Of a DNA stretch of 64,000 nt, positions 1-64,000 are shown one piece after another. The DNA is taken from the NCBI RefSeq assembly GCF_009914755.1, contig NC_060935.1, one strand, 5' to 3'. The DNA is from the human T2T-CHM13v2.0 reference genome, Homo sapiens. The notes under the pieces are model-generated. The model saw only the letters and a list, made by a program, of their open reading frames with translations, did not search any database and had not been told where the DNA came from. Position 1 is the stretch's first letter. Each line of letters opens with the position of its first letter. The position numbers were made by a program, and so were the translations under genes.

Positions 1-271
1 GGCCTTTGTCAGGGATCCCTGTGCTCCAACTTCTGTCTTCTGGCTTAGGCAAGGTGTATACATTCATTTAACAGACATTTATGAAATATCTTATAGAGTG
101 GGCGCAGTGACTCATGCCTGTAATTCCAGCACTTCGGGAGGCCAAGGCGGGTGGATCACTTGAGCTCAGGAGTTTGAGACCAGCCTGGGCTACATGGCAA
201 AACCTTGTCTTTAGAAAAAATACAAATATTAGCCAGGTGTGGTGGTGTGTGCCTGTAGTCCCAGCTACTCA

Positions 272-436
<165 letters not shown>

Positions 437-1102
437 CTACATGGTAAGCACAGTACCATATGCCAAAGATACAATGGTAAATAAGACAGACAGGGTCCCT
501 GCTCTTCTGTGGTTCACAGTCTGGTGAAGAAGACAATAATCTAGCAAACACAGAGCAATGAAATGATTGTCCCTCTTGTGGTAAATGTGATTTGGAAAAC
601 CAAAGAGACATGATGGTGGAGAATAAGGAGAGTTGTCAGAAAGGTTTCCCTGCAGATAAACTTTTAAAGATCTCAACCTGTGGACGGGAAATGTGGGGTT
701 GGAGCCCCCACACAGAGTCCCCACTGGCACAGTGGCTCATGCCTGTAATCCCAACACTTCTAGAGGCTGAGGCGGGTGTATTGCTTGAGCCCAGAAGTTT
801 GAGAGCAGCCTGGGCAACATGGTGAAACCCTGTCTCTACAAAAAATTTAAAAAATTAGCCAGGCATGAGGGTACACACCTGTAGTCCCAGCTACTCAGGG
901 GGCTGAGGCGGGAGGATTGCTTGAGCCTGGGAAGTGGAGGCTGCAGTGAGCCTAGGTGGTGCCACTGCACTCCAACCTGGGGGACAGAGGAGACCCTGTC
1001 TCAAAAAAAAAAAAAAAAAAAATCCCAACCTGAAGGATGAAGCAACTATGTAGAAAGTTGCTGAAAGAGCAGTCCTGGCACAGAGAACAACAGCAAAGGT
1101 AT

Positions 1103-2621
1103 TGATGTGGTTTGGCTCTGTGTCCCCACCCAAATCTCATGTTGAACTGTAATCCTCTATGTTGAGGGAGGGACCTGGTGGGAGGTAATTGGATCATGGA
1201 GGCAGATTTCCCCCTTGCTGGTCTCATGATAGTGAGTAAGTCCTCACAAGATCTGATAGTTTAAAAGTGTGTGGCACTTCCCCCTTGTCTAGCTTTCTCT
1301 CCTGCCACCATGTGAAAATAGGCTTGCCTCCCCTTTGCCCTTCTGCCATGAAGGGCTTTAGCTCAGGCCACTGCTTCAGAGGGTGCAAGTCCCAAGCCTT
1401 GGAAGCTTCCATGTTGTGCTGGGCCTGTGGATGCGCAGAAGGCAAGAGTTGAAGTTTGGGAACCTCCACTTAGATTTCAGAGGATGTATGGAAATGCCTG
1501 GTGTCCAGGCAGAAGTCTGCTGTAAGGGCACAGCCCTCCTGGAGACCCTCTACTAGGGCAGTGTGGAGGGGAAATGTGGAGTTGGAGCCTTACACAGAGT
1601 CCCCACTAGGGCACTGCCTAGTGGAGCTGTGAGAAGAGGGCCACTGTCCTCCAGACTCCAGAATGGTAGACCCGCCAACAGCTTGCACTGTGCACCTAGA
1701 AAAGCCACAGGTGCTCAACGTCAGCCTGTGAAAGCAGCCACAGGGGCTGTACCCTGCAGGGCCACAGGGGAGGAGCTGCCCAAGGCCTTGGGAGCCCACC
1801 CCTTGCACCAGCATGCCCTGGATGTGAGACATGTTGTCAAAGGAGATTATTTTGGAGCTTTAAGATTTAATAACTGCCTGCTGGATTTTGGATGTGCATG
1901 GGGCCTGTAGCCTCTTTGTTTTGGCCAATTTCTCTCATTTGGAATGGAAGCATTTACACAATGCCTGTACCCCCATTGTACCTTGGAAGTAACTAACTTG
2001 TTTTTGATTTTACAGGCTCATAGGTGGAAGGGACTTGCCTTGTCTCAGATGAGACTTTGGACTTAGACTTTTTTGTTTTGTTTTGTTTTTTATTTGAATT
2101 CTCTCAACCCCTGCAGAGGACTTGGACATTTGAGTTAATGCCAGAATGAGTTAAGACTTTGGGGAACCACTGGGAAGACATGGTTGTATTTTGAACTATG
2201 AGAAGGACATGAGATTTGGGAGGGGTCGGGGCAGAATCATATGCTTTGACTCTGTGTCTCCACCCAAATCTCCTGTTGAATATAATCCCCAGTGTTGGGG
2301 GAAGGACCTGGTGAGAGGTGATTGGATCACGGAGGCAGATTTCCCCCTTGCTGTTCTCATGATAGTGAGTGAGTTCTTATGAGATCTGATGGTTTAAAAG
2401 TGTGTAGTACTTCCCCTTTCACTTGCTCTCTCTCCTGCTGCAATGTGGAGACACAATTGCCTCCCCTTTGCCCTTCTGCCATGACTGTAAGTTTTTTGAG
2501 GCCTCCCCAGTCAATGCCTCCTGTACAGCCTGTGGAACTGTGAGTCAGTTAAACCTCTTTTCTTTATAAATTACCCAGTCTCAGGTAGTTCTTTATAGCA
2601 ATGTGAGAATGGACTAATACA
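1103..2621 (+). mobile_element. MaLR (MST-type) provirus remnant: partial 5' LTR, internal segment and 3' LTR
   Basis: Two similar LTR copies (about 1103-1350 and 2238-2621) flank MST-int-like sequence; TG...CA ends; near-TSD GGTAT/GATAT. Confidence 0.85.
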
Positions 2622-2917
2622 GATATTCTAGAAACTTTCAGAAGGCCAGGCACTAGATGTAATAAGAGGAGTTGTGTAATACAGGCAGAGGTTGGACAGG
2701 GAGGCAGAGGTCAGCTTGGACCTAGTCTTGTAGGCCAGGGTCAAAAGTTTAGATTTTATTACAAGAGTGAAGAGAAAGGCTCATAAGTGACTTCTTATAA
2801 GAGTGGTCTCCTGGCTGGGTGCGGTAGCTCGCCTGTAATCCCAGCAGTTTGGGAGGCTGAGGTGAGTGGATCACCTGAAGTCAGGAGTGTGAGACCAGCC
2901 TGGCCAACCCCGTCTCA

Positions 2918-3152
<235 letters not shown>

Positions 3153-3557
3153 TTATATTATATTATATTAGTTATTATCATTCTGTCTGTGGATTGAAGA
3201 ATATCTGGAAAGGACAGAGTGGAAGCATGGAAACCAGGCAGGAGGCTATTCAGTGGCCCAGGTGAGAGATGGTTGTGGCTAGATTGGGTTCATGGCCTCA
3301 ATGATTGAGAGAACTGAGTGGATTCAGGATACATTTTGAAGATACTACCAAAAGGTCTGATGATGGGCTGGATGTAGGGAAAGATCAAGCTCCTCTAATC
3401 CCTCTGGGTGAGAGGCTATTTCAACTTCTACCACCTCCTATAGTGACCTGAGGTGGAGATAAAGGGCTCAAATTAGGACCCAAGATTAAAGACCTAAACC
3501 CAATCAAGTTCAAGGAACCTGGAACTGAAAAGTAAATACAAAATCTAAGACTTTTAG

Positions 3558-3826
<269 letters not shown>

Positions 3827-4041
3827 TAGTCTCAAACTCCTGACCTCGTGATCTGCCTGCCTCAGCCTCCCAAAGGTCTGGGATTACAGGCATGAGCCAC
3901 CGTGCCCTGCCACAAAAATGATTTTTTAATGACATAGATTGAACTAAAACATGCACTGTGTTCAATAGCAGAAAAAAAAAATCAAGATCCTGGAAATAAA
4001 CAGAAATAGGTGGAATACATCTTCAGAGCAAACTATATAAC

Positions 4042-4417
4042 TGTATTAGTCTGTTTTCACACTGCTATAAAGAACTGCTCAAGACTGGGTAATTTCGAAA
4101 GGAAAGAGGTTTAGTTGACTCACAGTTGTGCATGGCTGGGGAGGCCTCAGGAGACTTACAATCATGGCAGAAGGTGAAGGGGAAGCAAGAAACCCTCTTC
4201 ACAAGGTGGCAGGAAGAAGTGCTGAGCAAAGAGGGAAGAGCCCCTTATAAAACCATCAGATCTCGTGAGAACTCACTCACTATCAAGAGAACAGCATGTG
4301 GGAAACCGCCCCCATGATTCAATTGCTTCCACTTGGTCTCTCCTTTGACACATGGGGTTTATGAGGATTACAATTCAAGATGAGATTTGGGTGGGGACAC
4401 AAAGCCTAAACATATCA
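4042..4417 (-). mobile_element. THE1/MST-family solo LTR
   Basis: Runs TGTATTAGTC...AAACATATCA with a typical MaLR LTR body. Confidence 0.85.
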
Positions 4418-4472
4418 ACAAGTATATGGAGAAACAGGCCAGGCGTGGTGGCTCCCACCTGTAATCCCAGCA

Positions 4473-4745
4473 GAGAAACATTAAGGAAGAGCCAAATAGT
4501 TGGAAAGCTATAACATGTTCATGGATTAGAAGACTTACTGTTATAAAGATGTCAATTCACTCCCAAAATGATCTATAGATGTAAGGTAATACCAGTCAAA
4601 ATCCCAACATATTTTTCCCTTTTATTTTGTGGAGCCTGGTAAGCTGATTCTAAGTATATATGGAAATTCAGGGATCAAGAATAGCAGAGATCTTCTTGAA
4701 GAAGAATAAAATGTGAGGACTTGGTCTACTGAATATCAGAACTTA
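4473..4745 (+). mobile_element. Old L1 ORF2 fragment
   Basis: CATGTTCATGGATTAGAAGACT...AAGATGTCAATT...AAAATCCCAAC resembles L1 ORF2. Confidence 0.7.
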
Positions 4746-4877
4746 AACATGGTGCCGTCACAATTTTTTGTTGTTGTTGTTTTTGAGACAGAGTTTCGCT
4801 CTTGTTGCCCAGGCTCAACCTCTACCTCCCTGGTTCAAGTAATTCTCCCGCCTCAGCCTCTCAAGTAGCTGGGATTA

Positions 4878-5403
<526 letters not shown>

Positions 5404-5818
5404 CTAGCGCTTCCATCTACAGAGCTGGCAACGGAGAATTGGAAACAAAGGCTAGAAATAGAAAGGTAGCAGAGAAAGCAGGTACGCTGCTGTGCAAGAA
5501 GTGGAAAAGATAGTAAGTGAGAGGGAAACTTCTGGAACCGGCATGTAGTTAAGGGGATTGGTTTGGGAATCAATCCAAATGTCTCTCTCAGGGTGAGATC
5601 AAAGAAATAGTTTGTAATACATCCATACAATGGAATACCGTGCGGCTGTAAGAAAGAATGAGATAGAGCTGCCTGCAGTGACATGGAACAATGCCCATGC
5701 TACTTTATTAAGAAAAGAAATTAGGCCAGGCACAGTGGCTCATGCCTGTAATCCCAGCACTTTTGGAGGCCGAGGCGGGTGGATCACGAGGTCAGGAGAT
5801 CGAGACCCATCCTGGCTA

Positions 5819-6025
<207 letters not shown>

Positions 6026-6164
6026 TTATGGAAGAGTAATAATTATGTGTGTGGGGAGAGATGAAGTAGATATGATTTTATAAATAGGCAAATATAAAAG
6101 CATACACTCAGAATTATTAACAGCAGTTTTGTCTGTGGTAACTTTTAATTTTGTAAGTGTCTGA

Positions 6165-6506
<342 letters not shown>

Positions 6507-6553
6507 TGACATTGTAGCAATAACTTTGAAAGAATCATTTAATTTTTTTTTAG

Positions 6554-6855
<302 letters not shown>

Positions 6856-7515
6856 TAGAAAAATGATTGAATGGACCAATTTAGAATATCTATGAGGACT
6901 CATCAAATGTTTCTATTCTACTCGAAGAAGCTTTGTATTCCTCGGCCTGCCAGGATCTGCAAATAGGGTGTGAGCCTGAGGTTTGGGGATTTTGTGTCTC
7001 AACACTTATTTGGATCTCATCTCTGTCTTCATCTCTGATCCCCATCCACCTCCTCATACCAGTTAAAGACTGAAGGGAAGAGGAAGAGAAGAGGGTCGTT
7101 AGTGGAAGGGTACTGTGCATGAGGGCTCTCTAGTGAGGTTCCTGGGAAGGTCCAGTCCCTGGAGAGCTGGGCAGGAAACAGCCCATGTGAATGAGTCAGG
7201 GCTGGTGAGAAAGGGAATCAGTGAAGAAGGTGGGGATACAGTGGGAGCAGGAACCCCCACAGCTCCCTCACTCATGGCTGCCAAACCTGTGCCCTTCTCC
7301 GGAGAGGACTACTGTATTTGTAGGAAATAAGGGACAAAGTTCAGCCTGTGGTCCGTTCTTACTTACAAAGCATCAACAGCCCCACGTAAAGGGTGTGCCA
7401 CAACATAATTCTCAAAATGGTAGAACTGTCATTCTCACACAAATACACAGTGAGAACCTTCACAAGATAACTGTCAGGATGACAAAGTTGGTTCAAAGAA
7501 TGATTTGAGAAACTG

Positions 7516-7516
<1 letters not shown>

Positions 7517-7543
<27 letters not shown>
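7517..7543. repeat. (TG)n microsatellite
   Basis: Read directly. Confidence 0.95.
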
Positions 7544-7547
<4 letters not shown>

Positions 7548-7604
7548 GAATAACACAGCTAAGTTACCTACAAAACTGGCTATTGCCCTGCAGGCCAACA
7601 AGAC

Positions 7605-8416
<812 letters not shown>

Positions 8417-8764
8417 AGACCATTACCTTTGGGGTTATCATTATCATCTCATTCACATCTCTACCAGACAAAAACCCTTTGCATCTTATCCATTTTTGAC
8501 AGGTCAACATCTGACATTACAGACTCTGAGCCCTAATCTAGAAAAATAAGAAAGAGAAAATTCTATTCCTCTAGAATAGCATTTCTCAACCAAGATTCCA
8601 AAGAAAGGACTGAGCCCTAATTTGCCCAGCGCATTATTTGTTGATAATCAATCAACTTCTCTCCTCTGAAACTAGAGTGGTGCTAGTTGTGTACTATCTG
8701 TGGGAGAGTTGAGAAAATAGTCCCTCCAACCATTTTCTGTGTCCCAAGAACGGAGTGACCCTGA

Positions 8765-9098
<334 letters not shown>

Positions 9099-9244
9099 TG
9101 AGCCACCATGCCCAGCCGAAAAATTTCTCTTAAGAAGGAAAACTAAAGGTGTTTAGTTTTTCACACTCTATAATGTGAGAGAGTTCAGCTACAGCAACTT
9201 GTACCTTCAGTATTAGAGGACTCAACTAGGAAAAAACCTGATAA

Positions 9245-9340
<96 letters not shown>

Positions 9341-11729
9341 TGAGGGAAGAGGGATTCTGTGGGTTCAACTCTCCTCAGTCACCAGAAGGAAAGGTCCTTG
9401 TTACGGAGAAATCCTAGACCTGCTCCCAGTGGGAAGAGAACTGAATTCACAACCTTACACTGATTGAATATCTCAACATCCACACTAGGGAGAAATTCCG
9501 CAAACATCCTGATTAAGTCAGTTTCAGCTCCAGCTTCAGCAGGCAGGGGAGACTTCACAAAGCAGACATCATTTAAATGTGCAGAGTGCAGGAATGGCTT
9601 TGGCCAGAGAGCTATTATAGATGGCTGAAGGAGGTAGACCCACAAGCTGGGAAAACCTCTCCACTGGGGCTTTTTCACCCTGGAACTTTGGCCCACAAAG
9701 CATCGTACTCTTGCAGCTGTACCCAGAATATTCCCTTTGCTGTCTGCTTCAGGTTAGCCCCTGGTGTGTGTCAATAATTTGTAAGGGTTAATAAAGAACT
9801 GTTGGGTCAAACAGACCTGGTCCACATCCTGGCTCTGTCACTTACTGGCTTTGTGATATTAGGTAGATCAATTAATTTCTCTGAGCCTCATTTTAACTTG
9901 TTTAAGATGGGATTAATATAGCACCTACTTCATAGGTGATGAGAATTAGTGAGAGGATGAATGTAAATGCATGGTGAGCACTCAGTGAATTAGGTTGCTT
10001 TCCACCACCTTCTTTTCCTTTGGCTGACCCATTTCCCAGAATCCACAAGCTCATAGTCCCTTTGAGCCCACCAGCTTGAGCACTGGGGATGGAGAAACGT
10101 TGTTTTGTGTGCAGCTGTTCAAACGATGGCTCTGATGTTATATAACTTTCCCATGGTTTAGGAGGTTCCCAAGTGGCTTCAGAGAATAAAGCACAAAGCT
10201 GGGGAAGACTCTTTCTGGGTCTTGTCCAAGGACCCCCGAGGAGACACACAAATATTCTCCTGTTTCTGTCCTTGGTCAGTCCCTTAGAGTAGCAGTTCTG
10301 GTGCTAGCAGCAAACTTTCCTGAATGCTCCAAACACAGCCAGAGGATAGGCCTGCAGTGAGATGACGATAGAACATGATAGCTATATTAGGTCATCAGAG
10401 ACAACCTGTTTGTTTTGCAGATGAGGCAGAGTTATCAGATTTAGCAAAAATACAAAATGCCAATTATATTTGAATTTCAGATACACAACAATGACAACAA
10501 AATTTATTTTACCATAAGTATATTCCAATGTAAGCATTTTTACCATAAGTATATCCCAATGTAAGTTGTTTTTTTTTTTTTTTTTAGAGACAGCAAGTGT
10601 CTTACTCTGTTGCCCAGGCTGGAGTGCAGTGGCATGATCAATGCTAACTGCAGCCTTGAACTCCTGGGCTCAAGGGATCCTCCTGCCTCAGTCTCCTAAA
10701 AGGCTGGGATTACAGGTATGAACCCCCAGGCCTGCCTACTTCGTGTGTTTTATCTGGCAATGCTGAGAGGACAGCTAGATGTCGAGGACAGCCAGATTTC
10801 GAGGACAGCCAGACGTCAAGGGGGAAAGCAACTTGCTGGCTCACACAGCCAGCCAGGTCTATTGTGGAGCCCTAGTCGCAAACACATACACCCCAGCTTT
10901 CAAGTTTTTAAATATTTATTTAGTTAGTTATTTGTTTTTTGAGACAGTCTTGCTCTGTCACCCAGGCTGGAGTGCAGTGGTGCAATTTCAGCTCACTGCA
11001 ACCTCTGCCTCCCAGATTCAAGTGATTGTGCCTCAGCCTCCCTAGTAGCTGGGACTACATGTGCGCGCCTGCACTGCCCAGCTAATTTTTGTACTTTTAG
11101 CGGAAACGGGGTTTCCCCATATTGGCCAGAGTGGTCTCAAACTCCTGACCTCAAGTGATCCACCCACCTCGGCCTCCCAAAGTGCTGGGATTACAGGCGT
11201 GAGCCACCGTGCCCGGCTAGCTTTTTTTTTTTTTTTTTTTTTTAATTAGGTTGAATGCTTGTTGAGCTGGGTGCCTCACATCCGTTGTCTGTTATACAAA
11301 GAACTACTGATTATGGGTCTCTACGAGCAAAAATGGCAGAACACCTACAGGGCACAGGGGAGATGGGAGCAGGGATTAGGCTTCAGAATACTTCTCCAAA
11401 TGAGGGTGATCAGGGCCCGACATTTCACTGCTCTAAGGCTCAGTATCTTAACTATCAAATGGGTACAATGGGGCACAAAGGGTTACTTTGAGGAATAACG
11501 GAGGTGAGCAATTTCCAAAAAGTTCATTCCTTTAAAAACTGCGGAGCACATTTTGTGTACATGCTGTTTTTATTGTTACTCATGAAGACGCGGGGGAAGC
11601 TTTGGTTGTGTAAAGCTGAGAACTGCACCCAAGCTTCCCCGTTCACCCCACCTACCAGGGGATTTGGGCTAAATTCCTGGCCTGGCCCACAAAGAAGACC
11701 AAGCGGTCAGTCCCATTCCGTCCCATCCT

Positions 11730-11863
11730 GATTTACAGGAACTCACACCAGCGATCAATCTTCCTTAATTTGTAACTGGGCAGTGTCCCGGGCCAGCCAA
11801 TAGCTAAGACTGCCCCCCCCGCACCCCACCCTCCCTGACCCTGGGGGACTCTCTACTCAGTCT
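11730..11863 (+). promoter_or_regulatory. SERPING1: TATA-less SERPING1 promoter: GAS TTACAGGAA (11733-11741), HNF1-like CTTAATTTGTAAC (11764-11776), CCAAT (11797-11801), C-rich tract (11813-11841), initiator CTCAGTCT (11856-11863)
   Basis: Motifs read directly from the sequence. With +1 at A11859 the GAS lies at -126..-118. This fits the known liver expression and IFN-gamma inducibility of C1-INH. Confidence 0.85.
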
Positions 11864-11896
11864 GCACTGGAGCTGCCTGGTGACCAGAAGTTTGGA
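11859..11896 (+). other. SERPING1: SERPING1 exon 1 (non-coding, 38 nt)
   Basis: Starts at the Inr A and ends at ...TTTGGA|GTAGGT donor. The start position may vary. Confidence 0.85.
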
Positions 11897-12444
11897 GTAG
11901 GTTTGGTGCTGGGCAGGGGTGGGGAGTAGGGTGGAAAGCATGGAGTGAAGAGGTCTAGGGAGGGGGTCTCCTCACCCCCGCCTTCCTGCCCGCCTTGATC
12001 TCGGGGGTCTCTATAGGCTTGCTTCCACCTGGGACTTCTGCCTCCTCCTACCCCAGCCCCTCCCGCCTCAGGCCTGTTGTGCTCAGCCCCCCAGGACCTC
12101 CCCTCCCCCACGCCTCTGGCCTCATTGTTTGGTTAAAGCAGGACCCCCTCCCCCTCCCACCACCTCCCCTCCGACTGAACAGATGGACAGAGACCCGGGC
12201 CCACGGGGAGAGGAAGGGCCAGCCGGTGCCGGGAAAGGGAAGCGGTTTGGGGAAAACAAAACAGAGGGAGGAGCCAGGGAGAAGGTGGCCCCAGGAGGGA
12301 GGAGGAGGGAATTCGCTAAGAGGGACTGGGGCCTGAGACGGAATGGGGGCGGGCCCCGGGCGGGGTGGGGGCCCCTGGGCTCCCAGGGTGGGAGCTGGCT
12401 CCGAGGCTGGCTGGCTCCGCAGGTCCGCTGACGTCGCCGCCCAG

Positions 12445-12495
12445 ATGGCCTCCAGGCTGACCCTGCTGACCCTCCTGCTGCTGCTGCTGGCTGGG
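12445..12495 (+). CDS. SERPING1: SERPING1 exon 2 coding part (signal peptide MASRLTLLTLLLLLLAG); exon begins at 12423
   Basis: Acceptor CGCAG|GTCC at 12422/12423, ATG at 12445, donor GGG|GTATGT. Confidence 0.97.
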
Positions 12496-13289
12496 GTATG
12501 TGGTCCCTTGTGGGATGGGGGACGGGGGTGGAGACGGGAGGCGGGATGGTGCGGGGTGCGGGCGGTGGCTGAGGATTAACCCTTCAGGCTCCGGGGAATG
12601 AGGAGAGCTCCTCTTGGGATCATTGAGTGTGATCCTTGCACACGCACTCGTAGATGGTGGAAAGAGCTCAGGACTCAGACAGATGCAAGTTCTAATCTTG
12701 GCGGGCCATGTAGGAGCTGCGCAGCGTGGTCCTGAGGACGTCACTTTTCTCAGCCTACTCCTCCTGATTTATAAAATGTTGAATAAACAGATCCCACCCT
12801 GTCCACCAAGCAGGCTTGGCAGGAGGATCACATAGGGCAAGGAGATGGGAAGCATTTTGTGATATCAAAGCAAGAGTTTGTTGTAGAAAAGAGCTGTGGG
12901 GAGGAGAGGTTTGGCTGCTGTGACACAGACGGTGGTCCCAGGCTAGGGCCTGTGAAGACAGGGAAGAATGGTAGCAAACATACGTGGGTCTGGGTGGGGG
13001 TCAATAGCAGTGAGAGGTCCCAGTGGTCTGGGAGGTCATGGACTAGAAATAAGGCTAAGAAGTGCAGGATCCCAGGAGAAAGGTAGGTAGGGGTGTGTGT
13101 ATGTGCGTGTGTGTGTGTGTGTGCACGCGCAAGTTGGTATCACATACTCAGCAGATGATGTAGTTATGAGCAGGGAGTTTGGAATCAGAGACCTTGTTTT
13201 GACCCCTAGCTGTTTCTCCCATTTCTGTGAGACCCTGGACTAGTTAATATGTGTCGGTATGAGTTTCTCTACCTGTGAAATGGAGCTAA

Positions 13290-13507
13290 TGCGTGGTTTC
13301 TCAGTGGAGGATCTGTTGACATTGGGGCTGGATAATTCATTGCTGAGGGGCTACCCTGTGCATTTTAGGATGTTTTGCAGTATATCTCTAGCCTCTACGC
13401 ACTAGATTCCGGTAGCATCTTCCCTGCTGTCTCCCTGTGACAACCAAAAATGTCTCTGGACATTGCCAAATATCCCCTGGGAGTCAAAATTGTTTCAGAG
13501 CCGCTGG
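13290..13507. mobile_element. MER20-like hAT DNA transposon
   Basis: Contains ...CAACCAAAAATGTCTCTGGACATTGCCAAATATCCCCTGGG. Confidence 0.75.
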
Positions 13508-14021
13508 CCTATACTACTTCTCTCTCCCTCCCTTCCTGCCTCCCTTCTTTCCTCCTTCCCTTTCTTCGTTCCCTTCCTAATGTGTACTGTTTTTCCACAC
13601 CCACTAATGGGTTGCAACCCACAGTTTAAAAATTTACTGTTCTAAATCAAGGAGCACAAGTTCAAATGTCTGTACTAGCCAAGCAAGTGAGTCAAACAGG
13701 TAGATATTTACAGGAAATTGCAAGAACATAGATAAATGACAACACTCAGCTTCACTGTTTGGAAAACAACTTCCTACAGGGCAGTAATTGGTCAGAGATT
13801 ACAGAGTCCCTGACTATCCCTCATCTTCTGCAGAGCACATTCCTGTGCACCCCCACCCTCACCCTGTATTGCCCCTTCTCTGAGGAATTAGTGGTGGTGG
13901 TTCTAAGACAGATTGCTCATCTGCTGCACTGTCAGAAATTACTCTCTTGTACAGGACATTTTCCACATCCACACCTTCTCTTCCTGCTTTGAGTATTTTA
14001 GAGGACTGTGCCTCGTAGTAA

Positions 14022-14765
<744 letters not shown>

Positions 14766-14848
14766 TGACTATACAAGAACATATAAAATAAGGTCGCAGC
14801 CACTAACCATGTTTCATGGCAAGGAGAGGTGATAAGAAAGATGAAATT

Positions 14849-16386
<1,538 letters not shown>

Positions 16387-16650
16387 TGAGAGGACTCTGA
16401 AGGGGGACCCAGCGCTGGGGAAAGAAAGGACAGAGGGAATGTTGGAGCTACAGTATCAGGGATGGACTGCAGAGCAGGTGAAGACCTTGGCAGGAGCATT
16501 AGGTCACTCCAGGAACTAGACTGTTCTTCTAATGAGACCTTAGACAAGTCTCTGGCATTCATCAACTGCTTTAGAATAAAAATAACCGGGCAGGTACAGT
16601 AAAATAGTGATGATGCTATCTACCTCAAAAGATTAAGAAGCAGAAAGCCA

Positions 16651-19189
<2,539 letters not shown>

Positions 19190-19399
19190 TTTAATTTAAA
19201 TTTTAAAAACTCACCTATCACCCCATCATCTGAAAAACACCCTCTTTCAGATGTGGGAAAAACATGGCTCAGAGGTGTTCAAGAAATGTTGCATTTATTT
19301 ATTACTTACAAAGCTGTAAGTCAGCTTTATCCGCTGTCTTGCTAGGTTGGTGAAAAATACGTAACAGCATTCAATATTAGGGCTTCTATCCCCATCTAG

Positions 19400-19624
<225 letters not shown>

Positions 19625-20093
19625 TGAACTCCTGGCCTCCAGTGATCCACCCACCTTGGCCTCCCAAAGTGCTGCGATTACAGGTGTGAGCCACCATGCC
19701 CAGCTGGGGAAAATATCTTTAATCTACTTAGTCCTAGAAAAATTATCTTTCAAGTGCTTTTTTTTTTTTTTTTCCAGTGGACTGAAGGCTTTTGCAGAGC
19801 AAAAGCCAGGAAGTTTTGTCACAAACTTCCACCAAGGCCAGGAAGCAGAGTCTATTCCGTGCCAAAATTAAGGGAAGAAAAGAGGGAAAATCTAGGCAAA
19901 TGGAATTTAATATCTCAAAAAGATTATCTTGCCGAGCCATAGTCACATAGCAAGCTGAGGCAGCGGAGGCTTGGGGCTACTTCTCTTGTTCTTGGTTCTG
20001 GGTTTACCTTCTTTGGGCCTTATTTGCCACATCTGTAAGAGGAGTGGGCTGGACCGCGCTCCACCATGCCGTATTCACTAAGTGAGCAGATAG

Positions 20094-20459
<366 letters not shown>

Positions 20460-20524
20460 TAACCCCAAGTTCTACAATCGGATCTCAATGTCCCTGCACT
20501 ACTCTTTGCTAACAAGGCTTTTAG

Positions 20525-20731
<207 letters not shown>

Positions 20732-21775
20732 TAACCTTTCCTTCTCCTGTTTGAAACCTACTTGAGTCTCCTGACTTTTTTTCTGCTGTAGTCCCATCAT
20801 TTTGGGGTACATGCTTACAAATTCATCACTTCTACTCCTTCCATCTGTATTTCCACCCTATCTTTTCTCCTTCTCCTTTCTCTAGCCTTGGCCAAGGCAG
20901 ACATTGTATATTTTAGGCTGGAAACAGGATTCTCAAGTTTCTTCATGCATCTCTACTATATTGAATGGCAAAATGTGAGTCGTGTTCCTATTCTACACAT
21001 CTGTTTCTTTTTCCAGTCAACTCATCAGAAGACTCTGGTGGCTTAGCAAGTCCTGTGTGTATGTGGGTACCTGTGTACAGCATACATATACATGTGTAGA
21101 CGTGTATAAGTATATCCTTGTATATGCATATATGTGGTAAGTGCATGTGTGCACATGAGTTAAATGGCTTAAGTGCATTAGCAGAAATTGAACAATTTAG
21201 TTTGATGAGTAGGGAGGGAGAGAAGACAGAATATGGAGCCCAGAGGATCCCAACTGGCAAGCTATCTCATCCCCAGTTACCAGATATTTCCACCTTTTTA
21301 GGATGGCAAAACACAGACCTATGAGACAGAAAACAGTAAGAGACAATGTCTCAATACCTGGCTGAGAAACAAAGGCTCTGTTCTTGGAACATGCTAGGCT
21401 TGGTTCCACATTGGGAGCTTTCCTTAGCTTTTGTTTCTGCCTGTATCCCTCTTCACTCAGATCCTCACATAGCTTGTTCCTTCTTGTCATTTGGGTGTCA
21501 GCTCAGAGGTCACCTTGGTGGAGAAGTCTTCTCCCCATTAAAGCAGCCTCCTCCTCACCCTGTAATATCACTCCTGTTTTATTATATTCATTACACTCAT
21601 CACCATCTGAAATTATGTCATTTATTTGCTTATTTGCCTAGGACATTGTCTGTCTCCCTAAGATACTGTCTCTCTACTTGAATACAGGAACCTGTCTTGT
21701 TTCCTTCTGTATCTGTAGTGCCTAGAACAATGCCTCCTATCATAGGTGCTCATTCAGTGTTTGCTGAATAAATGA

Positions 21776-25405
<3,630 letters not shown>

Positions 25406-25891
25406 AAAAGTCCTTCTAATAGCAAAGTGGAAAGGTAGGCTGTGAACAATCTTGAATGCCATACTAAGATTTGTACTTATTCTCATAGGCAGTGAAGAGC
25501 CATCAATAGTTTTTACAGAGGCTGACCTGATAACTCTGGCGGTTCAATGTGCATGCTATATACTATATGCACAACACATTAGGAAGGAAGGGAACAGCGC
25601 TCAGAGAAATCAAATCACTTGCCCATATTACATAGCTCGTCAGTGGTGGAGTCAGGGTATAATCAGAAACTCATGCTCCTTCCTCTACCTCTCCCCAGCA
25701 CAGAGTTGGATCAGCACTGTTCACCCAGCTGGTATCCCCATTTCATGGTAAAGCCTGGAAGCTTAGGTCTGACTGATGCTTGTTGAAATACAGACTGTGG
25801 GAGCAGACTGCAGGACAGCATTGTGACAGAGGGTGGGGCCAGGAGAGAGATGCGGTAGGAAGACTGTTAAGATGCATCTCTTATTTTCTAG

Positions 25892-26176
<285 letters not shown>

Positions 26177-26577
26177 TAGTTAGCATTCTCTAGAGTATTT
26201 TTTACATCCATAATCTCAGTTTGTCCTGCAACCCTGCAAGTTAGAGGGGTAGGTGCTATTATCCCATTGGATCATTGTGGAAATGGAGGCTCAGAAGCTT
26301 TATGTGACTTACCCAGAGATTCCATGATTTACCCTTGAGCTAGTCAGAGGCAAACCAGAACACCGACCCAGGTCTCCAGCTCTCCTGAGTTTTTTCTATG
26401 GTTCCTTGTGACATAGGCAGTGGAACAGTGGGACAGGTAACCGAGGTGAATTATGGATGCTCCTTCCCCAGACACATTTCAAAACAGTCAGCCACCCCGT
26501 GGAATATGCAAGAAGCTATCTGGAAGTGCAGATCTGGAGGCTTCTGAGTTTACGAGAGGCAACAGAGACTCCATTTT

Positions 26578-28155
<1,578 letters not shown>

Positions 28156-28417
28156 GCATCATGGCATTGCATATAACCTCATTTTTTCATATATGACCTA
28201 TCTCTGATCTATTACCTCACTTCCAAGGTCCTGGGAGATAAGGAGGCAATGACATCATTTTTCAGGGTTGTTTTAGGGATGAGGGGCAAGGCCTCTCACC
28301 TTGAGAGAGAGTGGCAGTGTTGGGCCCACTAATAGAGGATCCCACGAACTGCCAGAGGGTACAGTATGTAATCTGGCAAACAAGGGAAGAGGAAGAGAGC
28401 ACTGGGACTCAGGATGA

Positions 28418-28756
<339 letters not shown>

Positions 28757-29001
28757 GACCTGCAGGATCAGGTTAGGGCGAGCGCTACCTCTCCAGCCTC
28801 AGCTCTCAGTTGCAGCCCTGCTGCTGCCTGCCTGGACTTGGCCCCTGCCACCTCCTGCCTCAGGTGTCCGCTATCCACCAAAAGGGCTCCCTGAGGGTCT
28901 GGGCAAGGGACCTGCTTCTATTAGCCCTTCTCCATGGCCCTGCCATGCTCTCCAAACCACTTTTTGCAGCTTTCTCTAGTTCAAGTTCACCAGACTCTAT
29001 A

Positions 29002-29007
29002 AATAAA
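29002..29007 (+). terminator. SERPING1: SERPING1 polyadenylation signal AATAAA
   Basis: AATAAA about 245 nt after the stop codon, followed by T-rich downstream sequence. Confidence 0.9.
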
Positions 29008-30061
29008 ACCTGACAGACCATGACTTTCTCTGCTTTGCCTTTGTTTTTTTATTTTTTATTTTTTATTTTTTTTAGGCAGGGTCTCAATCTGTCACCCAGG
29101 CTAGAGTACAGTGGTGAGATCATGGTTCACTGCAGCCTTAACCTCCTGAGCTCAAACAATCCTCCCATCTCAGCCTCCTATGTAGGTGGGACCACATGGG
29201 CTTGCCACCATGCCCAGCTAATTTTTAAATTTTTTGTAAAGACAGGGTCTTACTATGTTGCCTAGGCTGGTCTCCAACTCCTGGGCTCAAGCAATCATCC
29301 TAACACAGCCTCCCGAAGTGCTGGGATTGTAGGCACACCATACCTCTCCTTTGCCTTTGAATATCAGCTGCTTCAATACTAAAGGACAAGAGCGCCCATG
29401 GTTCCTGTATCAGCCAGCTATTGCTGTATAGTAAGTCACGTTAAACTTAGTGGCTTCAAACAGCAACCCTTTGTTATTTTATGTAAGTTTCAGAGTTGAC
29501 TAGGTGTTTTGCTGATCTGGGCTGAACCTGGCTGATCTTCCCTGGGCTCATTCATACATCTGTAAGGTATAGTTGTTGGGTTGGTTAGGGGATGACTGGT
29601 CTTCTGTGGCCTCAGCCATGACACCAGGACAACTTGGCTCTTCTACATGTCTTGTATGTCCTTCCAACAGGCTAGTCTGTAATGGAAAAGAGTCAAACAG
29701 CCAGTCTCTTTTTGTTTACCATTGTCCTGCAGCCAAAGCAAATCACAGGACCAAACCTAGAGTTAGACTGGAAAAGCACTACAAAGTGACAGGGCAAAGA
29801 GACGTTAATTGGGGACTATTCATGCAGTCCATTTCTCACAGCCCCTATCTTGCTTATTTGTCTGCAACAACTCTGACAACAATAATGACAGTAGCTAACG
29901 TTGGGAACATAGGCAGTCTGCTAAGAGTTTTGCAGGCATTTAATCTTCACAATAAATTTATATGGTAAATTCAGAGAGGCTAAGTCTTGTTCAAAGTCCT
30001 GTAGTTAGGAAATGATGAAACTGAGATTTAATAGCACCTCTTATGACTCTTTTTTTTTTGA

Positions 30062-30220
<159 letters not shown>

Positions 30221-31993
30221 TAGTAGAGACAGGTTTTCTTTTTTTTTTTTTTTCCGAGATGGAGTCTTGCTTTGTCGGCCAGGCTGGAGTGCAGTGGTGC
30301 AATCTTGGCTTACTCAACCTCCACCTCCCGGGTTCAAGTAGTTCTGCCTCAGCCTCCCAAGTAGCTGGGATTACAGGCGTGCACCACCAAGCCCAGCTAA
30401 CTTTTGTATTTTTAGTAGAGACGGGGTTTCACCATGTGGACCAGGCTGGTCTCAAACTCCTGACTCCAAGTGATCTTCCCACCTCAGCCTCCCAAAGTGC
30501 TGGCATTACAGGTGTGAGCCACTGTGCCCGGCCTAGTGAAAACAATCTTCTTTACTCAGTCTACCAGCTCAAATACCAGTCTCTTCAGGAAACAACCTCA
30601 CAGACACACCCAGAAATGATATCTTACCAGTTGTCTGGGCATCCCTTAGCCCAGTAAAATTGACACATAAATTTAACCACCCCACACCTTCCCTTCTCAG
30701 TTTCCCAAAGTCAATCTCTCAGGCTGCTGGGAAGACCCCAAATTCCTGTCTGGGTGGGTCCCGCTTTGATTCTTATGTGAGGAACTGTTGAAAGCAAAGG
30801 CACCCCCCAAATTCAGGAAGATTCCCCTCTCCTTGGGGAGATCCTGACATGATGAAGGTGGTGCTCAGCACCAACCTGAATTGTGAACCAACAAAGTCAG
30901 GAGGTGGAAGGTGATTCTGACCCCTGTGGGGGTCAAATCTCTTTGACCCTTCCAATCATGCTGAGCCCGGTAATGTTCCCGTTTGTGAAATGATGAAGCC
31001 AAAACTCAGAGAGGTTAAGTAACTATCCAAAGGTCAGACTGCTGCAAATCGATCCCACATTATCCAAATTCAAGTGTAGTAGATAACTTATTTGGGCAGG
31101 CTTATTTCCTTTCTGCCCAAACTTGACTGTAACTTAAATCTGTGTCTTCTTACTCCCTGCACCATGTGACCCTACAGAGCTTATCAAAGTGTCTTGCACT
31201 TAAAAAAAAAAAAACTATGGAGGCTGGGCATAGTGGCTCATGCCTATAATGCCAGCACTTTGGGAGACGGAGGCAGGCAGATCACTTGAGGCCAGGGTTT
31301 TGAGACCAGCCTGGGCAACATGGCGAAACCCTGTCTCTATTAAAAAATACAAAAATGAGCCAGGTGTTGAGGTGCATGCCTGTAATCCCAGCTACTCGGG
31401 AGGCTGAGGCATGAGAATCACTTTAACCTGGAAGGCAGAGGTTGCAGTGAATCCAGATTGTACCACTCCACTCCAGCCTGGGTGACAGAGTGAGAGACTG
31501 TCTAAAAAAAAAAACTATGAAATGAATGATTAAATGAATGAGTTATCACATCCAGGTAGAGGGAAAGAGGAGATACCTACCCATCTGGAAAGCATAGAAA
31601 AATCTGGAAATGAAGAGAATTTATTTATTTATTTTATTTTTTGAGACAGAGTCTTGCTCTATCACCCAGGCTGGAGTGCAGCGGCTTGAACATGGTTCAC
31701 TGCAGCCTTGACCTCCTGGGCTCAGGTGATCCTTCCACTTCAGCCTCCTGAGTAGCAGGGACCACAGGTGTGCACCACCACACCTGGCTACATTTTTTGT
31801 TTTTTATAAAGACAGGGTCTCAGCTGGGCACGGTGGCTCATGCCTGTAATGCCAGCACTTTGGGAGGCCAAGGCAGGCTGATCACCTGAGCTCAGGAGTT
31901 CGAGACCAGCCTGGCCCACATGGTGAAACCTCGTCTCTATTAAAAATACAAAAATTAACAAGGCGTGGCAGCAGGCACATGTAATCCCAGCTA

Positions 31994-32297
<304 letters not shown>

Positions 32298-32300
32298 TAA

Positions 32301-32575
<275 letters not shown>

Positions 32576-33459
32576 TGACCTGCCCTCCTTGGCCCCCCAA
32601 AGTGCCGGGATTACAGGTATAAGCCACTGCACCCAGCCTGAACATTTATTTTGCTAATGAGTCATTGACCCAGTGTGGGCTTGGCAAATCTAGGGTAGCC
32701 TCAGTTATGTACCTGCTACAGTCAGCTGGGGGTTAGCTGAAGGTTTGTTGAGGTTTGATTTCACTGAGCTTGCATAGGCTCTTTCACATGTTTTAGACTT
32801 TGGCTGGGATCAACCAGATGACCAATTCTGATCCAAGTGATCTCTGGTCTTCCAGGAAGCTAGTCTGGCTTATTCATACGAAGTTTGCAAAAGTCCAAGA
32901 AAGCAAGCAGAGGCATGCATGCAAGGCCTCTTGAATCCGAAGCTAGGAACTACTAGAACATCACTTCTGCCTCATTCTAGCAGCCAAAGCAAGTCACCAG
33001 ACCAGTTTAGATTCAAGGTAAGGAAAGAATCTCTACCTGTTAAAGAAAAGACCTGCAAAGTCATTCTGCTAAGGGCATTAATATAACGAAATGTGAATAA
33101 TTCTGGCCACTTTTCCAGTATACCATATGTGGTCTTACATAGTTGCAAACAACTATTAGCAACTTTCCCCAGCAACCTGCCACTCTGTTTTTCCCTAAAG
33201 AATCAAGGGCTTTTGTCGAGATCATAATAATATTAGAAACACTTTGTTACATGAAGTTTCAAGTCGTTTGCATATAAATTGAATCTTCTGTTGCTATCTC
33301 TGTGGCATATTTAACAATCTCTGGCTCTTCCAGCTGCCTGTGTTGTAGAATAAATTATTATAAATACAGAGCTGCCTGAGTATTTATAATAATAAATAAA
33401 TAAATTATCTTCATTTCCATTTCCCTTGAGAAAGATGGACAGAGGGCTATGCACTCATA

Positions 33460-33461
<2 letters not shown>

Positions 33462-33492
<31 letters not shown>
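33462..33492. repeat. (CA)n microsatellite
   Basis: Read directly. Confidence 0.95.
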
Positions 33493-33496
<4 letters not shown>

Positions 33497-35102
33497 ACAA
33501 CCCCCACCTTTCTGCCCTGCCTTGCAATTCTACTCTGGGGTAGACAAAGGCCTGTATGTCCACAGATCCATTTTCAGTGATCTGTTTCCTGTCCCCAACT
33601 GTAGACCCCTCCACACGTGGATTTGTCTGGGGAAGAACCTTAAGGTGAGATTAGGGTTCCATTGCAATGAGTCTTTGCTGCCACTTGGTGTCATTGTTGA
33701 AGGCTTGTCCTGCATAGCCCCATGGACACTTGCCTTTTCAGGGAGATGTTTTTGCTGTTCCAGATTCTTTTTTTTTTTTTTTTTTGAGACAGAATCTCTC
33801 TCTGTTGCCCAGACTGGAGTGCAATGGTGCGATCTTGGCTCACTGCAACCTCTGTTTCCCAGGTTGAAGGGATTCTCCTGCCTCAGCTTCCTGAGTAGCA
33901 GGAATTATAGGCACCCACCATGTGTCCAGCTAATTTTTGTATTTTTAGTAGAGATGGGGTTTTACCATGTTGGCCAGGCTGGTCTCAAACTCCTGACCTC
34001 AAGTGATCCACCCATCTTGGCCTCCCAAAGTGTTAGAATTACAGGTGTGAGTCACTGTGCCTGGCCGGTTCCAGATTCTTAAACAGCTGATGTGGGGACT
34101 TAAACTTTGATTCCAAAGTTTACACTTTACACTTGTTCAGCCACTGTTTCTCAAAGATCAATACCTTTAGTTCTCTCTGGATAGCAGAAGGCTTCCAACA
34201 TGAGCCATAGGCTATGTCAGAATCAGCCTCATCCCTATGAACCCTTAGGACATTGTCTTGACTCATGGTTGATAACCACATTAGCCATGTATCTACCTAA
34301 CATGCATTAACCATTTGCCATGCTGTCAGGCACTGTGTTAAGAATTTTACATGGATTATGTTATTTCATTTAAGAGAGATCATGACTTAAGAAAAGGATA
34401 TGTTACTGAATATATTAGATAATTCAAAATTTAGATAATTTGATACTAAGTTTTCCAGAATAATAACTGTAAAAGGTAGGGAGAGAATCTTCAACCATTG
34501 TAGAATTTCTTGTCTTCAAACTATTGTTTATTTTCTAAATACAAAAATCTCTAATATTTCTCAGAGTAGGCACTCTTAAATTAACTGCTTGGCATATCAG
34601 GACAGCTATTTGGGCTTTTTCATAGTGTCTTATCATATCTAACTTTCATTACAAAGTTATTGATTTTGGAGGGTGTTTTTAGCACTAGTGCCATGACTTA
34701 ATGAATGAACTCTGAGATGACATCATTGTAGAATACAGGAAATATTTTAAATGATAAAGCTGAATGTTAAAATAACAGCACCTTAGTCACAAATGTCACT
34801 GTCAGAATTTATGATGCACATAAACAATAGCTGATTCACACAATTATGAGCAGTGATGGCAGTTATTTACTTTCACCAGCTCAAGTGCCACTATCATGTA
34901 CCAATAGTTATGAGTATAGTTTACAATCCACTCAGCCCACCAATTTTGAAATTATGCAACCCTTGATGATTTTTTTTAATTTAGGGAGATTTTCAATTTT
35001 TCAAGTTTGTATAATTCAAATTTATATAATATACAGTAGTACCACCTCATTATTATCCTCTTTTATAGATGAAAAATGAAACCTTACAGTGCAATTGATC
35101 TA

Positions 35103-35469
<367 letters not shown>

Positions 35470-35885
35470 TCAGTAACCAAGTTTTCATTTCTCAAAATGT
35501 AATTTCATGTTAGAGAACTCAGTGATATTCCTTGTCCTGAGCTTTTGTTGAAATTATACCAATCCATCCCAAAGCTCTCCATAATTTTGAATCTTAGGAA
35601 GAAATGTTGGGGAAATATGGATCCCCCTTATTCCAAAAAAAAACAAACTCCTTTTGCAAATTGGGACCTCTCTTCTCTCCTGACCTGCTTTGACGACCAG
35701 GGACCGCAGCAAGTGGTAGCTTCCATAGAAGCACAGAAGCTTCTATTATTTCCTCCACTGGAGCAGGGTCTGCCTACCACATTTGCATATTGACAGGATC
35801 TAGTCATAGTCAGGTAACTTCTCTGAAACTGAGAGTCTGCTTCACGTGACCCAGACAAAAGTATAGATTTTAAGCATTCTTCTAA

Positions 35886-36134
<249 letters not shown>

Positions 36135-36958
36135 TGATCCACCTGGCTTGGCCTCCCAAAGTGCTGGGATTATAGGCATGAGCCACCACATCTGACCCAT
36201 TCTTCCCATTTCTTACCCTATTTAATCTTTCTCTTGGGCCAGACTCAGTGGCTGATGCCTGTAATCCCAGCACTTTGAGAGGCCAGCGTGGCTGGGTCAC
36301 TTGAGCCCAGGAGTTTGAGACCAGCCTGGGCAACATGGCAAAACCCTGTCTCTACCAAAATAATACAAAAATTAGCTGGGCGTAGTGGCACACACTGATA
36401 GAAGCAGCAAAAATATACACATACTTGTATTTATGCACGTGTACAAAAGCACATGCACACCATCCTCTGGAAGTCTGTGCCAGAGTTTGGGGACAAACTT
36501 TATATTCCAGTCCCAGCCCCAATTCCTGAGGAGGGCCTCTTGGGCACAGAGGAGCAGGGAATACATGCGTCTTCACGGGAAGGATCTCCAAGCTAGTCAT
36601 CACTAATTACAAGCCTTGAAATAGGCTCATCCATCATCCTGGAGTGACAGGCTGGCCATGCAGCCTGCCTCTTGGCTTCCTAGCCCCCTCCCCCATTCCA
36701 TTCCATTTCTCCTTGAGTGACTGCAGATCTGAAAAGCATTTTGGCCAAATATTCAATCCTCTCCAAAAACATAAATATAGGCATGCCCAGGCTCAGCTGG
36801 ACACCTTCTGCTCATCTCTCTACACACCCTGAGAGCTCCTGTGAAGCTCCCCAATAGCCTCTACCCATGTGTGAGCCCACTTTCAGTTGGCTTTTACATG
36901 TGCCCCACTCTAGCCTTTATTTTCAGTATTTCATTGAAACTTTGCAATAATCCCATTA

Positions 36959-37213
<255 letters not shown>

Positions 37214-37300
37214 TCACCTGAGCCTGGGAGGTCAAGGTTGCAGTGAGCTGTGTTCATACCACTGCACTCCAGCCTGGATGACAAAGAAAGACCTTGTCTC

Positions 37301-37533
37301 AAAAAAAGAAAGAAAGAAAGAGAGAAAGAGAGAGAGAGAGAAGGAAGGAAGGAAGGAAGGAAGGAAGGAAGGAAGGAAGGAAGGAAGGAAGGGAGGGAGG
37401 GAGGGAGGGAGGGAGGAAGAGAGAAAGGAAGGAAGGAATGAAAGAAGGAAGGAAGGAAGGAAAGAAGGAAGGAAGAAAGGAAAGAAGGAAGGACGGAAGG
37501 GAGGAAGGAAGGAAGGAAAGAAGGAAGGAAAAA
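37301..37533. repeat. Compound polypurine (GAAA/GA/GGAA/GGGA)n microsatellite grown from an Alu tail
   Basis: 12 consecutive GGAA units at 37343-37390 within about 230 bp that is almost purely purine. Confidence 0.95.
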
Positions 37534-38712
37534 ATTTGCCCAGGATGATTCAGCTGGGAAGGGCAGAGGTGACATTCAAACCAAGGTCTGCTAATTGCAT
37601 ACCCCACCCCTGGGTCTTCTCCAGTCCTTCTCCTACCCCAGGATGCCCCAATTCACTATCTTAGGTTTAAAGGGCCTGCTCTGTGACTGGGCATTTCCTC
37701 TTGGAAGTCCCACAAGTACCTCTTCCTCATCTTGTCTCCTAAGTCAACTTAAAAGTCAAAGTCTTTCAAAACCTTCTTGCTGATCAGTAGCAGGATTGTG
37801 CCTAAGAATAGGTACTGCACTCCAGCCTGGGCAACAAAGGCAGAACGCGTCTGCTTATAATAGTAATTTTTTAAAAAGCCGAAGTTGGCCAGGTGTGGTG
37901 GCTCACACCTGTAATCCCAGCACTTCAGGAGGCTGAGGTGGGCAGATTGCTTGAGCCCAGGAGTTCGAGACCAGCCTGGGCAACATGGCAAAAACCCATC
38001 TCCACAGAAAGTACAAAAATTAGATGGGTGTGGTCGTGCACACAGCTACTCTGTGGTCCCAGGTACTCAGGAGGCTGAGGTGGGAAGATCACCTGAGTCC
38101 TGGGAGGTGGAGATTGCAGTGAGCCGAGATCACATCACTGCACTCCAGCCTGGGCAACAGAGTGAGACCCTGTCTCAAAAAATAAATAAATAAAAAGAAC
38201 CAAAGTCTATATTAGTCCCAGAGTAGACTAATATAGTAGACCAAATACCATTCCCAAGGGCTATGGGTTAGGGGCTTAGCAGAAAATGCATGGCAACAGG
38301 ACCACCAGGGTGAGGATGGTTCCTGTCCATGGACCACGATGGTGTGGTCATGGTCACAGTGAGCCTGTCTGCCGGCTGGCTTCAGGGAGCAGCATCAGAG
38401 CCGATTCCTACTCTGCTGCTACAGCCAGACTGTCAGGCCTGGAGCCCCAGTCCCTGGCCATCTAGCTCTGCTTCATCAGAACTGAGTTTCCTGGCGATTC
38501 CTCTGGGGCCCAGAGTGAACCTCACTAGAACACTTGCCCTCTTGCTGAAATAATTTTTAAAATCTCCTAGGAGGCAGGGACCGTATCTTTTTGTCATTAT
38601 CCTCTGTTCTGAGCATGGAGCCTGGAACCTACAGAGTTGACACTCAGTACATATTAGCTAAAATAAAATGAAGCAAAACAAAACAGAACAAAAATGCATT
38701 TCCAGATCCTAT

Positions 38713-38743
<31 letters not shown>

Positions 38744-38798
38744 TTGAGACAGAGTTTCGCTCTGTTGCCCAGACTGGAGTGCAGTGGCACGATCTTAG

Positions 38799-39455
<657 letters not shown>

Positions 39456-40510
39456 TAGCTGGGATTACAGGCACCTGCCACCATGCCCGGCTAATTTTTT
39501 GTATTTTTAGTAGAGATGGGGTTTCACTACGTTGGCCAGGCTGCTCTCAAACTCCTGACCTCAGATGATCCACCCGCCTCAGCCTCCCAAAGTGCTGGGA
39601 TTACAAGTGTGAGCCACCGCACATGGCCAAGCAAAGTTTTTTATTTTACAATGATGACATTAATGTTATTCTTATTTTATGTATCTCCTCTGGAGACTGG
39701 TGGAGCTAGGAATACCAAAGCATAGCTTCTCATAGTCATTATCAGCTAGGGTTTTGCCTTACAAATTATCTTTCAACTAGAGGAATTATACCTCTGTGTT
39801 TGGATGTTCTTTCCTCCTCCCTGCTGCCCCGTGTCTTTGATTCTTGGGATCAGGACTCCATGGCTTTAGTCAGAAGGGGTGAAGATGATTCTTACCCTTT
39901 AAGTAAGTAAGCACCTGGAGTCTGGAATTGTTCTAGGATTAAACAAGGCCACAGCCCTGTGAATTGCCTTATCTACTCAAATAGGCCGTCTAAAGAGAAT
40001 CTATACTTTGTTATCGTCCTAGAGGCCTTCTTGCTTTCCACTAATTTATACATATTATCTACTGGCCAGGTGCGGTGGCTCACGCCTGTAATCCCAGAAC
40101 TTTGGGAGGCCAAGGCGGGTGGATCACCTGAGGTCATGTGTTCAAGACCAGCCTGGCCAACATGGAGAAAGCCCATCCCTACTAAAAATACAAATATTAG
40201 TCAGGTGTGGTGGTGCACACCTGTAATCCCAGCTACTCAAGAGGCTGAAGCAGGAGAATCGCTAGAACCTGGGAGGCCAAGGTTGCAGTGAGCCGAGGTT
40301 TCCATTGGTTACTTGGTGTACGCCTTATGTAAATGAAGAGGATGAAGGAAAGTTACAAAGTCATTTACTCTGTGTACACCCTATGTAAACAAGAGGATAT
40401 TTCCTGTCACAGCTGAAGTGTTTCCATTTGATTTAGTTCTAGAAAGTCCTTAGGTTCTCTGCCTCCAGGCCCTATTCTCCTGCCTCAATCATAGATCACT
40501 GCAGCCTTGA

Positions 40511-40938
<428 letters not shown>

Positions 40939-41981
40939 TGAGGTCAGGACTTCTGCCATTTTCCCATTCATTTATTCAAGTTTTAATTGAGTACTTACTT
41001 GTGCTAGGCACTGTTGTGGCAGCGGACAAACTGTTCAACAAGACAGAGCTCTTGTTCTCTGAACTTTAATGGACTGGTAATGTCTCCCTTCACTTCTCTC
41101 CATGTGATATGAAGTGTCCCAGTGTGTGTAGGGGATGTGGGAAAACAATTGAAATGTGGGGAAAATTTTGAAATGTGGCCGTGGAAGACTGATTTTCTCT
41201 TGCCTAAGATTTCCTTAGAATGTCCACTTTGGAGTAATGTGGGAGACAGTCCTGCCCTGGCTTATCTTGGGGTTTGGGATTAGGTCAGGGCTACATTATG
41301 AAATCAGTAAATTCTCCTAAGAATCCACAAACCAGACTAGTTCTTTCAGTTTCTCCAGGGTCCAAAGAGCTGTAGCTACCAAAAAGAGATCCCTGGCACT
41401 AATTAACTGGCAAATGTGGTAAGTTCACCACTGAGGACCTACATTTTCTAAACTAAAATCATGGCACAAGGTCTCAGAAGTCTCCATATTTATGGGATCC
41501 GCTAAAACTGAAAATTTTGAATCAAAGCTCTCCCCAAATATATTTGGAGAATAGAACATTGTAGTTATATTCACTAGGCTCATGACCCTAAAACCCTCTG
41601 GCTGGCTGGAAATTAGTCATGTCTAGCAGTCAATCAACGATTTTTCTAGCTAGGCCAAGGGTTCAGATTACTCCTCCTGAGAAACTTTCATTTGATCTGG
41701 GGAAATGTAAAAAGGAAAAATGAAAGGGCACAATCTCTGCTCTCAGGGAGCATCTTGGTCTGATGAGGAATTAGACACAAAATAATCATAACAGCACAGG
41801 TGGTAGGTGCAGCTAGACAGGCAACTCGGAATAAGTTTGGAAGGCCTTGAGTTCCATGCTAAGAAGTTTGGAATGTATCCTCTTGAAGAAGTTCTGACCT
41901 GGAGGAGATTAGAGCGTGTGTTGGGGGCAGTGGTATGTGAATGAACTCCAGAGGGTTCACGATCCCCTTGAGATGTATACC

Positions 41982-42365
41982 TGTATTAGTCCATTCTCAC
42001 ATTGCCATAAAGAACTACATAAGACTCGGTAATTTATGAAGAAAAGAGGTTTAATTGACTCACAGTTTTACAGGCTTAACAGGAAGCATGACTGTGAGGC
42101 CTTAGTTAATGTACAATGATGGCAGAAGTCGAAGGGGAAACAAGCTCCTTCTTCACATGGTGGCAGGAGAGAGAGAGAGCAAGGGGAGAAAGGCTACACA
42201 AGTTTAAACCATCAGATCTTGTGAGAACTCAATCACTATCACCAGAACAGCAAGGGGGAAATCCACCCCCATGATCCAATCTCCTCCCACCAGGTTCCTC
42301 CCCCAACACTGGGAATTATAATTCAACATGAGATTTCAATGGGGACAGGGAGCCAAACCATATCA
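41982..42365 (-). mobile_element. MSTA-like solo LTR
   Basis: TGTATTAGTCC...AAACCATATCA with a perfect 5-bp TSD ATACC. Confidence 0.88.
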
Positions 42366-42479
42366 ATACCGTAATACAAAAAAAAAACAAAAAACATTTT
42401 TCTAGAAAGAGTCACCCATAGGTTTCATCAGCTTTTTTTTTTTAAGTGTCCGTGATCCAATAATGTTTAGGAAGCATTA

Positions 42480-43037
<558 letters not shown>

Positions 43038-43917
43038 TCAGAGGATGACACAAACCCTCAAGGGGCAGGGGAATGGAGAGAAAAGGAGTCATCTAAGAGG
43101 TAGAATGCACAGGATTTAGGGCAATTTGGGTGAAGGTGGCAGAGAGTAAGAGAAGTAAGGATTAGAATTATGATTGCAACCCTAAGATAAAAGATGTAAA
43201 AGAAATTTTGATTGACTTTGAAACACAAATTCTTTTAATCTGCCTGGAGATAGAAAGTTTCACAAATCAAACCCCAGGTGTCTTCTGATCCACAAGGTCA
43301 TCAGGCAGTTTCTCAGAATTTCATTTTAGTACGTGGTGTATTCAGATAGGAGAGTCAGATACACTACTATCCTCTAAATCATGTGACTCCACAGCCAGAA
43401 ATTCTGTAAGATTCTAATAGCCTAGAGTAACTTGTTTATCAGTATTTAAGATCATGTTTCATGGGACACTCCAATCTGCAACCCATGTTGCATGGGCTAC
43501 TCCTCCTTACTGGCGCAGCCAATGAGGAAGGGTAAAGATGATCCTGTGATGGTTTTCAGCCTAAACAACTGTGGTAGGCTTTTAACTGTGAAATAGAATC
43601 TAAGAAGAAAAGCAGGTTTGTGGGGATGGGGAAGGTGAAGGTAAGACAATGAAACTGGGTTTGGGCAAACTGCATCCAAGACATCTCTGTGACATTTTAT
43701 CAGTCAGGAATTTTTTTGGTTATGAGTGACAGAAGCCAACTGAGACTAACATAAGGAGAAGAGGAAATGTTGTGGTTTACATAATTAAAAACTCAAGAGG
43801 GCCAGGCACAGTGGCTCATGCCTGTAATCCCAGCACTTTGGGAGGCCGAGGGAGGCGGACCATGAGGTCAGGAGATTGAGACCATCTGGCTAACACAGTG
43901 AAACCCTGTCTCTACTA

Positions 43918-44079
<162 letters not shown>

Positions 44080-46339
44080 TCAAAAATAAAAAATAAAATA
44101 AAATAAATAAAAACTCAAGAGGTTCACCTGTAGACATGCCTCTAGCAGGTTCCCAGGCACCTGTCTCTCTCCATCTCTTGCCTCTGCTTTGCTCTGTTAT
44201 GTTGGCATTTTAGGCAGATCTTCCCCCATTCGGCAGCAGTTATGGCCATCAGCAGTTTCAAGCTTTGTCTACCAGCGTAACAGGGATGGCAATACCACTT
44301 TCCCAAAGATTACAGCAAACATCTTAGGCCTAATTGTGATTGACTCTGATTGGATATCCTTGATCCAATTATTATGACTTAATTGGCTAAGTCTGGTGTG
44401 GGTGATAGCCTCTAAGACAGCCCCCAGTGATCCTACCTCCTAGTAATCATGCCTTTGTGTAATCCTCTCCTCTTGAGTAACTTACTTCTAACCAGTAGAA
44501 TATGGCAATGTGGAGAGGTTGTCACTTCTGTGATTAGGTTACAAAATATTGTGACTTCATCCTGCTAGTGGACTCTCTCTCTCTTGCCGGCTTTGACAAT
44601 GCAAGCTTTCATGTTGGAGAGGCCCACATTGCAAGGAACCTAGCATGGCCTCCAGCCAACAGCAAAGAACGGAGGTCCACATTCCAACAGCCCTTGAGGA
44701 ACTGGATCTTCCCAAAAAACTATGAAACTGAGCTTGGAAGCAGATCTGATCCCCATTGAATCTTCAGATTAGACCCCAACCCCTGGATGATACTTTGATT
44801 GCAGCCTCATGAGAGACCATGATCAGGGGACCCAGCTAACCTCTGCCCAGATTCCTGAACCACAGAAACAGAGAAAATAAATGTGTGTTGTTTTAAGCTA
44901 CTACGTTTTGGACTAATTTGTTATGCAGCAATAGACAACTAATATATCTGGATTGTGTGACTGTCCCTGAAGGGGCAGATGAGGCCAGTCTCATGTGAAC
45001 CATGTGGTCTGAGGTCAGAGAATAGGTGTCTTCCCAAAGGAAAACTAAGATGTAGTTACCAGAAGGGGGATGGAATATCTGGGCAGGCAAAAGCACCAGC
45101 TGCTCACCTCACACATCTATTTGGGAATGTAAGGAGCTGGCAATACAACTAGAGATATAGATTTGGCAGTGATTCATGTATGGGTGATTGTTAAAACTGT
45201 AAGAATGGATGAAATTTCCCCCAAAGAGAGGAGAGTCAAGGACAGATCTCTCAGGAATGGCAACAATTAAGGGGCAGATGGAAAAAGAGACAAAGGTGAT
45301 TAGGTGAAGGCAGAGGTGTAGGAAGACATATGTTTGATGTTGCCCAAATTCAGCTTAGTTGGCTGGTAAGACATACATCTGAGGAATTGCAACCTTCTGT
45401 TAGAAATCTGGGTCTATATGAGTGACTGTTGAAATCAGGCATGTGGATGATTTTGTTCACCGAGAGAGTATAGATGGAAAAGAAGACCAAGGACTAATCC
45501 ACACAGAATCTGTATATTTAGGCAACAGGGGAGTAAAGAGGACTCACAGGAAGGGAGCTGAGAAGGAACAGTTGGAGAGGTAGGAGGGAATCCAGGAGAG
45601 GCCAGTCTGCCAGAAGTCATGGGCATTTCAAGACTGATATAGTCAGTACTGGCAAGTGCTAAAGAGAAGATGCATGTGATGAGAATTGAGAGGAGAATTG
45701 TGGATCAGTAATAAGGAAGTCATTGGCATCCTAGTAGGAAACATTTCAGTGGAAATTGGGGGGCAGAAGTCAGATTGCGCAGATTTAAGAATGAGAGAGA
45801 CATGGGCTGGATGTGGTGGCTCACACCTGTAATCCCAGCACTTTGGGAGGCAGAGGTGGGAGGATCACTTTAGGTCAGGAGTTTAGAGCAGCCTGGCCAA
45901 CATGGTGAAACCCCAACTCTACTAAAAATACAAAAATTAGCTGGGTATGATGGTGGGCACCTATAATCCCAGCTACTCAGGAGGCTGAGGCAGGAGAATC
46001 ACTTGGATCCAGGAGGCAGAGGTTGCAGTGAGCTGAGATCACACCACTGCACTCCAGCCTGGAGTAAGACTCTATCTCAAAACAAACAAACAAACAAACA
46101 AACAAACAAACAAAAAAAAACGAACGAGTGAGCCATGAAGGAGAGATAATATAGAAAGCTGACTAGCATTTCGAGAAGCTTCACGACAGGTTGAGGGAAG
46201 ACTTGAGCATATGTATAGACTGAGATGAAAAGTCTGGGCTTCGCCCTTCCACTCCCATCTCGGAGTAATTTCAGTTGCGTTTCTTGAGTTCTATTACATC
46301 TTTCTGAGATGGCAAGGTCTAAAACTGCCCATAAATTTA

Positions 46340-46570
46340 GGAGTTGGCAAACTTCTATTGTGAAGAGCTGGGCAGTAAATATGCCAGGCTTTTGTTGGTC
46401 GTATGGTCTCTGTCGCAACCACTCAACTCTGCCATTGTCGTGGTTGTAGAAAGCAGCCATAGACGATGTGTAAACAAGTGAGCATGGCTGTGTTCCAATA
46501 AACTTCATTTACCAAAAAACAGGCAGAGGCAGAATTTAGCCCTGTGGGCTGTAGTTGGCTGACCCTTGCC
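46340..46570. mobile_element. MER58A-like hAT MITE
   Basis: GGAGTTGGCAAACT...GGCTGTGTTCCAATAAACTT...TAGTTGGCTGACCCTTG. Confidence 0.8.
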
Positions 46571-47558
46571 CTAGGTTTATGGAAAGGGATTAGAGATGCA
46601 ATAAATGGGGCAATTGATGGAGTAAAGGATGAGAGCTAGACCTCAAGGAAAGAGGTTTACCTCAGAAAGAAGGCACTTACGTCTACCTGGGCACCTGTGT
46701 GACTTTCTCTTTTTTTTTTTTTTTTTTTTTTTGAGAGGGAGTTTCGTTCTTGTTGCCCAGGTTGGAGAGCAATGGTGCGATCTTAACTCACCGCAACCTC
46801 CACCTCCTGGGTTCAAGCGATTCTCCAGAGTAGCTGGGATTATAGGCACGTGCCACCAGGCACAGCTAATTTTTGTATTTTTAGTAGAGATGGGGTTTCA
46901 CCATGTTGGTCAGACTGGTCTTGAACTCCTAACCTCAGGTGATCCTCGGCTTCCCAAAGTGCTGGGATTACAGGCGTGAGCCACTGCAGTCGGCCGTGAC
47001 TTCCTCTTTATGTGTCTGCCTTGCATTCTCCTCAACTGTGAGCACTTTCCGGGCTGGCAGTGTTTCCCAGCGATGGTTCCAGAGCCTTGCATACAGGCAG
47101 TGCTCAGACACAGCAGCATTTGAGAGAAGCAGGATGGTAAAGGTGAAGAGGCACCTTACTGTGGAAGGAGGGGAAATGAAAGAGGCTCATATGGAAAAGC
47201 CTCTATCATCATCTCAAGTGAACTAGGAGCTGTGTTAGCCAGACATGGTGGCTCACACCTATAATCCCAGCACTTTGGGAGCCTGAGGCAAGGGGATGGC
47301 TTGAGCCATCCCCTATCCCCTATAGGGATAGCCATCACCTATCCCCTATCTCAAGGGGTTTGAGACCAGCCTGGGCAACATAAGGAGACCCTGTCTCTAC
47401 AAAAAATACAAAAATTAGCTAGGTGTGGTAGCATGTGCCTGTAGTCCCATCTAGTTGGCTGCAGCAGGAGTGTTGCTTGATCTCTGGAGGTCAAGGCTGC
47501 AGTGAGCCATGATGGCACCACTGCACTTCAGCCTGGGTGACAGAGCAGGACTCTGTCT

Positions 47559-47593
<35 letters not shown>

Positions 47594-50050
47594 CCATGTG
47601 TTATTAGCAGTTGAGTTACCTACCTCCACTGATGTTTAAGCAAGGAGGCAACTCTCTCCAGCGTTTCAGATTCAGTCCTTCCAAGAGGCAAAGGTTTAGG
47701 GCAGATGGTCTCCCTGTCTCACATTTATAGTATTCTACGTGATACTTTCTATTCTTCAAGACTCAGATGCTGCTTCCTCCAGGAAGCCTTCGTGGATTCC
47801 ATTCTCCATTGGGAGCAATCCTTTTTTTCTACACGATTTACCCAAATAGGCATGGAGGGACCCATATCTGTATATGACAATGGAGGTTAGGGAGGAAGGC
47901 AAAGGAAGCACCTCCAGAATAGTCTTGGATTGCTGTGGGGGTGGTGGGAAAGGGAGGTTCCTGCAAAGCCCAGGTGCATTCTGAAACTCCCATAAGAGGA
48001 GTGAAGAATGTGGAGGTGGGGTAGGGTGGCTAGGAGCCAAGTAGCTCCTGGGTGCATTTTTTACACTCCTGTAACAGGTTGGACCACGTCTAGCTGTTCC
48101 TGGCCTCCATTTCTGACTCTCCTGAGAAGGGGTGGGGCCACGTGGGGGTTTGGAAGGTGGTGAGTGAAAAAGGAGGGTCCTTCATGCAGCTCATACCTAC
48201 ACACTGGGAATCCAGAGATAGGAGACTGAACTGAGAGACACCAATGAGAGTCCATTCTCTACTGAGCAATTGGAGCCCATTTTGCCCAGGGAAGGATGTT
48301 TGTGGACAACAGACGGGCCCGTAGACTAAGGCAGAAGAGGCAGAGAGCTGAGCATGGAGGCCCTGGGGCAGCTGAATGAATAGTTGCGGGGTTTGTCTTG
48401 GTGAGGAAAAGATAAAAGTATGTTCAAGGAAAATGATGTCTTTGGAGCAGAGTAGAGGCTGGAGAGATGTGTCCAAGCCCTCCATGATCTGTCCCAGCTG
48501 CCTTTTCTTCCTTTCTATTCCCCTTCAGACACCCCAGGTTCCCACTGAATCTCCAGCCAATCCCACCATTTCCCCACCTCTCAGCCTTTGTGTTGTTCTC
48601 TCTCCTTGGCATTTCCTTGTCTTCCTTTCTCCCATCTTCTTGTGTCTAAATACTTTCTATTCTTCAAGTCTCAGATGCTGCTTCCTCCAGGAAGCCTTCT
48701 TGGATTCCATTCCCCATTGGGAGCAATCCTTCTTTTCTCTGAACTCCTTATATCTCTCACCAGAGCAGTCATTTAGCAATGTCTCCTAGTAGTAAGGAAA
48801 TATTCAAGATAGCAGCCATTTCCCAGGAAGCTCTGTGTTTCCCCTCATGCACATTACCCAGGCAAAGGCTCTCCAGAAGCAAGACTGGACAAACACTGTA
48901 TAAGCTCAGGCCAGTGCAGCCATCTCCTTTATCAACTCCCTGCAGCAGTTGTCTCTCTGTTAGGTTAGGGCCCTATATGCACAAGTCATAGCCTGTAGCT
49001 ACCAAAATCCTGGGCACCCTGCCCTCCTTATCCTCCAAAACCCCCAGCTAATTCTGTCTCTTGGTCAGTCCAAGGATAAACTCAGAGTCCTTCTTCTCCC
49101 GCCCCTCAGCTTCCTCTTCTCATGGTGGCAATGCCACAAGGGGGTCCTTCAACCATATTCAGGGAGTGGGCTCTGGGCTGTCCATCTTCTTGTAATCCTG
49201 GCATACCCAGGAGCTCTGGATTTCCACATGTCAATTGGAGGACCCATCTGGCCCTTAAATCTCGGCTCTCATTTGGCCAAGGTCAGAGAAGCACATCTCT
49301 TGAATGAAGTTAATGATGTACATGTATGTGTGTGCTCCCGCAGGAGCCCCAAAGAGATGGACTAAGTTTACAGGTGCACGTTAACTCATGAGCGAACACA
49401 TCAACCTGCTGTTCTGACTGTCCTTGGGCAAGTGACAGCCCCTATCCCCACCCCGTCAACGTCTTGGTTTCTATTTTTGAAAAAACAAGGTTGGACAAAC
49501 CTGCAAATTCCCTTTTAGCCACAATCTTTCATTGTGTAGTGGGGTGGGTGTATCTCAGCTCCCTTCTCAGAGAAGTGGTTGACATTCATAAGGAAAGGAT
49601 TCCTGACAAAGGTGACAGGAATTTGAACCTCATTTCCGGGGAATTGATGCCCTTTATGATTTGTGATTTGAACCTGGAGGAATTCATGCCTGAGGATGAA
49701 AAGAAAGGGTTTTTTTTTTCCCCCAGCAAGAATCATAGAATGAACTGGGCGCGGTGTCTCATGGCCGGGCGTGGTGGCTCACACCTGTAATCCCAGCATT
49801 TTGGGAGGCCAAGGTGGTCAGATCACGAGGTCAGTAGTTTGAGACCAGCCTGACCAACATGGTGAAACCCCATCTCTACTAAAAATACAAAATTAGCCAG
49901 GCCTGGTGGTGCACACCTGTAATCCCAGCTACTTAGGAGGCTGAGGCAGGAGAATCACTTGAACCCAGGAGGCAGAGGTTGCAGATCGCGCCACTGCACT
50001 CCAGCCTGGGCAACAAAACCAGACTCTGTCTCAAAAAAAGAAAAGGATCA

Positions 50051-50194
<144 letters not shown>

Positions 50195-50399
50195 TTAGTT
50201 GGATGTGATGGCACGTACCTGAAGTCTCAGCTACTTGGGAGACTGAGGCAGGAAAATCACTTGAGCCCAAGAGGTCTAGACTGCAGTGAGCTGTGATGGC
50301 GCCACTGAACTTGGGCAACACATCAAGACCTTGTCTCCAAAAAAAAAAAAAAAAAAGGGTCATAGAATTTTATTCTTATTAGCAACACCACAAAGATTT

Positions 50400-51170
50400 T
50401 CTAGACCGTTTAATATAGTAGCCACTAGCCTCATGTGGCTGTATGAAAGTAATTAAAATGAAATAAAATTAAAAAGCCACTTCCTCAGTCACGGTAGCAC
50501 ATTTAAGGGCTCAACAGTCACACGTAGCTAGTGGCTACCATATTGTTTGATGACTGAGAGAAACATGCTCACCCATCTAAACCCAAAGAATGGACCTAGA
50601 GGCACGAGGAACAGCGAAAGTGAGACTTTTAATGACAGTCTTGCAAGATCAGGTGTGTGGTAGGCAGGCACACCCAGGACAGTTACAACAAGCAATTTAT
50701 CCCCTAGTGCACAAATCCCTCCCCCCGTTCCTCATAGGCTGAGTACTATGGGGTCACAATCTTCCCCAGCGTCGCCTGTTGGTTGTTGGGTTGGGGCTTT
50801 AGGTGTTTTCTTTAGGGTTGCCCCATTGCATTTTGTTGCAGCCCATAATGCATTGCAGCCATCTTGGGGGGTCCTTCAACTGTTTGACTTATGACCCAGG
50901 TAGTTAAGGCAAGCTGATAAAGTTAGCTATCTTTCAAGCTCAACTAAACTGTTTGGTTCGGGTGAGGGCAGCTAAGGGGCCCCAACCAGCAGATGCCAGC
51001 TATTAAGGTAGGGGCTTAGTGGATCTTGTTCTCCTGTGGTTTGTGGACCCAAGCCTATCTGAGACATTTTATTTTGAAAAGGGACCACGATATATGTAAT
51101 TTTCTACAATGATGCAGATATAGAACATTTCCATCTTCTCACAGAAACTTCTATCAGGACTGCGCTGTCC
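50400..51170. mobile_element. MER3-like MITE split by an ERV solo LTR (LTR18-like, about 50549-51108)
   Basis: MER3 sequence stops at about 50545 and resumes at about 51110 (GCAGATATAGAACATTTCCATC). The LTR family is tentative. Confidence 0.65.
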
Positions 51171-51242
51171 TAGACCAACGTTTTGCAAACGAGGAAACTG
51201 AAGCTAAAAAGGAAACATGACCTCGCCAAGCTTTTTTTTTGA

Positions 51243-51443
<201 letters not shown>

Positions 51444-51739
51444 TAACTCCTGAACTCAGGTGATCCACCCGCCTCGGCCTCCCAGAATGCTAGGATTACA
51501 GGCATGAGCCACCGAGCCCGATCATAGCTCACTGCAACCTGGAACTCCTAGGCTTAAGCGATCCTCCCATCTCAGCCTCCCTAGTAGCTGGGACCATAGG
51601 CCACACCACGACGCCCAGCTAATTTTTTTATTTTTCGTAGAGATAGAGTCTCAGTGTGTTGCCCAGGGTGGTCTGGAACTCCTGGGCTCAAGCAATCCTC
51701 CCACCTCAGCCTCTCAAAGTGCTTGGATTATAGGCGTTA

Positions 51740-53200
51740 GCCACCGCGCCCAGCCTCGCCCTGCATCTTAATGGCAGATCTAGGCCTAAAACCCCGGACC
51801 TTACTCCAAGGCCTGACATATCGCCCTCGTCCTTGCTGCCGCCTTCCTCTCTGGGCTCCCCCACCTCAGAGCCCCTTGTGGGCGCACAGCACGTTGGCCC
51901 AGGCGGGGCAGGGCTGGTCTGAGGGGATGTTTTTGACGGAGCGGAGCTCCAGATGCTGCACATTCCTGATCGGGTCAGGCCTGCCCTGCGGCACTCGGGG
52001 AATTAGCTTCGGTGAAGAGCCCCAGATCTTCTTTCTAGAGCTGCCCTCTTCCTGGCCAGCCCAAGAAGCGCGGGCGTTCAGGAACGCTCTCCCACCGCCT
52101 TGGGTGAGGCTGAAAGGCTGAGTGGATCCCCTGTTGCAGAAGTACTTCTGGTCAAGGAGGGGTTGGAGACGGGCAGGAAATTGCACCCCTTGTATCTTCC
52201 AAGGTCTCCAAATCCAGCACGAGGGGCATCTGGGAACAGGGTTTCTGCCAGCCCCACCTTGGGGCCGCATTTGGCGGGAACTGGATCTGCCTTCACCTGC
52301 AGCCCTGTGCGGGGCGTGACGGAAAGAGCGGGGAGAGGGGCGTCCTGGTGCGGGGGTTGTTGAGGTGAGAAGCCAGGGGAGGGGGCTCCGGGAGCGCCCT
52401 GACCTCGCGGACTGTTGGGAGGCGGAGGGGATGGGGGTTGGGGGAGAAGAGGGGAGCCTGGCAGCCAATGGGAGGGAGGATCTCGTTTCAAAAGGGTTAA
52501 CCCACAGCCAATGGGAGCCTGGGGGAGCGGATCCTGCTCACTCCATTCAAGAATCCCAAGTATTCAAGATGGACGGCAGGGAGTGTGGAAGGAGAAAGGG
52601 GGCGAGGGGGGAAGAGCGAGATCGGCAGAGGAGAGGGTCTCCGCGGCCCACCGGCCTCGCAACCTCGGTCCCGGCCGGCGGGTGGCGGGGCGGCCGCTGG
52701 GGATCCAAGCCCGGCCCGGGAGAGGGGCTGGCGGGGTGCGAGAGGGCGTGAGCGAGGGGGAGCGAGGCCAGGGAGGGGAGCCAAGAGGGAGGGAAGGGCA
52801 GAGAAAGAGCCCGGGAAGAAGGAGGTGGCAGGCAGAGGATCCTAACGAAGAGCAATGTGTAGGTATCGAGAGCTTCCCGAAGGGTAACGACACCGATTTT
52901 CGGTTTTATTCTCTCTTGGGGAAGGGAGGGGGACGGTCTGGGCTCTTTCTCTCGTCTTCCTTTTTCCCTCCTCATTCTCCACTCGTGGGCATCTTTTCTA
53001 TTTTTTCCTTTGGAAACACTGTAACTGGGAAGCACCAGGCGTGTCTTTCTGAGGTGGCCTCACTGTCATTTTCCAGTGGGGGGCGTGGTGGGGTAGGGAT
53101 GGGGGGCTCCGCTGGGCACGGCCGAGCTGGGCCATCTGTCTCCACCTGGGTTGTGTGCGAGGGCGTGGAGTGTTCCGAGGGGGACCGGGGGCCGAAGGGC
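51740..53200 (+). promoter_or_regulatory. CpG-island promoter, probably of the pri-miR-130a host transcript, with twin CCAAT boxes at 52465 and 52508
   Basis: High GC and CpG density, GC boxes, two identical CAGCCAATGGGAG motifs, 2-3 kb upstream of mir-130a. Direction of transcription is inferred. Confidence 0.7.
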
Positions 53201-53410
53201 TGGAGCAGGGCAGGGAGTTCTGCACCTCCAGAAGTTGTAGGGTGAGCCAGGGGCGGTGTGGGGGTGTGAGGCTGGTTTTCGAGCTGATAGTTGTGGGGTG
53301 TTGAGGGGTGCGGGGATGTGTGTGTGTGGGGGGCGTGCGCTCACACTCCAGTTCTTGTTGTTTGGGTGTGTAATGAGGGCTGAGTTGTGCAGCAAGTATG
53401 GCTGAGAGTT

Positions 53411-53433
53411 TGTGTGTGTGTGTGTGTGTGTGT
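53411..53433. repeat. (TG)n microsatellite
   Basis: Read directly. Confidence 0.9.
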
Positions 53434-55381
53434 GGTGTGTACGTGCGCCTGTGTGGTCCAGCCTCGAGGTGTGTGTGTTCGGGGGGAGCACAGTTGGGTG
53501 TTGAAGGAGAGCGCCCCTCACCCCCCACTTCCCAGCTGCCTCTCTCATCCCATTCACAGAACATGGCTTTCAGGACCCTCCTGGTCTCCTCCTCCCGTCG
53601 CCATGGCTGCGAGGAGGGGGTGGGAGGAGACAGTTGGGGCCAGCCCCCTGCCCCTGCTGCTCCAGCTAACCCCCCACCTGCCCTTTCTCTCCCTTTCACA
53701 GGCTGGGCCCCATCCCCTGCTGCTCTGGGGGCAGGGGCCGGAAGATGGTGGCCAATGAGGAGGGGGAGAGGAGAGAACTTGAGCCGGGGCCTCCCCTCCC
53801 CCATTTCCTCCTCGGTCTCTACACTCGCTTCTGGAAGGAGCTGGGGGCTGGCTCCTGGGCCCAAGGTGGGGGAGGGGTCCTGCTGGCTGGTGAGTCGCTG
53901 GGCCTGCTCCTCAGGAATGAGTTGGGTGTGTGAGAGCTGAGGGGCTCTTGGCCCTTTCTCCCTGCACTCCCTAAGGAGAGACCTGGAAACTTCTTGGGGA
54001 AGAATCTTCCCCTGGCCTCCCTGAAGCTTGCTGTGCAGCCTTATCTTTGCCCCTCTGCCCCCTGTTGGTGTGATCCAGTTCCCAGCTGGGCCTGGTTTGC
54101 CCAACCCCAGAGCAGAGAGGTCACTGACCCTCGAGGGGTCTTGGTTTCCGCCCATTAAAACTGTAGGGCAGGGCCCCATGTTTGCAGATTACGGGAACAA
54201 ACTCTGCCGGGGAGAGCGGGAGGGAACGTCTCCTGCTTCCTGAGGGGGTGGGACGAGGCTAGAGGGAAGCCCAGAGGAAGAGCTCCCAACTGGAATTCTG
54301 TCCTCTATTCCTTACGGTGGCTGTGGATTAGGGAAGAAGGCATCTCCCCTTCGTTGATCGGGGCACTGGAGGAATCACCCTCCAGCCTCTGTTTCTCTGG
54401 GCTGCCCAAAGTTCACTGGGTCAGAACTGGAGCTGGGCTCCGGGGCTGTGGCCCTAGCTGGAATGTGCCACAATAGAGCCTGCCTGGGTCTGAGCCTCCA
54501 GATATCCAGGTGTCCTTCCAGGGCAGCTTTCTGGCTTTGGGTGTTAATCTTCCGGGGACTGTTTGTCCTGTATTTAAGCCCCCTTAGGGTTGGATAGGAT
54601 GGGGAAGTGCTAGGATGAGCTTGAAGACTCCCCAACCAAGGGTCCCTGGATAAGACAGGAAATAACTCAGATGTGAATCCCACTGCCAGTGAAAGCCTAT
54701 CCCTAACTCTCAGTAACTGTGAGCGAATCACCCTCACCATTTTAATGCTGAATCTGCAAAGTGCTTTCAGGACCTCCAAAAGGAGATGCAGGGGTGGGGC
54801 TTCACCAGCAGCTTTCACCTCCCCGCCTGGAAGCTTCTCTCTACTGCGTGGGGAGCTGTGACTACAGGCTCCCACCTCTCTGGTCCTGGAAGGTCATCTG
54901 AGAGTGTTGCCTTGAGGCCTAGAGCTCTGCTTTATCTAAATTTAAAAGGAGATGGAAACTTAGAGAAGAGTAGAGGGTTCTGTAGTCTTGGGCAGCAAGC
55001 TCCTCTCTAGAAGGTAAGCTAGCGGAAATGCAAATCCAGATGAACACAGCCTCATACGAGTGACCTCCAGACTTTGGGGATTGCTAATAGCCGTTTTCTT
55101 TGAGGACTGAGCATCAAGCCCGAAGTATCCCTGCAGCTGCTTTAGTGGGTCCTGTCCTCCCATGCCAAAACCTCCAAGAAAAAGGTGGTCTCTGTGCTGG
55201 GGGTCAGGGGGTTGGTGAAGAAGGCGGCAAAAGGAAGAGTGGTGAAAAAATAGAATGAACACTAAGAATGGAATAAAAGGGAAAAAAGCTGTATTGAAGC
55301 AAAGAAGGGGCAGAGGGAGCCCGTGAGCTGAGTGGGCCAGGGACTGGGAGAAGGAGTGAGGAGGCAGGGCCGGCATGCCTC

Positions 55382-55470
55382 TGCTGCTGGCCAGAGCTCT
55401 TTTCACATTGTGCTACTGTCTGCACCTGTCACTAGCAGTGCAATGTTAAAAGGGCATTGGCCGTGTAGTG
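55382..55470 (+). ncRNA. MIR130A: mir-130a hairpin; 5p arm 55396-55417, mature miR-130a-3p CAGUGCAAUGUUAAAAGGGCAU at 55436-55457
   Basis: Recognised mature sequence; the two arms are complementary; basal UG at -14 (55382) and apical UGU at 55417. Confidence 0.98.
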
Positions 55471-56320
55471 CTACCCAGCGCTGGCTGCCTCCTCAGCATT
55501 GCAATTCCTCTCCCATCTGGGCACCAGTCAGCTACCCTGGTGGGAATCTGGGTAGCCTCACTTGTTAGTTATACTAATAGCTCTCATTTATGGAACTACT
55601 TCTGTATGCAGTGCTTGTGATAGACACTGCCTCCGTTACTGTGAAACCTAATAACTTCTGGGAGGTAACAGCCCCATTTTATGGATGAAAAACTGAGGGT
55701 CAGAAAGGTTTAAACAGTTTGGCTAAGATTGTGTAGCTCTTAGGTTGCAAAGCCTAGATACAACCCTGTGTTAAGTCTTGACAGCTCACTCATCTTTTTG
55801 TAGACCCATCTGGAGAGATCTGAATAGGTTCTTCAAACTGGGAGATTTCCTGAGCTGAGGGGTGGAAGGTTTTGATGCCATCTGCTGGTTGTATGAGGAT
55901 ATCTTCCAAAGCCTCAAACCTTTAAGGACCAGAAGTGGTGGCAACTCCTTAGGCTAAGAAGGATAAGCATTCCCAGACTCAGCCCGGAATGGAGAGTGAG
56001 TGGAAAAAGATTAGGAGAATCACTATTAGGTACAGAGTAGGCCTCCTTGAGAAAAAAAGGAATGCACCAGAAAGGAAAGGGGGTTAACTCGAGAGGATTG
56101 CTCCCCAAAGAAAAGGACCTGTGTGCTGCTGGCATCCCATACCTACAGCTCCTTCCCTGGCTCATGAGGCATGGAAAGACCTCACTCCTTCCCTGAATCC
56201 ACTTACCTTTCTCAGCACCACTCCCTCTTGGTCACGGGGTGTTTGATGATAATGCTGCTTGAGGGCACACCTGTCTGGGCATCCAAGATTTGGACAGCGT
56301 TGCCCATGACTTAATCTTAA

Positions 56321-58798
<2,478 letters not shown>

Positions 58799-59146
58799 TG
58801 AGCTATTTTGTTTCACTTCCCATCAACTGCCAGAGCAGCACTTTGGCTGATTGATTTTCCTTTTAGCCTTAAGTGTGCCCATGAACTGACCAGAGCATTA
58901 CAGAACCAGGCTGAAAAGCCACGGGACTCAAGAAAATCCTTATTCTGAGATGAGCCTCTTTCAGAGCCCGATCCTGGATCTAGGCAAAATGGACTTACTG
59001 TCAGGGGTGCCAGCAGACACAAGCGGTTTTGGATGCTCTCGCCGAGTAGCTAACAAAACCCACCCCTCTTACTAAGGCAAAACTTCACCTGAACGCTTAT
59101 TCCCCGGTAAAAGCTCAAGCAGTAGTCTTGCCATAGACAGGGCAAC

Positions 59147-59163
59147 TGCTGCCCCCTAGTGGT
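59147..59163 (-). promoter_or_regulatory. CTCF motif (minus strand ACCACTAGGGGGCAGCA)
   Basis: Near-perfect match to the CTCF core consensus CCAC/GYAGRKGGCRS. Confidence 0.75.
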
Positions 59164-59279
59164 ATAAAGGGACAGGCCCGGGTGGGTGGGGGTGTGTGTG
59201 TGTGACGGGGACAGTTTATGGGTACATGCACAGGGAAAGAAAGTCAGAGGACAGGTTGCCTCAAGTTGCTTTTTCCCTT

Positions 59280-59285
59280 TTTATT
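59280..59285 (-). terminator. YPEL4: YPEL4 polyadenylation signal AATAAA
   Basis: TTTATT on +, about 870 nt downstream of the YPEL4 stop codon. Confidence 0.8.
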
Positions 59286-60154
59286 AAAAATAGACTCAAG
59301 CACTTTATGTATCATACAAAAGTTTCATTCGCTGGTGGCAGCCACGGGAAAGACTGGCCCCGTAGCACTGATTTTCCACCTCCCCTCCAGGGGACTGGGT
59401 CCCAGGAGCAGTGACTGGGCCTCAGAGAAAGCCCATAAAGACTGCTTACTCTGGAAGCAGCCGACTAGGGGCTGTTCCGCGAGCAGCTGTCCCCACCCCA
59501 CCCAATGGCAAAAGTTAGATACTCGAAAGTGCCTCTTCAGTGCCAAGATAAACTAACAAGTGGAGTGAAATGGAAAACCCTTTGATTATTTTACTATTTC
59601 CCAGGGCCTGGGATTTGAGTTTTCCCTGCACTCAAGTCCTTTTCCCTACAAATAGGGGTAGGAAACTTCATCCTCAGAGACTCTGGTCTCCTGGTGTCTG
59701 AGACCAGAATTTCACTCCAACCCAAGTCTTTTCTCATCTGCTGTTCTGTGGTCCATGATCTACTTGCCCTGTGACCCAAGGTTTGTCCTCTGTTCACTCA
59801 AAAAGAGGTGGAGCAAAAACGGATTCCTCCCACAATCCTCTCTGCCTGAGTCTATGCCCTGCCATCGCTTCCATGTTCAGGATCTTGGGAACAGAAAGAC
59901 CCACAACCATCCCTTTCCCCCAGTTCTGTCTCTCCCTGACTGCTGCCCACTCCTGAGCCTTAACACCCCTGGGGTACCCCCAGACCCCTGTTCTAAAGGG
60001 TGCCTGGTAGTGGATATGGTGGAGGCAGGGGAGGGGTTGGTTGGAGCCAGGTTTCCCCCAGGGGTGGGGCAGTACTCATGCTGGTATAGACTGCTTGGCA
60101 GGGCCGTGGGGAGGGAGGGGCATGCGGAGGAAGGGCACACCCTGCCTGAGCCCC

Positions 60155-60244
60155 TCAGTCCCAGCCGTTGTCCTTCACCATGTGTGACATTTCAATGATG
60201 TATTTCCCTTCCTTGTACTTCTGGCTCGTCTCAAAAGCTTGCTC
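60155..60244 (-). CDS. YPEL4: YPEL4 last coding exon ([29 protein letters not shown])
   Basis: Acceptor CACCAG|GAG; typical Yippee-family C-terminus. Confidence 0.96.
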
Positions 60245-60470
60245 CTGGTGAAGGAGAAAGCAGTGATTGTAGGACAAAGCAGTTTCCTTCCAGGCCCCAC
60301 TGTCACCTGTATGGCCCCCACCCCAAGGGTCATCCACCTAGCCCAACCCAGTGACTAGTTCTTTCTTTCCTCTTTGGACCATGCAAGGAAGGACCTGACA
60401 TGGTCACTGGTGCTTGAAGGGCCATGGGGACTGCCACTTTAGAGGGTGACCCTCTTCCTCAGGTACTTAC

Positions 60471-60579
60471 ATATTTCCAGCCCAGTGTGGTTTTGCAGCT
60501 CTCACAGAAAATGTCAGCTACCGAGTGGAGCCCCGTGAGCAAGAGGCGCTGTTCAGCTGGCCCGCAACCCACGTTGACC
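60471..60579 (-). CDS. YPEL4: YPEL4 coding exon ([36 protein letters not shown])
   Basis: GACAG|GGTC...AAATAT|GTAAGT; 109 nt; carries the second CxxC of the Yippee zinc site. Confidence 0.96.
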
Positions 60580-60924
60580 CTGTCTCAGGAAACAGGAAGG
60601 ACCCAGCACCCAGTGGGGTTGCACTGTCAGTCCAGTCCCCAGAGAGCCCAAGGGAACTTCCATCTGGAGAGAACTGGACAGCCCCTGCCTTTGATAATCC
60701 ACCCCTTTAAGACTAGAGCCTGGGCCTTCTTTTTCCACCGTTATGATTTCAATTCTCCCCCGGCTCCCCATGTGAGAACTTCAGATTGAGACCCTCTTTG
60801 CAAAAGGGGAGGCAAAGACTGAAGGCACAAGATCACCTGATGGATTCCCCCCTTTCTCCACAGAGGAAAATTACTCACTCACACACAAGCACAAGCACAC
60901 GCACAAGGAAAGAGGTAGACTCAC

Positions 60925-60968
60925 ACGGAGTTAAACAGGTAGGCTCGGCCATGGCTCCCTTGGAAGGA
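60925..60968 (-). CDS. YPEL4: YPEL4 44-nt coding exon (SFQGSHGRAYLFNSV)
   Basis: CCACAG|TCC...TCCGT|GTGAGT; reading phase is consistent with the neighbouring exons. Confidence 0.96.
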
Positions 60969-61140
60969 CTGTGGAGACATAGGACAGACAATGACTACCA
61001 AGCAGCCTTCAGCCCCACTGCCTGAATCCCCGCAGGGGTGTGTAGGAGAGAGGAAGAGCTTTGCTGCCTCACCCCTGGGTGATGTTCGGGCTAGCCTGGT
61101 GCGCGAGAGGAGGGGAATGGCAGGTCCCCGCTTCGCGTAC

Positions 61141-61281
61141 CTTGGAAATAAGCTCATCGTGTTTGGCCAGGTGTGCACGGCAGTGGACACAGCTGTAAGT
61201 GCGGTGACAGCGGGGCAGATAGCTGCGGAAAGTCTTGGTGGGGAGGCAGGCAGGGCCCGGACCGGGGTCACAGCTGGGCAT
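61141..61281 (-). CDS. YPEL4: YPEL4 first coding segment ([47 protein letters not shown]); the exon extends 5' to 61465
   Basis: ATG at 61281, donor AAG|GTACGC, acceptor TTCCCAG|GTGAC at 61466/61465. The four segments total 127 aa of Yippee domain protein. Confidence 0.96.
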
Positions 61282-63858
61282 GACGGGCTGGAGGACAATG
61301 CCCTGGTGGGCTGGAGGGGCTGGCGCCGTGCAGCCCCCGCAGAGACGGTCGCAGGTGAAGCAGCGGAGCAGGTTGGCTAGAGCCGTGTTTCAGGGCAGGA
61401 GAAGTGTTGGGGGGCTGCCCGGCCAGGGCCCCCCCAGACGAGAACCAGATAGAAATAGAAGTCACCTGGGAAGAGGGGAAAGGACATCAGGGGAGCTGCG
61501 ACCTCAGGAGGACCCCTCCTGAGGGAATGGAGGAAAAGGGAATCAGCTCACCCATACCTCTACTTTCCCCATCACCATCGACCCCCCCACAGCATCCAGT
61601 TGCATTGTCGCCCTGTCCCCTGGATCCCCATTCTGCTCTGGCAAACCTGGCAGCCGATCCAGGCTTCTGGCGCCAAAGCCAGGGAGTCGGTGTTTCTCCC
61701 TCCTGGGGCAGAAGCAGCCTCCACCATTTTCCACAGAGAGAAGCCCACGGGCACAGACGCTGCCATGGGAGCAACGTCATCTGCAAGTGCCCTCTCCTTG
61801 GTTTTCAGTTCTTCGTGAGGCTCTGCATCGCACAGGCACTGTGTCTCAGGGGATCAGAGCCTTTTAAGAGTTGGGGATGCCTGAAGGTCTTTCTTTTACA
61901 TGGTCTTTGTTTGCAATACAATTGGTCCTTTATACATTTTGGGGAGGGGGGCAGGAGGTGTAAGGTGAGGGGAGGGAGAGCATGCAGGCAGGTATACAAA
62001 CCCTGATTCGGTTCTCTCCTGAGGTCAGGGTCCTGTGCTCTGGGACTCTTCACTAGAACTTTATAGATGTTTCCAACAGTACCAAAGCCCTCACGTGTGG
62101 CCGCCCATTCTCGCACCTTGGTTCACTCATTCTGGCCCAGAATAAGCACCTGCCTGTCTTCCCAGCCTGTGGGCCCCTTGGTCTTTCTCTCTCCTAGTCT
62201 TTACTAACTGTTGCCTTAGCCCTTGGTTAAAGACTTAGGCAGAAAATACATTTTCTTCAGGCAATCTGACAGCTGGAGCCAATGGGAAATGGGTAGCATG
62301 TCAGAGGAGCCTGATTCCTGGGCTGGGCAGGGCTGTGTGGTAGGGTGAGAGCAACGGCCACAACGAACAGCAGAAGGGGGACTCTTATTTTTAACAGCTG
62401 TGCTTTGGGGCACAAGGCAGAAAATGTTTCTTTCTACCTTCTCCCAGGGGCAGGGACAAACAGCAGTGACTCTGTGGGTGACTGAAGATGAAGTAATTGC
62501 TGGGTTCTGATTAGGAATAGAGGAAGATTGCCTTCTGCCCACGCGCCAGCCTCCGAGTGGCTGAAGGTGCTGGAGGCAGAGGATAAGAAGGGAGGTGGCC
62601 CCTGTTGGCTCCGATAAGCAGGTGAGCTGCTGCTTTCTCCTTCATAGGGCTTCCCAGCCCACTGTGGGTGGTTAGCCTAAGTCTGGTTCAGAGATGCCAG
62701 CTGGGCACTCTGGCAATGCTAGAGCACTAAGCAGAGAAGAGGCAGTGTTGGCTCTGGTTAGCCAGGGCATACAGGCTCTCCTCGTCCTGTCCTCCGCAGT
62801 GGCCACAGGCACCCAGCTGTTCCACTCTCTCTGAAGGCCGCCAGGCAGTCTCTCCGCAAAACCTCCATAGAGACTATCTTCAGTTTCAGGTCCTCTCCTC
62901 CGGGCTGGGTCCCAGGAAGACACCTTGGGCTGAGTTCAGGGTGACATTGGGCTCCGGCTGCAGGAAACGGGCCCTCCTTGCCAAGAGACCACCTTTCAGT
63001 CTCTGCTTCACAGGTTTGCCTTCAACTTTGCCAGCGAGTTCCCCTCTGACATGCACCACCTTGAAACACCTTCTTCAAGGGGCATGGAGAATGGGGCAGC
63101 TTGGGTCCCCAATCCTGAGCTCCTTCTCCAGCCTCCGGCCGTCACGCCTCCCTCCCTCTCCCCTAATTCCCAGTCAAGCCAAGGAAAGGCTGCACAGAAG
63201 GCCAGAGAATCACAAAGGGGAGTAGGGGTCATTTTTTCACCCATCTCGGATCACAGGGAGAAGCAAGTTGGGCAAATGACTGGAGAAAAAACAAAGGCAA
63301 GCCGAGTGCTGGGGAGAGATGTTCCCCTGAAGTGAGACGGGGCTGGACCGTAGGAGAAAGGGGAGAGGGAGGGCTGGCGGGGGCAACTGACAGCTGACAG
63401 CAGAGGCGCCGAGGCGGAGGCTGGAGGAACCAGGTGCGAATCTCGTGCTTCTCAGGGGGGAAAAGAAAAGGGGGGGGACACCTGCTCACAATGGATTTTC
63501 TCATCTGCTCTGAGGTTTTGGCACCCCCCAGGCTGGTATTCTCAGTATGGTATGGTCCAAATAATTAGCAGCACCGCCAGCTCCCAGGGCAGGCTTTGGG
63601 GGTCTGCACCAGCAGCAAAACAATAAACAGTGATGCCTGATGCTGCAGCCAAAGTTGCCGGGAAATAAGTGCGGGAATCGTCAGAGCTTGGAGAGGGATG
63701 GAGGAACCGAGAGAGAGGAGCGGAGGCAGCGGGGAGGGGGAAGGGAGGACAAAGGGTGGATGAATAATGCTTTTGCAAAGGGGAGAAAGCAACACGCAGC
63801 AGGAGGAGGAAATTTGCAAAGAGAAAAAAATTCATTTGGAGAAGGGCTGCCCCCTCAC

Positions 63859-64000
63859 CTTGAGGTCTGCTCCAGAGATCTCCGTCTATCTCTCTCTCTC
63901 TCTCTCAATCTCTCAATCTCTCTGCTCACTCTTCTCTCTTCTCTTTCCGCTCCTTCAATTGGGAAGGGGATGGGGGTGGGTGGGGGGAGGGTAGTTGGGG
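63859..64000 (-). other. YPEL4: Probable YPEL4 non-coding exon 1 (3' part; continues beyond the window)
   Basis: Strong donor CAAG|GTGAGG at 63859/63858 within a GC-rich, promoter-proximal-looking region. Confidence 0.6.

What the first reader, a model, noticed from the sequence alone, without database searches (positions are those of the whole stretch)
61282..61386. ACG-initiated, Cys-rich 35-aa N-terminal extension of YPEL4
Seen: upstream of the ATG (61281) the frame is open back to a TGA at 61392-61390. Two codons after that stop is ACG (61386-61384) in optimal context aacACGg (A at -3, G at +4), whereas the ATG lacks G at +4 (gtcATGc). I saw no upstream ATG in the visible 5' leader. The extension reads (M)[34 protein letters not shown], with a CxxC-xxx-CxxC cluster, giving a 162-aa proteoform. 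Recalled from memory, unverified: conserved non-AUG extensions have been proposed for YPEL paralogues. Inference: the Cys cluster could be a second zinc site or a palmitoylation/membrane anchor that changes localisation.
Basis: partly seen in the sequence, partly recalled or inferred. Interest (0 to 1): 0.8.

Follow-up and report, generated by a model that had tools for sequence, protein, structure and literature searches.

The report
Known ACG-started extension of YPEL4
The human YPEL4 gene very probably makes a second, longer protein that starts at an ACG codon 35 codons before the usual start; this was already predicted in print in 2011, and what the added cysteine-rich piece does is still unknown.

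Summary
On the minus strand there is a TGA at 61392-61390, then AAC, then ACG at 61386-61384 in the context aacACGg. Thirty-five open codons follow up to the annotated ATG at 61281. The NM_145008.3 leader holds no other ATG.

It is not new. Ivanov et al. 2011 (PMC3105428) list YPEL1, YPEL2 and YPEL4 as non-AUG extensions conserved in all vertebrates. A 2022 supplement places the YPEL4 extension at transcript index 307, which is exactly this ACG. GENCODE v35 annotates the YPEL1 and YPEL2 extensions but not that of YPEL4.

My own checks agree. Human YPEL1, YPEL2 and YPEL3 also carry ACG-GCY eight codons before an invariant Cys. Gene models from mammals, birds and a sturgeon keep the motif TALxxLLRCFxCxRLCGxC, and similarity stops at the ACG. 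Five of 22 bird clusters and the sturgeon have no downstream Met.

The function is only inferred. I favour an S-acylated membrane anchor over a zinc site, because only two Cys are invariant. There is no ribosome or peptide evidence for YPEL4 itself.

The parts
61390..61392 (-). In-frame TGA that closes the frame two codons upstream of the ACG. It lies inside exon 2, downstream of its 61465 boundary, so every transcript that holds this part of exon 2 carries it
   Evidence: exon table supplied with the finding
61384..61386 (-). ACG, proposed initiation codon, context aacACGg (A at -3, G at +4)
   Evidence: ACG-GCY sits at the same offset (8 codons before the invariant Cys) in human YPEL2, YPEL1 and YPEL3. 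Transcript index 307 equals the 'nte_find' value for YPEL4 in Fedorova 2022 Supplementary Data 3
61282..61386 (-). 35-codon N-terminal extension: (M)[34 protein letters not shown]
   Evidence: Conserved in mammal, bird and sturgeon gene models
61330..61362 (-). Cys cluster C9-x2-C12-x3-C16-x2-C19. C9 and C12 are invariant; C16 is kept in YPEL4 orthologues and YPEL2; C19 varies
61282..61329 (-). Pro/Ala-rich linker between the Cys cluster and the annotated Met. It is poorly conserved and differs in length between lineages
61369..61371 (-). In-frame CTG (aacCTGc), a possible secondary start giving a 30-codon extension
   Evidence: Human YPEL2 has GTC and YPEL1 has ATT at this codon
61279..61281 (-). 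Annotated ATG start (gtcATGc), reached by ribosomes that scan past the ACG
   Evidence: annotation supplied with the finding
61141..61281 (-). Annotated coding part of exon 2. It holds the start of the Yippee domain, including its first CxxC (SCVHC)
   Evidence: (PF03226 begins after the extension)
61387..61465 (-). 5' part of exon 2 upstream of the ACG: a leader without ATG. Protein-level similarity between lineages is absent here
63859..64000 (-). Part of leader exon 1 inside the window (the exon runs to 64086). It has no ATG

Best explanation
The stretch 61386-61282 (minus strand) is a real, evolutionarily conserved N-terminal extension of YPEL4.

How it is made. Scanning 43S complexes cross a 307-nt leader that has no AUG. 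A minority start at the ACG in good context (aacACGg) with initiator Met-tRNA. The rest scan on, meet no other AUG, and start at the annotated AUG 105 nt further on. One mRNA therefore gives a minor 162-aa form and a major 127-aa form.

What is shown and what is inferred. Shown here: the sequence anatomy; the conservation of the ACG in four human paralogues; the conservation of the peptide in other vertebrates. Taken from print: the prediction itself, and the annotation of the same extension in YPEL1 and YPEL2. Inferred: the ratio of the two forms, and the function.

Function. The extension has a conserved 19-residue head (hydrophobic residues plus Cys) joined to the Yippee domain by a variable Pro/Ala-rich linker. 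My best guess, at about 40%, is that the head is an S-acylation (palmitoylation) signal. It would tether a fixed small share of YPEL4 to membranes, while the AUG form stays soluble.
For: (1) Anatomy.

(2) Print.
- Ivanov et al. 2011 (PMC3105428; passages and section 12 read) name YPEL1, YPEL2 and YPEL4 among 10 genes whose extension and non-AUG start 'appear to be conserved in all vertebrates'.
- Fedorova et al. 2022 (PMC9789052), Supplementary Data 3, list YPEL4 NM_145008.3 with nte_find 307. That equals my 0-based index of this ACG.
- The same file gives annotated extensions of 33 codons for YPEL2 and 35 for YPEL1, as I count them in the genome.

(3) Paralogues.
- The codons are AAC ACG GCT in YPEL4, ACC ACG GCC in YPEL2, ACG ACG GCT in YPEL1 and CCC ACG GCT in YPEL3. 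Each sits 8 codons before a Cys.
- BLASTP of extension against extension gives E = 1e-6 (YPEL4/YPEL2), 3e-3 (YPEL4/YPEL1) and 7e-4 (YPEL2/YPEL1). Every alignment starts at residue 1, the ACG.
- Conserved residues use different synonymous codons: GCT/GCC, TGC/TGT, CGC/CGG.

(4) Orthologues.
- 32 of the 120 listed database proteins carry the motif.
- C9 and C12 are invariant in 23 of 23 rows.
- Between-group identity is 0.13 over the 20 positions upstream of the ACG column and 0.44 over the 22 after it.

(5) Five of 22 bird clusters and the sturgeon model have no Met between the extension start and the Yippee domain. A start at or above the extension is needed there.

(6) YPEL2 ribosome footprints, my count of the published source data.
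- 13 reads over the 36 nt before the ACG.
- 144 reads over the 99 nt of the extension, with the highest count (16) at ACG+4.
- 358 reads over the first 30 nt after the AUG, with 89 at AUG+4.
Against: - There is no direct evidence for YPEL4. 'ypel4' occurs in none of the other 8 supplementary files of Fedorova 2022 that were searched, which I take to hold their PhyloCSF and Ribo-seq gene sets. The peptide word ALANLLR occurs in no relevant paper.
- GENCODE v35 and the RefSeq table supplied with the finding annotate only the AUG start.
- In the YPEL2 data the extension reads show no triplet phasing: 47 of 144 fall in the phase that holds 270 of 358 coding reads.
- PhyloCSF over 50 upstream codons is negative for YPEL1 (-756.6), though positive for YPEL2 (+521.8).
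- The extension alone, searched against the whole genome, finds only itself.
- Six bird gene models, and two mammal ab initio models, read the stretch in another frame.
- I had no orthologue DNA. So I did no Ka/Ks or codon test of my own, and the start codon outside human is not seen directly.
- For the function there is no evidence beyond composition. Both structure predictions failed.
Confidence: 0.8

Rival explanations
1. The leader is conserved as RNA or as a translational control element, for example a near-cognate-initiated reading that only tunes use of the main AUG. On this view the peptide itself has no function.
For: - The YPEL2 extension reads show no triplet phasing (47 of 144).
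- YPEL4 was not re-identified in the 2022 screen.
- The nucleotide block further upstream in exon 2 (the GGGGGGCCCTGGCC region) also recurs in bird, snake and mammal models read in different frames. So some non-coding conservation does exist in this leader.
Against: - Conservation has a protein pattern: invariant Cys, conservative hydrophobic changes, and synonymous codon differences at conserved residues.
- It begins sharply at the ACG column.
- Five of 22 bird clusters and the sturgeon lack any downstream Met.
- No RNA structure stands out: folding z-score -0.62, with 46 of 200 shuffles folding as well.
Confidence: 0.08
2. The extension is translated, but mainly from the CTG at 61371 (a 30-codon extension) or from several near-cognate codons, not from the ACG.
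For: - The CTG is in frame with A at -3.
- From general knowledge of near-cognate starts (recalled), CUG is usually used more efficiently than ACG.
- One 85-member UniRef cluster of mammal models (P0003) begins at NLLRC, just before this codon.
Against: - The residues before the CTG (T-A-L/F-x-x) are conserved in birds, sturgeon, YPEL1 and YPEL2.
- The ACG is kept in all four human paralogues, whereas YPEL2 has GTC and YPEL1 has ATT at the CTG position.
- The CTG has C at +4.
- In YPEL2 the highest footprint count of the extension lies at ACG+4.
Confidence: 0.1
3. The Cys cluster CxxC-x3-CxxC is a second zinc site, either a knuckle of its own or one that completes a site with the Yippee domain, and it changes fold or partner binding.
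For: - Four Cys in two CxxC pairs are kept from sturgeon to human in most YPEL4 models: 18 of 22 bird clusters, the 2 mammal models printed (P0003, P0005), the sturgeon and the human sequence.
- The Yippee domain is itself a CxxC...CxxC zinc domain (consensus quoted in PMC10804680).
Against: - The fourth Cys is replaced by P, A or G in 4 of 22 bird clusters.
- Human YPEL2 lacks it, YPEL1 lacks the third and fourth, and YPEL3 keeps only C9.
- From general structural knowledge (recalled), three residues between two CxxC knuckles is a short spacer for one tetrahedral site.
- No Pfam family matches the extension (0 families at E <= 1).
Confidence: 0.15

Closest known systems
[quoted passage not shown]
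   Same: Same gene, same extension and same start. The transcript index 307 recorded for their YPEL4 extension in Fedorova 2022 Supplementary Data 3 is this ACG. Conservation is described as reaching all vertebrates.
   Different: Nothing in the anatomy differs. I could not see their Table 1 or Supplementary Dataset 1, which are not held as text, so their stated codon, length and Ka/Ks for YPEL4 are not quoted. They give no function.
GENCODE-annotated non-AUG extensions of YPEL2 (ENST00000672916.1, 33 codons) and YPEL1 (ENST00000672036.1, 35 codons)
   Same: Paralogous extensions with ACG-GCY at the same offset from the invariant Cys, a shared head motif T-A-[LF]-x-x-[LVI]-[LF]-[RQ]-C-[FC]-x-C, and a variable linker.
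   Different: YPEL4 was still unannotated in GENCODE v35 (the 'un_28' set) and in the RefSeq table supplied with the finding. YPEL4 has a second CxxC that YPEL1 and YPEL2 lack.
YPEL3 isoform 2 (157 aa, with 38 extra N-terminal residues; PMC10804680, passage read)
   Same: The 38 extra codons lie directly upstream of the main ATG in the same exon. They start at an ATG placed one codon before a Cys, and that Cys sits 8 codons after a retained ACG-GCT-CTG.
   Different: It is AUG-initiated, and the rest of the peptide is not significantly similar to the YPEL4 extension (BLASTP E = 0.65). That the two are homologous is my suggestion, not a shown fact.
N-terminal S-acylation (palmitoylation) motifs of peripheral membrane proteins such as GAP-43, PSD-95 and stathmin-2/SCG10 (recalled, not taken from any call)
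   Same: Several Cys sit within the first 20 residues among hydrophobic and basic residues, with no transmembrane segment. The number and spacing of Cys vary between relatives.
   Different: No experiment or predictor was available here. No paper among the 15 whose titles and abstract openings I saw, out of 46 that hold both 'YPEL' and 'palmitoyl', deals with it.

Membership tests
[quoted passage not shown] 2011) | The frame is open upstream of the annotated AUG and closed by an in-frame stop with no AUG in between | tested here: met
   TGA at 61392-61390. No ATG in the whole NM_145008.3 leader or in the extension.
[quoted passage not shown] 2011) | A near-cognate codon in a favourable context at the 5' edge of the conserved part | tested here: met
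   aacACGg. ACG is kept in four human paralogues, and similarity starts at this column.
[quoted passage not shown] 2011) | Protein-level conservation of the extension in orthologues | tested here: met
   Mammal, bird and sturgeon gene models. C9 and C12 are invariant in 23 of 23 rows. Between-group identity is 0.44 inside against 0.13 upstream.
[quoted passage not shown] 2011) | A codon-substitution signature of coding sequence (Ka/Ks, MLOGD, PhyloCSF) | not testable with these tools
   No orthologue DNA was available. Ivanov's Table 1 values are not held as text. Only synonymous differences between human paralogues were seen.
[quoted passage not shown] 2011) | Ribosome or peptide evidence of translation | tested here: inconclusive
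   None for YPEL4. For paralogue YPEL2 there is a rise in footprint density and a peak at ACG+4, but no phasing.
Yippee / YPEL family (Pfam PF03226) | A match to the Yippee-Mis18 profile above the curated cut-off | tested here: met
   P0003 (a mammal YPEL4 model with the extension) scores 42.7 bits against a cut-off of 26.6 at residues 60-151, that is, after the extension. The nearest solved structure is YPEL5, 8qbn_Y.
Four-cysteine structural zinc site | Four metal ligands conserved in all members | tested here: not met
   The fourth Cys is absent in 4 of 22 bird clusters and in human YPEL2. The third and fourth are absent in YPEL1, and only C9 is present in YPEL3.
N-terminal S-acylation signal | Cys close to the N-terminus, flanked by hydrophobic or basic residues, with no transmembrane segment | tested here: met
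   [18 protein letters not shown]. The same character is seen in YPEL1, YPEL2, birds and sturgeon.
N-terminal S-acylation signal | A thioester-linked fatty acid shown on the protein, with membrane association that depends on the Cys | not testable with these tools
   This needs acyl-biotin exchange or metabolic labelling. Nothing on it appeared in the searches I ran.

The most novel reading that the evidence does not exclude
The Cys-rich head may be an old membrane-targeting (S-acylation) module of the YPEL1-4 lineage that predates vertebrates.

- In arthropod-like Yippee proteins it would be made from an AUG. Forty-two of the 120 listed proteins begin MPCN[FL]ISSCFF[LI]E. Their Met, Cys9-Phe10 and acidic residue 13 fall in the same ungapped positions as the ACG, C9-F10 and D13 of YPEL4.
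- YPEL3 also makes its extension from an AUG.
- YPEL1, YPEL2 and YPEL4 would have switched to a weak ACG start. That fixes a small membrane-bound share beside a soluble majority.

If so, every functional study done with AUG-start cDNAs has missed the anchored form. The red-cell membrane defect of Ypel4-null mice would be the phenotype of that form.
Probability: 0.15. Interest if true: 0.6.

Novelty: already known. Interest (0 to 1): 0.28.

Why it matters
The extension has been in print since 2011, so finding it again is not a discovery. Three points remain useful.

1. The current RefSeq table supplied with the finding, and GENCODE v35, annotate the same extension for YPEL1 and YPEL2 but not for YPEL4. 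Variant interpretation and proteomics databases therefore miss 35 codons of a conserved coding sequence.

2. Tagged YPEL constructs in the papers I read appear to be built on the annotated reading frame. An example is FLAG-YPEL4 and YPEL4-HA in the Ypel4 knockout study, PMC8342551. The passages do not give the insert. If it starts at the AUG, partners or localisation that depend on the Cys-rich head would have been missed.

3. In some birds and in a sturgeon there seems to be no AUG before the Yippee domain at all. The weak start may be the only start there.

Tried and rejected
1. A whole-genome six-frame search with the 35-aa extension alone found only itself (E 6e-18) and a chance match on contig C5 (E 0.66). 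The paralogues were not recovered, so the extension is too short for an unanchored search.

2. RNA folding of 61400-61282, to look for a hairpin after the ACG that might help a weak start, gave -40.3 kcal/mol, z-score -0.62, with 46 of 200 shuffles folding as well. Nothing is there.

3. Two AlphaFold2 runs were made on a bird YPEL4 that begins at the extension (P0024), with alignments of 23 and 70 rows. Mean pLDDT was 37.0 and 39.7. Even the Yippee domain was not folded, so the models say nothing about the extension. No fold search was run on them.

4. The Pfam scan of the extension found 0 families at E <= 1. The PDB sequence search matched only the Yippee domain of YPEL5.

5. Homology between the extension and the arthropod-like MPCN... 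N-terminus is not supported by BLASTP of the three human extensions against P0082: E = 12, E = 6, and no alignment. A word search with residues 1-40 of P0082 found only 3 proteins and no further names. The positional match seen in the MAFFT alignment stays a lead.

6. BLASTP of the YPEL3 leader peptide against the YPEL4 extension was not significant (E 0.65 and 2.2).

7. Literature. 'YPEL4' + 'non-AUG' gave 1 paper. 'YPEL4' + 'N-terminal extension' gave 2. 'YPEL' + 'non-AUG' + 'extension' gave 3 papers, 2 listed. 'YPEL' + 'palmitoyl' gave 46, of which I saw the titles and abstract openings of 15, none on the subject. 'ALANLLR' gave 1 unrelated paper.

9. Ivanov's Table 1 and Supplementary Dataset 1 could not be read.
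Full report
**Observation**

On the minus strand an in-frame TGA lies at 61392-61390, followed by AAC and then ACG at 61386-61384, with A at -3 and G at +4. Thirty-five sense codons run to the annotated ATG at 61281, whose context is gtcATGc. They read (T/M)[34 protein letters not shown], with Cys at positions 9, 12, 16 and 19.

I completed leader exon 1 (63859-64086) from the genome and joined it to exon 2 in a script. The only ATG in the leader plus extension is the annotated one, so there is no upstream ATG and no out-of-frame ATG between the ACG and the ATG. Other in-frame near-cognate codons are CTG 61371, ACG 61329 and ATT 61299.

An open frame of 35 codons in 70.5% G+C sequence is not in itself unusual. 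One of the two other frames is also open over the whole stretch.

**It is already in print**

- Ivanov et al. [quoted passage not shown] Their Table 1 and Supplementary Dataset 1 are not held as text.
- Fedorova et al. 2022 (PMC9789052; section 8 and Supplementary Data 3 read) re-mapped Ivanov's extensions. For YPEL4 (ENST00000300022.8 / NM_145008.3) the column 'nte_find' is 307. This equals the 0-based index of the ACG at 61386 in my reconstruction: 228 nt of exon 1 plus 79 nt. I infer the meaning of the column from this exact agreement.
- The same file puts YPEL4 among 28 genes whose extension was not annotated in GENCODE v35. It lists annotated extensions of 33 codons for YPEL2 (PhyloCSF +521.8) and 35 codons for YPEL1 (PhyloCSF -756.6).
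- 'ypel4' occurs in no other of the 9 supplementary files searched. I take this to mean that YPEL4 is in neither their phylogenetic nor their Ribo-seq set.

**Paralogues in the same genome**

A six-frame search with the 82 residues encoded from the ACG to the end of exon 2 found four places:
- YPEL4 itself;
- contig C17 (YPEL2), matching from query residue 1;
- contig C22 (YPEL1), matching from residue 24;
- contig C16 (YPEL3), matching from residue 36.

Reading the DNA gives:

| Gene | Codons at the start |
|---|---|
| YPEL4 | AAC ACG GCT CTA |
| YPEL2 | ACC ACG GCC TTT |
| YPEL1 | ACG ACG GCT CTT |
| YPEL3 | CCC ACG GCT CTG |

In each case the ACG sits eight codons before a Cys. The extensions of YPEL2 and YPEL1 are 33 and 35 codons long, as in the GENCODE records.

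BLASTP of extension against extension gives E = 1e-6 (YPEL4/YPEL2), 3e-3 (YPEL4/YPEL1) and 7e-4 (YPEL2/YPEL1). Every alignment starts at residue 1 of both sequences. Conserved residues use different synonymous codons (GCT/GCC, TGC/TGT, CGC/CGG), as expected of coding sequence.

In YPEL3 an ATG lies seven codons after the ACG, directly before the Cys. From it run 38 codons to the main ATG. This fits the 157-aa 'isoform 2' with 38 extra residues described in PMC10804680 (passage). The rest of that peptide is not significantly similar to the YPEL4 extension, so its homology is a suggestion.

Against all this, the 35-residue extension searched alone against the genome finds only itself.

**Orthologues**

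A search of the large protein database for longer proteins gave 248 hits at E <= 0.001 among 348 candidates. The best 120 were listed, and I read 59 of them. Many are gene models that happen to read through the leader.

By a motif search over the 120, 32 carry the vertebrate head motif. They include mammal YPEL4, 22 bird YPEL4 clusters, a sturgeon model and mammal YPEL1 models.
- Birds read T[TA]ALGALLRCFPCERLCGGC.
- The sturgeon (P0110) reads TTFGTLLGTCFSCQRLCGVCTAP.

In a 23-row alignment the two Cys of the first CxxC are invariant, and the Phe after the first Cys and the Arg two residues after the second are nearly so.

I compared six groups anchored on Cys9:
- 3 mammal YPEL4, 13 bird YPEL4, 1 sturgeon, 3 YPEL1, 1 YPEL2 and 1 YPEL3;
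- that is 22 of the 30 sequences with enough upstream residues;
- left out were P0001, P0002 and P0004, whose models join the motif only from residue 5 or 6; P0042, which has a deletion; and P0032, P0034, P0040 and P0120, which are close to rows that I kept.

Between-group identity is 0.13 over the 20 positions upstream of the ACG column and 0.44 over the 22 positions from it. It is 1.0 at Cys9. Conservation therefore begins at the ACG. After the 19-residue head comes a Pro/Ala-rich linker of variable length.

Five of the 22 bird clusters have no Met anywhere between the extension start and the Yippee domain: P0021, P0022, P0044, P0045 and P0046. The sturgeon has none either (the script stopped with an error after these rows). 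There the complete domain can only be made from a start at or above the extension.

Eighteen of the 22 keep all four Cys. Four have P, A or G in place of the fourth.

Results against the reading: six bird models (P0050, P0054, P0064, P0076, P0092, P0119) read the head in another frame, and two ab initio mammal models (P0020, P0037) do the same. Species of the same genus or family as two of the birds have in-frame models (P0038 beside P0064, P0023 beside P0050). In P0064 the change of frame lies at the run of G in the CGGC codons. I therefore suspect assembly or model errors, but I could not see the DNA.

**Footprints in a paralogue**

No data for YPEL4 were within reach. From the source data of Fedorova's Supplementary Fig. 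8, I read positions 150-364 of the YPEL2 transcript. The ACG is at 236 and the AUG at 335. My counts:

| Region | Positions | Reads | Length | Peak |
|---|---|---|---|---|
| Before the ACG | 200-235 | 13 | 36 nt | none |
| Extension | 236-334 | 144 | 99 nt | 16 at ACG+4 |
| After the AUG | 335-364 | 358 | 30 nt | 89 at AUG+4 |

The count of 16 at position 240 is the highest between positions 200 and 334. Density thus rises about four-fold at the ACG and is about an eighth of that in the first coding codons. This fits a weak start with leaky scanning.

The extension reads are not phased, however. Only 47 of 144 lie in the sub-codon position that holds 270 of 358 coding reads. The paper's text says that YPEL1 has no Ribo-seq coverage at all, and that 16 of the 24 annotated extensions are 'clearly supported'. 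It does not name YPEL2.

**Mechanism**

Shown:
- a leader without AUG;
- a near-cognate codon in good context at the exact edge of the conserved peptide;
- no AUG between it and the annotated start.

Established knowledge of scanning (recalled) then predicts two products from one mRNA: a minor 162-aa form started with Met at the ACG, and a major 127-aa form. I found no RNA hairpin that might boost the weak start.

**Function of the head**

This part is inference. The extension matches no Pfam family. The Yippee domain (PF03226) starts only after it, and the nearest solved structure, YPEL5, covers only that domain. Both structure predictions failed.

A fixed four-Cys zinc site is unlikely as the common function, because only C9 and C12 are invariant. 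Several Cys set among hydrophobic and basic residues at the very N-terminus, in variable number, followed by a flexible linker, is the look of an S-acylation signal. That resemblance is recalled, not tested.

Ypel4-null mice have a red-cell membrane disorder, and the tagged YPEL4 used for pull-downs found no Band 3 interaction (PMC8342551; abstract and passages). That paper reports no rescue and no blot of the native protein. It is compatible with a membrane-bound form but says nothing direct about one.

**A lead beyond the literature**

Forty-two of the 120 listed proteins start with MPC, and 41 of these 42 heads read MPC.[FLI]I..CF.. Most come from unnamed transcript collections, and one is a EukProt gene model (P0082). 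After the head come a variable linker and a Yippee domain. That domain carries a C[DE]CC motif also seen in a named mayfly protein (P0078).

Counted without gaps from the first residue, their Met falls on the ACG column, their Cys9-Phe10 on C9-F10, and their Glu/Asp13 on D13. MAFFT aligns them in this way. BLASTP sees no significant similarity, so this may be convergence or chance.

**Verdict**

The finding is a correct reading of a feature that has been published for fifteen years. The same feature is annotated for two paralogues and is still missing from the YPEL4 annotation I was given. Translation of the extension is very likely. Its function is open.

Noticed in passing
window 64109-64127 (just outside the window; locus L005 309-327), minus strand: Three in-frame ATGs lie 23-41 nt upstream of the annotated YPEL4 transcription start (64086). 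If transcribed they open an 84-90 codon frame that runs through exon 1 and ends at the TGA that is the first in-frame codon of exon 2 (61464-61462). The peptide start MTHSVMMQFHNTQPHSPTD recurs in gene models of a pangolin (P0004), a woodrat (P0020), a rattlesnake (P0006: MRFHNTPPHSATD) and a parrot (P0044, and the unnamed P0115: MRFPGTQ). The DNA holds a TGACTCA motif. It may be a deeply conserved promoter block, or an upstream reading frame of longer transcripts.
   Followed up: partly
window 61426-61424, minus strand: A CTG in strong context (gccCTGg) lies 40 nt upstream of the ACG, in the +2 frame. It opens a 52-codon frame that overlaps both the ACG and the annotated ATG. This is the frame read by two ab initio mammal models (P0020, P0037). 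It is a possible overlapping upstream reading frame. I did not test its conservation.
   Followed up: no
locus L004 1729-1752 (human contig C16, YPEL3), minus strand: The YPEL3 leader keeps ACG GCT CTG seven codons before the ATG of its 38-codon AUG-started extension, and the Cys that follows that ATG sits 8 codons after the ACG, as in YPEL1, YPEL2 and YPEL4. This suggests that all four paralogues inherited the same head and that YPEL3 gained an AUG inside it. BLASTP does not support homology of the rest.
   Followed up: partly
proteins P0048-P0118 (42 of 120 listed): These are Yippee proteins, mostly unnamed, with an AUG-started Cys-rich head MPCN[FL]ISSCFF[LI]ESPW.R..DC and a long variable linker. 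They are probably arthropod, judged by a C[DE]CC motif shared with a named mayfly protein (P0078). The architecture is the same as in the vertebrate extension, but homology is not shown.
   Followed up: partly
proteins P0050, P0054, P0064, P0076, P0092, P0119 (bird YPEL4 models): These six models read the head of the extension in the +2 frame (…GRAAALLPLRAAVRG…) and then rejoin the YPEL4 frame. In P0064 the switch lies at the G-run of the CGGC codons. Models from the same genus or family as two of them (P0038 beside P0064, P0023 beside P0050) are in frame. Sequencing or model errors in G+C-rich DNA are likely, but I did not check.
   Followed up: no
window 61430-61455, minus strand (5' part of exon 2): The block around TCTGGGGGGGCCCTGGCC recurs as (V/I/S)WGGPG or GALAGQPP in mammal, bird and snake gene models that read it in different frames. 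So this part of the leader is conserved at the nucleotide level without a conserved frame.
   Followed up: no
window 63885-63935, minus strand (exon 1): There is a GA-rich simple repeat (gagattgagagattgagagagagagagagagataga) inside the 5' leader. It holds the only purine-at-minus-3, G-at-plus-4 ATT and ATA codons of the leader.
   Followed up: no
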